Of a stretch of DNA of 64,000 bases, positions 1 to 64,000 are shown piece after piece. The position numbers and the translations under genes are program-made. The stretch covers positions 1 to 64,000 of the forward strand of contig JBFWLW010000005.1 of NCBI GenBank assembly GCA_050251945.1, read 5' to 3'. Positions within the stretch are counted from its first letter, which is position 1. The number at the start of each line of letters is the position of its first letter. This stretch comes from Deferribacterales bacterium. Its GTDB lineage: Bacteria > Chrysiogenota > Deferribacteres > Deferribacterales > Geovibrionaceae. The notes below the pieces were generated by a model, which worked only from the letters and a program-made list of their open reading frames with translations, was not told where the DNA came from and searched no databases.

Positions 1-2
1 CC

Positions 3-224
3 GTGAAGGTTCTGGAACAGTTTAAGCTTGTTCACGCCGCCCGTGATGACAAACGCGCCGAAGGGCTGTATTATCTCGGTAAATCATATCAGAAGCTCGG
101 CAAACCCGACCAGAGCAGAAACGCATATATGGAACTGATGGAGAGCGTACCAAAATCGGTCTACGCATCCGCGGCAAAATCCGAGCTGGAGGACACTAAG
201 TGGCGGAACTCCCTGAAAAACTAG
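3..224 (+). CDS. C-terminal part of a tetratricopeptide-repeat protein (5' truncated by window edge)
   Basis: TPR-like helix pair AEGLYYLGKSYQKLGKPDQSRNAY; frame is open at the window start. Confidence 0.6.
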   Translation: MKVLEQFKLVHAARDDKRAEGLYYLGKSYQKLGKPDQSRNAYMELMESVPKSVYASAAKSELEDTKWRNSLKN

Positions 225-1327
225 ACAAAACAGGCGAAATGGAGATACTTGCGCAGGCATTTGCCGCTTTCAGCGAAGCGTCGGCAAAGCTTGAGCAGAA
301 ATATTCCATCATAGAAGAGGAAGCTAAAAAACTGCGCGAAGAGGTTGAGGAAAAGAACTCTGAACTTTCAAAACTCAGCGGACTTCTCGAATCGGTTCTG
401 AATAACTCGAACAGTTGTGTTCTTGCATCGGACGATTCCGGAACGGTGCTTGTGAAAAATCCGGTGGCGGAGTGTTTCATCTCCGAACTGGGTGAAGAGG
501 CTTTCACATCCATGCTGAATCTTCACAGAGAGCCGGGTGTTTTCGACCATGAAGATGACGGGAGAACTTTCCGCATATCGGTGGGCAGGCTGGAAAATCT
601 GGAACTGAAAGGATACGTCTATATAATAGACGATGTGACCCATATAAAACAGCTTGAAGCAGAGCGCCAGAGGGACGAGAAACTTGTTCTGATGGGCGAA
701 ATGGCGGCAAACATAGCACACGAGATACGCAATCCGCTGGGCAGCATTGAGCTTTTCGCTTCGCTCCTTGAGCGTGACCTGAAAAAAGATGAGTCGGGTA
801 CGAAGCTCACACGGTCAATAGTTAAAGGGGTTCGCACAATAAATTCGATAATATCGAATATTTTGCTGTTCACCAAAGAGATAAAGCTTGAACCGCAGAA
901 CAGGTTCGTGGCTGATATTGTTGACGACGTAGTGCTGTATCTGCAGCACCTTATGAAAGAAAAGAATATCAAATTCATCAATAAGATAAATGAAGACCAT
1001 GTTGTCCGCTGCGATACGGAGCTTTGCAAGCAGATTGTGATGAACATTATCCACAACGCTATCGAGGCGGTTCCGGAGAACGGGCAGATAGTTATAGAAT
1101 CGTTCAGTGAACAGGACAGGTCGGGCTTCACCGTTACGGACAACGGCAGCGGCATAAGCGAATCCATGCGCAAAAAACTGTTCATTCCGTTCCAGACAAC
1201 AAAGGCGAAAGGAACTGGGCTTGGACTGGCAATAGTTTATAAGATTCTGAAAGCCCACAGTGGGCAGATATCCGTTGACAGCGACGGAGCGACATATACC
1301 AGATTCATTGTTGAATTTCCTGTTTAA
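200..1327 (+). CDS. Sensor histidine kinase, FlgS/FleS-like (flagellar)
   Basis: H-box AHEIRNPL, N-box NAIEA, DNGSG, PFQTTK, GTGLGL; no TM segment; directly upstream of a sigma54 activator and flgB. Confidence 0.85.
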   Translation: MAELPEKLDKTGEMEILAQAFAAFSEASAKLEQKYSIIEEEAKKLREEVEEKNSELSKLSGLLESVLNNSNSCVLASDDSGTVLVKNPVAECFISELGEEAFTSMLNLHREPGVFDHEDDGRTFRISVGRLENLELKGYVYIIDDVTHIKQLEAERQRDEKLVLMGEMAANIAHEIRNPLGSIELFASLLERDLKKDESGTKLTRSIVKGVRTINSIISNILLFTKEIKLEPQNRFVADIVDDVVLYLQHLMKEKNIKFINKINEDHVVRCDTELCKQIVMNIIHNAIEAVPENGQIVIESFSEQDRSGFTVTDNGSGISESMRKKLFIPFQTTKAKGTGLGLAIVYKILKAHSGQISVDSDGATYTRFIVEFPV

Positions 1328-1341
1328 AATAAGGGGTAGGT

Positions 1342-2766
1342 ATGGATCTTTCATCTAAGAGATTACTTATTGTCGATGATGATGATAATATGCGCGAAGC
1401 GATGGTTGAGACCGTTCGCCGCATGGGCGTTTCCGTTGACCATGCATGTGATGGGCAGGAGGGCTTTGAAAAAGCTTCCAGAATCCCGTATGATCTTGTG
1501 ATCAGCGACATGCGTATGCCTGTTGTGGACGGCATGGGGATGCTGAATCTCATGATGAGTTCCGGTGTGACCTCTCCGGTGTGTTTCGTCACAGCTTTCG
1601 GAACAGTTAACAACGCTGTGGATGCTCTGAAAATGGGCGCTTTTGACTATATCCTTAAACCATTTGCGCCTGAGGTTATCGAAGAATTGGTGCGCCGCGT
1701 ACTTGAGCTTGAGGACGTTGCTCCGGCATCAAAACGTAAAAAGAACACTGCTATTTTCCGCAGTGCTTTCATGGCTCAGCTCTTTTCACTGGCTCGCGAC
1801 GTTGCCGCCAGTGAGGCAACCGTGCTTATCACCGGTGAATCCGGTACCGGTAAAGAGGTGTTCGCCAGATATATCCACGAAAATTCAAACAGAAAGAGCG
1901 GTCCGTTCGTTGCCGTCAATTGTGCGGCACTTCCTGATAACCTTATAGAATCAGAACTTTTCGGTTACGAGAAAGGAGCTTTCACCGGAGCTGTAAACCG
2001 CAAACCGGGTAAATTCGAGCTTGCGGAGGGCGGTACTATTCTCCTTGACGAGCTTGGAGAGATACCTGTTCATTTGCAGGCGAAGCTGCTTCGTGTTTTA
2101 CAGGAAAAAGAGATTGAGAGGCTGGGCGGTACGAAACCGGTGCGCATAAATGTGCGCATACTTGCCACAACCAACCGCGACCTTAAAAAAGAGGTTGAGT
2201 CTGCTAATTTCCGCGAGGATCTGTTTTATCGTCTGAATGTAATTTCCATAGAACTTCCGCCTCTGCGCGACAGAAAGGACGATATTTTTGAACTGGTTTC
2301 TTTCTTTATTGAAAAGTATTGTCAGATAAATGGAAAAAATCTCTGCAAATTGGGCGAGGATGCACGGAACGCTCTTATGAACTACGACTGGCCGGGTAAC
2401 GTCCGCGAACTGGAACACACCATAGAACGTGCTGTTGTTCTCTGCCGCGACGATATGATAAACGAGAAGAATCTTTTCCTGCACGGAATAACAATAAATC
2501 AGTTTCTGCTTGATAAACAGGAAATTTCTGCCGCATCAGGGGACTGCTCCGCAACGGAACCAGCTCCTGCTGTACATGAAAAATCCGCCTCTATCCCATT
2601 CGGCGGCACCATAGCAGACATGGAGAGGGAGCTTATACTTAATACCCTGAAACAGACCGACGGTAACAGAACGCGTGCCGCCGAGATGCTGGGTATAACC
2701 GTGCGCACACTGCGCAATAAGCTCAACGAATACCGCGAAATGGGTATAGATGTTTCCGGTGACTGA
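1342..2766 (+). CDS. Sigma54-dependent response regulator, FlgR/FleR-like (REC-AAA+-HTH)
   Basis: REC domain, GESGTGKE Walker A, GAFTGA, WPGNVREL, C-terminal Fis HTH. Confidence 0.9.
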   Translation: MDLSSKRLLIVDDDDNMREAMVETVRRMGVSVDHACDGQEGFEKASRIPYDLVISDMRMPVVDGMGMLNLMMSSGVTSPVCFVTAFGTVNNAVDALKMGAFDYILKPFAPEVIEELVRRVLELEDVAPASKRKKNTAIFRSAFMAQLFSLARDVAASEATVLITGESGTGKEVFARYIHENSNRKSGPFVAVNCAALPDNLIESELFGYEKGAFTGAVNRKPGKFELAEGGTILLDELGEIPVHLQAKLLRVLQEKEIERLGGTKPVRINVRILATTNRDLKKEVESANFREDLFYRLNVISIELPPLRDRKDDIFELVSFFIEKYCQINGKNLCKLGEDARNALMNYDWPGNVRELEHTIERAVVLCRDDMINEKNLFLHGITINQFLLDKQEISAASGDCSATEPAPAVHEKSASIPFGGTIADMERELILNTLKQTDGNRTRAAEMLGITVRTLRNKLNEYREMGIDVSGD

Positions 2767-2885
2767 CAATAAATGGTTTGTGATATATACGAAAAATGTT
2801 TTGTTGCGGCTTTCGCCGGAACCCTATCGTCATAATTCATAAAATCTTTAATAAAAATCCATAATTTCTGCATTTTTCTATAATT

Positions 2886-2902
2886 TAGGCACGGATATTG
2901 CT
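2886..2902 (+). promoter_or_regulatory. Sigma54 -24/-12 promoter of flgB
   Basis: taGGCACggataTTGCt: GG at 2888-2889, GC at 2900-2901, exactly 10 nt apart; GGAGG RBS at 2916-2920. Confidence 0.85.
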
Positions 2903-2925
2903 TCTTTTTGCGTACGGAGGAAAAA

Positions 2926-3333
2926 ATGGACGGTTTATTCAGCAAAATGGGAGTCGACAAACTGGGATACGCGCTGACAACATCTTCTGTCAGAAACGAT
3001 GTTATCTCGCAAAACATTGCTAACGTTGATACTCCCGGATACAAAGCAAAAGACCTGAAATTTTTCGATGTTATGAATGAATACCTTGGTGACGGGAAAA
3101 AATTACCCCTTACAAGGACGAACGAGAAGCATCTTCCTCCAGCAGATATGGTTATGGATCCTTCTTCTTTCGTTTATGACCAGAACAACCCCTCCGTACG
3201 CAACGACGGAAACGATGTCAACGAAGATTACGAAATGAGCCAGTTGGCAGAAAACAGCGTGCGTTATCAGATGCTTTCGCAGATGACAGCGGGTAAGTTC
3301 ACCAAACTGAAAGAGATAATTCAGAGCAGATAG
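2926..3333 (+). CDS. flgB: Flagellar basal-body rod protein FlgB
   Basis: NIANVDTPGYKAKD and RNDGNDV motifs; ATG at 2926 after GGAGG. Confidence 0.93.
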   Translation: MDGLFSKMGVDKLGYALTTSSVRNDVISQNIANVDTPGYKAKDLKFFDVMNEYLGDGKKLPLTRTNEKHLPPADMVMDPSSFVYDQNNPSVRNDGNDVNEDYEMSQLAENSVRYQMLSQMTAGKFTKLKEIIQSR

Positions 3334-3347
3334 GGTAAGAGGCAGAC

Positions 3348-3752
3348 ATGAGCTATTTTGACATAATGGGCGTAGCCGCCACAGGAATGAGCGCACAGCG
3401 GATAAGAATTTCCGCTATTTCGTCAAACCTCGCAAACGCGCAGACCACAAAAACTGCCGAAGGCGGACCTTATAAACGCAAGGATGTCATTTTTCAGACG
3501 ATAATGGAAGGAGAGAACAGCGGCGGAGTTAAGGTTGACAAAGTGGTCGCCGATGAAAAACCGCCCCTTCTTAAATACGAGCCTCAGCATCCTGATGCGA
3601 ACGAAGAGGGATATGTGGCATATCCCAACATAAACCCCATCGAAGAGATGGTGAATATGCTGGAAGCCTCCAGAAGCTATGAAGCGAACACAACTATGCT
3701 CAACACGGCGAAACAGCTTGCCATGAGAGCGCTTGAGATAGGCAAAGCGTAA
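3348..3752 (+). CDS. flgC: Flagellar basal-body rod protein FlgC
   Basis: SNLANAQTT, GGPYKRKDV, YEPQHPDA, ASRSYEAN. Confidence 0.95.
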   Translation: MSYFDIMGVAATGMSAQRIRISAISSNLANAQTTKTAEGGPYKRKDVIFQTIMEGENSGGVKVDKVVADEKPPLLKYEPQHPDANEEGYVAYPNINPIEEMVNMLEASRSYEANTTMLNTAKQLAMRALEIGKA

Positions 3753-3848
3753 CATACGCGTGAAATGTCAGGAAGTTATTTCCTGATCAGATAAAAAGGT
3801 TGTAAAACAAGGGTCGAGTATATTATATTATAGGAGCAGGGGTCAGGT

Positions 3849-4154
3849 ATGTCCGAAATAAATAAGTTGAATTTTTTACTGCCCAACAAGCTGGATACAA
3901 ACACTCCTTCTCAGGCTGCAAAATCTGAGAACACAGTGGATTTTTCCGCTCTGCTCAAAGACGCCCTTAAAGACGTTAACGATGCGCAGCTTACTGCTGA
4001 TGATGCTGTGCAGAAAGTCCTCAGCGGAGAGAACAAAGACATACATTCAACTATGATCGCCCTGCAAAAGGCCGACGTGTCTCTTAAAATGATGCTTGAA
4101 GTGCGTAACAAAATAATGGACGCATATCAGGAAATACTGAGAACACAGGTCTAG
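3849..4154 (+). CDS. fliE: Flagellar hook-basal body protein FliE
   Basis: C-terminal EVRNKIMDAYQEILRTQV. Confidence 0.93.
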   Translation: MSEINKLNFLLPNKLDTNTPSQAAKSENTVDFSALLKDALKDVNDAQLTADDAVQKVLSGENKDIHSTMIALQKADVSLKMMLEVRNKIMDAYQEILRTQV

Positions 4155-4188
4155 TTTTTTCTAAGGCACAGCCTCTGTGTGAGGTGAT

Positions 4189-4480
4189 GCCATTTTAAAG
4201 AAAGCCTTAGGTGCAGGAAGCGCCTCACGGAGCATAAATTTTTGTTGTTCAGGACAAAAATTATGTGTAGTGTGAGCGCAGCACAGGTTCACCCTGTGCG
4301 AAGCGTTACTTTAAAATGGCAGGACGCCGTTTTAAAGAAAGCCTTAGGTGCAGGAAGCGCCTCACGGATCATAAATTTTTGTTGTTTACGGCAAAATTTA
4401 TGTGTAGTGTGAGCGCAGCACAGGTTACCCTGTGCGTAGCGTTACTTTAAAATGGCAGGACGCCATTTTAAAGAAAGCCT
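4189..4480. repeat. Tandem duplication of a 136-137 bp multi-hairpin unit (2 copies plus 19 bp) between fliE and fliF
   Basis: Units start at 4189, 4326 and 4462 (gcc(a/g)ttttaaagaaagcct); each contains several stem-loops. Confidence 0.9.
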
Positions 4481-4495
4481 AATTTGTGAGGGTGT

Positions 4496-6163
4496 ATGGC
4501 TCTTGGGGACATAGTTTCCCAGTTTCAGGAAACTTTTAAAAAACTTACTCTTCTACAGAAAGCCTCTGTTGTCGCTGCCGTTGCGGCCGTTGTCATTTCT
4601 GTTGTCGTCATTGTCTACTGGGCAAACCGCCCCGTCTATAAGATGCTTTTCGCAGGTCTCACACAGGAAGATGCAGCATCGGTTATTGAAAAACTGAAAG
4701 CGGAGAAAGTTCCGTATAAGCTTGAAGATAACGGCGGCAAGATCAACGTTCCCGAACAATATGTCTATGAAACAAGGCTGAGCCTCGCAAAAGAGGGTAT
4801 CCCCACAGGCGGCGGAGCCGGTCTTGAACTTTTCGATAAATCATCATTCGGTATGACCGAATTCATGCAGAACATAAACTATCAGCGCGCTCTTCAGGGT
4901 GAACTTGCCCGCACCATTTCCTCTATCAAAGAGGTGGCGGAGGCTAGGGTACACCTTACCCTTCCCAAGGACAGACTGTTTATTTCAGACGAAGAGGAGG
5001 CAAAGGCCTCCGTTGTTTTGCGTCTGAAAAACGGCGATGACTTAGGTCGTGAAGAGGTTAAGGCGATAGCGGCACTGGTTTCCGGCGCAGTTAAAGGGCT
5101 TAAAAAAGAGAACGTTCAGATAGTCGATACTTCCGGAAGACTTTTAAGCGAGTTCCTGACTGACGATGCGGAACCCCTTATGCTGACCCAGACCCAGCTT
5201 GAATACCAGCGCAAGGTTGAAAAAGACCTTGAGAACAAGGTCAATGAAATACTCGGAAGAACCCTCGGTCAGGGAAGCGCAGTTGCCAAGGTCACGGCTG
5301 ACATTGACTTTGCCAAGCGCGACATTACGAAAGAGGAATATGATCCCAACCCCGTGCTGCGTTCGCAGCAGTCCCTTGAAATAAACAGTACGAACAGCCC
5401 CCAGACGCCGGAAGGCGTTCCCGGGGTACAAAGCAACCTCGCCGAACCTGATATAACCCCCACGGGACAGAATCAGGAGTATAATAAGAGTGAGGAGACA
5501 CAGAACTTTGAGGTTGGCAAGACCGTAACGGTTGAGCAGAAGCCTTACGGAACCATAAAACGCATCACTGTTGCCGTCGTTGTTGACGACAAGAAAGATC
5601 CCGGCAAAGACGACAAGGGTAACGACATACTCGTTGGCAAACCCAGAACACAGGCGGAGATACAGTCTATAAAAAACCTTGTGTCCATGGCTGTGGGCTT
5701 TAACGCCGACCGCAAAGATCAGGTTGAGGTGACGAATATCTCGTTTGACACAACGGCGAAAGATCAGGAGAACACCGAGCTTAAACGGGAGAAGACAATG
5801 GAACTTGTTACCATGCTGTCCAAATATGCTCTTGCAGTGGTCATTGTGCTTCTTTTCTATTTCCTCGTCATCCGCAGGATACTCAAAAAGATGGACAAAC
5901 CCGTCACTGTTCACGAAGACGGCTCCATCACATACGGCGAGCTTGGTCGTGATGACGTCGGACTTGATCTTAACATGAACGAGAGATACCCCAAATCCCT
6001 TGAAGAACTTGAAAAAGAAATTGAAAACGAGCTTAACGAAGGCGCGCCGCTTGATGTGGAGACAGTGAAGTCAAAAGTTATGCTCAAGAAAATAGAAGAA
6101 TTCGCTGCGGAAGATCCCGAGGCAATGGCAAACCTTGTCAAAAGCCTTCTGAAAGGAGATTAA
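4496..6163 (+). CDS. fliF: Flagellar MS-ring protein FliF
   Basis: Two TM segments, YQRALQGELARTI, ARVHL, GVPGVQSN. Confidence 0.95.
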   Translation: MALGDIVSQFQETFKKLTLLQKASVVAAVAAVVISVVVIVYWANRPVYKMLFAGLTQEDAASVIEKLKAEKVPYKLEDNGGKINVPEQYVYETRLSLAKEGIPTGGGAGLELFDKSSFGMTEFMQNINYQRALQGELARTISSIKEVAEARVHLTLPKDRLFISDEEEAKASVVLRLKNGDDLGREEVKAIAALVSGAVKGLKKENVQIVDTSGRLLSEFLTDDAEPLMLTQTQLEYQRKVEKDLENKVNEILGRTLGQGSAVAKVTADIDFAKRDITKEEYDPNPVLRSQQSLEINSTNSPQTPEGVPGVQSNLAEPDITPTGQNQEYNKSEETQNFEVGKTVTVEQKPYGTIKRITVAVVVDDKKDPGKDDKGNDILVGKPRTQAEIQSIKNLVSMAVGFNADRKDQVEVTNISFDTTAKDQENTELKREKTMELVTMLSKYALAVVIVLLFYFLVIRRILKKMDKPVTVHEDGSITYGELGRDDVGLDLNMNERYPKSLEELEKEIENELNEGAPLDVETVKSKVMLKKIEEFAAEDPEAMANLVKSLLKGD

Positions 6164-6169
6164 CGGTTT

Positions 6170-7168
6170 ATGCTGTCTGAAGACGGACTTAAGCGGGCGG
6201 CCGCTATAATGATAGCATTGGGCGAGGAAGTAATTGCGCCCGTGATGGCTCATCTGGACGAGGATGAGGTTGCTGAACTTTCAAAAGAGATTGCAACCAC
6301 AAGAATCGTTGCTCCTGAAAAGATGGACGAGTACATTGAAGATTTCTACAATATGATGCTCGCCAAAAAATTCATCGCTAAAGGCGGTCTTGAGTACGCG
6401 AAAAGCGTTCTTGTGAAATCACTGGGACCGGAACGCGCAAGAAAGATCATCGACAGACTTACGAAAATGCTGGAGCAGTCTTCGGGCTTTGACTTCCTTG
6501 CGAAGATAGACCCGAAACAGCTTGCGAAATTCATACAGACCGAACACCCGCAGACGATAGCGCTTATCCTTGCGCACCTTGACCCTTCGCAGGCGGCTGA
6601 GTCTCTGGCACAGCTTCCCGAAGACATGAAGGCGGACATAACCCTTCGTATCTCGAACCTGCAGGACATTTCGCCGTCGGTTGTAAAAACCCTTGCAAGG
6701 GTTCTTGAGGAGAGGTTCGAGTCGCTGTCTTCCTACAATGTTGAGGTGGGCGGTGTTAAATCCGTTGCGGAGATATTCAACCGTATGGACAGAACCACCA
6801 GCAAGAATACTCTGGAGAAACTTGAAAAAGAAAGTCCGGAGCTTGTTGCGGCAATCAGGGACATGATGTTCGTTTTCGAGGATATCAAGGCTCTCAACGA
6901 TGTTGCTCTTCAGGAGATACTGAAAAAAGCGGACAAAAAGGCTCTTACCATGGCGCTCAAAGGCACCGACGAAGAGATGCAGGAGCGTTTCTTCCGCAAT
7001 ATGTCCAAACGTGCTGTTGAGACCATGAAGGAAGAGATGGAATACATGGGGCCTGTCAAGCTGAAAGAGGTGGAAAAAGCTCAGCACGAGATCGTTTCCA
7101 TAGTACGTGAGCTTGAGGAAGAGGGAATCGTCAGCATCGGCGGAGGCGACGAAGAGCAGTACGTTTAA
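6170..7168 (+). CDS. fliG: Flagellar motor switch protein FliG
   Basis: EHPQTIALILAHL, GGVKSVAEI, MFVFED, NMSKRA. Confidence 0.96.
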   Translation: MLSEDGLKRAAAIMIALGEEVIAPVMAHLDEDEVAELSKEIATTRIVAPEKMDEYIEDFYNMMLAKKFIAKGGLEYAKSVLVKSLGPERARKIIDRLTKMLEQSSGFDFLAKIDPKQLAKFIQTEHPQTIALILAHLDPSQAAESLAQLPEDMKADITLRISNLQDISPSVVKTLARVLEERFESLSSYNVEVGGVKSVAEIFNRMDRTTSKNTLEKLEKESPELVAAIRDMMFVFEDIKALNDVALQEILKKADKKALTMALKGTDEEMQERFFRNMSKRAVETMKEEMEYMGPVKLKEVEKAQHEIVSIVRELEEEGIVSIGGGDEEQYV

Positions 7169-7187
7169 CAGCGGGTGGAGGTAGTAT

Positions 7188-8051
7188 ATGTCTAAAATAA
7201 TCAAAGACCAGAACCTGAACCCGAAAAAGCTGCGCAGTTTCGACTTCATTGTGTATGAAGACGTGGAGCGCGGACAGAAGGATTACGAGTTCGCAAAAGT
7301 GGGCGAAATGGAATATACCCCCGGCGAAGTTGCTCTTCATGTCAGCAGTTTCGACGAGGAAGTGGAACTGCACAGAGCCATCGTTGTTCAGGATGCTGTG
7401 GTCCGTTCAAAAAAATTCGTGCCGGAATCATTCGATAATCATCCAAAAGAACTGGTAGTCCAGAAAGAACCTGAAGAGACCGTTGCGGAACCCGAGCCTG
7501 AAAAACCTTTCATAACAGAAGAAGAGCTTGAAGAGATACGCCGTGAAGCATACCAGAAAGGTATGGCGGACGGGCTTGTCCGTGGACAGGCGGACGGCGA
7601 ACAGAAAGCGAGAAAAGCTTATGAAGCGGAACAGGCGGACTATCTGGCGAAGCTTCAGGCGACGTATAACGAGGTTATCAAAGAAGCGGGTGTTTTTAAA
7701 GATGCCGTCGGACAGCTCGATGCTCAGCTTCCGGATATAGTTTCCTCCATAGTGACTGACATAGTCGGTACAGAAAGGAAGATAAACAATCAGCTTGTTG
7801 TCTCCATAGCGAAAAAGAGCATGGAAGCGCTGAAAGATATGGAGAAGATAGTTTTTCTGGTGAACCCCGACGACGTGGGTGTGATGAGTACCGTTTTTCC
7901 TGATTATGAAACACTGCCAGACAGAAACGTCGTCAAGGGCAGTCTCAAAGTTCAAACCAACGTAGGTGAGCTGGATTTCGTTATTGAACGGATGCTTGCC
8001 GAATTCGTGGACAAAATACATGAAGAATTTAGCACGCCTGAAGGCAGTTGA
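7188..8051 (+). CDS. fliH: Flagellar assembly protein FliH
   Basis: AxxxGxxxGxxxG repeat; lies between fliG and fliI. Confidence 0.8.
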   Translation: MSKIIKDQNLNPKKLRSFDFIVYEDVERGQKDYEFAKVGEMEYTPGEVALHVSSFDEEVELHRAIVVQDAVVRSKKFVPESFDNHPKELVVQKEPEETVAEPEPEKPFITEEELEEIRREAYQKGMADGLVRGQADGEQKARKAYEAEQADYLAKLQATYNEVIKEAGVFKDAVGQLDAQLPDIVSSIVTDIVGTERKINNQLVVSIAKKSMEALKDMEKIVFLVNPDDVGVMSTVFPDYETLPDRNVVKGSLKVQTNVGELDFVIERMLAEFVDKIHEEFSTPEGS

Positions 8052-9330
8052 TCATAAACCCACTGTACAGATAAAGGGCAAGGTGACAAAGATTGTCGGT
8101 CTCACAATCGAGGCGGACGGTCCTCTGCTCGGCATAGGTACCAGATGCCGCATTGAAGGTTACGGCGGCAGTGAGATACTCGCCGAAATAGTGGGTTTCA
8201 AAGACGACAGGATAGTTCTGATGCCATACGGAGAGAGCGAGGGGATAGCCCCCGGCGCGCCCGTCACAAACGAATCCTACGGCAACACGGTGAAGGTCAG
8301 CGACAATCTGCTCGGCAGAGTTCTGGACGGACTGGGAAATCCCATGGACAGCAAAGGACCCATTCGCGATTTTGAGCTGGTCAACGTTTACAACAGCCCG
8401 CCGCAGGCGCTTGACAGAGAGATAATCAAAGACCCCATAGCAACGGGGATAAAAACCATAGACAACCTGATAACCGTCGGCAGAGGACAGAGGGTCGGCA
8501 TTTTCGCCGGTTCGGGCGTCGGTAAATCCGTGACTCTTGGTATGATAGCGAGAAACACCAGCGCAGACGTTAACGTGATCGCTCTTATAGGCGAGCGCGG
8601 ACGTGAAGTGCGTGAATTCATAGAGAGAGATCTGGGCGAAGAGGGCTTGAAAAGGAGCGTTGTTGTCGTGGCAACGTCTGATCAGTCGGCTCTTATACGA
8701 AAGCTCGGCGCGTTCGTGGGAACCGCCATCGCAGAGTATTTCAGAAGCAAAGGGTTGAACGTTATGCTTATGATGGACTCCGTTACCCGTTTCGCTATGG
8801 CGCAGCGGGAAATAGGACTTACAGTGGGCGAACCGCCGACAACAAAAGGTTACACCCCTTCGGTATTCGGTCTGCTTCCGAAGCTTCTTGAGCGTGCAGG
8901 CACGAAGAAAGGAAAGGGAACGATAACCGGTCTTTACACCGTGCTGGTTGAGGCTGACGACATGAACGACCCGATAGGTGATACCGTACGTTCCATCATA
9001 GACGGTCACATTGTGCTTTCAAGGGCATTGGCAGGGAAGAACCATTATCCTGCCATAGATGTTCTGAACAGCGCAAGCAGGCTTATGAAAGAGATAGTCA
9101 CGGAGAGGCAGTACGACAACGCCGGACGCTTCCGCGACCTTCTGGCGACGTACAACGAGGCGGAAGACCTTGTAAACATCGGTGCATATGTCAGGGGCAG
9201 CAACCCGAAGATCGACGAATCTATGGCGAAGATAAACGACATGAACGGCTTTCTGAAACAGAAGATAGACGAGTCGTTCAGTCTTGATGACAGCGCCGTC
9301 ATGATAGATAAAATAGTCGGCACGGCATGA
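8020..9330 (+). CDS. fliI: Flagellar export ATPase FliI
   Basis: GIFAGSGVGKS, IGERGREV, DSVTRFAMA, GEPPTTKGY; likely start ATG 8020. Confidence 0.95.
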   Translation: MKNLARLKAVDHKPTVQIKGKVTKIVGLTIEADGPLLGIGTRCRIEGYGGSEILAEIVGFKDDRIVLMPYGESEGIAPGAPVTNESYGNTVKVSDNLLGRVLDGLGNPMDSKGPIRDFELVNVYNSPPQALDREIIKDPIATGIKTIDNLITVGRGQRVGIFAGSGVGKSVTLGMIARNTSADVNVIALIGERGREVREFIERDLGEEGLKRSVVVVATSDQSALIRKLGAFVGTAIAEYFRSKGLNVMLMMDSVTRFAMAQREIGLTVGEPPTTKGYTPSVFGLLPKLLERAGTKKGKGTITGLYTVLVEADDMNDPIGDTVRSIIDGHIVLSRALAGKNHYPAIDVLNSASRLMKEIVTERQYDNAGRFRDLLATYNEAEDLVNIGAYVRGSNPKIDESMAKINDMNGFLKQKIDESFSLDDSAVMIDKIVGTA

Positions 9331-9755
9331 AAAAACAGTTCAGATTGCAGAAGGTGCTTGAATACAGAGAGCGAATTGTCGATGTTGAAAAGGGCAAGCT
9401 TTCCGTGCTTAATACCAGACTGCTGGAGAACCGCAACGCCATAATGGCGACCCAGAAAGAGATAGACCTGAAGATTGAGGAGAGCGACACGGCACCCGCC
9501 GCAATGATGCTTCTTTTCGACAAGTACATAAAAAAACTGAACGATCAGAAAGCTCAGCTTATCAAAACAAGAAAGCAGCTCGAAACCGCAGTGGAGATAC
9601 AGAAAAAGAAAGTCATGGAATCCATTGAGCGGCACAAAATCATGGAAAAACTGAAAGAAAAGCATATAGAAGATTTTAAGGCGTACCTTAACAAAGAGGA
9701 GATGAAGCTCATCGACGAGCTTGCCGTCTCGAGGAGCGGAAGAGGAAATGACTAA
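9327..9755 (+). CDS. fliJ: Flagellar export chaperone FliJ
   Basis: FRLQKVLEYRE N-terminus, coiled coil, EEMKLIDE; overlaps fliI stop. Confidence 0.85.
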   Translation: MKKQFRLQKVLEYRERIVDVEKGKLSVLNTRLLENRNAIMATQKEIDLKIEESDTAPAAMMLLFDKYIKKLNDQKAQLIKTRKQLETAVEIQKKKVMESIERHKIMEKLKEKHIEDFKAYLNKEEMKLIDELAVSRSGRGND

Positions 9756-10233
9756 GATATTGACGGCGGTGCTTTTTACAGCGCTGGCATTCACATCCGT
9801 ACATGCGGACAATCTGGCTGATCTTCAGGCGATATCGAAACAGCTTGATGTCAGAAAAAAGGATCTGGACAACCGTGAAAAGAACATCAAAACCAGAGAG
9901 GAAAGGGTTAAAGCTCTTGAGGACAACCTTATCCAGAAAGAGATAGAGATACGCAAGATGCAGGGCGCAGTTACTGCGCGCCTGAAAGAGATAAAGGTGC
10001 TGGAGGATAAGAACCTCGATAAGCTGGCGAAGGATTACAGCTCCGCAAAGGCAAAGAACGCGGCGCAGATCATCGTTAAGATGGATATGGACAAAGCGGT
10101 ACAGCTTTTTCAGCGTCTTCCCTCCATGACCGCGGGTAAAATAATCTCCGCAATGGGTACCATCGACGCGGCGTACGCGGCGAAGATATCCGAAAGGCTC
10201 ACACCGGACAAGATTCAGGGCGTTCAGCAGTAA
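9748..10233 (+). CDS. MotE/FlbB-like periplasmic flagellar protein (MgtE N-terminal-like)
   Basis: Signal peptide, coiled coil, AKNAAQII...AGKIISAM; typical position after fliJ. Confidence 0.65.
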   Translation: MTKILTAVLFTALAFTSVHADNLADLQAISKQLDVRKKDLDNREKNIKTREERVKALEDNLIQKEIEIRKMQGAVTARLKEIKVLEDKNLDKLAKDYSSAKAKNAAQIIVKMDMDKAVQLFQRLPSMTAGKIISAMGTIDAAYAAKISERLTPDKIQGVQQ

Positions 10234-10802
10234 TGTATCCGTTTTTGCATGAAGAGGCGGTAAGGTTTCAGACGCCGTCCGTTGAACCGGACGTGGGCGG
10301 GTTTCTGGAGACATTCACCATGGCGCTGAGACCGGAGAGCATACTTGAGATAGGCTGCGGGATAGGCGTTTCAAGCTATTATATGGCGAAAGGGTCGGGC
10401 GGAGCCAAGATGACCTGCATAGACCGCAACGAAATGAGACTGGAACAGGCAAGGCGCATCTGTGCGGAGTTTCCGGACACAAATTTCATAAATGCCGACG
10501 GAGTTGAGTTCATGCGGGACTGCAATGAGAGTTTCGACATGATATTCATCGACTCCATGAAAAGGCAGTACCCCATAGCTTACTATTATGCCGAAAAACT
10601 GCTCAAAGACGGCGGATTCATCGTTCTGGACGATATGTTCATGTACGGACACGTTTTTGATGCAGACTGTGAGATACCAAAGCGCTACGCGGGGGCGACA
10701 ACAGCTCTGCGCGAACTGATAGCGCATATAAAGAATACGACAGTTTGCAGCGTTCTTCCCCTTACAGGCGGGGTTGTCGTTGCGGCGAAGAGGAAAGGAT
10801 GA
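10233..10802 (+). CDS. O-methyltransferase, TrmR/YrrM-like
   Basis: ILEIGCGIGVS SAM motif, FDMIFID, GGFIVLDD; coupled to a U32 peptidase gene. Confidence 0.75.
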   Translation: MYPFLHEEAVRFQTPSVEPDVGGFLETFTMALRPESILEIGCGIGVSSYYMAKGSGGAKMTCIDRNEMRLEQARRICAEFPDTNFINADGVEFMRDCNESFDMIFIDSMKRQYPIAYYYAEKLLKDGGFIVLDDMFMYGHVFDADCEIPKRYAGATTALRELIAHIKNTTVCSVLPLTGGVVVAAKRKG

Positions 10803-12004
10803 AAAAACCGGAACTGCTTGCTCCGGCAGGAAGTTTTGAAAAGATGCAGTCCGCTGTGCAGTACGGCGCCGACGCGGTTTATTTCGCGGGGAGCGGGTTC
10901 GGACTGCGCTCACGTGCAGGCAACTTTGATCCTGACGAGATGGACAGGGCGTTCGGCTTTCTCCGTGCCAACGGGAAAAAGGGCTATGTCACAGTCAACG
11001 CTTACCTGAAAAATAACGAATTCGACGGACTTAAAGAATATTTCGGTCAGCTTTCAGAGATAAAGCCTGATTCCGTAATTGTTTCAGACCCCGGTGTTTT
11101 CAGATACGCGAAGAAGTATGCTCCGAATGTGCCTATACACATCAGCACACAGGCGAACGTTACGAATCTTTCCGCCGTGGAGTTCTGGCACGAACTCGGA
11201 GCGGAAAGAGTCATTCTGGCGCGGGAGCTTTCCGGCGAAGAGATAAAGCATATATGTAAAAATACAAAATGCGAGGTGGAGGTTTTTGTCCACGGCGCCA
11301 TGTGCATATCAATGTCGGGCAGATGCCTCATCAGCAACTATATGACAGGAAGGGACGCGAACGCAGGCGACTGCGCCCAGTCCTGCCGGTGGAACTACGC
11401 ATTGGTGGAACAGAACCGCGATGGTCAGTATTACCCCGTTGAAGAGGATGAACGCGGCACATATTTCTATAACAGCAAGGATTTATGCCTTGTCGACCGC
11501 ATAGGCGAACTCGCGGATGCGGGGGTCACAAGCCTGAAAATTGAAGGGCGCATGAAGAGCGTCATGTACGTTTCCGTTGTGACGGGTGTGTACAGACAGG
11601 CTATCGACAGAATTGGCACAGGCGAATATATCGTAGATAAAAAATGGTTCAGGATGCTTTCCAGCGTGAGCCACAGGGAATACACCGAAGCCTTTTATGA
11701 AGGCGATGCAGACCACAAAACAATGAACTACGGCACGTCCGGCTATATAAGAGGATGCGAATACCTCGGGCAGGTGCTTGAACCTGTTGAGGGCGGCACT
11801 CTCATAGAGGCGAAGGCAAAATTCGCACCGAATGAGGCGGTCAGTGTGCTGACACCGGATATGGACGAAACGGACATCCTTACGGGAAAGATAACCGAAC
11901 CGAACGGCAATCCTGTGGAGTTTACAAAACCGGGCATCAAATGCATCCTGAAAGGAATCACTCTGCCCGCCGGAAGCATAATAAGACGATACGAGAAAGA
12001 ATAG
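10799..12004 (+). CDS. Peptidase U32 family protein, TrhP-like tRNA hydroxylation protein
   Basis: KPELLAPAG, HGAMCISMSGRC, CAQSCRW, LKIEGR; ATG at 10799. Confidence 0.85.
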   Translation: MKKPELLAPAGSFEKMQSAVQYGADAVYFAGSGFGLRSRAGNFDPDEMDRAFGFLRANGKKGYVTVNAYLKNNEFDGLKEYFGQLSEIKPDSVIVSDPGVFRYAKKYAPNVPIHISTQANVTNLSAVEFWHELGAERVILARELSGEEIKHICKNTKCEVEVFVHGAMCISMSGRCLISNYMTGRDANAGDCAQSCRWNYALVEQNRDGQYYPVEEDERGTYFYNSKDLCLVDRIGELADAGVTSLKIEGRMKSVMYVSVVTGVYRQAIDRIGTGEYIVDKKWFRMLSSVSHREYTEAFYEGDADHKTMNYGTSGYIRGCEYLGQVLEPVEGGTLIEAKAKFAPNEAVSVLTPDMDETDILTGKITEPNGNPVEFTKPGIKCILKGITLPAGSIIRRYEKE

Positions 12005-12071
12005 ACTGCCGCGTCAGCCTTCGGCTTCCTCGCAGAGACGTCTTCGCGAGGAGCTTGCGACGAAGCGATCT
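12003..12071. repeat. REP-like doublet (gtctctgcgag...gcagtct family)
   Basis: Two inverted units matching the 41001-41701 array unit. Confidence 0.8.
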
Positions 12072-12076
12072 CATAA

Positions 12077-14852
<2,776 letters not shown>

Positions 14853-14997
14853 CTATATTTCTGTCATAAACTTAACACAAAAAGGTTAAGTTATTAGCAT
14901 AATAATTAATTATCCTGTTTAATTAATCTGTAAACTTTGTTGTTGATAAATCCTTTGCGATATAATAGTGTTTTCTGAGCGTTATTGTGGAGGATTT

Positions 14998-16434
14998 ATG
15001 AAAAAAACTTTATTACTTTCGGCGCTGCTGATCACATCGGCATTTTCAGCCTTTGCAGGACACGTCGATACATATGGTATCGGCTCAAAGGCGACCTCGA
15101 TGGGCGGTGCAGTTGTAGCCGGTATCGACGATCCCTTCGCCGTTTATTACAACCCTGCGGCAATGTCAAACATTAAACAGCCGATGCTCTCTGTGGGTAC
15201 CCACCTTGTGGATCCGCATCTTACAATTAAACAATACAGGGTAAACACATCAGGAACCCTTGCAGACGATTCGTTCGGTGCTGACGGCATCAAAGATGAA
15301 GCCGATCTGCTTATCGTACCCCACATGGGTTACGTTTACCCCATCAACGACAAACTGACGTTCGGCGTGGCTTTCTACGTTCCCTACGGTCTCGACCTGA
15401 AATGGAACGCGGACGAGAACGAAAACCCCGCTGCTTATAACACATATCACTCATGGTATATGAGAGAAGTTGTAACTCCATCTCTTTCTTACAAAGTGAA
15501 CGATAAACTTTCTATCGGTGCGGGAATCTCCATCGGCAAGGCGAAAGCAGGCAACGAAAGAAAAAGATACGTTCCCGAAAAGATGAAGAACTCAACTTAT
15601 ATGGCTGGCGTTGCACAGGCCAACGGTGTTTCCGCGACTGATGCACCCGCTGTGGGTGCTGCTCTTGCGGCGGCATACACGGAGCTTGACGGTGCTGACA
15701 TTGACATGGAATATGAAGACAACTTCAACTGGTCATACAACCTGGGCGTTCTTTACAAATTCACAGATAAGCTCACCGGCGGTATAACTTATCGCAGTTA
15801 TTCAAACATTGATCTTGAAGGCGATGCGGAAGTCACCCCCGAAATGGCATACTGGAAAAACGAAAGTCTGGATTCCAATACGGCAGTGGATACACCCGAT
15901 TCAATCCAGTTCGGTCTTGAATACAAAATTACCCCCAAGTTTAAAGTGGAAGCGGACATAGTGCGCACCTTCTGGAGCCGCATCGGTTCTTACACAGTGT
16001 ATATGGACGACTACCTGCTCCAGTCAGAGCTTGACGCCACGCTTATCCCCGGTGCAAACGAAGAACACTTTGAAAGGAACTGGAAAGATACATGGCAGTA
16101 CAGGGTTGGCGCAGAGTATCTGCTTAATGATACTGTCGCTCTGAGAGCGGGCTACTATTATGATCCCACAGTTGTTCCCGAAGATACTTTTGACGTTCTC
16201 TGGCCTGATTCCGACAAGCACGTCTTCTCCGGCGGTGTCGGTCTCAACTTTGGTCAGGTGTCTGTGGACACTGTTGTTCAGTATATTCTGGTTAAAGAGG
16301 TCACAATAGACTCAGGTTCTTCCGAGAACCTTGACGACAGCTATTCCAGACCCGGTATGCACGATGCGGATGTTTCCGCAATTGCAGGCGGACACATCTG
16401 GAGTTTCGGTGTAACTGTTTCTTATAAGTTCTGA
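14998..16434 (+). CDS. OmpP1/FadL family outer-membrane transporter
   Basis: Signal peptide, YYNPAAM hatch motif, C-terminal YKF. Confidence 0.88.
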   Translation: MKKTLLLSALLITSAFSAFAGHVDTYGIGSKATSMGGAVVAGIDDPFAVYYNPAAMSNIKQPMLSVGTHLVDPHLTIKQYRVNTSGTLADDSFGADGIKDEADLLIVPHMGYVYPINDKLTFGVAFYVPYGLDLKWNADENENPAAYNTYHSWYMREVVTPSLSYKVNDKLSIGAGISIGKAKAGNERKRYVPEKMKNSTYMAGVAQANGVSATDAPAVGAALAAAYTELDGADIDMEYEDNFNWSYNLGVLYKFTDKLTGGITYRSYSNIDLEGDAEVTPEMAYWKNESLDSNTAVDTPDSIQFGLEYKITPKFKVEADIVRTFWSRIGSYTVYMDDYLLQSELDATLIPGANEEHFERNWKDTWQYRVGAEYLLNDTVALRAGYYYDPTVVPEDTFDVLWPDSDKHVFSGGVGLNFGQVSVDTVVQYILVKEVTIDSGSSENLDDSYSRPGMHDADVSAIAGGHIWSFGVTVSYKF

Positions 16435-16442
16435 TAAATTAC

Positions 16443-16514
16443 AGACTGCCGCGGGCTATGCCCTCGCAGAGACATACAAAAGTCTTCGCGGGGAGCGTAG
16501 CGGCGCGGCGATCT
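16443..16514. repeat. REP-like doublet
   Basis: agactgccgcgggctatgccctcgcagagac...gtcttcgcgggg...gcgatct. Confidence 0.75.
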
Positions 16515-16592
16515 GAATTTCTGTTTTCTCTTTTCTTTGGCAATCAAATCCAGTATCATAATCGCAAAAATGAACGGGAGACAGGTAGCTCT

Positions 16593-17432
16593 ATGCTGTC
16601 AAGAAGGGACCTTTTAAGGATATCCTGCATCGCTGCACTTTCAGCTTCGCCTGCCGTGGCTTTCGGCGAAGTTCTGCATAAATTCAACGCCGAACCTGAG
16701 GTGAAGGACAGTCTGTTTTTCAGCAGGGATTATTTCCGCAAGATAAAGGATTTTGACCGCAGTTTCCCTGACGATTTCATGGCGTCTGCGGAGGAACTCT
16801 CACATATCCGTGCCTGCCACGCCAAAATCCGTTCAGTTATGAACTACGTCGGCTATGCGAACTTCAACATCCTGAACTATGATGAAATGCTTAAGACAAT
16901 GGGGCGGATATCAAAGCTTCAGGGGCTTAACGCGAAAGAACAGAAATATGTTGAGGAGCTTTTCTCCAGAGATGCTGCCGTATACGGCTTTTTCGGCGAA
17001 AAAGTTATGACCTCGCTCACGGACAATATAGACCGAAGCGAGATAGTCAAAATACCGAGAACAGGTCATTACATATATAAGGAAGCGGTTTCCACCCACA
17101 ACAAGATAATGAAAGATATGCGGAGCCTGACGCTGACCTCCGGAATACGCGGCATTGTGAAACAGCTCTATCTGTTTCTCAACAAAGCCGTTCAGACCAG
17201 AGGCAATCTTTCTATGGCTTCACGTTCCCTTGCACCTGTGGGCTATTCGTTCCATGGGGTCGGCGATTTCGACGTGGGTATCAGAAACTGGGGTGCGGAT
17301 AACTTTACCGACCGTTTTGCCACCACAAAAGAATACGCAAGCCTTATACACGGCGGATATATGCGCATACGCTACGACGAAAAGAATCCTTACGGCGTGC
17401 GGTTTGAACCGTGGCATGTGAAAGTGGTCTGA
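16593..17432 (+). CDS. M15B/VanY-like D-Ala-D-Ala carboxypeptidase with twin-arginine signal
   Basis: MLSRRDLL, SGIR, APVGYSFHGVGDFD, EPWH. Confidence 0.8.
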   Translation: MLSRRDLLRISCIAALSASPAVAFGEVLHKFNAEPEVKDSLFFSRDYFRKIKDFDRSFPDDFMASAEELSHIRACHAKIRSVMNYVGYANFNILNYDEMLKTMGRISKLQGLNAKEQKYVEELFSRDAAVYGFFGEKVMTSLTDNIDRSEIVKIPRTGHYIYKEAVSTHNKIMKDMRSLTLTSGIRGIVKQLYLFLNKAVQTRGNLSMASRSLAPVGYSFHGVGDFDVGIRNWGADNFTDRFATTKEYASLIHGGYMRIRYDEKNPYGVRFEPWHVKVV

Positions 17433-18703
17433 TGTCGGGATATTTCAAAACGCTTGAGCGGCATGTGCTGTCGTTCTTTCAGCGTCTTACACTCAGCTAC
17501 AGCTATTATATAAGCAACGAACTGCGCAACCACGCGGCGGCGGCGGCATATTATATGCTTTTGTCGCTGATTCCGCTGGTGCTGTTTCTTTTTTACATAT
17601 TCGACACCTTTTTGTCGAAATATCCGAACTTTTCCGAGGAACTGTTCTATCTGCTCTATACGTTCAATGAAAACATATCGCCTAAGATGTTTCGTGATCT
17701 TGGCATATCAGGCAGTGCCGGGAGCGCTATCGGTATTTTTGGTTTGCTGAACCTTGTGTGGTCGAGCAGGTTAATACTGGTCTCCATCCAGCGGGCGTTC
17801 TTTGTGATATTCCCCTCTGAGAGCAAGCGCAATTTCGTTATGGAGAATTTTATTGCATTCATAATACTTCCGGTTGTGTTTGCTCTGGTGCTTCTGCTTG
17901 CTGTTTTCAGCGGTCTGAAAGGACTTATTATAGAGTATCTTACGTTTTTCAATATGACCGGCACTCTTGTCGTTCAGGGTATTTCGATAGCGTCGAGCGT
18001 TGTGGCTGTCATGATGAGTTTTCTGCTTGTGTTTGCCAGCTTTAAGTATATCCCTGTGAAAAAACCGGATAACAAAAGCGCCGCAAAGGGTGCGGTGCTG
18101 TTCATAGTGCTTTACGGCGCTGTTAAATTCGCCGCTTTCGGGATGTTTCATCTGTTCAGCGTCAGCACGGCATACGGCATCGTCGGGTCGGTTATAGTCA
18201 TACTTGTATGGGCATATTTCGTTTTCATGATATATCTTTACTGCGCGCAGTTCGTGTTTGTCTGCTATCGTGCGGATATACTTATTCTGAATAAGCTGTT
18301 TTCATATGAAAAACCTTCGCCTCTGTTCATGCGGATGAACGGTCATCTGCTTTCAAAGTTCACCAGAAGACTCAAAAGCGGCGAGACGCTTTTTCATGAA
18401 GGTGACAAAAGCTACGACGTATATTATATAAAGGACGGGCGCATGCGCATCATCATAGACGGCAGGCAGGTAGGCACCGTCGGAGACGGCGAGATATTCG
18501 GCGAGATGGCGCATATAACTCAGGAGGTGCGCAGTGCAACTTTGCAGGCGGACTGCGACACGGAACTTCTGATCCTTTCTCCCTATGAGTTTGACGAGAT
18601 TATGAAGGACAGCTACGTACTGTCCCGCCGTGTGATGTCGACGCTTTGCGGAAGGCTGAAACAGACCGATGCCGCTTTGAGCAGGCTTAGTACGGAAGAA
18701 TAA
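17432..18703 (+). CDS. YihY/BrkB family membrane protein fused to a cyclic-nucleotide-binding domain
   Basis: HAAAAAYYMLLSLIP, about 6 TM; C-terminal LFHEGD...GEIFGEMA...RSAT. Confidence 0.8.
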   Translation: MSGYFKTLERHVLSFFQRLTLSYSYYISNELRNHAAAAAYYMLLSLIPLVLFLFYIFDTFLSKYPNFSEELFYLLYTFNENISPKMFRDLGISGSAGSAIGIFGLLNLVWSSRLILVSIQRAFFVIFPSESKRNFVMENFIAFIILPVVFALVLLLAVFSGLKGLIIEYLTFFNMTGTLVVQGISIASSVVAVMMSFLLVFASFKYIPVKKPDNKSAAKGAVLFIVLYGAVKFAAFGMFHLFSVSTAYGIVGSVIVILVWAYFVFMIYLYCAQFVFVCYRADILILNKLFSYEKPSPLFMRMNGHLLSKFTRRLKSGETLFHEGDKSYDVYYIKDGRMRIIIDGRQVGTVGDGEIFGEMAHITQEVRSATLQADCDTELLILSPYEFDEIMKDSYVLSRRVMSTLCGRLKQTDAALSRLSTEE

Positions 18704-18738
18704 TCATATATAAATGACCATCCGGCAGTAAAAATTCA

Positions 18739-18767
18739 TTGACAGAGAGGGGTGTTTCACCTATAAA
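18739..18767 (+). promoter_or_regulatory. Sigma70-type promoter of ffh operon
   Basis: TTGACA-17 nt-TATAAA. Confidence 0.65.
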
Positions 18768-18808
18768 CTTTAGTTCACCCTTATAACGTCCTAGAGGTGC
18801 GCTTAAAA

Positions 18809-20161
18809 ATGTTTGCTACTTTGAACGACAAGCTCAACGGTGTATTCAAGAAGCTCAAGAAGCAGGTACGTCTTGATGAAAGCAATATACATGAAGCACT
18901 TAAGATGGTGCGAATGGCTCTGCTGGAGGCGGATGTCAACTATAAGGTCGTAAAAAACTTTATAGGAAGCGTTCAGGCGAAGGCTTTGGGCGAAGAGGTC
19001 TTAAAGAGCCTCACTCCTGATCAGGTCTTCATTAAGATAGTGCACGACGAGCTGGTTGAGATACTTGGCGGAAAGGACTATGATGAGGGCAAGATAAGGC
19101 TGAACTCACAGCCGCCCACCGTTATCCTGATGGCGGGTCTTCAGGGTTCGGGTAAGACAACGTCCGCGGGCAAGCTCGCCGGACTTCTTATGAAGCAGAA
19201 AAGAAACGTTCTGCTTGTTGCGGGCGATATTTACCGTCCCGCGGCGATAGACCAGCTTGAAACTCTGGGTAAACAGCTTAATTGCGACGTTTACGCCGAC
19301 AAACAGAGCAAAGATGCAGTTAAAATTGCTTCGGACGCTCTTGCATATGCAAAAAAGACCGCGAAAGACGTGGTTATTATAGATACAGCCGGACGACTTC
19401 ACATTGATGAAGAGCTTATGGCGGAACTTGTCCGCACTAAAGAGGCTGTAACCCCCGACGAGATACTCTTCGTTGCGGATGCCATGACAGGTCAGGATGC
19501 TGTCAACGTTGCCAAAAGCTTTAACGAAAGCCTTGAAGCGACAGGTATAATCCTTACCAAAATGGATGGTGATGCACGAGGCGGAGCCGCGCTTTCCATT
19601 AAGGAAGTGACAGGTAAGCCCCTCAAGTTCATCGGTACTGGCGAGAAAATGGGCGAGTTTGAGGCGTTCTATCCGGACAGGATGGCGTCAAGAATACTCG
19701 GCATGGGCGATATCGTCACACTGGTCGAGAGAGCGCAGGAATCCATTGAGGACGGCGATGCGGAAGACATGGCCGAGAAGATGGCGAAATACGGTCTTGA
19801 TTTCGATGATATGCTCAAACAGTTCAAGATGATAAAGAAAATGGGCTCCCTTGAGAGCATCATGCGTATGATCCCCGGACTGAACAATGTTTCCATGGGT
19901 GACATGGACGATAAACAGTTCAAAAAGATCGAGGCTATAATCTTTTCCATGACACGTCATGAGCGAAGAAATGCAAAGATACTTAACTCCGGCAGGAGAA
20001 AAAGGATAGCAAAGGGCAGCGGAACCTCCGTTGCCGATGTTAATAGACTGGTCAATCAGCTTAATCAGATGAACAAGATGATGAAGCAGATGAAAAAGAA
20101 ACTGGGCGGCTCCAATAAGCTGAACCCTGCCATGATGAGAGATTTTCTCAAAATGAGATAA
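18809..20161 (+). CDS. ffh: Signal recognition particle protein Ffh
   Basis: GLQGSGKTT, DTAGR, TKMDGDARGG, Met-rich M domain. Confidence 0.97.
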   Translation: MFATLNDKLNGVFKKLKKQVRLDESNIHEALKMVRMALLEADVNYKVVKNFIGSVQAKALGEEVLKSLTPDQVFIKIVHDELVEILGGKDYDEGKIRLNSQPPTVILMAGLQGSGKTTSAGKLAGLLMKQKRNVLLVAGDIYRPAAIDQLETLGKQLNCDVYADKQSKDAVKIASDALAYAKKTAKDVVIIDTAGRLHIDEELMAELVRTKEAVTPDEILFVADAMTGQDAVNVAKSFNESLEATGIILTKMDGDARGGAALSIKEVTGKPLKFIGTGEKMGEFEAFYPDRMASRILGMGDIVTLVERAQESIEDGDAEDMAEKMAKYGLDFDDMLKQFKMIKKMGSLESIMRMIPGLNNVSMGDMDDKQFKKIEAIIFSMTRHERRNAKILNSGRRKRIAKGSGTSVADVNRLVNQLNQMNKMMKQMKKKLGGSNKLNPAMMRDFLKMR

Positions 20162-20195
20162 CAATAATATAAGTACAAAAGTGAGGTACATTTAA

Positions 20196-20459
20196 GTGGC
20201 TACCAGAATCAGACTTGTAAGACTTGGACGCAAAAAAAGACCCTTCTACAGAATCGTTGTATGCGATGCTCAGGAGAGACGCAACGGTAACTTCATCGAG
20301 ATCCTCGGCTATTACAACCCTATGCCCGCAGAGGCAGAAGTGAAAATAGACACCGAAAAAGCTCTGGATTGGCTGAAAAAAGGCGCACAGCCTTCTGACA
20401 CAGTGAAAAACCTGCTGTCTAAACAAGGCGTTATCGCTGAGTACGCAGCATCCAAATAA
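20196..20459 (+). CDS. rpsP: 30S ribosomal protein S16
   Basis: [22 protein letters not shown]. Confidence 0.97.
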
Positions 20460-20483
20460 GCACCGATAATTACGAGGTGAACC

Positions 20484-20714
20484 ATGAAAGAGCTTGTTGA
20501 ATTCATCGTAAAGTCTCTGGTTGACAAACCCGAGGCAGTGGAGCTTAAAGAGGTTGAAGGCGAAAAGGCTGCCATCCTCGAACTCAGGGTGGATTCCGCC
20601 GACCTCGGAAAGGTCATCGGCAAACAGGGACGCACCGCAAAGGCTATCAGAACGATAATCAATGCTTCGGGCGTTAAAAACGGAAAGAAAGTCGTTCTGG
20701 AAATTCTGGACTGA
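20484..20714 (+). CDS. khpA: KH-domain RNA-binding protein KhpA
   Basis: DLGKVIGKQGRTAKAIR; conserved position after rpsP. Confidence 0.92.
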   Translation: MKELVEFIVKSLVDKPEAVELKEVEGEKAAILELRVDSADLGKVIGKQGRTAKAIRTIINASGVKNGKKVVLEILD

Positions 20715-20759
20715 TTTTCCCATTTGCAGAGGAGATAAAGATTCCCTGCGGCGTGGTTC

Positions 20760-21269
20760 ATGAAATTTATAAAGATAGGGAAACTTGTTAACACACACGG
20801 ACTGGACGGGCTTCTTTTGATGCAGGTCACCACGGAAAGCCCCGAAGTTCTGGAAGAGATGCAGTACATGATGCTTTCAAAAGACGGCAAAGTGAAGGCG
20901 TCTCTCGAAGTTGAGTATATGAAGGACTACAAGGGCATGCTTCTTGTGGGCTTCAAAGGGGTGGAGGATATAGACTCCGCTCTGAAATATAAGGGGCTGG
21001 ACGTTGTTCTCCCCGAAGAGATGCTCCCCGAGCTTGATGACGAAATATACTGGCACGAGCTTGAAGGGTGTACGGTGTTAGACACTGACGGAAATACGGT
21101 CGGAACGCTCATCGACTATATGGAGGCTGGAGCCTCTGAGGTTTTCAGAATTCAGGGCGACGGCGAAACCTACCTGATTTCCAATAATAAGGACCACGTT
21201 ACAGAGATAAACGTGAAAGAGAAAAAACTGGTGATCAACAGAGAGGGCTTGATAAGTGAAAACGTTTAA
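20760..21269 (+). CDS. rimM: Ribosome maturation factor RimM
   Basis: IGKLVNTHGLDG, YWHELEG; synteny. Confidence 0.92.
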   Translation: MKFIKIGKLVNTHGLDGLLLMQVTTESPEVLEEMQYMMLSKDGKVKASLEVEYMKDYKGMLLVGFKGVEDIDSALKYKGLDVVLPEEMLPELDDEIYWHELEGCTVLDTDGNTVGTLIDYMEAGASEVFRIQGDGETYLISNNKDHVTEINVKEKKLVINREGLISENV

Positions 21270-22533
21270 TATCCTTACGATATTTCCGGAGATGTTCACA
21301 ACGCCTTTCTCGCAGGGTGTTCTGTCTAAGGCGGCGGATTCAGGCTTCTTTGCCATAAACCCCGTTGATATAAGAAGCTATACCACGGACAAACACAGAC
21401 TCACCGATGATTATCAGTACGGCGGCGGACAGGGACTTGTAATGAAGCCGGAACCTATCGTTTCCGCTGTCAGAGATCTGAAACAAAAAGATGGCGATAC
21501 CCACGTCATACTCATGGACCCGAGGGGAAAGAAATTTACCCAGAAGGACGCCGAAAGGCTTCGCGAGTATGATAGCCTCACATTCATCTGCGGACGATAT
21601 GAAGGAGTGGATGAACGGGTAGTCGGTCTTTGCGTTGACGAGTCGCTCTCGCTGGGCGATTTTGTTCTGACAGGCGGCGAATTTGCCTCAATGGTCATGA
21701 TAGATTCCATCGCAAGGCTTCTGCCGGGCGTTCTGGGTGATGAAAACTCGCCTCTGGAGGACTCTCACACCTCCGGAATGTTGGAGTATCCCCACTACAC
21801 TAGGCCACAGGAGTTTGACGGTCAGTCGGTTCCCGAAATCCTTCTATCGGGACACCACGCGGAGATTGAAAAATGGAGACGACAGAAATCCATCGAGATA
21901 ACCGCGAAGAACAGACCGGATATGCTCAAAAATGCGGAATTAAGTGCCGAAGATAAAAAATATCTTGACATGATCGCATTAAAAAAGAAAATATACGTCG
22001 CCCTTCTGCACTACCCTATGAAGGACAAGGAGAAGACAAACGTTGCTACGTCCATTACCAACATGGATCTGCACGACATCTCCAGAAGCTGCACAACGTA
22101 TGACGTAAAAAAATACTTCGTTGTGACACCCCTTCAGGCTCAGCGTGAGATAGCCTCAAGAGTTATCGACCACTGGCTTAACGGTTACGGTGCAACTTAC
22201 AATGTCAACCGCAAGGAGGCTTTTGAAAGGACCCGACTTTCGGAAGGACTTCTTGATGTTATAGCAGAGATCGAAGAGCTCGAAGGAGAGCGTCCGGTGG
22301 TTATAGCCACCACGGCGCGCGATTCCAGAGCGAACATCGATTTTGAAGAAACGGCGAGGCTCTCAGAAGATAAACCGTGCCTGATTATTTTCGGCACAGG
22401 CTGGGGCTTTACTGAAGATGTTTTTAAAATGTCGGACAGGGTGCTTAAACCCATAAAGGGGGTCGGACCTTTCAACCACCTTTCGGTCAGAAGCGCCGTG
22501 GCCATAATACTTGACAGGATACATAGTTTTTAG
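21256..22533 (+). CDS. trmD: tRNA (guanine37-N1)-methyltransferase TrmD fused to a second SPOUT (Tm1570-like) domain
   Basis: CGRYEGVDER, GDFVLTGGE, SGHHAEI; from about 21990 YVALLHYP...HDISRS...FGTGWG...NHLSVRSA. Confidence 0.93.
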   Translation: MKTFNILTIFPEMFTTPFSQGVLSKAADSGFFAINPVDIRSYTTDKHRLTDDYQYGGGQGLVMKPEPIVSAVRDLKQKDGDTHVILMDPRGKKFTQKDAERLREYDSLTFICGRYEGVDERVVGLCVDESLSLGDFVLTGGEFASMVMIDSIARLLPGVLGDENSPLEDSHTSGMLEYPHYTRPQEFDGQSVPEILLSGHHAEIEKWRRQKSIEITAKNRPDMLKNAELSAEDKKYLDMIALKKKIYVALLHYPMKDKEKTNVATSITNMDLHDISRSCTTYDVKKYFVVTPLQAQREIASRVIDHWLNGYGATYNVNRKEAFERTRLSEGLLDVIAEIEELEGERPVVIATTARDSRANIDFEETARLSEDKPCLIIFGTGWGFTEDVFKMSDRVLKPIKGVGPFNHLSVRSAVAIILDRIHSF

Positions 22534-22544
22534 GAGGCTCATCT

Positions 22545-22904
22545 ATGAAAAATAAACTTATCGCTTCTGTTGAGGCGATGTTTAAAACTGAAAAAGAAAC
22601 GCCTGCTTTCCGCGCCGGAGATGTAGTGAGAGTTTACTTCCGCATTATCGAAGGCAACAAAGAGCGTATTCAGGCATATGAAGGTCTTGTTATCAAGATA
22701 CACAGAAACAGCACCAACTCAACCTTCACCGTCAGAAAGATGGTGGGCGACATAGGCGTTGAAAGAACTTTCCCCTATTGTTCACCCCGTATAGACAAGG
22801 TTGAACTCATCAGAACCGGTAAGGTCCGTCAGGCCAGACTGTTCTACATGAGAGACCTGCGCGGTAAAGCTGCGAGAATTAAAGAAAGAAGGAAAGGTCT
22901 TTAA
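22545..22904 (+). CDS. rplS: 50S ribosomal protein L19
   Basis: EGNKERIQAYEG, GVERTFP, KVRQARLFY. Confidence 0.97.
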   Translation: MKNKLIASVEAMFKTEKETPAFRAGDVVRVYFRIIEGNKERIQAYEGLVIKIHRNSTNSTFTVRKMVGDIGVERTFPYCSPRIDKVELIRTGKVRQARLFYMRDLRGKAARIKERRKGL

Positions 22905-22976
22905 TTTAAAATCTGCTTGACACAAGCTCACAGATTAAATAAATTAAAAGGCTCACATTTTTGACGAGGTTTACAG

Positions 22977-23405
22977 ATGAAAAGCTATTGGGCAAAACCC
23001 GACGAAATAGAAAAGAAATGGTTCGTTCTCGACGCTAAAGGCAAAGTTCTTGGCCGTATGGCTACCGAGATCGCTATGACCCTTATGGGAAAAAAGAAAC
23101 CGATTTACACCCCCTCTATAGACACAGGCGACTTTGTTATCGTTATCAACGCTGACAAATTCATCGTCACAGGCGCTAAGATGGACGACAAAATGTACTA
23201 CAGACACTCCGGATACCTCGGCGGTCTTAAAGAAAGAACTCTTAAAGAGATGCTTGACAAGAAACCCGAAGATATCATCCGTCTGGCTGTTAAGAACATG
23301 CTTCCCAAAACTAAAATGGGCAGAGCTATGATCAGCAAACTTAAAATCTATACCGGTTCCGAGCATCCTCATGCTGCTCAGAATCCCGAAGTATTCGAGA
23401 TATAA
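22977..23405 (+). CDS. rplM: 50S ribosomal protein L13
   Basis: [25 protein letters not shown]. Confidence 0.97.
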
Positions 23406-23416
23406 GGAGACTATTG

Positions 23417-23806
23417 ATGGCTGACTATACATACGGAACAGGCAGAAGAAAAACATCCTGTGCCAGAGTTTTCATCAAACCCGGCAAAGGTGTTGTCACT
23501 ATCAACGGCAAAGAGCCTGAGGCTTATTTTGAGAGACCCACTCTTACAATGATCAGCCTCCAGCCCCTTTCCACTATCAGCGCTGAGGGCAAGTTCGACC
23601 TTTACATCACTGTTAAAGGCGGCGGTAAAAGCGGACAGGCCGGCGCAGTTCGTCACGGTATCGCAAGAGCACTTTGCGAATTCGATGCGACAAACCGTCC
23701 CGCACTGAAAAAAGAAGGATTCCTTACCAGAGACTCAAGAGCAGTTGAACGTAAGAAACCCGGTAAACCGAAAGCGAGAAAATCTTCTCAGTTCTCAAAA
23801 CGTTAA
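23417..23806 (+). CDS. rpsI: 30S ribosomal protein S9
   Basis: [21 protein letters not shown]. Confidence 0.97.
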
Positions 23807-23809
23807 TGC

Positions 23810-23838
23810 AAAGCCCGGTTTCATCGCCGGGCTTTTTT
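23810..23838 (+). terminator. Rho-independent terminator after rpsI
   Basis: aagcccgg-loop-ccgggctt followed by a T run. Confidence 0.85.
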
Positions 23839-23841
23839 CGT

Positions 23842-23961
23842 TTAGCCTTTATATACATCGCATAACTTCGTTCTTTGCTCGGAAATTCTCCTCATGTACT
23901 TCTGTGTACACTGCGGGAATTTTCTCGCAAACGCCTTGTTCTGCTCGTATCTAAAGACTAA
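23842..23961. repeat. 120-bp imperfect palindromic (MITE-like) element
   Basis: Ends ttagcctttatatac / gtatctaaagactaa are 13/15 inverted; nested inner pairing. Confidence 0.55.
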
Positions 23962-24018
23962 GTTTAAATTCATCTATTGACCTGTTCGGTTCTAAAGCCG
24001 TGTTCTAAGACATTCCCC

Positions 24019-24050
24019 GTCTCTGCGAGGGCTTCAGCCCGAAGCAGTCT
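24019..24050. repeat. Single REP-like unit
   Basis: gtctctgcgagggcttcagcccgaagcagtct. Confidence 0.8.
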
Positions 24051-24057
24051 CATTCCT

Positions 24058-24414
24058 TCAGAATGTTATAACCTTTCCGCTGTTAATGACAAGTTCAGCC
24101 AATTCGTTCATTGTGCTTTTTACATCCGGTGAGAAATATGGTTCATTTTTGTGTATACCGCATCTTGCCTGACAGGTGCCGCATACTTTGAGAACGAGTC
24201 CTTTACCCATCAGTTCTTTCAGCATAGCTACAAGGTCTGTGTCATAATAGTCAGGCTTAACAGTTTTATCCCTTGCCAGATCAACCGAATCATTCATCAG
24301 AAAAATGCAGACTTTGCACTCTTTCTGTAATAGAGTGTTTGCCAGACGAAGTGCGTTCCATGTTTTATCACTTCCGTCATAAGGGTTTCCGTTAAGAATT
24401 ATGAGTATGTCCAT
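24058..24414 (-). CDS. DsrE/YchN family sulfur-relay protein
   Basis: NGNPYDGS...NALRLA, FLMNDSV, VCGTCQARCG. Confidence 0.8.
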   Translation of the reverse strand: MDILIILNGNPYDGSDKTWNALRLANTLLQKECKVCIFLMNDSVDLARDKTVKPDYYDTDLVAMLKELMGKGLVLKVCGTCQARCGIHKNEPYFSPDVKSTMNELAELVINSGKVITF

Positions 24415-24433
24415 ACTATCCCTCTAATTGCAT

Positions 24434-24453
24434 ATTTAGCTAAATTGCTAAGT
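24434..24453. promoter_or_regulatory. Candidate ArsR operator
   Basis: ATTTAGC-N6-GCTAAGT imperfect palindrome between divergent dsrE-like and arsR-like genes. Confidence 0.5.
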
Positions 24454-24491
24454 AATTTTACACTGACATATTATATTAGGCAAGGAGAGTT

Positions 24492-24812
24492 ATGAGCAAT
24501 TCAGTCAAATACGCCAAAGTATTTAAGGCTCTTGGGAACACAACGAGGCTTTCCATTATGCTGAAAGTTTTAAAATCGCCATATGTTTGCAATGCAGACA
24601 CATCAGCAGAAAATACGGATATTATAAGTCAGGCGACATGTGTAGGTACGATAGCCGCAGAGTTTAATTACAGTTTGCCGACAATATCGAGACATCTGAA
24701 AGAACTCAAAGATTCGGGATTGATCAAAATGTATAAATCAGGTAACCGTATATTTGTTGAACCGGATATGGATACTCTATGCGGAGTCAAAGAATTCATT
24801 AATACATTATAG
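24492..24812 (+). CDS. ArsR/SmtB family transcriptional regulator
   Basis: FKALGNTTRL, SLPTISRHLKELKDSGLI. Confidence 0.85.
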   Translation: MSNSVKYAKVFKALGNTTRLSIMLKVLKSPYVCNADTSAENTDIISQATCVGTIAAEFNYSLPTISRHLKELKDSGLIKMYKSGNRIFVEPDMDTLCGVKEFINTL

Positions 24813-25472
24813 CTGACCGGCTGCTATTATACAGACACAGATGATAAGCACCGTATTGATCACTGTTCTGAAGACCCTGTCAGGTGAAGCCGTCGAAAAC
24901 AGCTTTCCGATGAACCCTCCCGCAGCGGCGCCTATTCCTCCCGCCGCACCCGATAAGAAGATATCGCGGTCAATGACACCGAAAATTATATAGCCCGATA
25001 CCACAGTCATCAGGCAGACGAATTTTAAAGTGTAAAAAGTTCCTTTATCATCCACCGCTTTGGCGGGCGGTAAAGGGTCGATACCGAAGAAGCCTGTCAG
25101 CAAATATGACGGCAGACTGTTTCGGCCCCATCTGAAACCCAGTGCCAGATGGGATAAATAGAACAAAAGAAGAAGAAAGGAGTAAATGCGGATTTCAGTT
25201 ATTGAGTAGAGCCATGCGCCGGAAAGAGCACAGACGGCAACTATCGGCAGAGATTTTTTAAGTTTCGCCGGATCGGCATTCTGCCCGTGTGTCAGCACGT
25301 AGAATGTGTCGCTGAAAAGCATTGCGAAGGCTGTTGCCGGTGTTATTGCGCTCGCTGGCAGAAAAAGAAACGACAGAGGCAGAAAGATAAGCGAGCCGCT
25401 GCCGCCTGACAGATTTGCAGTAAACCATGCAAAAGCGCCGGTCAGAAATATCATGAGAAGATTTAGTTCCAT
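24807..25472 (-). CDS. TauE/SafE-like membrane protein (divergent or shortened)
   Basis: Multi-TM, N-terminal GGSGSLIFLP motif. Confidence 0.55.
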   Translation of the reverse strand: MELNLLMIFLTGAFAWFTANLSGGSGSLIFLPLSFLFLPASAITPATAFAMLFSDTFYVLTHGQNADPAKLKKSLPIVAVCALSGAWLYSITEIRIYSFLLLLFYLSHLALGFRWGRNSLPSYLLTGFFGIDPLPPAKAVDDKGTFYTLKFVCLMTVVSGYIIFGVIDRDIFLSGAAGGIGAAAGGFIGKLFSTASPDRVFRTVINTVLIICVCIIAAGQL

Positions 25473-25596
25473 AGCTTTCAGATATCAGAATAGTAACGGC
25501 AGAACAACGTTAATAATGAAAAGAAGGTTAAGGCTAAACAGATATCGAATAGTTGCTCATTTCTAATGTTGAGGTATAATATACTGGGAGGAGAAA

Positions 25597-26832
25597 ATGA
25601 TCTCACCGAGTGAAAAGGCGGAAAGGCTTGTTAAACGGTTAAAGCGCAGACCCATTCTGCTCATTGGGCTTTTGGCTCTGACTGCCGTGATGGTGAACGT
25701 TGTTCTCTTCGTTTACATCCAGTATATTGCAGAAGTGAATTCTGCAAAGCAGTTTATTGAAGCACAGCGCAAAATAGTGTCGTCAGATCTTGAAAAGTAT
25801 CTTGAAGACGACAATTCCTTCGGAATCTTTACACTTATCACCCGTCTGACCGATGCTGTACCGCATCTGGACAACATTGCCGTTTACAATTCTGACGGAC
25901 TTTACATGGCGGACGGCAAGGTGGACAGAGACAGTATAACTCCGGATGCCGATAATATAGTGTTTCGTATCCCTTTGACGGATAAACTCGGTAAGCATAT
26001 CGGAACTATGGAGTTTTTCATCAGCAGGGTATCCATCGTTAAAGTGATAGTCACAAACATCAGCAGTCTTATTCTGCTGAATATGTTGATTATTGTTTCC
26101 GGTCTGCTCACAGGACTGTATCTCAGCCAGCGTATGACTAAACCCATCAGTGATTATTCCAAACTGCACGAGGAGAACAGGCAGAAGCACGAGACACGTA
26201 TGGAAAACCTTTCGTTCGGACTTGCGCAGGAGCTTGCGGAACCGATAGACGAGATAAACCGCATAGTGGACAGCCTTGAAAGGCAGGGATACCGCCACGC
26301 GGACATAATGTCCATCCGCAATGAAACGTTTAAACTCGGGGAGCGGATCGGGGAGTTTGTGGAATACTCTCTTCCTGTCAGGATAACTGCTTCAAACGTC
26401 ACACTGGCTGAACTTGGCGACTGCATCCGCCGCAAAGCGTCCAGATATATACAAAAAAACCTCATTACTGCAGTACATTATACCGAAGACGTTAAAGTGA
26501 ATGTGGACAGGTCGAAGATATGCAAGATAGTGACGGTTCTTCTCAGCAATTCCCTTGATGCGGGCGCAAAAAACGCTGTGATACATCTGAATGTTGTGAA
26601 AAAGGGAATCGAGCTGATATACAACGACGACGGAAAGGGTTTCGGCGACGCCGATATGGACAAGATATTCCAGCCGTATTATACGACCAAAGCCGACGGC
26701 TCCGGTCTTGGGCTTGCCGTGTGCGCCGCGATAGCCGAGGCTATGACCGCGGAGATAACTGTATCCGACGGGGAAGAGGGCGGAGCGAGGTTCCGCATAG
26801 TCATCCCCTGTGAAGTCAATGACTTAGCCTGA
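25597..26832 (+). CDS. Membrane histidine-kinase-like protein lacking the phospho-acceptor His
   Basis: Two TMs; HATPase boxes NSLDA, DDGKG, YTTK, GSGLGL; H-box reads LAQELAEPI. Confidence 0.75.
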   Translation: MISPSEKAERLVKRLKRRPILLIGLLALTAVMVNVVLFVYIQYIAEVNSAKQFIEAQRKIVSSDLEKYLEDDNSFGIFTLITRLTDAVPHLDNIAVYNSDGLYMADGKVDRDSITPDADNIVFRIPLTDKLGKHIGTMEFFISRVSIVKVIVTNISSLILLNMLIIVSGLLTGLYLSQRMTKPISDYSKLHEENRQKHETRMENLSFGLAQELAEPIDEINRIVDSLERQGYRHADIMSIRNETFKLGERIGEFVEYSLPVRITASNVTLAELGDCIRRKASRYIQKNLITAVHYTEDVKVNVDRSKICKIVTVLLSNSLDAGAKNAVIHLNVVKKGIELIYNDDGKGFGDADMDKIFQPYYTTKADGSGLGLAVCAAIAEAMTAEITVSDGEEGGARFRIVIPCEVNDLA

Positions 26833-27487
26833 CCGCGTTAACTATATTTTCAAAATCCTGCGACTTGAGGCACAGAGCTTTTTTGAACTCTATCCTGTTT
26901 TCGTCTATTTTGTAACGGATGCCTCTGTATCTGTCGCGCAGGAGGTTTTCTGTCCGCTCAACTCTGTCCATACGTTCGGAATCTATAGGCAGGGTTAGCC
27001 TTGTCACCTTGCATGATTCGTCGTGAAAATCTATGCCTAAAGTTTTAACTTTTTCCAGTGTAAAGCTTTTTCCCAAACAAAGGTCGCGCAGCGGGGAAAC
27101 TGCGCCTGTTTCTGCCAGAGCCCGGAAACCCGGTCTGTTTTTTGGGTCGTCGTCAATATTCGTGCCGTCAAAAATAACGTCGGCTCCTGCGTATTCAGCA
27201 ATTTTTGCCAGCACTGCTTTTTTACAGTGGTAGCACCTGTCGGGTGTGTTTTCGTAAAACACAGAGGGCATCTCAGCAGGTGCTGTGATATGTTCAACAC
27301 CAAGCTTAGCGGCTATCTCCGCCGCTTTCTCTATTTCGTATTCAAAGACGTGTCCGCCGATGCATGTGAAAGCCTTAACGTTTTCCGCGCCCATGTTCTC
27401 TGCCGCCAGCATGAGAACCGCGGCACTGTCTGCGCCGCCGCTTAGAGCGACGTATGCCTTTTTGAACTTATTAAAATACGCTTGCAA
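26816..27487 (-). CDS. LarE-like PP-loop ATP-dependent sulfur transferase
   Basis: ALSGGADS, RCYHCK, DGTNIDD...RPG, SPL. Confidence 0.7.
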   Translation of the reverse strand: MQAYFNKFKKAYVALSGGADSAAVLMLAAENMGAENVKAFTCIGGHVFEYEIEKAAEIAAKLGVEHITAPAEMPSVFYENTPDRCYHCKKAVLAKIAEYAGADVIFDGTNIDDDPKNRPGFRALAETGAVSPLRDLCLGKSFTLEKVKTLGIDFHDESCKVTRLTLPIDSERMDRVERTENLLRDRYRGIRYKIDENRIEFKKALCLKSQDFENIVNAVRLSH

Positions 27488-28538
27488 TTAATCCTCCGCC
27501 GATAACGACATCATCTTTATAAATGCACGCAACCTGTCCCGGCGTCGGTGCGAACTCCGGCGTGTCGAATAAGACAGTTGCCGTGTTTGACGGCTGTATT
27601 TCAACCATGCATCCCACCGGTTCCATTCTGTAGCGGATTTTGACCTCTGCGGAAAAAATCCTGTCGTGGTCGGCAGGGTATTCCATATCGGTGAGTTTCA
27701 CGCCTCTTCCGGTCACTTCGTCCTTGTCGGAAAGCACTATATCTCCGGTTTTAGGGTCTATGGATTTAACGAAGAGCGGCTCGTGATAACCAATCTCCAG
27801 TCCGCGTCTTTGACCAACGGTGTAATAGATAATGCCTTTATGTTCTTTAAGTTTTTGTCCGTCTTTGATAAACCATCCCTTTCTGATTGTGGACGGATCT
27901 ACATGTTTTTCAAGAAAATCGCCGTAATCGCCGCCCATGAGGAAGCAGATATCCTGACTCTCCTTTTTTTCCGCTACGGAAAGTCCAAGCTCCGCCGCTT
28001 TCGCCTTAACGTCTGCCTTTGCCATCTCGCCAAGCGGAAATTCCACCACGTCTATCTGGCACTGGCGAAGCAGTGAAAGGTAATAAGACTGGTCTTTGGT
28101 ATGGTCGGTTCCCTTGGCAACGCGCAGGTTTTCGCCGTACATAACTTTTCTTGCGTAGTGTCCTGTGGCTATTTTTTCGGAGCAGGTGGATTTCATCTCA
28201 CGGAACAGGTAGTTGAGCTTTGCGTTCCTGTTGCACCATGCGCAGGGGTTAGGTGTTTTGCCCAGCTTGTAGGTTCTTACGAAATAGGAGATAACGTCCT
28301 CTTTAAAGAACTGGGTATAGTCCGCCGCATACCACGGCACGCCAAGTTCTTTCGCCGCTTTTTCGCCGTCGGCAAGAGCCTGTTCCTGTCCTTCAAAAAA
28401 CTTTATTGTAACGCCCTGAACGTCGTATCCCTGTTCTTTCATAATATGGGCTGTGAGTGTGCTGTCAACTCCGCCGCTCATGGCGACCAGAACTTTCGTT
28501 TTCAATTGATGCTCCGTTTTTGATGTATGGTTTAACAT
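27471..28538 (-). CDS. mnmA: tRNA 2-thiouridylase MnmA
   Basis: AMSGGVDS, TPNPC, ATGHYA, KDQSYYL, ESQDICF, TVGQRRG, TPGQ. Confidence 0.95.
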   Translation of the reverse strand: MLNHTSKTEHQLKTKVLVAMSGGVDSTLTAHIMKEQGYDVQGVTIKFFEGQEQALADGEKAAKELGVPWYAADYTQFFKEDVISYFVRTYKLGKTPNPCAWCNRNAKLNYLFREMKSTCSEKIATGHYARKVMYGENLRVAKGTDHTKDQSYYLSLLRQCQIDVVEFPLGEMAKADVKAKAAELGLSVAEKKESQDICFLMGGDYGDFLEKHVDPSTIRKGWFIKDGQKLKEHKGIIYYTVGQRRGLEIGYHEPLFVKSIDPKTGDIVLSDKDEVTGRGVKLTDMEYPADHDRIFSAEVKIRYRMEPVGCMVEIQPSNTATVLFDTPEFAPTPGQVACIYKDDVVIGGGLIASVF

Positions 28539-28622
28539 AGTTCAGGTGAGGGCATTTTTCAACAGCGGATGTTTGACTTATTTCTATTTTATAGTATGTT
28601 AATGAGATTGGGGGCATATGGA

Positions 28623-29222
28623 ATGATAAAAGTTGTATTCTTTGATTTTGGCGGAGTTATGGCGGATGAGGGCTGGGTTAACGGTTTAACAGACATAGCC
28701 AATCACCATGGCTTTTCACCGGATAAATTTTTTGACGACGCCTGCGACGTCCTGTGGAGCACAGGCTATATGTACGGACGTGCAGACGAGGCAACCTTTT
28801 GGCTCAGGCTGGGCGAAAGGTATGAGTTTAATATGTCGGTGGACGAGATGCGCAATGTCATTTTCGGCAGATTCACAATGCGTCCGAAGGTGCTTGAATT
28901 CATAAAGCGGGTTGCCGCTGCCGGATACCGCACGGCGATACTCAGCGATCAGACCAACTGGCTTGAGGAGTTCGACGACAGGTTCGACTTTTTCAGACTG
29001 TTCGAGCGGGTTTTTAATTCATACAGCCTCGGCACGGGAAAGAAATTTCCCGAAGTTTTTCCGCTGGTATGCAAAGAGATGGGCATTGAGCCGCAGGAGG
29101 CTCTTTTCGTTGACGACAACGAAGGGCATATAGGAAGGGCTAAGGTCTGCGGACTGAACACCGTGTTATTTACTGACCCCGACAGGGGGATTGAGGAGAT
29201 AAAAAAACTGATTAACGTTTAA
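28623..29222 (+). CDS. HAD-family hydrolase
   Basis: FFDFGGV, ILSD, LFVDD. Confidence 0.85.
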   Translation: MIKVVFFDFGGVMADEGWVNGLTDIANHHGFSPDKFFDDACDVLWSTGYMYGRADEATFWLRLGERYEFNMSVDEMRNVIFGRFTMRPKVLEFIKRVAAAGYRTAILSDQTNWLEEFDDRFDFFRLFERVFNSYSLGTGKKFPEVFPLVCKEMGIEPQEALFVDDNEGHIGRAKVCGLNTVLFTDPDRGIEEIKKLINV

Positions 29223-29233
29223 GGAGGATATGC

Positions 29234-29782
29234 ATGTTTAAACCGGATAAGCAGACCACGGCATTGGTTGTCATCGACATTCAGGAAAGACTTGTCAAGG
29301 CGATGGATGAGGAAGTTCTCAGAAAAATAACAGACAACACCGCAAGGCTCATCAAGGGTGCAAAAGTTCTGGGTATAAAAACTCTGGTCACCCAGCAGTA
29401 TACCAAAGGGCTTGGCGCAACCATCCCCGAGCTTGCGGAACATCTGAACTGCGAAGCCATAGAGAAGACCTCCTTCTCATGCTGCGGCGAGCTGAGTTTC
29501 ATTGATCAGCTTAAAACGGCCGGAGTTGATACTGTGGTTCTGTGCGGCATGGAGACCCACGTCTGTGTTTTGCAAACTGCTCTGGATCTGCTTCAGGCAG
29601 GTTACAAAGTGCATGTGGCGGCTGACGCCGCATGTTCGCGGGCAAAATTCAACTGGAAGACTGCGCTTAGGTATATGGAAAAGGCGGGCGCAGTTATAAC
29701 CGTGACCGAGACAGTGCTTTTCCAGCTTGTAGGCGGCGCCGGACGGGACGGTTTTAAAGAGATATCAGGACTTGTGAAATAG
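29234..29782 (+). CDS. Isochorismatase-family hydrolase
   Basis: VIDIQERL, EKTSFSC, GMETHVCVLQT. Confidence 0.88.
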   Translation: MFKPDKQTTALVVIDIQERLVKAMDEEVLRKITDNTARLIKGAKVLGIKTLVTQQYTKGLGATIPELAEHLNCEAIEKTSFSCCGELSFIDQLKTAGVDTVVLCGMETHVCVLQTALDLLQAGYKVHVAADAACSRAKFNWKTALRYMEKAGAVITVTETVLFQLVGGAGRDGFKEISGLVK

Positions 29783-29788
29783 ATTTTG

Positions 29789-29820
29789 GACGGGCAGAGG
29801 CGCAGAAACCTCTGCCCGTT
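29789..29820. terminator. Bidirectional terminator hairpin
   Basis: acgggcagagg-loop-cctctgcccgt between convergent genes. Confidence 0.75.
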
Positions 29821-29827
29821 TTGCGTG

Positions 29828-30031
29828 TCAGTTAGGTTTAACTTCCGTTTGTACGGGTTGTTGAGTTGTCTGTTCTGTCTTTGCGGAGTCAGCTTTTGCG
29901 TCGGGTTTAACTTCTGTCGTTGTTTCCTGTTTAACTGTTGTGTCAGATTGTGCTGAGTCGTCTGCTGCGAATGCAGAAACGGATGCAAGCATAAGAGCCG
30001 CTGCGAATACGAATGTGATAAGTTTTTTCAT
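29828..30031 (-). CDS. Small secreted low-complexity protein (67 aa)
   Basis: Signal peptide ending SAFA, polar T/Q/E/K-rich tail with TEVKP twice, AAGGAGA RBS. Confidence 0.75.
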   Translation of the reverse strand: MKKLITFVFAAALMLASVSAFAADDSAQSDTTVKQETTTEVKPDAKADSAKTEQTTQQPVQTEVKPN

Positions 30032-30069
30032 TGATCTTTCTCCTTATTGTTGATTGCTGTCTTTATCAA

Positions 30070-30085
30070 AGCAGATTGCGTGCCA
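30070..30085 (-). promoter_or_regulatory. Sigma54 -24/-12 promoter of the small secreted protein
   Basis: Minus strand TGGCACgcaatCTGCT, GG-N10-GC. Confidence 0.8.
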
Positions 30086-30162
30086 CATTTTAAATTTCAG
30101 ATAAAACATTTATAAATAAGTCTATTTGGTTTGGTGCTCACCGTGCTTTCATAAAGCCGTAT

Positions 30163-30234
30163 TGTATGGATTTTCATCCACTGTTTCGGGAATCTTTTGT
30201 TATCAAGCGGTTAAAATGCAGGGATTTTCCTACA
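30163..30234. promoter_or_regulatory. Two candidate enhancer (UAS) boxes
   Basis: TGTA-tggattttca-TCCA (30163-30180) and TGCA-gggattttcc-TACA (30217-30234), about 80 and 130 bp upstream of the -24 element. Confidence 0.55.
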
Positions 30235-30334
30235 CCGAAAACTGATGCAAAAAACGTAAATTGCTTTATCTATGTGATGCTTATTTTTCATGTTGCGTAT
30301 TGAATGTAGTTAATACAGGTGCTAAACTGCATTT

Positions 30335-31750
30335 ATGAAACTGAATGGAATATTTGCGCGTCTAATAATTACAAATTTCATTCCGCTGGTCTTTCTTTCG
30401 ATGTTTATGTCGTTCATTTTCTTTAAGATACAGAAACTTGACCGCCTGATGAAACAGGTTACGCTGGTTGAGATACCTGTGATTGAGAAAACGGACAGAC
30501 TGAGCGGCACCATCCTGCGTCAGATAGAATTCAGAGAAAAATACATCATTTCCATGGATAAGGACTTCCTGCGTCAGTACGAAGAATATACCGGTTCGTT
30601 CCGCAAAATGCTTGCGGAGCTGGACGCTGTTGCGGCAGGCGAGCGCAAACAGCAGGCGCTTGCAAAGCTCAGGACTGCTTATGATGAATATTCCCATGCG
30701 GAGGCGGTTTATATAAGAGACGGCGGGAAGGGATCGTATGTGCCGTCAGTAAACAGCGTTTCCGGGGCGCTTGAAGAGCTGAGGGGTGTTGCCGCCTCAA
30801 AGCGTGAAAAGGCGCTGAAAACGTCAGGCAGGCTCGTTGAGCAGGTAAGAACAGAGATCTTCTTATTTATCGTAACGGGCGGGGTTCTCATAGTCTGCCT
30901 TGCCTATCTGAACACCAGAAGCATAGCGCTTCCAATCAGAAAACTGAGTGAAAATACCCGCAGGGTTGCCAAAGGCACATACCCTGACCATATCGGTACG
31001 GGCGGTCCGTCCGAGATACGCAGGCTGTCGGAGGATTTCGGCACGATGGTGCGCCGCCTGAAAGAGAGCGACGAACTGCGGACAGAGTTCATCGGAAACG
31101 TTTCACATGAACTGCGTACGCCACTCACATCTATATACGAGGCTTCCTCAATGCTTAAAGAGGATTATTTTATTAACGACAGAGAGAGTTCCGAAAAACT
31201 GCTGAACATCATAGAAACCGAAAGCAAACGGATGATAAATTCCGTCAGCAATATATTGGAGATCACAAGGCTGGACATAGAGCAGGATTCATACATCATT
31301 GCACCTGTGGACATCGGGCGTGCAGCCGTCTCATCCATAGAGAAAACAGCGCCCATAGCGGCGGGGCGGGGAATTTCGGTGGTTTCCGATATAAGACCCG
31401 GCGAGATGGTCTATGCCGATGGGGAGAAGCTTTCTCTGGTATTTATGAACCTTATAGGAAACGCGCTGAAATATTCCGGCGACGGCTCTTTTGTTAAGGT
31501 TACGGCTGAGCGCAAAGACTCATTGCTGACCGTCTGCGTTTCGGACAACGGAACGGGGATAGATGCTGAAGAGCTTTCGCTGATATTTGAACGATACAGG
31601 CAGGGGAGCAACCGTTCCGCTGAGTATAAAGGCACCGGTCTGGGGCTTGCCATATGCAGGAAGATAATAGAAAAACATGGAGGCACGATATGGGCGGAAA
31701 GTCAGAAGGGCTGCGGAAGCAGATTTTTCTTTACGCTGCGCTGTGCCTGA
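30335..31750 (+). CDS. Membrane sensor histidine kinase (HAMP-HisKA-HATPase), GlrK/QseE-like
   Basis: Two TMs, SHELRTPL, NALKY, DNGTG, GTGLGL. Confidence 0.88.
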   Translation: MKLNGIFARLIITNFIPLVFLSMFMSFIFFKIQKLDRLMKQVTLVEIPVIEKTDRLSGTILRQIEFREKYIISMDKDFLRQYEEYTGSFRKMLAELDAVAAGERKQQALAKLRTAYDEYSHAEAVYIRDGGKGSYVPSVNSVSGALEELRGVAASKREKALKTSGRLVEQVRTEIFLFIVTGGVLIVCLAYLNTRSIALPIRKLSENTRRVAKGTYPDHIGTGGPSEIRRLSEDFGTMVRRLKESDELRTEFIGNVSHELRTPLTSIYEASSMLKEDYFINDRESSEKLLNIIETESKRMINSVSNILEITRLDIEQDSYIIAPVDIGRAAVSSIEKTAPIAAGRGISVVSDIRPGEMVYADGEKLSLVFMNLIGNALKYSGDGSFVKVTAERKDSLLTVCVSDNGTGIDAEELSLIFERYRQGSNRSAEYKGTGLGLAICRKIIEKHGGTIWAESQKGCGSRFFFTLRCA

Positions 31751-32298
31751 CGTTTGTCTGCTGCGGATGCGCCTTCACCGGGGCAGGGGACGGCGGCTTC
31801 GCGGGGCATTACGGCAAAGCGGAGTGCACACAGGCATACGACGCTCTTGAAACATTGAAAAGAGCTTTGAACGACCGCGATCTGTTCGGCTATGTCATTC
31901 TGTTCTCGGACAAAGACTGCGGCTGTTTCGACGAAGAACTGGCGGCGGCTTATTACGGCAGGATGAAAAACATCTATCCCGACAGTCAGTATACCGCATA
32001 TGCCGGACACATAATGAACCTCTTTGAAAAAGGCGTGAATGAAGAAAAAAAGAACTCCGAACTGACGGACGCCCTTGAGCTGGGACGGAAAAAACTGCAG
32101 GAAACAGAAGTCCAGAATAAAAAACTGACGGAATCTCTGAAAACGTCGGAAGAGGACAATAAAAAAATTTCTGAAGAAAATAAAGAACTAAACGAACGTA
32201 TAAGAGCTCTTAACAAAGAAAACGAGAGTATCAGAAATCAGCTTGAGAAGATGAAAGAAGTTGATATGAAGATAGGCGGGAAAATAATTGGAAAATAG
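31690..32298 (+). CDS. Putative lipoprotein with C-terminal coiled coil, QseG/YfhG-like position
   Basis: Hydrophobic segment ending VCCGC, long coiled coil ending QLEKMKEVD; lies between kinase and regulator; start uncertain. Confidence 0.6.
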   Translation: MGGKSEGLRKQIFLYAALCLTFVCCGCAFTGAGDGGFAGHYGKAECTQAYDALETLKRALNDRDLFGYVILFSDKDCGCFDEELAAAYYGRMKNIYPDSQYTAYAGHIMNLFEKGVNEEKKNSELTDALELGRKKLQETEVQNKKLTESLKTSEEDNKKISEENKELNERIRALNKENESIRNQLEKMKEVDMKIGGKIIGK

Positions 32299-33646
32299 CA
32301 ATCCGAAAGTGCTTATAGTTGATGACGACAGAAGCCTGCTCGAAATATTGCGGATGAGGTTCGGCAGCAGCGGATACACTCCTTTTGCCGCGGGCAGCAG
32401 TGCCGAAGCGATTGAGCTGGTCAGAAACGATATATTCGACGCAGCCGTCTTTGACATGCGCATCGACGGAAGAACAGGACTGGAACTTATGCGCGAAATA
32501 AGAAATCTGGACTGGGGGCTGCCTGTTATTTTTCTCACCGCATACGGAACTATCGGCGACGCCGTGCAGGCTATGCAGGAGGGCGCATTCAGCTATCTGA
32601 CCAAGCCTTTCAATCATAAGGAACTGATGGTCAAGGTAGATAACGCCGTAAGCCAGAACGCATCATCACGCAGGCTGCTCAGGGCGGGAGCGGGTGAAAA
32701 TCATTCTGTAATGGCGGAGACCATAATAGGTGTTTCGGAAAAGACGAAAACCCTTCGGGAGCGTATTGCAATTGCCGCCGAGAGCGACGCGAGCGTCTTT
32801 ATATACGGTGAAAGCGGCACAGGAAAGGAACTTGCCGCCAGAATGCTGCACGAATCGGGCAGCAGAAAAAATGCTCCTTTCGTGGCGGTCAATTCGTCAG
32901 CAATTCCCGAAACACTCATAGAAAGTGAGCTTTTCGGGTATGAAAAGGGTGCTTTTACAGGTGCCGACAGGAAAAAGAAAGGTTTCTTTGAACAGGCGCA
33001 GAACGGAACGATCTTCCTCGACGAGATATCCGAGATGCCTTTTTCGATGCAGACAAAACTTCTGCGGGTTCTTGAAAACAGAGAGGTTTCCCCTTTGGGC
33101 AGTGAAAGAACAGTCAAACTTGATTTCAGGCTGGTTTCGGCATCGAATAAGGATCTTCTGGCGCTGATAGACAAAAAAGAGTTTCGCGCCGACCTTTTTT
33201 ACAGGATACATGTCGTTCAGATAGAACTTCCGCCACTGCGCGACCGCAAAGAGGATATTCCTCTGCTCAGCTGGCATTTCATAAATAAGTATGCCGGTCG
33301 GTATGGACGCGCCGCGCGTTCACTTTCACAGGATGCTCTTGAAAAGCTTATGAATTATGACTGGGCGGGGAACATACGCGAGCTTGAAAACGTTATCGAG
33401 TGTGCGGTGGTGCTTGCTCCGAAAGATATCATAAAGGCGGACATGATACGGTTTGCGCAGAATCCGGATAAACATGCACAGGTATACCGGGAAGCGAAAA
33501 AACAGTTCGAGGAAGTTTTTCTGCGTCAGCTCATGGGAAAAACAAAGGGGAATGTAAGCAAAGCGTCAAAGCTTTCGGATATATACAGAGCCGATCTGTA
33601 CGATCTTCTCAAAAAACATTCTATCAATCCTGCCGATTTCAGATAA
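32288..33646 (+). CDS. Sigma54-dependent response regulator, GlrR/QseF-like
   Basis: REC, GESGTGKE, GAFTGA, HTH GNVSKASKL. Confidence 0.88.
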   Translation: MENSNPKVLIVDDDRSLLEILRMRFGSSGYTPFAAGSSAEAIELVRNDIFDAAVFDMRIDGRTGLELMREIRNLDWGLPVIFLTAYGTIGDAVQAMQEGAFSYLTKPFNHKELMVKVDNAVSQNASSRRLLRAGAGENHSVMAETIIGVSEKTKTLRERIAIAAESDASVFIYGESGTGKELAARMLHESGSRKNAPFVAVNSSAIPETLIESELFGYEKGAFTGADRKKKGFFEQAQNGTIFLDEISEMPFSMQTKLLRVLENREVSPLGSERTVKLDFRLVSASNKDLLALIDKKEFRADLFYRIHVVQIELPPLRDRKEDIPLLSWHFINKYAGRYGRAARSLSQDALEKLMNYDWAGNIRELENVIECAVVLAPKDIIKADMIRFAQNPDKHAQVYREAKKQFEEVFLRQLMGKTKGNVSKASKLSDIYRADLYDLLKKHSINPADFR

Positions 33647-33650
33647 AAAA

Positions 33651-33957
33651 AGCGGAGCTTTCGCTCCGCTTCAGACTGATGACAAACTGGATTTTACGTT
33701 CCGATCTCCCCCTTTAGAAAAGGGGGATTAAGGGGGATTTTGATTAAACATCAATCAAATCCACCCCAACCCTCCTTTTGCTAAAGGATGGAGAAAAATG
33801 GAAATTATGACAAAGTTGAAAAAGACGAGATCGCTTTGTCGCTACTCTTCTCGCGAAGACGTAAGTTACTGTCATTGCGAGGAAGCCGCAGGCTGACGCG
33901 GCAATCTCATTGATTTTAACCGGTTTATTAATAACCTGAGCGGAGCTTTCGCTCCGC
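33651..33957. mobile_element. MITE-like element flanked by duplicated terminator hairpins
   Basis: Ends cagactgatgacaaa (33672) and tttattaataacctg (33938); agcggagctttcgctccgc on both sides; internal REP doublet at 33828-33907. Confidence 0.7.
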
Positions 33958-33965
33958 CTTGGTTG

Positions 33966-34562
33966 TTATTTCTGCCAGCCTTCCGGATTGTTTTTGTAGT
34001 AATCTTTCATTTTTTCAGGATCAGGAGTCATAACTTCTTTGCCGGGTGTCCAGCCTGCGGGACAAACTTCGCCGTGTTTTGCAACGAACTGAAGTGCGTC
34101 AACGTTTCTGAGAATTTCAGTTACGTTTCTGCCGATGCTGTTGCTGTGGATCAGTTCAAACTGAACGTTGCCTTCGGGGTCGATGATGAATGTGGCGCGC
34201 AGAGCCATGCCGCCTTCAAGAAGAACGCCGTAGTCTGTTGCGATGGCTTTTGTGAAATCAGCAACAAGGGGATATGCGATGTCGCCGAGACCGCCCTCTT
34301 TTCTGGGAGTGTTTATCCATGCAAGGTGGCTGAATTTGCTGTCGGTGGAAACGCCTATAATCTGGGTATTTCTTTTTGTAAATTCTGCGTTTGCATCAGA
34401 GAGCGATGTGATCTCTGTGGGGCATACGAATGTGAAGTCCATGGGATAGAAGAAAAGAACTACCCATTTGCCTTTGTAGTCTTCAAGGCTTACATTTTTG
34501 AATTCTTTGTTGAGAACTGCTGCTTCAGAAAAAGCGGGTGCTTGTTTTGTTACAAGGCTCAT
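33966..34562 (-). CDS. ahpC: Typical 2-Cys peroxiredoxin AhpC
   Basis: FYPMDFTFVCPTE and GEVCPAGW. Confidence 0.93.
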   Translation of the reverse strand: MSLVTKQAPAFSEAAVLNKEFKNVSLEDYKGKWVVLFFYPMDFTFVCPTEITSLSDANAEFTKRNTQIIGVSTDSKFSHLAWINTPRKEGGLGDIAYPLVADFTKAIATDYGVLLEGGMALRATFIIDPEGNVQFELIHSNSIGRNVTEILRNVDALQFVAKHGEVCPAGWTPGKEVMTPDPEKMKDYYKNNPEGWQK

Positions 34563-34676
34563 TGTAATTTCCTCCGTTAATTTTGAGTTAGTGATAATTT
34601 TTATTAACAATATTCTTTTTTTTCGGAGTTGTCAATATAAAAATGAGATTAAAACTGTCTCTTTAATGTCAGATAA

Positions 34677-35210
34677 TTATAGTTCCTTCTGATACGTCAC
34701 GATTTCCTCTTCGTCGAAGAAGAACATGAATCTGTTTAAAGATGAACGTTTTATAAGTTTGCCATCTGGCAGAAGCTGATAGACTGACTGCATATTTATG
34801 TTCATCGAATCACTGCGTCCCCGTTCAAACACCCAGTTTTTAAGAACGATGGAATCGCCAGCGCGGGTGAGCGAACAACTACTTATGTCGTTGATATCTA
34901 CACAGGAATAACTGCCGTCGGTTTTTTGCATGAATCTGTAGGTATTTTTTGTCTGCGCTCCGGCGTTGTCAACCGTGGTCTCCTGCATGAAGATTGCGCC
35001 GTTTTCGGAATATGCCTTAAGGGTGGATTTAAACGTATATTTGGCGTTGCCGAAGATGTCAACCCGCATGCCGTTTCCTTCATATACGCCGTCGAAAACG
35101 CTTTCAGGTGTTGCGTATGCGCCCGCCTGCATCGTCCCTTCCGCTGTCAGCGCAGTGACACAGCCTGTGAGCAGAGACATCATTGCCATCAATATAATAA
35201 TATGTTTCAT
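34677..35210 (-). CDS. Lipoprotein of unknown function
   Basis: Lipobox LLTGC, beta-rich body. Confidence 0.6.
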   Translation of the reverse strand: MKHIIILMAMMSLLTGCVTALTAEGTMQAGAYATPESVFDGVYEGNGMRVDIFGNAKYTFKSTLKAYSENGAIFMQETTVDNAGAQTKNTYRFMQKTDGSYSCVDINDISSCSLTRAGDSIVLKNWVFERGRSDSMNINMQSVYQLLPDGKLIKRSSLNRFMFFFDEEEIVTYQKEL

Positions 35211-35251
35211 GAGCTGATTATATTACTGCCGCGGCGGAAGTCAAAAGGAAA

Positions 35252-35701
35252 TTAAAAGATGATGGGCTTCTGTCTTGAGTTCCTGACCTCTTCTAGATGG
35301 CTGTCCCAGACAAGTTTGCTGATCACATTCTCGTTGCGCAAGGAAAGTTTATGGAATTTAACGCCTGCAATGCTGTCCGTAACCCACATTACCACGCCTT
35401 CCAGAGGCTGCAGTTCATGTTTTGTACTCATGAAATATACGTCCTCGCAGGTGAGACATGCCTGTTTTGTGAGGCAGTTTTTGGTGCGCATCTCAACTAT
35501 ATCGCCTATTTTCAATATGTTTTTCTGACCGAAGCAGATACCGCCCGCACTGATATCCAGCGATTTTGTGCGGAAGCAGATGTTTGCCGTTTCGGATTCA
35601 GGCGCTCCGCGTCTTCTCACGCTTGTGACGCAAAGGTCAAGAGTGACTCTGACCCTCATGTGTTCGCGTCTGTTAACTACTTTTTCTGGTAGGAATGTCA
35701 T
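35252..35701 (-). CDS. PilZ-domain protein
   Basis: RREHMR (RxxxR) and DISAGG (DxSxxG), AGVKF. Confidence 0.78.
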   Translation of the reverse strand: MTFLPEKVVNRREHMRVRVTLDLCVTSVRRRGAPESETANICFRTKSLDISAGGICFGQKNILKIGDIVEMRTKNCLTKQACLTCEDVYFMSTKHELQPLEGVVMWVTDSIAGVKFHKLSLRNENVISKLVWDSHLEEVRNSRQKPIIF

Positions 35702-35771
35702 GTTATCTCCTCTATCATTATCATCGTCATTTCGTTTGATAAATCAAGGGAAAAATAACTTGAGAATGTTA

Positions 35772-37085
35772 TTATATATGAAGCTTTTTCACATAATCCG
35801 AAATAATCTGTTTATGGTCAAATGCTATATTCACGGGAAGTTCCGTAAACTTAAAGAACACTGCATTTTTTGCGTCGTCACCCGCTTTGGGAGTCTGCGC
35901 GGAATCTGTGTAATACACAGCGGTCGCGGTATGTCCTCTTTTATCTCTTTTCGGATCGGAATAGATGCCGAGCAGTTCTATTTTGTCGGCTTTGATACCT
36001 GTTTCTTCAAAAAGTTCGCGGACGGCAGCGTCTTCAACTTTTTCGCCGTAGTCGACAAATCCTCCGGGGATCGCCCAGCCGAGAGGCTCGTTAATCCGTT
36101 CGATAAGCAGGATGGAGTCACCGTTTCGGACTATTACATCCGCAGTAAGTTTCGGAGTGTAAAGGTAGTGACCGCCGTATTTGAACTGAACGCTTCTGAA
36201 CACGGTTTCGCAGTAGGGTGCGGATAGTCCGTGTTTTTCAAGTGTTCTTATGACTGGACCAAGGATTCCGTCTATCTCCGGATTTTTAAGCCTTTCTATG
36301 TCCTGAAGCATGCTCGTTTTGTATTTTTCAAGCTGATCGCTGTACTTTATCTTCTGACGCCATTCCTGTTCGGTAATGGTGACGCCATCAAGCTTTGCCG
36401 CGGCGACCGTCTCTTTTACCATCTTTTCGATTAGCTCGAAAATGAGCGGATTTCTCATCATCGGACCGCATGTGCTTTCAAGAAGCGCTGAAAGCGGGTT
36501 ATAAGCCACGTTCCAGACCAGTTTGCTCCAAAGAGTGTGCCTTATGTCGGGAGAGATGTTTGAAAGTACTTCGCTCTTGTCGAATATCTCCTTTATGGGC
36601 TGTTCAAATCGTTTCGCACCTTCCGACCATGCGCCGAAGATGCATTCGCCCGTGCTTGTGTGGTTAACGGTTCCGGCAGGCTCAATCCACAGACCGACAA
36701 ACAGACTTGCGCCGACGGTTCTGTCCGCCCCGAAATGCTCCGCCAGAACGTTCGGGTTTTCCACGCCGTTCTGGAAAGACACGATGCATCCGTCATCCGC
36801 GAGATTGTCCTTTAACTGTCTGCACGTTTCCCCGGTATCCTGCGATTTGACGCAGAGGATTATCATGCCGTATCTGCCGCTTGCCTGAGCCACGGCTTTA
36901 ACAGGGATTACAGGTTCGCCGTGTTTCCAGCTTTTCATTTTCAGAACGCCTGTTTCCTGCATGGCTTTCAGGTGTCTGCCCCTTGCCATGAGTTCAACGT
37001 CGTAGCCTGCCTTTGACATCAGCCCGCCGTAAAAGCTGCCGATGGCTCCGGCTCCTGCAATGAGTATTCTTTTATTTGAGAACAA
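35772..37085 (-). CDS. Ketopantoate reductase (PanE/ApbA) fused to a C-terminal Nudix hydrolase
   Basis: GAGAIG, VKS, QNGV, WSKL, TSMLQD, EIDGI; Nudix box GGFVDYGEKVEDAAVRELFEETG. Confidence 0.85.
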   Translation of the reverse strand: MFSNKRILIAGAGAIGSFYGGLMSKAGYDVELMARGRHLKAMQETGVLKMKSWKHGEPVIPVKAVAQASGRYGMIILCVKSQDTGETCRQLKDNLADDGCIVSFQNGVENPNVLAEHFGADRTVGASLFVGLWIEPAGTVNHTSTGECIFGAWSEGAKRFEQPIKEIFDKSEVLSNISPDIRHTLWSKLVWNVAYNPLSALLESTCGPMMRNPLIFELIEKMVKETVAAAKLDGVTITEQEWRQKIKYSDQLEKYKTSMLQDIERLKNPEIDGILGPVIRTLEKHGLSAPYCETVFRSVQFKYGGHYLYTPKLTADVIVRNGDSILLIERINEPLGWAIPGGFVDYGEKVEDAAVRELFEETGIKADKIELLGIYSDPKRDKRGHTATAVYYTDSAQTPKAGDDAKNAVFFKFTELPVNIAFDHKQIISDYVKKLHI

Positions 37086-37163
37086 TTTGAAACTCCGTAG
37101 ATTAGAATGAGACCGCCGCGCCGCATCATTTTCCGTATGCGGCGCTGACAGCCGTTAAATTTC

Positions 37164-39569
37164 TTACTTAAATACTATTTCAGCCTCTGAAAGTTTTGCT
37201 TTCAGGTTTTTCCGTCTGCCGAATTTGCTGTTGAGCAGAAGCTCGCTCAGCGGGTCTTCTATGAGCGACTGGAGCATCCTTCTTATGGGTCGTGCGCCGT
37301 ATGTGAAGTCATAGTCAGAGTTTAAGATATGCTCTTTAACTTCGTCGTCTATCTCGATGGACTTGCCGATGTCTGCGAGACGTCTGTTAAGTTCGTTCAC
37401 CTGAAGGTCGATGATCTTGAACAGCTCCTGTTTGCCCAGCGGTTTGAACACGATGACGTTGTCCACCCTGTTGATGAATTCGGGCGGGAACTGGTCTTTC
37501 AGTTCGCGGTTTGCGTTTGAGCTGAAAGCGCCGTAGTCTATGGTGTTCAGTTTTCCGGCAGTTTCAAAGCCCATGGATTTCTTGTTAAGGCTGAGTTTCG
37601 TGCCGAGGTTGGACGTCATTATCACTATAGTGTTCTTGAAGTTGACCTTATGTCCGAGACTGTCGGATATGTGTCCGTCGTCAAGTATTTGCAGAAGCAC
37701 GTTGAGAACTTCAGGGTGCGCCTTCTCTATCTCGTCGAAAAGTACGACGCTGTAAGGTTTTCTGCGCACAAGCTCCGTAAGTTTTCCGCCCTCTTCATAT
37801 CCGACGTACCCGGGGGGGGCGCCGATAAGTTTGGAGGCGTTGAACCTCTCCATATATTCACTCATGTCGATGCGGACAAGGGCTGATTCGGAACCGAATA
37901 CTATTTCCGCGAGTTTTTTCGCGACTTCGGTTTTCCCGACCCCTGTGGGTCCCATAAATATGAATGAGCCAAGCGGTCTGTTTGGGTTTGACAGCCCTGC
38001 GAAGCTTCGTTTCACGGCTTTTGCCAGCGCGTTCACCGCCTCGTCCTGTCCTATGACGTGTTTCTTTATCTCTGTGTCAATTTTGGATATCCGCGTCAGA
38101 TCGTCCTGCTGGAGTTTCTGTACGGGGATTCCGGTCATATGAGCAACAACCTCGCTGACATTCTCCACATGAAGCGTCGGCCAGTTGTCGTCAAGTTCTT
38201 TTACCCAGCTTTTTTCCATTTCAGCGGCTTTTTTGGAGAAACGCTCAACATCCTTTGAAAATCTCTGGATATCGTCGTAATCCGAAGCCTTGAGCTTCTC
38301 GTCGCGTGTGGTTCTCGCCTCGTTCAGCTTCGCCTTGAGTTTAAGCAGAGCTTCCGGCACCTGACGCACAGCGAGTTTCAGTCTTGAGCAGGCTTCATCC
38401 AGAACGTCGATGCTCTTGTCGGGCTGGAACTTGTCGGTGATGTACCTGTCCGTGAGCCTTGCTATCTCTTCCAGAACCTCGTGGCTGATGAGAACCTTGT
38501 GGAAGTCCTCGTAATATCGCTTGATGCCCGCGAGTATCTCGACCGTAGCTATAACGGAGGGCTGTTCCACGGGGATGGTCTGGAATCTTCTGTTGAGCGC
38601 GCCGTCCTTTTCAAAGTTCTTGCGGAACTCGCTGAGGGTGGTTGCGCCTATACACTGGAAAACACCCCTTGCAAGGGCAGGTTTCAGCATGTTCGACGCG
38701 TCGATGGAACCTTCCGCGGCTCCCGCGCCGACCATGGTGTGTATCTCGTCGATGAAGATTATGATATTGCCGTCCGTCTCTATCTCTTTGATGAGGTTCT
38801 TCATCCGCTCTTCAAACTGACCGCGGTACTTCGTACCGGCGACCACGTTGCCAAGCTCAAGAGATATCAGTCTCTTATTGCGCAAAAAGTCCGGTATGTC
38901 GTCGGAGATCATGCGCAGTGCAAGCCCCTCGACTATTGCTGTTTTGCCGACCCCGGGTTCGCCGATGATAACGGCGTTGTTCTTGATGCGTCTTCCGAGT
39001 ATCTGGATAAGTCTTTCTATCTCTTTTCCGCGCCCGATAACAGGGTCAAGTTTGCCCTCTCTCGCCTGCGCGGTCATGTCTCTGCCGAACTCGTCTATGG
39101 TGGGAGTCGCCGCCTGTCCCTGCTTTTTGCTGTAGGTGCGGATAAGTCCCGCTATCTCGTCGCGCAGGGGGAGCAGTTCAAAGCCCAGCTTTGAAAGGAG
39201 CATGGATGCCTTTCCCTTCTTCTCTTTCAGAAGACCGAGAAGGATATGCTCGGTGTTGACATATTTTGTGTTAAGAATCTTCGCCTCGTCCACTGCATAG
39301 TCCAGAACATTCTTGCCGGCGGGGCTGAACGGGAGACTCCCTTTTATCATAAGGTTGTGTCCCTTTTCGCTGACGCTTTTAACATCGTTCATCAGCATTG
39401 TGACGTCTATGCCCCGTTTGGTGAATATTTCGGCTGCTATGCCGGAACGTTCGCGCAGAAGTCCCATAAGGATATGCTCTGTGTCGATGGACGACTGCAT
39501 AAGCCTTTCGGAAGCTTCTCTTGCAAACAGGATCACGCGTCTGGCTCTGTCGGTAAATAATTCAAACAT
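37164..39569 (-). CDS. clpC: ATP-dependent Clp protease ATP-binding subunit, ClpC-type
   Basis: Clp-N repeats, two AAA modules ([16 protein letters not shown]), MGF ClpP-docking loop. Confidence 0.88.
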
Positions 39570-39745
39570 ATAAGTATCCCTTAATAAGATAAATCTATTA
39601 TATTGCCTGCGGGTATGGTTTATCAAGGACAATCTCAATAATCATGAATATATAACCCGACAGAAATACTCGCAATAAGAATTGAGTTGACACAAGTGTG
39701 CGTAATCATAATAATATTTTAAGTAGCTCATATAAGGAGTGTTTT

Positions 39746-40285
39746 ATGAATCAAAAAAACCTTTTCGCAGTTACGCTTATCGCGGCGGACAGACCCGGGA
39801 TAGTCGCGGCGGTGTCTAAAATATTCTACGAAAACAGCTTTAACATAGAGGATTCCAGCTCTACTCTTTTGCAGGGTTTTTTCTCCGCAATATTTATCGT
39901 CAGCAAAGACGGAGTTGATGCGGACGGCGTAAAAAAAATGTTCGCTTCACTTGAAAAGACCATGAATATAGACTTTCATGTGCAGGCTATGAGCGAAGCA
40001 GGGGTCAAACCCATCGGCGAACATTTCATAATCTCCGTTTACGGTTCCGACAAACCCGGCATCGTGAACAAAGTTGCCGAATACCTCGCAAACAGAGAGA
40101 TAAACATCCTCGACCTGCAGACAAAGGTCGCAGGTTCGGAAAAAAGCCCCATATACCTTATGGTGCTTGAGGTTATCATCGATCCCAAAATGATGGGTAC
40201 AGGCTGGGAAGACGACCTGAAAAAAATATCCAGAGATATGGGTACCGACGTAAACATCAGACAGATAGAAACATACGAGTTTTAA
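39746..40285 (+). CDS. Double ACT-domain protein (GcvR-like)
   Basis: ADRPGIVA and SDKPGIV. Confidence 0.82.
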   Translation: MNQKNLFAVTLIAADRPGIVAAVSKIFYENSFNIEDSSSTLLQGFFSAIFIVSKDGVDADGVKKMFASLEKTMNIDFHVQAMSEAGVKPIGEHFIISVYGSDKPGIVNKVAEYLANREINILDLQTKVAGSEKSPIYLMVLEVIIDPKMMGTGWEDDLKKISRDMGTDVNIRQIETYEF

Positions 40286-40288
40286 CAT

Positions 40289-40792
40289 ATGGCAGTCAGA
40301 GAAGTATTGAAATATCCGGATCCCCGTCTGAAGGAGATCGCAGACGACGTCGTTGAGATAAACGATTATATAAAGCAGGTCATCACAGACCTTTCAGACA
40401 CAATGGAAGCCGCAGGACACTCCACAGGCATAGCCGCAACGCAGATAGGCGAGAACGTGCGCATAGTTGTTGCGGATGCTTCAAAGAATGCAAAGTGCGA
40501 GGTTAACCACGGCAGACTTGTTCTGATCAATCCGGAGGTTATCCAGTGGGAGGGCATGATACAGTTCCGCGAGGGCTGTATGAGCGTGCCGGACTACACT
40601 GGAAACGTTAACCGCGCCAAGAAGATACTTCTGCGGTATCAGGATGAGAATCTTGAGCAGAAGGTCATTGAGGCGGAGGATTTCGAGGCGGTGCTTTTAC
40701 AGCATGAGACAGACCACCTCGACGGTACGCTGTTCCTCGACAGGGTCATATCCAAACGTACCGACCTGTTCCGCAGAAAGAAATTCAAATAG
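40289..40792 (+). CDS. def: Peptide deformylase
   Basis: GIAATQIG, EGCMS, QHETDHLDG. Confidence 0.95.
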   Translation: MAVREVLKYPDPRLKEIADDVVEINDYIKQVITDLSDTMEAAGHSTGIAATQIGENVRIVVADASKNAKCEVNHGRLVLINPEVIQWEGMIQFREGCMSVPDYTGNVNRAKKILLRYQDENLEQKVIEAEDFEAVLLQHETDHLDGTLFLDRVISKRTDLFRRKKFK

Positions 40793-40793
40793 G

Positions 40794-40928
40794 TTATTCA
40801 GCGCTCAGCTCATAAGCGACCTGTTCCTTTGCCTGCGGCTGAACGTTTTTCTGTCCGCCGTTAACAGCGAACAGTATAAGAAATCCGAAGAATATCACAG
40901 CGGTTATGTGTATTGCATATCTGTCCAT
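40794..40928 (-). CDS. 44-aa single-TM small protein (below ORF-track cutoff)
   Basis: Manual translation MDRYAIHITAVIFFGFLILFAVNGGQKNVQPQAKEQVAYELSAE*; AGGAGG RBS 5 nt before ATG. Confidence 0.7.
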   Translation of the reverse strand: MDRYAIHITAVIFFGFLILFAVNGGQKNVQPQAKEQVAYELSAE

Positions 40929-40947
40929 ATTTTCCTCCTACAGGTCT

Positions 40948-40984
40948 AATATAAAACAGGCAAGCGACAACTGCTGTCGTTTGC
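40948..40984 (-). promoter_or_regulatory. Candidate WYL operator and -10 box for the 44-aa gene
   Basis: Palindrome gcaagCGAC-aactgct-GTCGtttgc; minus strand TGTCGC-N10-TATATT. Confidence 0.7.
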
Positions 40985-41000
40985 ATGCGAAAAATTATAC

Positions 41001-41701
41001 GTCTCTGCAAGGAATGAAATGACGAAGCAGTCTTAACGGTTCAGATCGCTTTGGGCTGAGCCTCGCGAAGACAAAAAGAGAGTGTCTCTGCGAGGAATGA
41101 AATGGCGGAGCAGTCTTAACGGTTTAGATCGCTTCAGGTTAAGCCCTCGCGAAGACAAAAAGAGAACGTCTCTGCGGGGAATGAAATGGCGAAGCAGTCT
41201 TAACGGTTCAGATCGCTTCGGGCAAAGCCTCGCGAAGACAAAAAGAGAACGTCTCTGCGGGGAATAAAATGACGAAGCAGTCTTAACGGTTCAGATCGCT
41301 TCGGGCTGAGCCTCGCGAAGACAAAATGAGAATGTCTCTGCGGGGAATGAAATGACGAAGCAGTCTTAACAGTTTAGATCGCTTCGGGCTGAGCCCTCGC
41401 GAAGACAAAAAGAGAGTGTCTCTGCGAGGAATGAAATGACGAAGCAGTCTTAACAGTTTAGATCGCTTCGGGCTGAGCCTCGCGAAGACAAAAAGAGAGT
41501 GTCTCTGCGGGGAATGAAATGGCGAAACAGTCTTAACGGTTCAGATCGCTTCGGGCTGAGCCCTCGCGAAGACAAAAAGAGAGTGTCTCTGCGAGGAATG
41601 AAATGACGAAGCAGTCTTAACATTTTAGATCGCTTCGGGCTGAGCCCTCGCGAAGACAAAAAGAGAACGTCTCTGCGAGGAATGAAATGACGAAGCAGTC
41701 T
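41001..41701. repeat. BIME-like tandem array of REP doublets: 8 units of 83-84 bp plus a final half unit
   Basis: Units start at 41001, 41084, 41168, 41251, 41334, 41418, 41501, 41585, 41669; linkers are near-constant. Confidence 0.95.
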
Positions 41702-41710
41702 CAATTCAAT

Positions 41711-41739
41711 GGCGACAATATGTGTCGCCGTGGTATACT
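41711..41739 (+). promoter_or_regulatory. Candidate WYL auto-operator plus extended -10
   Basis: ggCGAC-aatatgt-GTCGcc then TGgTATACT, 5 nt before the ATG at 41745. Confidence 0.7.
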
Positions 41740-41744
41740 TTCCC

Positions 41745-42662
41745 ATGAATAAACTTTATGTAGCTCTGAATCTGATAAGACTTCTCAACGAGAACAGAAC
41801 TGTGACATCCGTTCTGGTGGCGGAGGATATGGGTATCAGCCTGCGCACGGCACAGCGGTACCTGTTGGAAATGAGCCACCTGCCGGGGGTCTGCTATGAC
41901 GATTCCCGCCACTGCTGGTATATGACGGAGAAATACGGACTTTCCGAAAGCTATCTGAAACAGGATGAACTTGCCGTTCTGTCGGGGCTTTTCGATTATG
42001 CCGAGAACATTCTGAACAACGATTTTTCGCCGGTTCTGCGGAAGATAAAAAAGAAAGTAATCTCCGCATCAAACAGGGAGAGGGTCGTTCGTTTTCTGAA
42101 ACAGGATTCAATAGAATTCGAGAAGATAGCCGATATTTTCGCTGAAATTGAAGTTTTTATCATGAACCGTCAGGAGATATCTTTTCTGTACAGCAAAAAC
42201 GGCAAAAGCTACACGATACAGCCCTACAGGATAATTTACGGCGACGGGTTCTGGTATCTGGCGGGTGGAAAGGGCGGCGAACTGCGCAAATTCAGCCTCG
42301 ACCTGATAACTGAAATCAAACCAACCGGAAAACTTTACGACAAGGTGCCGGAAGGACTGGACACCGCCATTGACGAGGCTAAGAGCATCTTTTTCGATTC
42401 GGGTCAGAAAGTTACCGTTGAGTGCGTGATGAACCATCCTATGTCCGATTACCTGCGGCGTAAGCGTTTCTTCCCTCATCAGCAGATACTGGAGGAGAAT
42501 GACGATATGAGTTTGCGTTTCAGTTTTAAGGTTGCCTCTCCGCTGGAATGTACAAAACTGTGCCTCGACTGGCTCCCGCACATCAAGGTATTATCACCGG
42601 ATTCAATGCGCGATTATCTGATCGGAGTTTTGAAAGATTCTCTTGATTCTTATCATCTCTGA
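41745..42662 (+). CDS. HTH-WYL-WCX transcriptional regulator
   Basis: wHTH AEDMGISLRTAQRYL; QPYRIIYGDGFWYLAG...RKFSLDLI; WCX-like IKVLSPDSMR. Confidence 0.9.
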   Translation: MNKLYVALNLIRLLNENRTVTSVLVAEDMGISLRTAQRYLLEMSHLPGVCYDDSRHCWYMTEKYGLSESYLKQDELAVLSGLFDYAENILNNDFSPVLRKIKKKVISASNRERVVRFLKQDSIEFEKIADIFAEIEVFIMNRQEISFLYSKNGKSYTIQPYRIIYGDGFWYLAGGKGGELRKFSLDLITEIKPTGKLYDKVPEGLDTAIDEAKSIFFDSGQKVTVECVMNHPMSDYLRRKRFFPHQQILEENDDMSLRFSFKVASPLECTKLCLDWLPHIKVLSPDSMRDYLIGVLKDSLDSYHL

Positions 42663-43036
42663 CAGCGCAAAATTTTATATTTGATTTTTGTCTGTGTAGC
42701 CGAAACCCTCTCCCAGTCAGTAAAGTTTATCTTAAGCACTGTAATTTCTCAAGACAATCATAATAATAAATAAAAAAAATTAAGATTTTTTCTCTGTTTA
42801 TTCAGTAAGCCATTGTTCAATATTAAACTGTGGTTTTATACGATAAAATTTACCTTATTATCAGTTTATTAGTTTAACAATAAATTCAAAAACAATCGGT
42901 TCTCTCATTGTTAAAAAGCGTTATTATCAAACAGTAGTTATAGGATTTAAAGAGTCTTTTAATCTTGACGCGTGTATTTTGAGTGGTACTCTTGGGGCAT
43001 GTATTTCATGTTAATTTTGTTAACGGAGGTTTTTTA

Positions 43037-44350
43037 ATGGATGCAATAGCTCTGTCAAGACTTCAGTTTGCACTTACGGCAGGTTTCCACTGGATTTTCG
43101 TCCCTCTTACTCTGGGACTGATAATTCTTACTGCCTTTATGGAAACAATGTATGTGCGGACCGGAAACACACTTTATCTCAGAATGACTAAATTCTGGGG
43201 AAAATTGTTTCTCATCAACTTCGCAATAGGAGTTGTGACCGGTATAACCATGGAATTCCAGTTCGGAATGAACTGGGCGGAATACTCGAAATATGTGGGC
43301 GACATATTCGGGGCGCCACTGGCAATTGAGGCGACTGTGGCATTTTTTCTTGAGTCCACTTTTCTTGGAATCTGGATTTTCGGGTGGAAAAAGATAAGCA
43401 AAAAAGCTCACCTTTTTGCAGTCTGGATGGTGGCTCTCGGTTCAAACCTTTCTGCGCTGTGGATTCTCATAGCGAATGCATGGATGCAGCATCCTGTGGG
43501 GTATGTTCTTAATAACGGCAGGGCGGAGATGGTTGATTTCGGGGCGCTCATCTTCTCATCATCAGCGTGGGTGAAATTCTTCCATTCAATCTCTTCCGGC
43601 TGGGTTGTGGCGGCATTTTTCGTTATGGGAGTGTCCGCGTATCATATACTTAGAAAGAACGAAGTCGAATTCTTTAAAAAGAGTCTTAAATTCGGAGCTG
43701 TATTCGGGCTTGCGGCAACAATTTTCCTTGCTGTGCTGGGCGACAGTAGCGGTATCGACGTTGCGAAACACCAGCCTTCAAAATTTGCCGCAATGGAATC
43801 ACTCTGGGAAACACAGAACGGTGCACCCTCGTATCTGTTTGCTGTTCCGGACAGCGCAAACGAGAGAAACTCAGTGGAGTTCATCCCTGTTCCGAAAATG
43901 GCAAGCTTTCTTGCGTTTCATGATGTTAACGCAGAGGTTAAAGGTCTGAAAGAGTATTCTTCCGATCTCAGACCGCCGGTTGGGCTGACATTCTTCAGTT
44001 TCCGTTTTATGATCTATCTTGGCGTAATTTTCATAGTTTTGTCCTGCATGGCTCTTTACTACTCGAAAAAGGACACTATTGAGAACAAAACACTGCTTTT
44101 GAAAATACTGCTTTATTCCATTCCGCTGCCGTATATTGCCGGACAGCTTGGCTGGATTGTTGCAGAGGTCGGCAGGCAGCCATGGATAGTATACGGGCTT
44201 ATGAAAACGTCTGACGCGGTGTCCGTAAACCTTACACCCGCTCACGTTATCCTTTCCCTTGTGGGATTCGTTGGTTTTTACACACTGCTTGGCATAATAG
44301 ATATTTTCCTGCTGGTGAAATATTCTAAAAAAGGACCCGAAAGGGCATAG
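43037..44350 (+). CDS. cydA: Cytochrome bd oxidase subunit I
   Basis: RLQFA...FHWIF, EFQFG, KFAAME, GRQPW. Confidence 0.96.
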   Translation: MDAIALSRLQFALTAGFHWIFVPLTLGLIILTAFMETMYVRTGNTLYLRMTKFWGKLFLINFAIGVVTGITMEFQFGMNWAEYSKYVGDIFGAPLAIEATVAFFLESTFLGIWIFGWKKISKKAHLFAVWMVALGSNLSALWILIANAWMQHPVGYVLNNGRAEMVDFGALIFSSSAWVKFFHSISSGWVVAAFFVMGVSAYHILRKNEVEFFKKSLKFGAVFGLAATIFLAVLGDSSGIDVAKHQPSKFAAMESLWETQNGAPSYLFAVPDSANERNSVEFIPVPKMASFLAFHDVNAEVKGLKEYSSDLRPPVGLTFFSFRFMIYLGVIFIVLSCMALYYSKKDTIENKTLLLKILLYSIPLPYIAGQLGWIVAEVGRQPWIVYGLMKTSDAVSVNLTPAHVILSLVGFVGFYTLLGIIDIFLLVKYSKKGPERA

Positions 44351-44360
44351 GGAGGCGAAA

Positions 44361-45401
44361 ATGGGACTTGAAACATTACAAATTATCTGGTTCGCCCTCT
44401 GGGGACTGCTCTGGGCTGTATATTTTATGCTGGACGGTTTTGATTTCGGTGCGGGCTATTTGATGCCGTTCCTTGCGAAATCCGATACGGATAAGCGCAT
44501 TATAATAAACACACTGGGACCTGTATGGGACGGTAACGAGGTCTGGCTTATCACTGCCGGCGGCGCGACTTTTGCGGCGTTTCCCACTACATATGCATAT
44601 ATGTTCAGCTGGCTTTATCTGCCGCTTCTGCTCATACTTTTCTGTCTGATTTTCAGAGGGGTCGCCTTTGAGTTCAGAGGTAAAAAGGATTCTTACGGCT
44701 GGCAGAACGGATGGGACAAAGTTATTGCAGTGAGCAGTTTCCTTGCCGCGTTTCTGTTCGGTGTTGCGTTTGGCAATATTTTCAGAGGCATACCCATCAA
44801 TATGGTTGACGGACAGTTTGTTTATGAAGGTAACTTTTTCCTTCTGCTGAATCCATACGCCATTCTTACTGGAATACTTTTCGTCCTTGTTTTTGCTTAT
44901 CACGGAGCTCTGTGGCTTAACTGCAAAACGGAAGGGGAGCTTTCTGTGCGTGCGGCTAAAATGGCGAAAAAACTGTTCATTCCCCTTGTTGTTGTGGCAG
45001 TTCTCTTCCTTGCAATGACATATTTTTCAACGCATCTGTATGATAACTTCTTTAAAATGCCTGCATTTTTTGCCGTTATCTTTCTTTGCGTCGTTTCTCT
45101 GCTGGTTTCCGGTCTATTTAAAGGCGTTAAGGCGTTCGCGCTTTCATGTCTTGTGATCGTGCTTACGGTTTTTACGGGTATTATAGGGCTTTTCCCAAGT
45201 CTGATACCTTCAAGCATATCACCGGAATTTTCCCTCACTGCCTTCAATACTTCGTCCAGCCTCTACACGCTTAAAATAATGACAATCGTTGTTGCCATGT
45301 TTGTGCCTGTGGTGCTGGTATATCAGATATGGTCGTATTATATCTTCAGACACCCCGTAAAACCTGAAGATATAGCCGATCCCGACGTTGAGACCTACTG
45401 A
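44361..45401 (+). CDS. cydB: Cytochrome bd oxidase subunit II
   Basis: DGFDFG, PVWDGNEVW, RGVAFEFR. Confidence 0.96.
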   Translation: MGLETLQIIWFALWGLLWAVYFMLDGFDFGAGYLMPFLAKSDTDKRIIINTLGPVWDGNEVWLITAGGATFAAFPTTYAYMFSWLYLPLLLILFCLIFRGVAFEFRGKKDSYGWQNGWDKVIAVSSFLAAFLFGVAFGNIFRGIPINMVDGQFVYEGNFFLLLNPYAILTGILFVLVFAYHGALWLNCKTEGELSVRAAKMAKKLFIPLVVVAVLFLAMTYFSTHLYDNFFKMPAFFAVIFLCVVSLLVSGLFKGVKAFALSCLVIVLTVFTGIIGLFPSLIPSSISPEFSLTAFNTSSSLYTLKIMTIVVAMFVPVVLVYQIWSYYIFRHPVKPEDIADPDVETY

Positions 45402-45409
45402 TTTGGATT

Positions 45410-45431
45410 GGGGGAGGTTTTGCCTCCCCCT
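45410..45431 (+). terminator. Terminator hairpin after cydB
   Basis: gggggagg-loop-cctccccc. Confidence 0.6.
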
Positions 45432-45480
45432 AAAATTTTATCGGTTGACTAATCTGACGTGACGGTACTACTATAGCCCC

Positions 45481-46299
45481 ATGACAGTCATTCTGCTGCT
45501 TATCGTGGGTTTTGTTACAGGTATAATAGGGGCGCTTCTGGGTATAGGCGGCGGTTCCATCATCGTTCCCGTTCTGGTTCTTTTTTTCAATGTCCCTATG
45601 CATTACGCTGTTGCGGCAGGGCTTATGACCATTGTCTCAACCAGCACTTCCGTTGTTCCTGTCAACATTATGAAGGGATTTGTAAACCTGCGTTTCAGCA
45701 TCTTTCTTGAGACTCTCACAGTGCTTGCGGCTTTTGTCGGCGGGCTTATCGGCAACCATACGCCGGAACATCTGCTTGAAATCAGCTTTGGCGTGATACT
45801 CTTTCTCATTGCGCTTCTTTATGTCCGCGAGAGTTTTAAAAAATCCAATTCCATAACATATGAAACATCATACACCAACCGCTTTTCCGACTCTTATTAC
45901 GATACTGAGAGGGGCGAAAATATAAAATATACCCCTGTGAAACTGCCTGTTGTTGCGCTTGTTTCCTCGTTTGCCGGTTTTGCATCCGGCTCGTTGGGAA
46001 TCGGCGGCGGAGTTATTAAGGTTCCCGTTATGAACCTCGTTTCCAGACTGCCTATAAAAGTGTCCATCGCCACCAGCAACTATATGATCGGGCTGACGGC
46101 GGCTGCCGGAAGCATCCCGTATCTGATATACGGCAAATCATCCCCCGTTACATCCATTACGATGGTTCTGGGGGTAATTTTCGGTTCAAGGCTTGGCGCG
46201 TCAAAGTTTCAGAAGGTAACTGACAAAAGGCTCAGAATAATGTTTGCTGCTGTGCTTGCGATAATCGCAGTGCAGATGTTCTATAAGGGGATACAATGA
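45481..46299 (+). CDS. TauE/SafE sulfite exporter family protein
   Basis: Two GIGGG...VP motifs, ATSNYMIG, multi-TM. Confidence 0.88.
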   Translation: MTVILLLIVGFVTGIIGALLGIGGGSIIVPVLVLFFNVPMHYAVAAGLMTIVSTSTSVVPVNIMKGFVNLRFSIFLETLTVLAAFVGGLIGNHTPEHLLEISFGVILFLIALLYVRESFKKSNSITYETSYTNRFSDSYYDTERGENIKYTPVKLPVVALVSSFAGFASGSLGIGGGVIKVPVMNLVSRLPIKVSIATSNYMIGLTAAAGSIPYLIYGKSSPVTSITMVLGVIFGSRLGASKFQKVTDKRLRIMFAAVLAIIAVQMFYKGIQ

Positions 46300-46598
46300 C
46301 GGACGAAGTCCTTAAACGGCGCATAGCAAAGATATATTCGTTCACCACAAAATCCAGCGTTATTCTTGCGTCCGCAGTTATCATCCTTTCGCTGGTCACT
46401 AAATATGTTTTTAAAACCGACGTTCCGCTTGACCACTACACAGCGCTGTTCACCGTATTTTTTCTCATAGCCACACCGTTCACGGGTATTCTCATCGCAT
46501 TCCTGTTCTATCTCAGTGAGAAAAACAGAGCCATGACACTCTATTCAATTGCCATCATCTTTGTTCTCATCATCAGCATAGTTCTCAAAATGTCCTGA
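46296..46598 (+). CDS. Small 3-TM partner of TauE (DUF1634-like)
   Basis: LIATPF motif; overlaps the TauE stop. Confidence 0.6.
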   Translation: MTDEVLKRRIAKIYSFTTKSSVILASAVIILSLVTKYVFKTDVPLDHYTALFTVFFLIATPFTGILIAFLFYLSEKNRAMTLYSIAIIFVLIISIVLKMS

Positions 46599-46640
46599 TA
46601 CCAACCATTACCGTGTTTATCGGAAAAAAATATTGCGAAA

Positions 46641-46654
46641 TTACTAATTAGTAA
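46641..46654. promoter_or_regulatory. Candidate MarR operator
   Basis: Perfect palindrome TTACTAATTAGTAA upstream of marR-like gene. Confidence 0.6.
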
Positions 46655-46680
46655 TATATTCATTCTCATAGGAGAGAAAA

Positions 46681-47139
46681 ATGAGAATGAAACACACATA
46701 CGGAGCAAAAGCTGATAGAGCGATGCGCACATGGATAGACATTGCCAGAGCTTTCACCGTCGTGCGCGCGAAAGAGAACTCTTTCATAGAGGCGAACGGG
46801 CTGACCATTCAGCAGTTCGGTGTTTTAGAGGCGCTTTATCACATGGGCGGGCTAACCGTGGGCGAACTGACCAAACTGGTACTCAGCACACCGGGCAACA
46901 TGACCGTAGTGCTTAAAAATCTTAAACAAAAAGGACTTATTGATACAAGACATCCCGATACCGACAGGCGTGTGACCGTTGCGGCGATAACAGATGCGGG
47001 CAGCGCAGTCATGTCGAAAATATTTCCCGTTCATGCGAAGAACATGGAGGGATATTTCGAGTGCCTGCCGGACGAGGAACAGGAAACGCTTTCCGCCATC
47101 TTAAGGAAACTGAGGAAAGCAAACAGGAAAGGAGACTGA
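46681..47139 (+). CDS. MarR family regulator (MhqR-like)
   Basis: QFGVLEALYH, GNMTVV, DRRV. Confidence 0.88.
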   Translation: MRMKHTYGAKADRAMRTWIDIARAFTVVRAKENSFIEANGLTIQQFGVLEALYHMGGLTVGELTKLVLSTPGNMTVVLKNLKQKGLIDTRHPDTDRRVTVAAITDAGSAVMSKIFPVHAKNMEGYFECLPDEEQETLSAILRKLRKANRKGD

Positions 47140-47140
47140 T

Positions 47141-47851
47141 ATGTCAATGAAGATATTTAGAGCGAAGGACAGAGGGCATGCGGATCACGGATGGCTGAAA
47201 TCCGCTTTCAGCTACAGTTTTGCGGAATATTTCGACCCATCCAGAATGGGATTCGGTGTTCTGCGGGTTGTTAACGACGATATCATCGAACCGGCCATGG
47301 GTTTTCCCATGCACCCGCACAATAATATGGAGATAGTCACAATCGTGACGGAAGGAGCAGTTGCGCATAAAGACACGATGGGCAACGGAACAGTTATAAA
47401 AGCTGGCGAAGTGCAGAGGATGAGTGCCGGGAAAGGGCTTATGCATTCGGAATATAACCCTTCCGTAACTGAAACGCTGAAACTGTTCCAGATATGGATA
47501 CGCACGCGCGACAAGGATATCGAGCCGGAGTATGATCAGCGCAATTTCGACCTTGAAAGCGAACGCGGAAAGCTTGTGACGCTGGTTTCAGGCGATGCGG
47601 CGGACGGGGGGCTTGTGTTCCGTCAGGACGCATGGGTACACAGAGGTTTGTTCAGTAAAGGTCAGGAGTTTGAATACAGTCTGCGCGGGAAAGGCAACGG
47701 AGTGTTCCTGATGCCTGTGGAAGGTGTTGTCACCATCGCAGGCGAAACGCTTAACAGGCGGGACGAGGCAACATTTACAGCTTATGACACCGTTAAGTTC
47801 AAGGCGGAAACAGATGCGGATGTCATTTTGATGGAAATACCGGATAAATAA
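47141..47851 (+). CDS. Pirin family protein (YhhW-like)
   Basis: RGHADHGWL, GFPMHPH..MEI, MSAGKG..HSE, FQIW. Confidence 0.92.
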   Translation: MSMKIFRAKDRGHADHGWLKSAFSYSFAEYFDPSRMGFGVLRVVNDDIIEPAMGFPMHPHNNMEIVTIVTEGAVAHKDTMGNGTVIKAGEVQRMSAGKGLMHSEYNPSVTETLKLFQIWIRTRDKDIEPEYDQRNFDLESERGKLVTLVSGDAADGGLVFRQDAWVHRGLFSKGQEFEYSLRGKGNGVFLMPVEGVVTIAGETLNRRDEATFTAYDTVKFKAETDADVILMEIPDK

Positions 47852-47854
47852 TCT

Positions 47855-48040
47855 GAGACGGCTCTTTCGAGCCGTCTCAGGTTGTTGACAAACTACAGAT
47901 TCATACAAAACCATTAGACTGCTTCGGGCTAAAGCCCTCGCAGAGACAGGTTTTTCTTTCCGTCTTTGCGAGCGAAGCGAAGCAATCTAGTCTTTTCTCC
48001 TCTTTGTCATCAGTCTGAGACGGCTCGGAAGAGCCGTCTC
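47855..48040. mobile_element. Second MITE-like element flanked by duplicated terminator hairpins
   Basis: Ends caggttgttgacaaa (47878) and tttgtcatcagtctg (48017); gagacggctc-N4-gagccgtctc on both sides; internal REP doublet at 47916-47988. Confidence 0.72.
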
Positions 48041-48041
48041 T

Positions 48042-49853
48042 CTATATATCCATGGCTGCCGGCGGTAGAAACTGTCTGGCATATTTTATATGGACGCCGG
48101 ATTCCAGCAGCAGGTGGTAAAGGTTTTCGTCGATATGACCGTCGCGCACCATAAATCCCATTATCTCAATAGCCCGGCTCAATGTTCCGGGACCTTTGTA
48201 TGGTCTGTCCTCCGCAGTGAGTGCCTCGAAAATATCCGCGATTGCGATTATCCTTGCTTTCATAGGGATTTCGTCTCCCTTCATGTGATACGGATATCCG
48301 GTTCCGTTGAGCTTTTCGTGGTGCAGTCCTGCTATGTTTATGACATCGGACATGTTTTCCGGAAATTTTATTTCACGCAGCATCATGACGGTTTTAACGA
48401 CGTGATCCTCGATAATCTGTCTTTCAGCGGCGGTAAGGGTGCCTCTGGCTATGGAGAGTTTTTCCATTTCATCGGCGTTCAGCAGGGGCATACTGCTTCT
48501 GTCTGCAAGTTTCACCTGAATACTGCTCAAATCCGACAGCCAGACTTTTACGCTTGCGTCAAGATACTCGCCGCCCTTGTTCAGGTTTTCCATTGTTTTC
48601 ATATGTTGTGCTGCTTTTTCAAGCTGCGCGGACAGTTCCCTTGTGTCTTTAAGCTCGCCCTTCTGCTGTCTGTACTCTTCCAGAATAAGGTTGAGTTTAT
48701 ACAGCTCCATTTTCAGCCGGATAATCTCGATGCCGTTTATAATACCTTCCAGTTTAAGAGATTTATCCATTACCCATTCCGGTGTGCTGATCTTTCCGCA
48801 GTCGTGCAGAAGCGCCGCGACCCTAAGTTCGTTTATCTCGTCTTCTGTTACATTGAAACCGGCAAAGACACCTTTCTGCGTTTGGTTGGCTGCGCGTAAA
48901 AGCTCACTGGCTATCCATGGGACGCGTTTACAGTGTCCTGCCGTGTATGGCGATTTTGCGTCAATGGCTGTTGCAATGGCATTCAGAAACGAGTCGAAAA
49001 GCATCTTTTGCTCGTCAAACATTATAGCGTTGTGCAGCGCGGTTGCCGCTGTTGGGCTGATGATTTCCATCCTCTTTTTATCTGACGACAAATAGAAATC
49101 ACCATCAGGCGCGGCTGTCAGCATATACCCCATATAGGATGTGCCGTCTGTGAGCGGAACTATCATAACAGATTTGTAATAATAGTTTTTTCCGCCTGAT
49201 GATATGAACAGTCCGAAATCGTTGACAATCTGCACCTTTTCCATGTTCGCGAAGATCATGCATGTGCCGGACTCTATGAAGGAACTGAAAATTCTGTCGG
49301 AATCCTCTCCTCTGCCGGCAAGAAGGCTGTATGTTCCGGTGTTCTTGTCAAATCCAAGGACGGCGCCTACTTTTCCGCCCTCGTATGAAAGCCCTGTTTC
49401 GTCAAGCAGGACGGAACCTATACCGGACGGTTTCAGTTCGCGGTTCAGCCTGTCTGCTGTGCGCTGGAGCATGGCAAGCTCTCTGTATGCGGAAAGGGTC
49501 TCTGTGGAGACTGCCCTTCGCGCGTGTTCGCTTTCAATCATTGAACTGAGTGAGCAGACGAGCGCGTCAGCCATATTTTCGCACAGAGCGTCACTTTCTC
49601 TTCCGGAATAAACAAAGAGAGTGCCCAGGCGGTCTCTGTTTATCTCTAAAGGGCGCGTGACCGAAAATTCCATTTCGGGGTTTTCCGGATACTGGCAGAG
49701 TATGCTGCCTGCGGAACTTATGCGAAACCCCAGAACGTTTCCCGTCGCCTTAGAAAAAGAGCAGAGCATTGATTTTGCCTGCTGAGAGCGCAGAAGTTTC
49801 TTCAGCAGGTTAAAGTCGTCAGGCGAGCCCAAGGAGTTTTCCCGCGAGTTCAA
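48042..49853 (-). CDS. GAF + HD-GYP cyclic-dinucleotide phosphodiesterase
   Basis: SPYTAGHC, LHDCGK, HHEKLNGTGYP, ADIFEALT..RPYK; start uncertain. Confidence 0.88.
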   Translation of the reverse strand: MNSRENSLGSPDDFNLLKKLLRSQQAKSMLCSFSKATGNVLGFRISSAGSILCQYPENPEMEFSVTRPLEINRDRLGTLFVYSGRESDALCENMADALVCSLSSMIESEHARRAVSTETLSAYRELAMLQRTADRLNRELKPSGIGSVLLDETGLSYEGGKVGAVLGFDKNTGTYSLLAGRGEDSDRIFSSFIESGTCMIFANMEKVQIVNDFGLFISSGGKNYYYKSVMIVPLTDGTSYMGYMLTAAPDGDFYLSSDKKRMEIISPTAATALHNAIMFDEQKMLFDSFLNAIATAIDAKSPYTAGHCKRVPWIASELLRAANQTQKGVFAGFNVTEDEINELRVAALLHDCGKISTPEWVMDKSLKLEGIINGIEIIRLKMELYKLNLILEEYRQQKGELKDTRELSAQLEKAAQHMKTMENLNKGGEYLDASVKVWLSDLSSIQVKLADRSSMPLLNADEMEKLSIARGTLTAAERQIIEDHVVKTVMMLREIKFPENMSDVINIAGLHHEKLNGTGYPYHMKGDEIPMKARIIAIADIFEALTAEDRPYKGPGTLSRAIEIMGFMVRDGHIDENLYHLLLESGVHIKYARQFLPPAAMDI

Positions 49854-50205
49854 GAACCTCGTCAGGGTCGAACGGTTTGGTCATAAAGTAGTCCGCGCCG
49901 TTGCCGACACCCTTTTCCCTGTCTGTTTCCTGTCCCTTCGCAGTGAGCATTATTATCAGCGTTTGCTGAAGCTCGCTGTCGGATTTCACAGCTTTACAGA
50001 CTTCGTATCCGTTCATTTCGGGCATCATAACATCGAGAAATACAAGATCCGGGCGTACAGAGGCGATCATGTTCAGTCCGTTTCTCCCGTCGGACGCCTG
50101 ATGAATTTCAACCTCGATGTTGTGGAGAAATTCAATGTCTTCAAGCGTTTGCTCAAGGAGTGAGCGGATGTGAACCTCATCGTCCACAATCAGAATACGT
50201 TTCAT
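49819..50205 (-). CDS. Single-domain response regulator
   Basis: IVDDE, FLDVMMP, LTAKG, TKPF. Confidence 0.9.
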   Translation of the reverse strand: MKRILIVDDEVHIRSLLEQTLEDIEFLHNIEVEIHQASDGRNGLNMIASVRPDLVFLDVMMPEMNGYEVCKAVKSDSELQQTLIIMLTAKGQETDREKGVGNGADYFMTKPFDPDEVLELAGKLLGLA

Positions 50206-50215
50206 TTTCTAAACC

Positions 50216-52234
50216 TCACTGTTTGTGCGGCAGGATGAGCAGTTGGATACTTTCGTATGAGCTTATCCTTTGCAGGTCAACGTAGTCCATCATGTCGGCG
50301 GGAATCACCACCAGACCCTTATAGCCGTTCTCCAGTTTTGCTGTGAGATCATGCGGTTGGCACATCTCGGCATTTTTCGGAGAGATGGACGGAATTTCGA
50401 CACTGCGTTCGCAGTCCTGCCTGCAAATTATCAGGCAGGCATGGCAATCTTTCAGTTTTTCTTTATTTATCAGCATAAAAACGCTGTCAATCAGTCTCTG
50501 TTCGTTTAACGGTTTATCAAAAACAACGTCTCCGTTGGCGGCTAAGCTGTCGTTGAATGCGGAAAGAACCACAATCGGGATGTCCTTGAGTCTTTCGTCC
50601 TGTTTTATATAGTCAATTGCGGTTTTGCCGTCCATAACAGGCATTGCGATGTCCATTGTTATAAGGTCGGGGCTGAACTTTTTCGCCATATCAATGGCGG
50701 TCTTACCATTGTCGGCGGTTGCCACACGGAAACCGTATGATGTGAAGAACTGTGTCAGCAGCGAGCGTATCGCCATTTCGTCGTCAACTACGAGTATCAG
50801 CTTGCCGTCTGCATTTTCTGTGGTTTCAGCCATTCCGGTTTCCTGAACCATTGCGGGCAGGGTAAAGCTGAACGTACTGCCCTGATTAAGGGCGGAACGC
50901 GCCCATATCTTCCCGCCGAAACGGCTTATTATCTCGTGTGAAATTGAAAGTCCGAGTCCTGTTCCGGTGGGTTTTTCCTCAAGGGTGTCGCCGTGGCAGA
51001 CCTGACGAAACTTGTCGAACACCGCTTCGGCTTCCTCCTGCGGGAAACCGCAGCCTGTATCCTTAACGTCCACCTGAACGAATCCGCTGCCTGTTTCAAA
51101 TGCGCGGACAGTTACCCTGCCTTTCTTGGTGAATTTTGATGCGTTGTTCAGCAGGTTGACCGTAACCTGAACGAAGCGGTCGTAATCACCGAAAACATAA
51201 GGCAGTGCTTCCGGAATGTCGGTAATAAGCTCTATCTCCGGTTTGTCGTCAAACTGTCCCTTGGCGGCGTTAACTGCGTGGCGGAGCATTTCGGACATGT
51301 TCACTGCTTCCTCGCGCCAGTGTGTTTTCTGCGATTCTATCTTTGAAAGGTCGAGCACGTCGTTTATCAGTCTTGTGAGCCTTTCGGTTTCGCTGAGAAT
51401 TATGGATAGATTTTCCATTATTTTTTCTGATTTTGCGGCGAGTGCCGGATTATCTCCGGTGAGAGGTACGAAGAACCGCTCGAAGTCCTTGCCGATGAGT
51501 TTGGAAAATCCGCGTATGGAAGTCAGCGGTGTTCTCAACTCGTGTGAGACTGATGAAAGGAAATCCGATTTCAGTTTATCCAGCTTCTGAAGTCTTTCGT
51601 TTGCTTCCGATATTTCTTTATAAGCTCTCTGCAGCTCATTTTCGGCGTGTTTCAGTGTGGATATGTCCATTGCAACCGACAGACAGCCCACAATATTGCC
51701 GTTTTCTTTTATAGGGGTTATGGCAAAGCTGACGGGGAAACGGCTGCCGTTTCTGCGGCAGAAAACCCCTTCGTTTATCTGGGAGGATATCTGTGAGATG
51801 ACCTCCGCATGTTTGTCCCTGTCTGACATGAGCGTATCGGTGTTGGCCATGAGGGTCACACAGTTGTTCAGCAGATCCTTGTTATCGAAAATATCAAAAA
51901 AACTAATCTGGCGGGCTTCTCTTTCGGTGTATCCAAGCATGAACTCCGCACCGCGGTTGAAAAGGATTATTTTACCGTCAAGATCCGTGGCAATGATGGA
52001 TATCTGCATGGCTGCATCCATCACAGCTTTCAGAAAACCGCTTGCAGACTCGAATTTCTGCATGAGCGATTCCGCTTTTTCAAACTGTTCTATTACCAGT
52101 CTGGTGGTAATCTCCGCCGCCTCGTGGGAAACGCGTATTTCTGAGCGCAGCAGGTTATTTTCAGAAATAAGTTTTTCGACTATTCTGCCGTCAATCATAC
52201 TGTTTCTGATACTCTCCATATCCTGATATTCCAT
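50216..52234 (-). CDS. Cytoplasmic hybrid histidine kinase (PAS-HisKA-HATPase-REC)
   Basis: PAS IIATDLDG..FNRGAE, SHELRTPL, NASKFT, GTGLGL, REC DIAMP; no TM. Confidence 0.9.
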   Translation of the reverse strand: MEYQDMESIRNSMIDGRIVEKLISENNLLRSEIRVSHEAAEITTRLVIEQFEKAESLMQKFESASGFLKAVMDAAMQISIIATDLDGKIILFNRGAEFMLGYTEREARQISFFDIFDNKDLLNNCVTLMANTDTLMSDRDKHAEVISQISSQINEGVFCRRNGSRFPVSFAITPIKENGNIVGCLSVAMDISTLKHAENELQRAYKEISEANERLQKLDKLKSDFLSSVSHELRTPLTSIRGFSKLIGKDFERFFVPLTGDNPALAAKSEKIMENLSIILSETERLTRLINDVLDLSKIESQKTHWREEAVNMSEMLRHAVNAAKGQFDDKPEIELITDIPEALPYVFGDYDRFVQVTVNLLNNASKFTKKGRVTVRAFETGSGFVQVDVKDTGCGFPQEEAEAVFDKFRQVCHGDTLEEKPTGTGLGLSISHEIISRFGGKIWARSALNQGSTFSFTLPAMVQETGMAETTENADGKLILVVDDEMAIRSLLTQFFTSYGFRVATADNGKTAIDMAKKFSPDLITMDIAMPVMDGKTAIDYIKQDERLKDIPIVVLSAFNDSLAANGDVVFDKPLNEQRLIDSVFMLINKEKLKDCHACLIICRQDCERSVEIPSISPKNAEMCQPHDLTAKLENGYKGLVVIPADMMDYVDLQRISSYESIQLLILPHKQ

Positions 52235-52271
52235 AAATGGCCGTCCCGGCTGATCTTTTCGTCAACCTGCT

Positions 52272-53804
52272 TTAGCATATGAATATCTTTTTCCCGCTTT
52301 CCAGCCTGTGCACGGCACAGACGAGGCAGGGGTCGAACGACCGTATAATGTGTCCTATTTCTATAGGATTATCGGTATCCGCAACTTTTATTCCCTCAAG
52401 CGCCTTTTCCCACGCTCCCGGCAGTCCCGCGTCGTCCCGCGGCGAACCGTTCCATGCTGTGGGAGTTATTATCTGATATTTCTTAATTGTTTTGTCTTCG
52501 ACGATTATCCAGTGACCCAAAGCGCCTCGTGCGGCATCGGTAAGACCCATTCCGCGTCCGTCTTTTATCTCTCCGTAGGGGGTGTAAAACTGTGAACTGC
52601 CCAGCAGTTTTGCCATTTCGTCTATCCATGCCAAAGCTTTCGGGAAGAGTTTCGCCGGACGTGCCAGCCTTGCCATCTGTCTTGTGAGAGCTGATGAGCC
52701 TTCGGTTCCGACCAGTTCTGTAAAGAGCGGAATGCCGTTTATTACCATCTGTGCCAGAGGTCCGGTTTCAACAGGTTTGGTGTTGTACCTGGGTGCCTTG
52801 ACCCATGAATATTTTTTACCTTCCTCGCCGCTCGCCTCCGGTTCCGTCATACCATCGAAAGGATGTCTTGCCCCTTCATATCCGTTGAACCATGAGTGGG
52901 ATATTGCTTCGGCAACGTAACTTTGATCGAAATCCATTACGTTCGTTCCCTCTGCATATCCGCTGCGTATCAGCTTTTCGCGTCCATGGCGGGGACTGAC
53001 ATCAGAATCGGCGGGTATGTCGAAAGCTCCGTATGAAAGGAAATTTCCATAGCTGTTGCCGATAGTATCAAGACCTATGCTTCTGCCGAAACGGATTAAA
53101 AATCCCATATCGCTTTCGCTGTGTTCATGCGATGAGGCGAGCCATTCGTCAAGCTCCTGTTTGGTGCTTATATTATTGAAGCGTTCGACGCTGCATCCGA
53201 GTATCTGTTCCTCGTATGACTTCATGCATCTGACTATCAGGTGTCTGCATTGTACTATGTCATGTATTGTCGGGACGTTTGTCACGCCGCCGGGCACCAT
53301 GAAAGATGTGTGTGGCCACTGACCGCCGAGTATGGCGATTATCTCGACGATTGTTGCCGAGTTTTTAACGGCGGAAACGCATCTGGCGCCGCGAAGCGGT
53401 GAGTATCGTTTCACAGCCTCAACATAAAGCGGGTTTGAGGCATACGCAGGATTGACAAAATCCGGCATGAACATCAGCACTGACTGGCGTATATCGCTCT
53501 GGATCATCTCCATCATGCCTGTGATGTTCTTGATGCGCAGTGCGTTGTCGGGGGGGGTGGTTCCGCAGAGGTTGTCCAGCGCAGCGGACGCCGCCGTAAG
53601 ATGTGACAGGCTGCATATTCCGCATATCCGCGGGGTGATGACAAGCCCGTCCAGCGCTCCGCGTCCTTTCATTATCTTTTCAAAGCCTCTGTAAAGTGTG
53701 CCTACACTGCGGGCTTCCGTAACGGTATCGTTTTCAAAATCTATCTGCAAAGTGAGGTCGCCCTCGACTCTGTTGACGGGGAAACTGCAAGATATCTTTG
53801 CCAT
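52272..53804 (-). CDS. [NiFe]-hydrogenase large subunit, sensory HupV-like (group 2b/2c)
   Basis: NRVEGDL, L1 RICGIC, GGQWPH, L2 RSFDPCLVCAVH. Confidence 0.9.
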   Translation of the reverse strand: MAKISCSFPVNRVEGDLTLQIDFENDTVTEARSVGTLYRGFEKIMKGRGALDGLVITPRICGICSLSHLTAASAALDNLCGTTPPDNALRIKNITGMMEMIQSDIRQSVLMFMPDFVNPAYASNPLYVEAVKRYSPLRGARCVSAVKNSATIVEIIAILGGQWPHTSFMVPGGVTNVPTIHDIVQCRHLIVRCMKSYEEQILGCSVERFNNISTKQELDEWLASSHEHSESDMGFLIRFGRSIGLDTIGNSYGNFLSYGAFDIPADSDVSPRHGREKLIRSGYAEGTNVMDFDQSYVAEAISHSWFNGYEGARHPFDGMTEPEASGEEGKKYSWVKAPRYNTKPVETGPLAQMVINGIPLFTELVGTEGSSALTRQMARLARPAKLFPKALAWIDEMAKLLGSSQFYTPYGEIKDGRGMGLTDAARGALGHWIIVEDKTIKKYQIITPTAWNGSPRDDAGLPGAWEKALEGIKVADTDNPIEIGHIIRSFDPCLVCAVHRLESGKKIFIC

Positions 53805-53813
53805 GGCAGACTC

Positions 53814-54749
53814 CTATATTCTTGTCTGGCGTTTTTTGAGTCTTAAAGGTGCCGCCGCGGCTGCCATGCCTTTGTAAGCCATGTACTGTGCGCGGCTGAT
53901 GCCGTTTGGCAGTGCTATCGGGATACCTTCGATATTTTTTGTGTCAAAGAAGGGGTATTCCTGAGGAAAGTCCGGATTGTTGCATCCGAAGCAGGGTACT
54001 CCGACTCTGGGTTTTGAAGAGCGTTTGCTCCAGAGAAGTTTATTGCATGAACCGCCTGTCAGCGGACCGTGACAGCCGAGGTGGAAGAACAGACAGCCTT
54101 TCTCACCGAAATCGTTCTCCTCCACACGGTATTCGTGGTATTCGTTGCGGGTGCAGCCCTGATGCACCATCATGCCGTACCATGCCAGCGGACGGTTGTA
54201 TTCGTCCAGCTCTATCTCTATGCCGCTGTTGAGCATGGCGAGTATGCTTGTGAATATTTCAGGGTGGCAGGGGCAGCCTGGCAGGTTGATTACGGGCAGA
54301 CCGCCTCCGGAAACGTAGTCTGCACCGAGCAGCCCGCCTTTTTCCTTGCGGGTGAACTGTATGCCTGTTGCCTGTGTTTCCGATCCTACGCCTATTCCGC
54401 CAAAAGACGCGCAGGTGCCGAGGGCTATTATGTACTGTGCCCGTTTTGACAGGGCGATGAGTATATTCTTTTTCGGAACGCCGAATTTGAGATCGAACAT
54501 GCCCGTGCTGGCAGGTCCTTTCAGAATGTTGCCCTCAACCACCAGAATGTCCAGAGGGATTGAACCGTCCTGAAGGGATTCCAGTAGTTCATGTTGTTCC
54601 TTATGTGATTTAATAGATAGGGAAGGGTGGTAAAGAGGATTGATTTCCAGATCAACGAAAATATCAACCAGATTGGGCTTATCCAGATTAAGCAGAGAGA
54701 CACTGTCGCCATCACAGCCGCCGCAATGCAGCCAGTAGACGTTTTTCAT
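53814..54749 (-). CDS. [NiFe]-hydrogenase small subunit, HupU-like, no Tat signal
   Basis: WLHCGGCDGD, GTCASFGG, PGCP, HQGCTR, GCLF..GC.GP, CFGC. Confidence 0.88.
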   Translation of the reverse strand: MKNVYWLHCGGCDGDSVSLLNLDKPNLVDIFVDLEINPLYHPSLSIKSHKEQHELLESLQDGSIPLDILVVEGNILKGPASTGMFDLKFGVPKKNILIALSKRAQYIIALGTCASFGGIGVGSETQATGIQFTRKEKGGLLGADYVSGGGLPVINLPGCPCHPEIFTSILAMLNSGIEIELDEYNRPLAWYGMMVHQGCTRNEYHEYRVEENDFGEKGCLFFHLGCHGPLTGGSCNKLLWSKRSSKPRVGVPCFGCNNPDFPQEYPFFDTKNIEGIPIALPNGISRAQYMAYKGMAAAAAPLRLKKRQTRI

Positions 54750-54816
54750 CGGTTTCTCCAATAAGAAAATTAAATAATAATGAAAATATGCGTATTTGCC
54801 CGCACATCCTTTAAAA

Positions 54817-54846
54817 ATTTTATCAAATATCGACATCCGCTGTCAA
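54817..54846 (-). promoter_or_regulatory. Sigma70-type promoter of hydrogenase operon
   Basis: Minus strand TTGACA-18 nt-TAAAAT with TG extension. Confidence 0.55.
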
Positions 54847-54966
54847 TTATTCTTTCGTTTTTGCATAAAAACATAAATAGCTGGTAAATATGCTTATTTA
54901 ATGATTATTTGAAGCATGTGTGATATTTACCTACCTGATAGTGTAGTGTTACATGGGAACTTTAGT

Positions 54967-56532
54967 TCATTCAGGATCCTTATATCGTTCTTTAATAAGT
55001 GTTATTTTGTCATAGGCGCTTAAAAGCGCGTCGACAGCTTTCGGGTCGAACATTTTTTTACGGTTGTCGTTTATGAATTTCAGAACGTCTTCTTCTTCCC
55101 ATGCGTCCTTGTAAACCCGTTTACTGCCGAGAGCATCGTAAACGTCCGCAAGGCAGACTATCCTTGCCGCCGGATGTATCTTCTCCCCTTCGATACCTCT
55201 GGGATATCCGCTGCCGTCCCAGTATTCGTGGTGGTCGCGGGCTATTACCGCGCTTGTCTGCAAAAGAGGGCGTGAGGAGTTCTTCAGCATGTTGTATCCT
55301 ATCTCCGTATGGGTACGCATTATGCTCATTTCGTCATGAGTAAGCCTTTCTGGTTTAAGGAGAATAGAATCAGAGATACCTATCTTGCCGATATCGTGCA
55401 TGGGCGACGCCATTTTGAAAAGCTGTGCGTCCTCCTCTGAAAATCCCATCTCAAGTGCAATGGTAAAGGTGTACTCGGACACCCGCTTGACGTGGTATGC
55501 TGTCTCTTTGGAGCGGCTCTCAACCACTTCTCCGAGATGATGGATGATATCAATCTGGGTTTCCTGTATCTCTTTGTTGAGTATGACGTTATCAAACGCT
55601 ATACCTGCGTTGTGATTGAAAATGGTGAGCAGGTTCTCAATCTCCGGTCCAAGGTCTTTTGAGCAGTCTTCGATGAAGAGCAGGTGTATCTTATCCTTCA
55701 TTGTCGGGAAATAGCCGACGTAGTGGCTGTCTATAAATCCGCTTTTCTCTTTTGTGACAGCCTGTTTCAGGTAAGGCACTATTTCTGCAGGTATAGGGGT
55801 GCAGGTATCTATGGTTGCGCCGAGGCATTGGGTGAACCTTCCTGTTGCGGCGATAATGCGGAAATTGCTGTCTCCGGTGCGTGCGGCGGTGAAACCAGAT
55901 GTACTGACATAGTATGAGTTCTCAAGTCCGAGAATGGAAACAACCTGAGTAAGCACACCCTGTGCCAGCTGTTCAACATTCTGACGCTGGAAAAGGTTTG
56001 CCGTGGAGTTGATTATCTGTTTCAGACCTTCGCTGTTGCGGTTTATGATGCGCAGGTCGCGGTAAGACCTGAGAGCGGAGAACATTGTTGTGTAAAGCTG
56101 CTGGCTGGTGAGTTCCGCTTTGTTCTTGTAATCGTTTATGTCGTATTCGGCTATGACCTTTTTTTCAGGGGCTTCGCCGGGCTGTCCCGTGCGCAGGATT
56201 ATCCTGCTGAACCTGTTGCCCATTTCGCCCCGTATCATCTTTGCGAGGTTAAGCCCCGCTATATTGCTTTCCATCACCACGTCAAGGAGGATAACCGCGA
56301 AGTCCTTGACCTGATTCATTATGTCTATGGCTTCCTTTGCGGAATATGCACTGTAGAATTTAAGTTTTTTATCCTCGAAAACAAAATCGTCCAGAACCAT
56401 TTTGGTGGTGGTGTGAATGTCCGGTTCGTCGTCAACTATAAGCACTTTCCAAAAATCTTCCGGATGGCTTGTCATCGGGCTGTCAAAATCGTCTTCCGGA
56501 GCAAAAATAATGTTTTCAGCGCTGTCAGTCAT
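54967..56532 (-). CDS. REC-DUF3369-HD-GYP response regulator phosphodiesterase
   Basis: LLDVVME, RTGQPG, HDIGKIG, HHEYWDGSGYP. Confidence 0.88.
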   Translation of the reverse strand: MTDSAENIIFAPEDDFDSPMTSHPEDFWKVLIVDDEPDIHTTTKMVLDDFVFEDKKLKFYSAYSAKEAIDIMNQVKDFAVILLDVVMESNIAGLNLAKMIRGEMGNRFSRIILRTGQPGEAPEKKVIAEYDINDYKNKAELTSQQLYTTMFSALRSYRDLRIINRNSEGLKQIINSTANLFQRQNVEQLAQGVLTQVVSILGLENSYYVSTSGFTAARTGDSNFRIIAATGRFTQCLGATIDTCTPIPAEIVPYLKQAVTKEKSGFIDSHYVGYFPTMKDKIHLLFIEDCSKDLGPEIENLLTIFNHNAGIAFDNVILNKEIQETQIDIIHHLGEVVESRSKETAYHVKRVSEYTFTIALEMGFSEEDAQLFKMASPMHDIGKIGISDSILLKPERLTHDEMSIMRTHTEIGYNMLKNSSRPLLQTSAVIARDHHEYWDGSGYPRGIEGEKIHPAARIVCLADVYDALGSKRVYKDAWEEEDVLKFINDNRKKMFDPKAVDALLSAYDKITLIKERYKDPE

Positions 56533-58066
56533 TGCGTTCTCCCTTCACAGGCACGGAGATTATGAATGTGGTTCCCTGCCCGGGTTTGCTTTGTGTCTTT
56601 ATGGTTCCGTTCAGCTTTCTGCTGATCAGGTTATAAACTATGTTCATACCCAAACCCGACCCGCCTGCGTTCCGTTTTGTTGTGTAAAAAGGTTCGTATA
56701 TGCGGGCAAGCTGTTCTTCATTCATGCCGACCCCGTTGTCAGAGTAGGTCAATATCAGGTTTGTACCCTCTATTTCCCCTTTGATCTCAATTATTCCGTT
56801 CTCGATCTCGTCAAATCCGTGTACAAGGCTGTTGATTATCAGATTCGAGAATATCTGCATCAGCGCGCCGGGGTATGACTCTATTATAAGTTCATCCGGC
56901 ACATTCAGGTAGACATTATGTCCTGTATTTTTCAGTTTCGGGGTTAAGCTTTGAAGAATATCGTTCAGATAGCTTTTCACGCTGAATTTTCTTGGGAGTT
57001 CGCTGGATTGATCCACCGCCACCTGTTTAAAACTGCTGACAAGGCTTCCCGCTCTGAGCAGATTTGCCGAAATGCTGTGAAGCGATTGCTCTGCCGTTTC
57101 AAAGAACTTGTCCAGTTCGCTTTTTTTCATCTGACCGGACTTATATGCCGTTGTGAGCGCTTTAAGCTTGTCCTCCAGATATGTCGCAGTCGTTACTCCT
57201 ATGCCCACCGGAGTGTTTATCTCGTGTGCAACGCCCGCCACCAGATTACCCAGGGATGCCATCTTTTCCGCCTCGATAAGCTGGTTCTGGGTACGTTTAA
57301 GGTCTTCCAGCGATTCCTGAAGGTCTTTCGTGCGGGCAGATACCCTGTTTTCCAGTTCACTGTTAAGAGCTTCAAGTTCCTTTTCGCGCAGAAGGAGCGC
57401 TTCGTTCGTGTGAACGCCGGACATTATGGTATAGCCGGAGAGGATGAGGATGAAGAAGAAAATTGATATTGTATAGAAAATGAGCTTTGCAACCTGAGAG
57501 GCTGCTTCCCGTTTTATGTCGTCGATATAAATTCCTGTGCCGACTATCCATTTCCATTCGGGGAATGCTTTTACGTATGATATTTTCGGTATTACGGTGC
57601 CGGAATCGTCCTTCCACTGCCACATGTAGTCAATGAAGCCCTCGCCGTTTGTTTTAACAGCCTGAACCATCTCGTTGAAAACATGCTTCCCCTGCGGGTC
57701 GGCAAAATCGTCCAGCATCTTTCCGTTCAGGTCTGCACGGTAAGGGTGCATGACCATCCGCGGTTCATAGTTGGTAATCCAGAAATAATCCTTTCTTTCC
57801 GGTCCGAATTTCATAGCGCCTATTATTGCCGCCGCCTGCGTTTTTGCCTCTTTTTCGGTTATCTTTCCCTGCTGTGCGAGTTTATACTGGTAGGATATTA
57901 CATCAATTGCTGTCTGTGCGAGATCGTGTATCTGGGATTTCTTTTGCTCAAGAAGACGTTTTTCGACGTCGGGGATATGTATTCCGAAGATTATGAAAAC
58001 AAACAGGGCTACTGAGATTACTATTGGGAGTACGACTTTTACCCAGACTGGAATAGTTGTTTTCAT
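56525..58066 (-). CDS. Cache-domain membrane histidine kinase
   Basis: YFWI...MVMHP, YMW, PKISYV..FPEWKWIVGTG; AHEINTP, GSGLG. Confidence 0.88.
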   Translation of the reverse strand: MKTTIPVWVKVVLPIVISVALFVFIIFGIHIPDVEKRLLEQKKSQIHDLAQTAIDVISYQYKLAQQGKITEKEAKTQAAAIIGAMKFGPERKDYFWITNYEPRMVMHPYRADLNGKMLDDFADPQGKHVFNEMVQAVKTNGEGFIDYMWQWKDDSGTVIPKISYVKAFPEWKWIVGTGIYIDDIKREAASQVAKLIFYTISIFFFILILSGYTIMSGVHTNEALLLREKELEALNSELENRVSARTKDLQESLEDLKRTQNQLIEAEKMASLGNLVAGVAHEINTPVGIGVTTATYLEDKLKALTTAYKSGQMKKSELDKFFETAEQSLHSISANLLRAGSLVSSFKQVAVDQSSELPRKFSVKSYLNDILQSLTPKLKNTGHNVYLNVPDELIIESYPGALMQIFSNLIINSLVHGFDEIENGIIEIKGEIEGTNLILTYSDNGVGMNEEQLARIYEPFYTTKRNAGGSGLGMNIVYNLISRKLNGTIKTQSKPGQGTTFIISVPVKGERND

Positions 58067-58169
58067 AACTGTCACCGCAAAATAAAATAAATAAAAGCTC
58101 ATACGCATATATGAGACGATGTGTTATTTTAACACAGAAAAACAGAAATGAAAGTGAAATGTTAAAAAT

Positions 58170-58197
58170 AAGCCCCCGGTAATTCCTTACGGGGGCT
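58170..58197 (-). terminator. Terminator hairpin after argJ
   Basis: agccccc-loop-gggggct with T-rich tail on the minus strand. Confidence 0.65.
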
Positions 58198-58205
58198 GTT
58201 TAAGA

Positions 58206-59408
58206 TCAGCTTCTGTAATCGGCGTTGATGGCTATATATTCTCTGCTCAGGTCGCATGTGAACACTTGTGCAGTTCCAGAACCGCAGTTTAAATCCAGTG
58301 TTATGCTTATTTCCGGCTGTTTCATTATGGCGGCTGCTTTCGGTTCCATCTTTTCGTCAATGATCAGACCGCCCCTGGCGTAGAGCAGGTCTTCAAAGTA
58401 AAGGTCTGTTGTGCTTTCGTCCGCCTTAACCCCGCTTGCGCCAACGCACGCCATCAGCCTGCCCCAGTTGGGGTCTTCGCCGTGAAACATGGTTTTAACA
58501 AGGGGAGAGTTCGCTATAAGAAACGCACATTTCTTTGCATCCTCATCGCTGTCGGCGCCTTTTACGTTTACGGTGATGAATTTGGTGGCACCTTCGCCGT
58601 CTTTGACTATCATTTTGGCAAGCTCAAGACATACCTGAGTCACAGCCTCTTTGAACTCGTCCATATCGGGGATGATTCCGCTCATGCCGTTTGCCATGAG
58701 TATCACTGTGTCATTGGTGCTCATGTCGTTATCCACCGTTATGGAGTTGAAAGAACCCTTAACAGCGTCAGAAAGCGCCGTCTGGAGATTCTTTTCATTA
58801 ATCAGAGCGTCTGTGGTGATGTAGCAGAGCATGGTTGCCATGTTGGGCGCTATCATGCCGGCGCCCTTTGCCGCGCCTGCGACAACGTATGCGCCGTTTG
58901 CGGTTTCAACGAGAACGCCTGCCTGTTTTGAAAATGTATCCGTTGTCATTATGGCTTCCGCGAATATGTCGGAGTTTCCGTCGTCCAGTTCGTCAACCAG
59001 CGCGTCGATATGCTGTACCATTCTTTCAACGGGGAGCTGAACGCCTATGGTTCCTGTGGAACCTGTCAGAACTTTTGCCGCGTCGATGCCGAGACTTTCG
59101 GCAACTGCTTCCGCCAGTGCTTCGCAGTTCAGTATACCCTGCGCACCTGTGCATGCGTTGGCGTTTCCGCTGTTGACAAGTACCGCCTGAAAATCTTTTG
59201 ATTTTTCCATAGCTTTGATGGCGTGTCTGAGTGGTGCCGCTTTAAAGGTGTTCGCTGTGAACACAGCCGCAGTCTTGCACGGAACTTCCGAATAGAGGAG
59301 GCAGAGATCTTTTTTGTCTTTTCCTTTGCCCTTCACGTCAGCATTCATTGCGCTTGCGAGGAAACCGAGGGGTGCACACACTCCCGCTTTGTTTATCTTC
59401 TGTATCAT
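58206..59408 (-). CDS. argJ: Ornithine acetyltransferase ArgJ
   Basis: NSGNANA, KGAGMIAPNMATML, DGEGATK, INADYRS. Confidence 0.96.
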   Translation of the reverse strand: MIQKINKAGVCAPLGFLASAMNADVKGKGKDKKDLCLLYSEVPCKTAAVFTANTFKAAPLRHAIKAMEKSKDFQAVLVNSGNANACTGAQGILNCEALAEAVAESLGIDAAKVLTGSTGTIGVQLPVERMVQHIDALVDELDDGNSDIFAEAIMTTDTFSKQAGVLVETANGAYVVAGAAKGAGMIAPNMATMLCYITTDALINEKNLQTALSDAVKGSFNSITVDNDMSTNDTVILMANGMSGIIPDMDEFKEAVTQVCLELAKMIVKDGEGATKFITVNVKGADSDEDAKKCAFLIANSPLVKTMFHGEDPNWGRLMACVGASGVKADESTTDLYFEDLLYARGGLIIDEKMEPKAAAIMKQPEISITLDLNCGSGTAQVFTCDLSREYIAINADYRS

Positions 59409-59434
59409 TTTAAATCTCCTGATTTTTTTTGAAT

Positions 59435-59509
59435 AGATTGCCGCACCCGCCGTGGGCAGGTTCGCAATGACGTTAACGTCTCTGCGAAGGCTTTAGCCTG
59501 AAGCAGTCT
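59435..59509. repeat. REP-like doublet
   Basis: agattgccgc...tcgcaatgac / gtctctgcgaagg...gaagcagtct. Confidence 0.75.
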
Positions 59510-59517
59510 GTGTTATG

Positions 59518-60522
59518 TTAAAGTATGCCTGCTGTCTCGTCCAGACCGCACATGACATTCAGGTTCTGCACGGCGGCGCCGCTTGAACCCTTTATCAGGT
59601 TGTCTATACATGACACGATGATAAGTTTTCCGTCCTTAAGGAAAAGCGCAATGTCGATGAAGTTTGTGTCCACGACATCTTTGATGGACGGAACGTGTCC
59701 GTTGTCATAAATGCGTACGAAACGTCGGTCTTTGTAGAATGCCTTCATGCAGGAGGCAAGCTCCGCGAGGCTTTTGTCGGTTTTTGCGTAGATGGTGGTC
59801 TCTATCCCTTTGTTGACTGGCAGCAGGTGCGCCGTAAAGGTTACGTCCGCTTTGTTGCCTGTCCGCTCAAGGATATGGTTCATTTCGGGATTATGCCTGT
59901 GTCCGAAGATGTTATAGGGTCTGAAATCCTCGTTGACCTCGCTGAAAGAGAGCGACAGGTCTGCCTTTCTCCCGGCTCCGGTAACGCCGGATTTTGAGTC
60001 TGCAATTATGTATGAAGCGTCTATCAGTCCCTCTTTAACAAGAGGGAACAGAGGCATTATAACTGTTGTGGGGTAGCATCCGGGGTTTGCCGCCATATTT
60101 GTTTTAGCAAGCTCTTCGCCGAATATTTCAGGTATGCCGTAAACCGCCTTTTCAAGCAGTTCGGGGAACAGATGTTTTGTATTGTAAACTTTCTCGTATA
60201 ACTGAGCGTCCTTTATGCGGAAATCCGCGGACAGATCCACCACTTTCAAGCCTTTGCCGTGGAAGAAAGCCGCCGCCTGCTGTGCCGCCGCGTGGGGCAG
60301 GCAGAGAAAGACCGCTTCGGACTCTGCGGCAACCTTTTCATAGTCGCGCCCGATGATAACTGTGTCGCACAGGTTTTTAAAGTAGGGGTAGACCTCGCTG
60401 AAAGCTTTGCCTTCATAGGTCTCGCTCACAAGTTGTCCGATAACAAAGCGCGGGTGTCTTACCAGAATTTTAATAAGTTCATATCCGGTGTAGCCCGTTG
60501 CTCCGATGACGGAAACTATCAT
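59518..60522 (-). CDS. argC: N-acetyl-gamma-glutamyl-phosphate reductase ArgC
   Basis: GATGYTG, DLSADFR, ANPGCYPT, IDNLIKG. Confidence 0.96.
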   Translation of the reverse strand: MIVSVIGATGYTGYELIKILVRHPRFVIGQLVSETYEGKAFSEVYPYFKNLCDTVIIGRDYEKVAAESEAVFLCLPHAAAQQAAAFFHGKGLKVVDLSADFRIKDAQLYEKVYNTKHLFPELLEKAVYGIPEIFGEELAKTNMAANPGCYPTTVIMPLFPLVKEGLIDASYIIADSKSGVTGAGRKADLSLSFSEVNEDFRPYNIFGHRHNPEMNHILERTGNKADVTFTAHLLPVNKGIETTIYAKTDKSLAELASCMKAFYKDRRFVRIYDNGHVPSIKDVVDTNFIDIALFLKDGKLIIVSCIDNLIKGSSGAAVQNLNVMCGLDETAGIL

Positions 60523-60603
60523 TGCGCCCTCCATGTAAGGTTCATGGGGTACAAGATAGTGCAAAACGCTCTGAAAATCAAAGCAAATCTATGTCAGCAA
60601 ATG

Positions 60604-61341
60604 TTAGTTTTTAAATATCTCAGCAAGATATTCCGTAAAACGTTTCCATGATTTTTCATCGGCGTCTTTGCGGTATGAAGGTGCGCCGAAAACAGTGAAC
60701 GCATGGGGTGCGCCGCTGTATGTGTGCATTTCGTGCTTAATGCCTGCTTTTTCCAGTGCTTTTGCAAGTTCGGCAAATGATTCCATACTGACAGACGCGT
60801 CGGCTGTTCCGTGAAATATCACAACTTCGCCTTTGGCTGTTGTCCAGCTCTGGTCGGGCGGTGTGTCCAGTCCGCCGTGAAAAGAGATGAACGATTTGAG
60901 CGGTACGCCTGTGCGCGCGTATTCAAGAGTTACGGTGCCGCCGAAGCAGTAGCCTGTCATAACTGCGTTGTCAACGTTCGCACCGAGCTTTTTAGCCGCG
61001 TCGTATCCTGCCGTGAGCAGTCTGCGCATTTTTGCTCTGTCAGCATAAAGCTCTCCGGTGAGACGCTTTTTATCTTCAACGGCTTCCGGACGCACACCCT
61101 TGCCGAACATATCCACCGCAAAGGCGGAATAGCCCAGCTTGTTCAGCATCGCCGCGCGCTGCATTTCATATCCGTCCAGACCGTTCCAGTCGTGGACGAT
61201 GAACACCAGCGGCGCTGTTTTTGATGCGGGCGCGTAGTAGCCTTCATATTCTTTTCCGTCTGATTTATAGGTAACAGATTCGCCGGCATAGACCGTCCCT
61301 GCAACGAACAGGGAACAAATAAAAGAGAGAAAAGTCTTCAT
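60604..61341 (-). CDS. Dienelactone hydrolase family protein (secreted)
   Basis: Signal peptide, HDWNG, GYCFGG, HAFT. Confidence 0.88.
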   Translation of the reverse strand: MKTFLSFICSLFVAGTVYAGESVTYKSDGKEYEGYYAPASKTAPLVFIVHDWNGLDGYEMQRAAMLNKLGYSAFAVDMFGKGVRPEAVEDKKRLTGELYADRAKMRRLLTAGYDAAKKLGANVDNAVMTGYCFGGTVTLEYARTGVPLKSFISFHGGLDTPPDQSWTTAKGEVVIFHGTADASVSMESFAELAKALEKAGIKHEMHTYSGAPHAFTVFGAPSYRKDADEKSWKRFTEYLAEIFKN

Positions 61342-61408
61342 ATCGGCTCCTTTTAGCGGTATTTCAACTAAAATCAGCGGATGTTGGCGATTTGGCAATA
61401 GATTTCTG

Positions 61409-61729
61409 TCAGCAGCATTCCGATTCGCATTTTTCAAGTGCGTGGATGGCGTCCCCGTCCTCAGCATTGTCAAAGAGTTCGCCTATCATGGATGCGCAGG
61501 AACAGACCAGATAAAGCAGTTCCTCTTTGGGGTCTTTCTGCGGGTCGCGCAGGTAGTATCCTTCGGGGATGCGACCAGTGAAGCGCTCCCAGTATACGTT
61601 TCCGTTCTGCGGGTCTTTCAGCAGACGCAGAAGATGGTCAACGACCTGACACGCATTCTCGAAACAGTTTATGTTTTTGAAGCTGACATAGCTTTCGTCA
61701 ACTTTTATCTCTTTTTTGCAGTTACACAT
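61409..61729 (-). CDS. cowN: N2-fixation sustaining protein CowN-like
   Basis: YVSF..INC, YWERF, ELF, C-terminal ECC. Confidence 0.7.
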   Translation of the reverse strand: MCNCKKEIKVDESYVSFKNINCFENACQVVDHLLRLLKDPQNGNVYWERFTGRIPEGYYLRDPQKDPKEELLYLVCSCASMIGELFDNAEDGDAIHALEKCESECC

Positions 61730-61832
61730 TTTCCGACACCTTTTGATATTTTCTGCTGTTATACATAATAACACATATTATTTTAATGGTATTGCATGTA
61801 TAATTACTGACATTTTACGAAAAAGGTGAGTT

Positions 61833-62828
61833 ATGACCGAGGTGTCGGGCATTACATTTCAATATGTCGTGAAGGCTTTGGAGGCAAACACAGGCATATC
61901 CGCCGACGCGATGCTGGAGCATCTGGGGCTTGACGGATCTGTGTTTCAAAGCGGAAAGACCGACAGCGGCTTTCTTACGGCTGTGTTTCGCTATTGCATG
62001 GAAAAGACCGAAAATCCGCATCTGGCTCTTGATATCGGGCAGTCCATGCCTTATCAGTCACTTGGACTTCTGGGTTATCTGCTTCTGAACACGGCGAATC
62101 TCAAGCAGATGATCGAAAAGTTCAGCAGATACCAGCAGCTTGTCAGCAGGCTTCTGAAATTCCATATCTCTGACGACGGAAAATATTACAAATTTGCCGT
62201 ATATATTAATGAAAACAAAAATATCCCTGTTCCCGCCCACCACGCGGAGGTGCATCTGAGCGCCATACTGAACGTTCTTTCGCAGATACTGGGAAGGCAG
62301 GTTATCCCCGCCTATACTCATTTTTCGCAGAAACGGGTGAAGGACTGTAAAAAGCACCATGAGCTTTTCGGCGAGCATATCTTTTTTGAGAAGAACGAGA
62401 ACGCGCTGTTCTTTAAAAAAGATGAGCTGAATATTCCTGTCAGCAATGCGAACAGAACCATGCTGGAATATTTTGAGGCGCAGGCGAACGCCATCCTGCG
62501 GGAGATGGGGAACAGCTCGTGGTTCAGCCGTGTTGAAAAAGAGATACTTAAGAACATCGGCGACAGGAGTGTCACCATCGAGCTTGTGGCGGAAAGTCTG
62601 AACGTCGGGGTGCGAACTCTCCAGAACTACCTGAAAGGGGAGGGCAGGAGTTTTTCGCTGGCGCTGGCGAAAGTGCGCCGCAGTCTTGCCGAACATTATA
62701 TCCGAAACACAAAGCTGACGGACACCGACATCTCCGGAATGCTCGGATATTCAGAGGTAAGCGCCTTTTACAGGGCATATAAAAAGTGGAACCTAGCCAC
62801 CCCGAAACAACTCAGAAACGGTTCATAA
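61833..62828 (+). CDS. AraC family regulator (Arabinose_bd_2 + HTH)
   Basis: LGLLGY, VRTLQNYL, LGYSEVSAFYRAYKKW. Confidence 0.88.
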   Translation: MTEVSGITFQYVVKALEANTGISADAMLEHLGLDGSVFQSGKTDSGFLTAVFRYCMEKTENPHLALDIGQSMPYQSLGLLGYLLLNTANLKQMIEKFSRYQQLVSRLLKFHISDDGKYYKFAVYINENKNIPVPAHHAEVHLSAILNVLSQILGRQVIPAYTHFSQKRVKDCKKHHELFGEHIFFEKNENALFFKKDELNIPVSNANRTMLEYFEAQANAILREMGNSSWFSRVEKEILKNIGDRSVTIELVAESLNVGVRTLQNYLKGEGRSFSLALAKVRRSLAEHYIRNTKLTDTDISGMLGYSEVSAFYRAYKKWNLATPKQLRNGS

Positions 62829-62912
62829 TATCTGTCGTTGCTCATAACGAATTACAATCTTCAGAATCTATGCTAATATAGAAATAATTATTCACTTATA
62901 CCGGAGTGTTTT

Positions 62913-64000
62913 ATGAGACAATTTCTTGTATTGATATGTATATTAACCTTTTCGGCAGTTTTGTTTGCCGGATGCGGTTCTTCAGGCGGTTCAGACGGCA
63001 AAAAGACTGAAACGGTCAAGGTCGGCGCTCTTCTGCCCCTTACAGGTTCTATGGCAGCCACAGGAAAAGGTATGGAAACTGCTGTCATGCTGGGTATTGA
63101 GGATGTGAACAGACACCTTGAGGTTGCGGATTCTTCCGTTCGGCTTAGTGCTGTGTATGCGGATTCCGCCACAGACCCGTCCACTGCGCTTGCAAAACTG
63201 AAAGAATTTAAAGCGCAGGGGATAAAATTTGTAATAGGTCCTGGAAGCAGTGCCGAAGCGGAGGCTGTTCTGGACTATGCAAACGCAAACGGCATCCTTC
63301 TGATAAGCAGCAGTACCGCGCCATCTCTCGCCATTGCCGATGATAACCTGCTGAGACTTGCACCCTCTGATGAAAATCAGGCGAAAGGGCTTGCCATGAT
63401 GATGAACAGGAACGGACATTCCAGACTTATTACGGTTAATCTTGACAACAACTACGGAAATGAGCTTTCTGCGGCTGTGCGCTCAGAGTTTACTGCTCTC
63501 GGCGGCGGAGTTGAGGCTTCTCTTTCATATCCGGCAGGTACGCAGGATTTTTCTGCTCTCGTTACGCAGATAAAGACAGCAGTTGACGCGGCTGTCACCG
63601 CTTACGGTGCATCTGCTGTGGCGGTTCAGCTTTCATCTCTTGAAGAGGCGGTTGCTCTTTTTGATGCCGCCGGAGGAACGACCCTTGAAAGCGTTAAGTG
63701 GTACGGAAGCGATGGAAACGCAGACCACAGTATATTCTTTGCAAATGCTGATGCGGCGGCTTTTGGTGCGGCTGTTTCGTTCATGAGCCCTGAATTTACC
63801 GTTGACGAGGAATCGCTCGCAATGCCTAAAAAAGTTATTCCTGACAGGTCTCTCAGAGAAAAAATATATTTGCAGAACGGCGGTGTAACAAGCGTTTCGT
63901 CACTCATAGGGTACGATGCGGCATGGCTCATCGGTCTTGGGCTGATGGAAAAGGGTGCATCCGCCTCCGCGCAGGATGTTATAAAGAAAATTTTTGATGT
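62913..64000 (+). CDS. Branched-chain-type ABC substrate-binding lipoprotein (3' truncated by window edge)
   Basis: Manual translation MRQFLVL...FAGC...KVGALLPLTG; absent from the ORF track, consistent with no stop before the window end. Confidence 0.8.
   Translation, partial: MRQFLVLICILTFSAVLFAGCGSSGGSDGKKTETVKVGALLPLTGSMAATGKGMETAVMLGIEDVNRHLEVADSSVRLSAVYADSATDPSTALAKLKEFKAQGIKFVIGPGSSAEAEAVLDYANANGILLISSSTAPSLAIADDNLLRLAPSDENQAKGLAMMMNRNGHSRLITVNLDNNYGNELSAAVRSEFTALGGGVEASLSYPAGTQDFSALVTQIKTAVDAAVTAYGASAVAVQLSSLEEAVALFDAAGGTTLESVKWYGSDGNADHSIFFANADAAAFGAAVSFMSPEFTVDEESLAMPKKVIPDRSLREKIYLQNGGVTSVSSLIGYDAAWLIGLGLMEKGASASAQDVIKKIFD

What the first reader, a model, noticed from the sequence alone, without database searches (positions are those of the whole stretch)
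40794..42662. WYL regulator with twin CGAC-N7-GTCG operators facing an unlisted 44-aa membrane peptide: candidate DriD/DidA-like damage-response module
Seen: a 44-aa single-TM ORF (40928-40794, strong AGGAGG) missed by the ORF track is divergent from an HTH-WYL gene. The same palindrome core CGAC-N7-GTCG lies upstream of both (40965-40979 and 41713-41727). For the peptide the layout is TGTCGC-N10-TATATT; for the WYL gene the half-site is only 5 nt from the -10. Known: Caulobacter DriD binds ATACGAC-N7-GTCGTAT upon sensing ssDNA and activates didA, a small membrane division inhibitor; mycobacterial PafBC activates TGTCGG-N10-TA-N3-T promoters. Inference: this WYL protein activates the peptide in response to nucleic-acid ligands and represses itself, and the peptide may be a new growth or division effector.
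Basis: partly seen in the sequence, partly recalled or inferred. Interest (0 to 1): 0.85.

Follow-up and report, generated by a model that had tools for sequence, protein, structure and literature searches.

The report
DNA-damage activator with new membrane peptide
A regulator of a known DNA-damage-sensing type very probably switches on a neighbouring, uncharacterised 44-residue membrane protein and, in one branch of this bacterial genus, the repair gene recA; whether the small protein halts cell division is untested.

Summary
Both palindromes are there; they are really CGACA-N5-TGTCG, the published DdaA box (CGWCA-N5-TGWCG), a tighter form of the DriD box. The 44-aa single-helix peptide is a real gene: it faces the WYL gene in 7 of 7 genus genomes, shows purifying selection, and is already in NCBI as 'hypothetical'. 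Its -10 lies 11 nt from the box, the DriD/PafBC activation spacing. New here: the same box lies 99 nt before recA in 5 of 7 genus genomes, which form one clade; LexA has a different box and none exact at recA there. A 181-aa membrane protein is a further target. The WYL keeps the DNA-reading arginines and both ssDNA-sensing tyrosines but lacks one ssDNA arginine. Autorepression is plausible, not shown. Nothing ties the peptide to division except analogy with DidA and AciT; in the sister genus other genes sit in its place. The scan noted this box type before in SAR86. Verdict: new member of a known kind, with a new small-protein family and a recent capture of recA.

The parts
40794..40928 (-). 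44-aa single-helix membrane peptide of no known family; predicted activated target
   Evidence: (pN/pS 0.08-0.29 over codons 1-25, hydropathy 2.3-2.5)
40934..40939 (-). Shine-Dalgarno AGGAGG of the peptide
40948..40953 (-). -10 hexamer TATATT, 11 nt from box 1 (DriD/PafBC activation spacing)
   Evidence: TATATT in 5 of 5 two-box genomes, TATGGT/TATTCT in G003/G001
40965..40979 (.). Box 1, CGACA-N5-TGTCG, over the -35 position of the peptide promoter
41001..41701 (.). 8.4 tandem copies of an 83-bp REP-like palindromic unit, expanded in this genome only; a passenger between the boxes
41713..41727 (.). Box 2, CGACA-N5-TGTCG, over the -35 and spacer of the WYL promoter; candidate autoregulatory site
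   Evidence: identical 15-mer is the DdaA site of A. baylyi PaciT (PMC13010146)
41731..41739 (+). Extended -10 (TG-N-TATACT) of the WYL gene, 5 nt before the ATG, no SD: probably leaderless mRNA
41745..42662 (+). wHTH-WYL-WCX (class A) regulator, 305 aa, DdaA/DriD-like

Best explanation
The 305-aa WYL protein is a homodimeric DdaA/DriD-type activator. It reads CGWCA-N5-TGWCG with R34/R38 (inferred; p about 0.9). On binding single-stranded nucleic acid from DNA damage or incoming DNA (inferred from Y149/Y171; p about 0.7) it sits over the -35 position, 11 nt from a -10, and recruits RNA polymerase. Its regulon in this genome is small: the divergent peptide (p about 0.85), recA through an added upstream promoter on top of a basal one (regulated p about 0.75; activation more likely than repression), a 181-aa membrane-anchored protein, and perhaps a T5orf172 gene on a tRNA island. 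Box 2 covers the -35/spacer of its own leaderless promoter and most likely damps its own synthesis (p about 0.55). LexA acts separately through CGAAC-N4-GTTCG on lexA-dinB. The peptide probably works inside the membrane by binding a membrane protein, since only its helix and the N-x-G after it are conserved; a division checkpoint like DidA or AciT is my single best guess (p about 0.3). Shown: sequences, spacings, conservation. Inferred: binding, ligand, sign of regulation, peptide function.
For: Box beside the WYL start in 10 of 10 orthologues examined of genus g1 and g4. Of 33 exact boxes in 11 genomes, not selected on downstream sequence, 18 of 22 in AT-rich context have TA exactly 11 nt away (background 0.18; 9 distinct target groups) against 1 of 11 elsewhere. 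recA box at -99 with variable spacer in 5 of 23 recA copies from 22 genomes; these five are one clade (98/97); the neighbour upstream differs in G004/G005, so the box goes with recA. A matrix trained on 29 boxes of relatives ranks recA, peptide, two new sites and the WYL box as the top five in the genome; one new site is kept with CATAAT at 11 nt in 4 of 4 orthologues. Motif equals the DdaA consensus (PMC12392091); box 2 is letter for letter a site shifted by DdaA (PMC13010146). Best solved relatives are DriD entries (E 1e-7 single, 1e-11 profile). R34, R38, Y149, Y171 invariant in 24 of 24 aligned orthologues. DriD and DdaA both activate recA and a small membrane division inhibitor. No SulA match in the genome.
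Against: No binding, expression or phenotype data. The recA hexamer at 11 nt is TATYAA, without the last T; a TATGTT at 6 nt (4 of 5) fits the own-promoter geometry, so repression of that promoter is possible. recA has no box in G001, G003 or 16 other copies, although several of those genomes hold the WYL. No other repair gene scores in this genome. The arginine matching DriD R207, whose loss impairs DriD, is Ser, and the following DR is DL. DriD does not regulate itself. The peptide is confined to the genus among 41 genomes and other boxed targets are lipoproteins, defence genes and unknowns. Genomes are kin and the AT cut-off (0.58) was chosen after seeing the data.
Confidence: 0.7

Rival explanations
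1. The WYL is a local activator of envelope and anti-phage cargo that responds to foreign nucleic acid; the peptide alters the cell surface or entry of DNA or phage, not division, and recA is a late add-on.
For: Boxed targets in relatives include lipoproteins with Ig folds, type I HsdM (2), an SspB/DUF4007 gene, a DUF4011 helicase, an ADP-ribosylglycohydrolase and unknown membrane proteins; the divergent partner changes between genera; DdaA also drives defence genes.
Against: In the genus the WYL-peptide pair is single-copy and stable in 7 of 7 genomes, not on an island; no relative was found in viral contigs. It shares the regulator with the best explanation and differs only in output.
Confidence: 0.25
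2. The WYL is a CapW/BrxR-like repressor: the boxes block the promoters of the peptide, recA and itself and are released by ssDNA.
For: Box 2 overlaps a sigma70-like promoter (GCGACA-16-TATACT); TAnnnT at 5-6 nt recurs, also at recA in 4 of 5.
Against: The dominant spacing is 11 nt with no -35, as in PafBC tGTCgg(N10)tA(N3)T and DriD; PDB searches return DriD and, weakly, PafBC, not CapW or BrxR; the motif is DdaA's, an activator.
Confidence: 0.1
3. The boxes are read by another protein (LexA or the second, YafY-like WYL on contig C16), or are chance.
For: Two hits per window are within chance; the genome has a second WYL and a LexA.
Against: lexA has CGAAC-N4-GTTCG in 7 of 7 genus genomes and no WYL box; the C16 WYL has no such box upstream and a different recognition helix; the box follows this WYL family into different contexts, including a 37%-identical paralogue.
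Confidence: 0.05

Closest known systems
DdaA of Acinetobacter/Moraxellaceae (PMC12392091; PMC13010146)
   Same: wHTH-WYL-WCX; box CGWCA-N5-TGWCG (box 2 identical to the PaciT site); two helix arginines and two sensing tyrosines; loss of the first beta4/beta5 arginine; recA, ssb, RM and defence genes as targets; basal lineages self-regulated with LexA present; a small membrane-anchored target (AciT).
   Different: Different phylum; regulon of at most five sites here against up to 20; DdaA boxes reported about 50 bp before the start site, here mostly over the -35; second loop arginine also lost; membership of the DdaA clade not tested.
DriD-DidA of Caulobacter crescentus (PMC4211646, PMC10853764, PMC13004042)
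   Same: Best solved relative; CGAC-N7-GTCG core; box over the -35 at a fixed distance from the -10; regulator divergent from an activated unknown gene (CCNA_03891); recA target; LexA present.
   Different: Similarity is distant (E 1e-7, WYL-WCX only); R207 equivalent is Ser; DriD does not regulate itself; DidA is 71 aa and not adjacent to driD, and no likeness of the peptide to DidA was shown.
PafBC of mycobacteria (PMC8635444, PMC6789036)
   Same: tGTCgg(N10)tA(N3)T gives the same half-site to -10 spacing; recA target.
   Different: Heterodimer on a non-palindromic site using sigma adaptation; here one gene and a full palindrome; weak sequence match (E 0.006).
SiwR of Mycobacterium smegmatis (PMC10693628)
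   Same: Homodimeric WYL activator of adjacent genes through a palindrome at the -26 region.
   Different: Targets are DinB/YfiT-like genes; both ssDNA arginines present and required.
CGTC-type REP repeats (PMC3733652), for the 83-bp array
   Same: Dispersed palindromic units, some starting CGTC, reiterated in tandem between genes.
   Different: No Deferribacterales named in that paper's main text; no Y1_Tnp/RAYT match in this genome; family assignment not tested.

Membership tests
Class A WYL regulators | wHTH + WYL + WCX | tested here: met
   WYL E 2e-10 and WCX E 6e-7 above cut-off; HTH models below cut-off at residues 8-42
DdaA family | Binding motif CGWCA-N5-TGWCG | tested here: met
   (presence and conservation of the motif; binding itself not tested)
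DdaA family | Two arginines of the recognition helix (R47/R51) | tested here: met
   R34 and R38 invariant in 24 of 24; equivalence by spacing and position, no DdaA sequence aligned
DdaA family | ssDNA-sensing tyrosines (DdaA Y173/Y200 = DriD Y168/Y192) | tested here: met
   Y149 and Y171, counted on the DriD alignment, invariant
DdaA family | First beta4/beta5 arginine replaced by alanine | tested here: inconclusive
   Arg is lost but replaced by Ser (Gly, Ala, Thr, Val, Leu in orthologues); the paper's figure could not be seen, so the position is my reading
DdaA family | Placement in the DdaA clade of the WYL tree | not tested
   No DdaA sequence was obtained; the 3 genomes of the phylum outside the class had no match at 1e-20
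DriD orthologues | ssDNA pocket Y168, S172, R178, R189, Y192, R204, R207, Y240 | tested here: not met
   Y, S, Y, R204 kept and Y240 is Phe; R178, R189, R207 not kept
DriD orthologues | Box over the -35 at a fixed distance from the -10 of targets | tested here: met
   TA at 11 nt in 18 of 22 AT-rich boxes; same count on the didA and CCNA_03891 oligos printed in PMC13004042 (counted by hand)
DriD orthologues | ssDNA-dependent activation | not testable with these tools
   needs biochemistry
PafBC | Heterodimer of adjacent pafB and pafC on a non-palindromic site | tested here: not met
   single gene, 2 unlinked WYL genes in the genome; palindromic site
DidA/SidA/AciT-like division inhibitors | Small single-pass membrane protein under a damage regulator | tested here: met
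   regulator link inferred
DidA/SidA/AciT-like division inhibitors | Sequence likeness to a known inhibitor | tested here: inconclusive
DidA/SidA/AciT-like division inhibitors | Binds the divisome and blocks division | not testable with these tools

The most novel reading that the evidence does not exclude
A third, independent assembly of a LexA-independent damage checkpoint: a DdaA/DriD-like WYL activator in Deferribacterales drives an unrelated 44-aa membrane division inhibitor and has captured recA within one branch of a single genus, caught at the step where the shared box was duplicated and a new box appeared above recA's old basal promoter; its arginine-poor pocket may read a ligand other than plain ssDNA.
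Probability: 0.25. Interest if true: 0.68.

Novelty: new member of a known kind. Interest (0 to 1): 0.45.

Why it matters
WYL activators are an established alternative to the SOS response in Caulobacter, Acinetobacter and mycobacteria. This locus extends the same box and promoter geometry to Deferribacterales, gives a short testable target list, and offers a natural before/after pair inside one genus (with and without the recA box) for the proposal that these regulators take over the damage response starting from recA. The peptide is a new small-protein family; if it blocks division it would be a third unrelated membrane inhibitor under the same kind of regulator. If not, it is one more uncharacterised local target.

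Tried and rejected
Expression: no RNA holder listed; three small-share runs from one study laid short pieces on the neighbouring genes and none on the peptide: no evidence either way. Complex prediction of the peptide with FtsW, FtsI and FtsL was not available; a structure prediction of the WYL did not finish, so no fold search was run. Atlas look-alikes of the peptide scored 0.82-0.84 (Blr among them), within chance. Rfam: 0 matches in 39500-44000. The repeat unit folds no better than shuffles (z -0.15 to -1.65) and has no spacers, so not CRISPR. LexA as reader of the box: rejected. Start at 41709: rejected, most orthologues begin at MNKL. Viral contigs: no relative. Metagenome contigs gave 4 distant loci without an exact box or peptide. 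The T5orf172 gene was not found in 5 relatives, so its box could not be footprinted. My first intergenic filter was too strict and hid the 181-aa target. Contexts of the three distant peptide homologues could not be fetched.

Full report
Observation. The window is contig C5 of G000; the closest named proteins are from Seleniivibrio, Deferribacterales. Two CGAC-N7-GTCG matches in 64 kb are not beyond chance by themselves (15 of 100 shuffles reach 2). Both are the longer CGACA-N5-TGTCG, of which the 3.07-Mb genome has 4. Between them lie 8.4 copies of an 83-bp repeat. The regulator has WYL and WCX domains and a weak HTH match and most likely starts at 41745.

The peptide is a real gene. It faces the WYL gene in 7 of 7 genus genomes, in two different neighbourhoods. 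Over codons 1-25 of five of the seven copies pN/pS is 0.08-0.29 and variable columns fall 7/4/17 on codon positions 1/2/3. A profile of the seven finds, besides its own members, only three marginal hits (E 0.05-0.08) in 41 genomes; among 1.84 billion representatives it finds 7 proteins: 3 family members, 3 more distant ones and one 1234-aa protein that I did not examine. Conservation is confined to the hydrophobic helix and the N-x-G after it. No Pfam or NCBIfam family matches. Close forms are in NCBI as hypothetical proteins, in S. woodruffii with the accession next to the WYL's.

The box and its geometry. A box lies beside the WYL start in 10 of 10 orthologues examined from this genus and the sister genus, 5-6 nt from an extended -10; more distant orthologues, and one second copy in G009, mostly lack an exact box there. 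G001, G003 and the sister genus have one shared box; five genomes including G000 have two, and repeats inserted between them. Of all 33 exact boxes in 11 genomes, 18 of the 22 in AT-rich context have TA exactly 11 nt from a half-site, against 1 of the other 11 and a background of 0.18. The 18 fall into 9 target groups; genomes are kin and I set the AT cut-off after seeing the data. This is the PafBC spacing tGTCgg(N10)tA(N3)T (PMC8635444, passages), and counting on the printed didA and CCNA_03891 oligos gives an nAnnnT hexamer at the same distance for DriD (PMC13004042, passages and sections 6 and 13).

The regulon. The third intergenic exact box of the genome lies before recA. In 23 recA copies from 22 of the relatives, 5 carry it, all at -99 with differing spacers; 18 do not. 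The five form one clade in the RecA tree (98/97; 81/97 in the WYL tree) and are the same five with the doubled box. In G004 and G005 the upstream gene differs, so the box belongs to recA; a basal promoter TTTTCW-N17-TAATAT is kept in 7 of 7. The hexamer at 11 nt is TATYAA behind a conserved TG; an overlapping TATGTT at 6 nt in 4 of 5 leaves the sign open, and activation of the basal promoter from upstream is a third possibility. LexA is present in 36 of 41 genomes with its own CGAAC-N4-GTTCG at lexA in 7 of 7 genus genomes; at recA an exact match occurs only in G015. A matrix from 29 boxes of relatives ranks recA, the peptide, a tRNA-island site, a 181-aa membrane protein and the WYL box first (19-27 bits, next 17); orthologues of recA, peptide and WYL boxes were in the training set, the other two were not. 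The 181-aa gene keeps box and CATAAT in 4 of 4 orthologues. No other repair gene appears. In relatives boxes precede ssb, two HsdM, SspB/DUF4007, a DUF4011 helicase, an ADP-ribosylglycohydrolase and lipoproteins.

The regulator. All PDB matches below E 1e-6 are DriD entries (8TPK is named as DriD); PafBC scores 0.006. R34/R38 match the DriD R37/R41 and DdaA R47/R51 pair; Y149/Y171 match the tyrosines that DdaA needs for damage induction (PMC13010146, abstract, passages, section 26). Against this, the DriD R207 position is Ser and R178, R189 and the following Arg are lost (PMC10853764, passages). DdaA also lacks one of these arginines (PMC12392091, passages, Results parts 1-2 of 3, supplement parts 1, 187, 188); its figures could not be seen, so the exact position and the make-up of its tree, which may already include Deferribacterales proteins, are unknown to me.

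How it likely works. A WYL dimer, switched on by single-stranded nucleic acid, binds over the -35 position and recruits polymerase to the peptide, the 181-aa gene and recA. Box 2 has no -10 at 11 nt in the other direction, yet both arms are kept in 5 of 5 two-box genomes, which argues for a role on the WYL promoter itself, probably repression; DriD, however, does not regulate itself. The peptide most likely binds a membrane protein through its helix. Division arrest is the best single guess because DriD drives DidA (71 aa, one helix; PMC4211646, passages) and DdaA drives AciT, and no SulA was found; but the partner gene is interchangeable between genera and nothing here tests it.

Novelty. The box, the geometry, the recA target and the small membrane target are all published for DriD and DdaA, and this scan noted the box type twice in SAR86 (unchecked notes, seen after I had found the DdaA paper). 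Searches for Deferribacter + WYL + DNA damage, Seleniivibrio + recA + regulon, DdaA + WYL, and DriD + homologs + binding motif + phyla (listings only, apart from papers named here) and the DdaA supplement showed no description of this regulon in Deferribacterales; subscription papers are not covered. PMC6789036, PMC10693628 and PMC3733652 were read as passages. The REP reading of the array and the Firmicutes-type label of the LexA box rest partly on recall. Verdict: new member of a known kind; interest 0.45.

Noticed in passing
window 41001-41701: 8.4 tandem copies of an 83-bp REP-like unit; the family hits 36 loci in the genome; relatives have a part of one unit, another insert or nothing here; no Y1_Tnp/RAYT match in the genome.
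   Followed up: partly
L001 6320-6360 (G000:C6:98331): WYL box 99 nt before recA; recA is followed by a PilT-like ATPase and a RecX-like ORF (RecX by eye), which may be co-induced.
   Followed up: yes
L127 4559-5152 (G000:C2:364558-365154): 181-aa membrane-anchored protein of no known family with box and CATAAT at 11 nt in 4 of 4 orthologues; found in 4 of 10 genomes searched.
   Followed up: partly
L128 2345-4540 (G000:C2:303841-306040): Strong box beside tRNA-Met, about 450 nt from a 515-aa T5orf172 + Sel1 gene (PADLOC PDC-S57-like) and near an RHH antitoxin-like gene; looks like a small island.
   Followed up: partly
L130 4330-6403 (G000:C1:288337-290405): LexA box CGAAC-N4-GTTCG before lexA, a 109-aa unknown ORF and a DinB-like polymerase; only 2 exact boxes in the genome, so the LexA regulon looks minimal.
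   Followed up: partly
window 41731-41747: The WYL gene looks leaderless in 7 of 7 genus genomes but has an SD and a 23-24 nt gap in the 3 sister-genus orthologues.
   Followed up: partly
window 40789-40796: The peptide's stop abuts the stop of the convergent peptide deformylase gene with no terminator found, so induction could give antisense read-through.
   Followed up: no
L085 and L111 (G015): G015 has boxes before two type I HsdM genes but no match to this WYL (92% complete), and it alone has an exact LexA box at recA.
   Followed up: no
L129 4408-5340 (G000:C16): Second, YafY-like WYL regulator divergent from a 170-aa gene, with its own imperfect TGACA-type palindrome.
   Followed up: no
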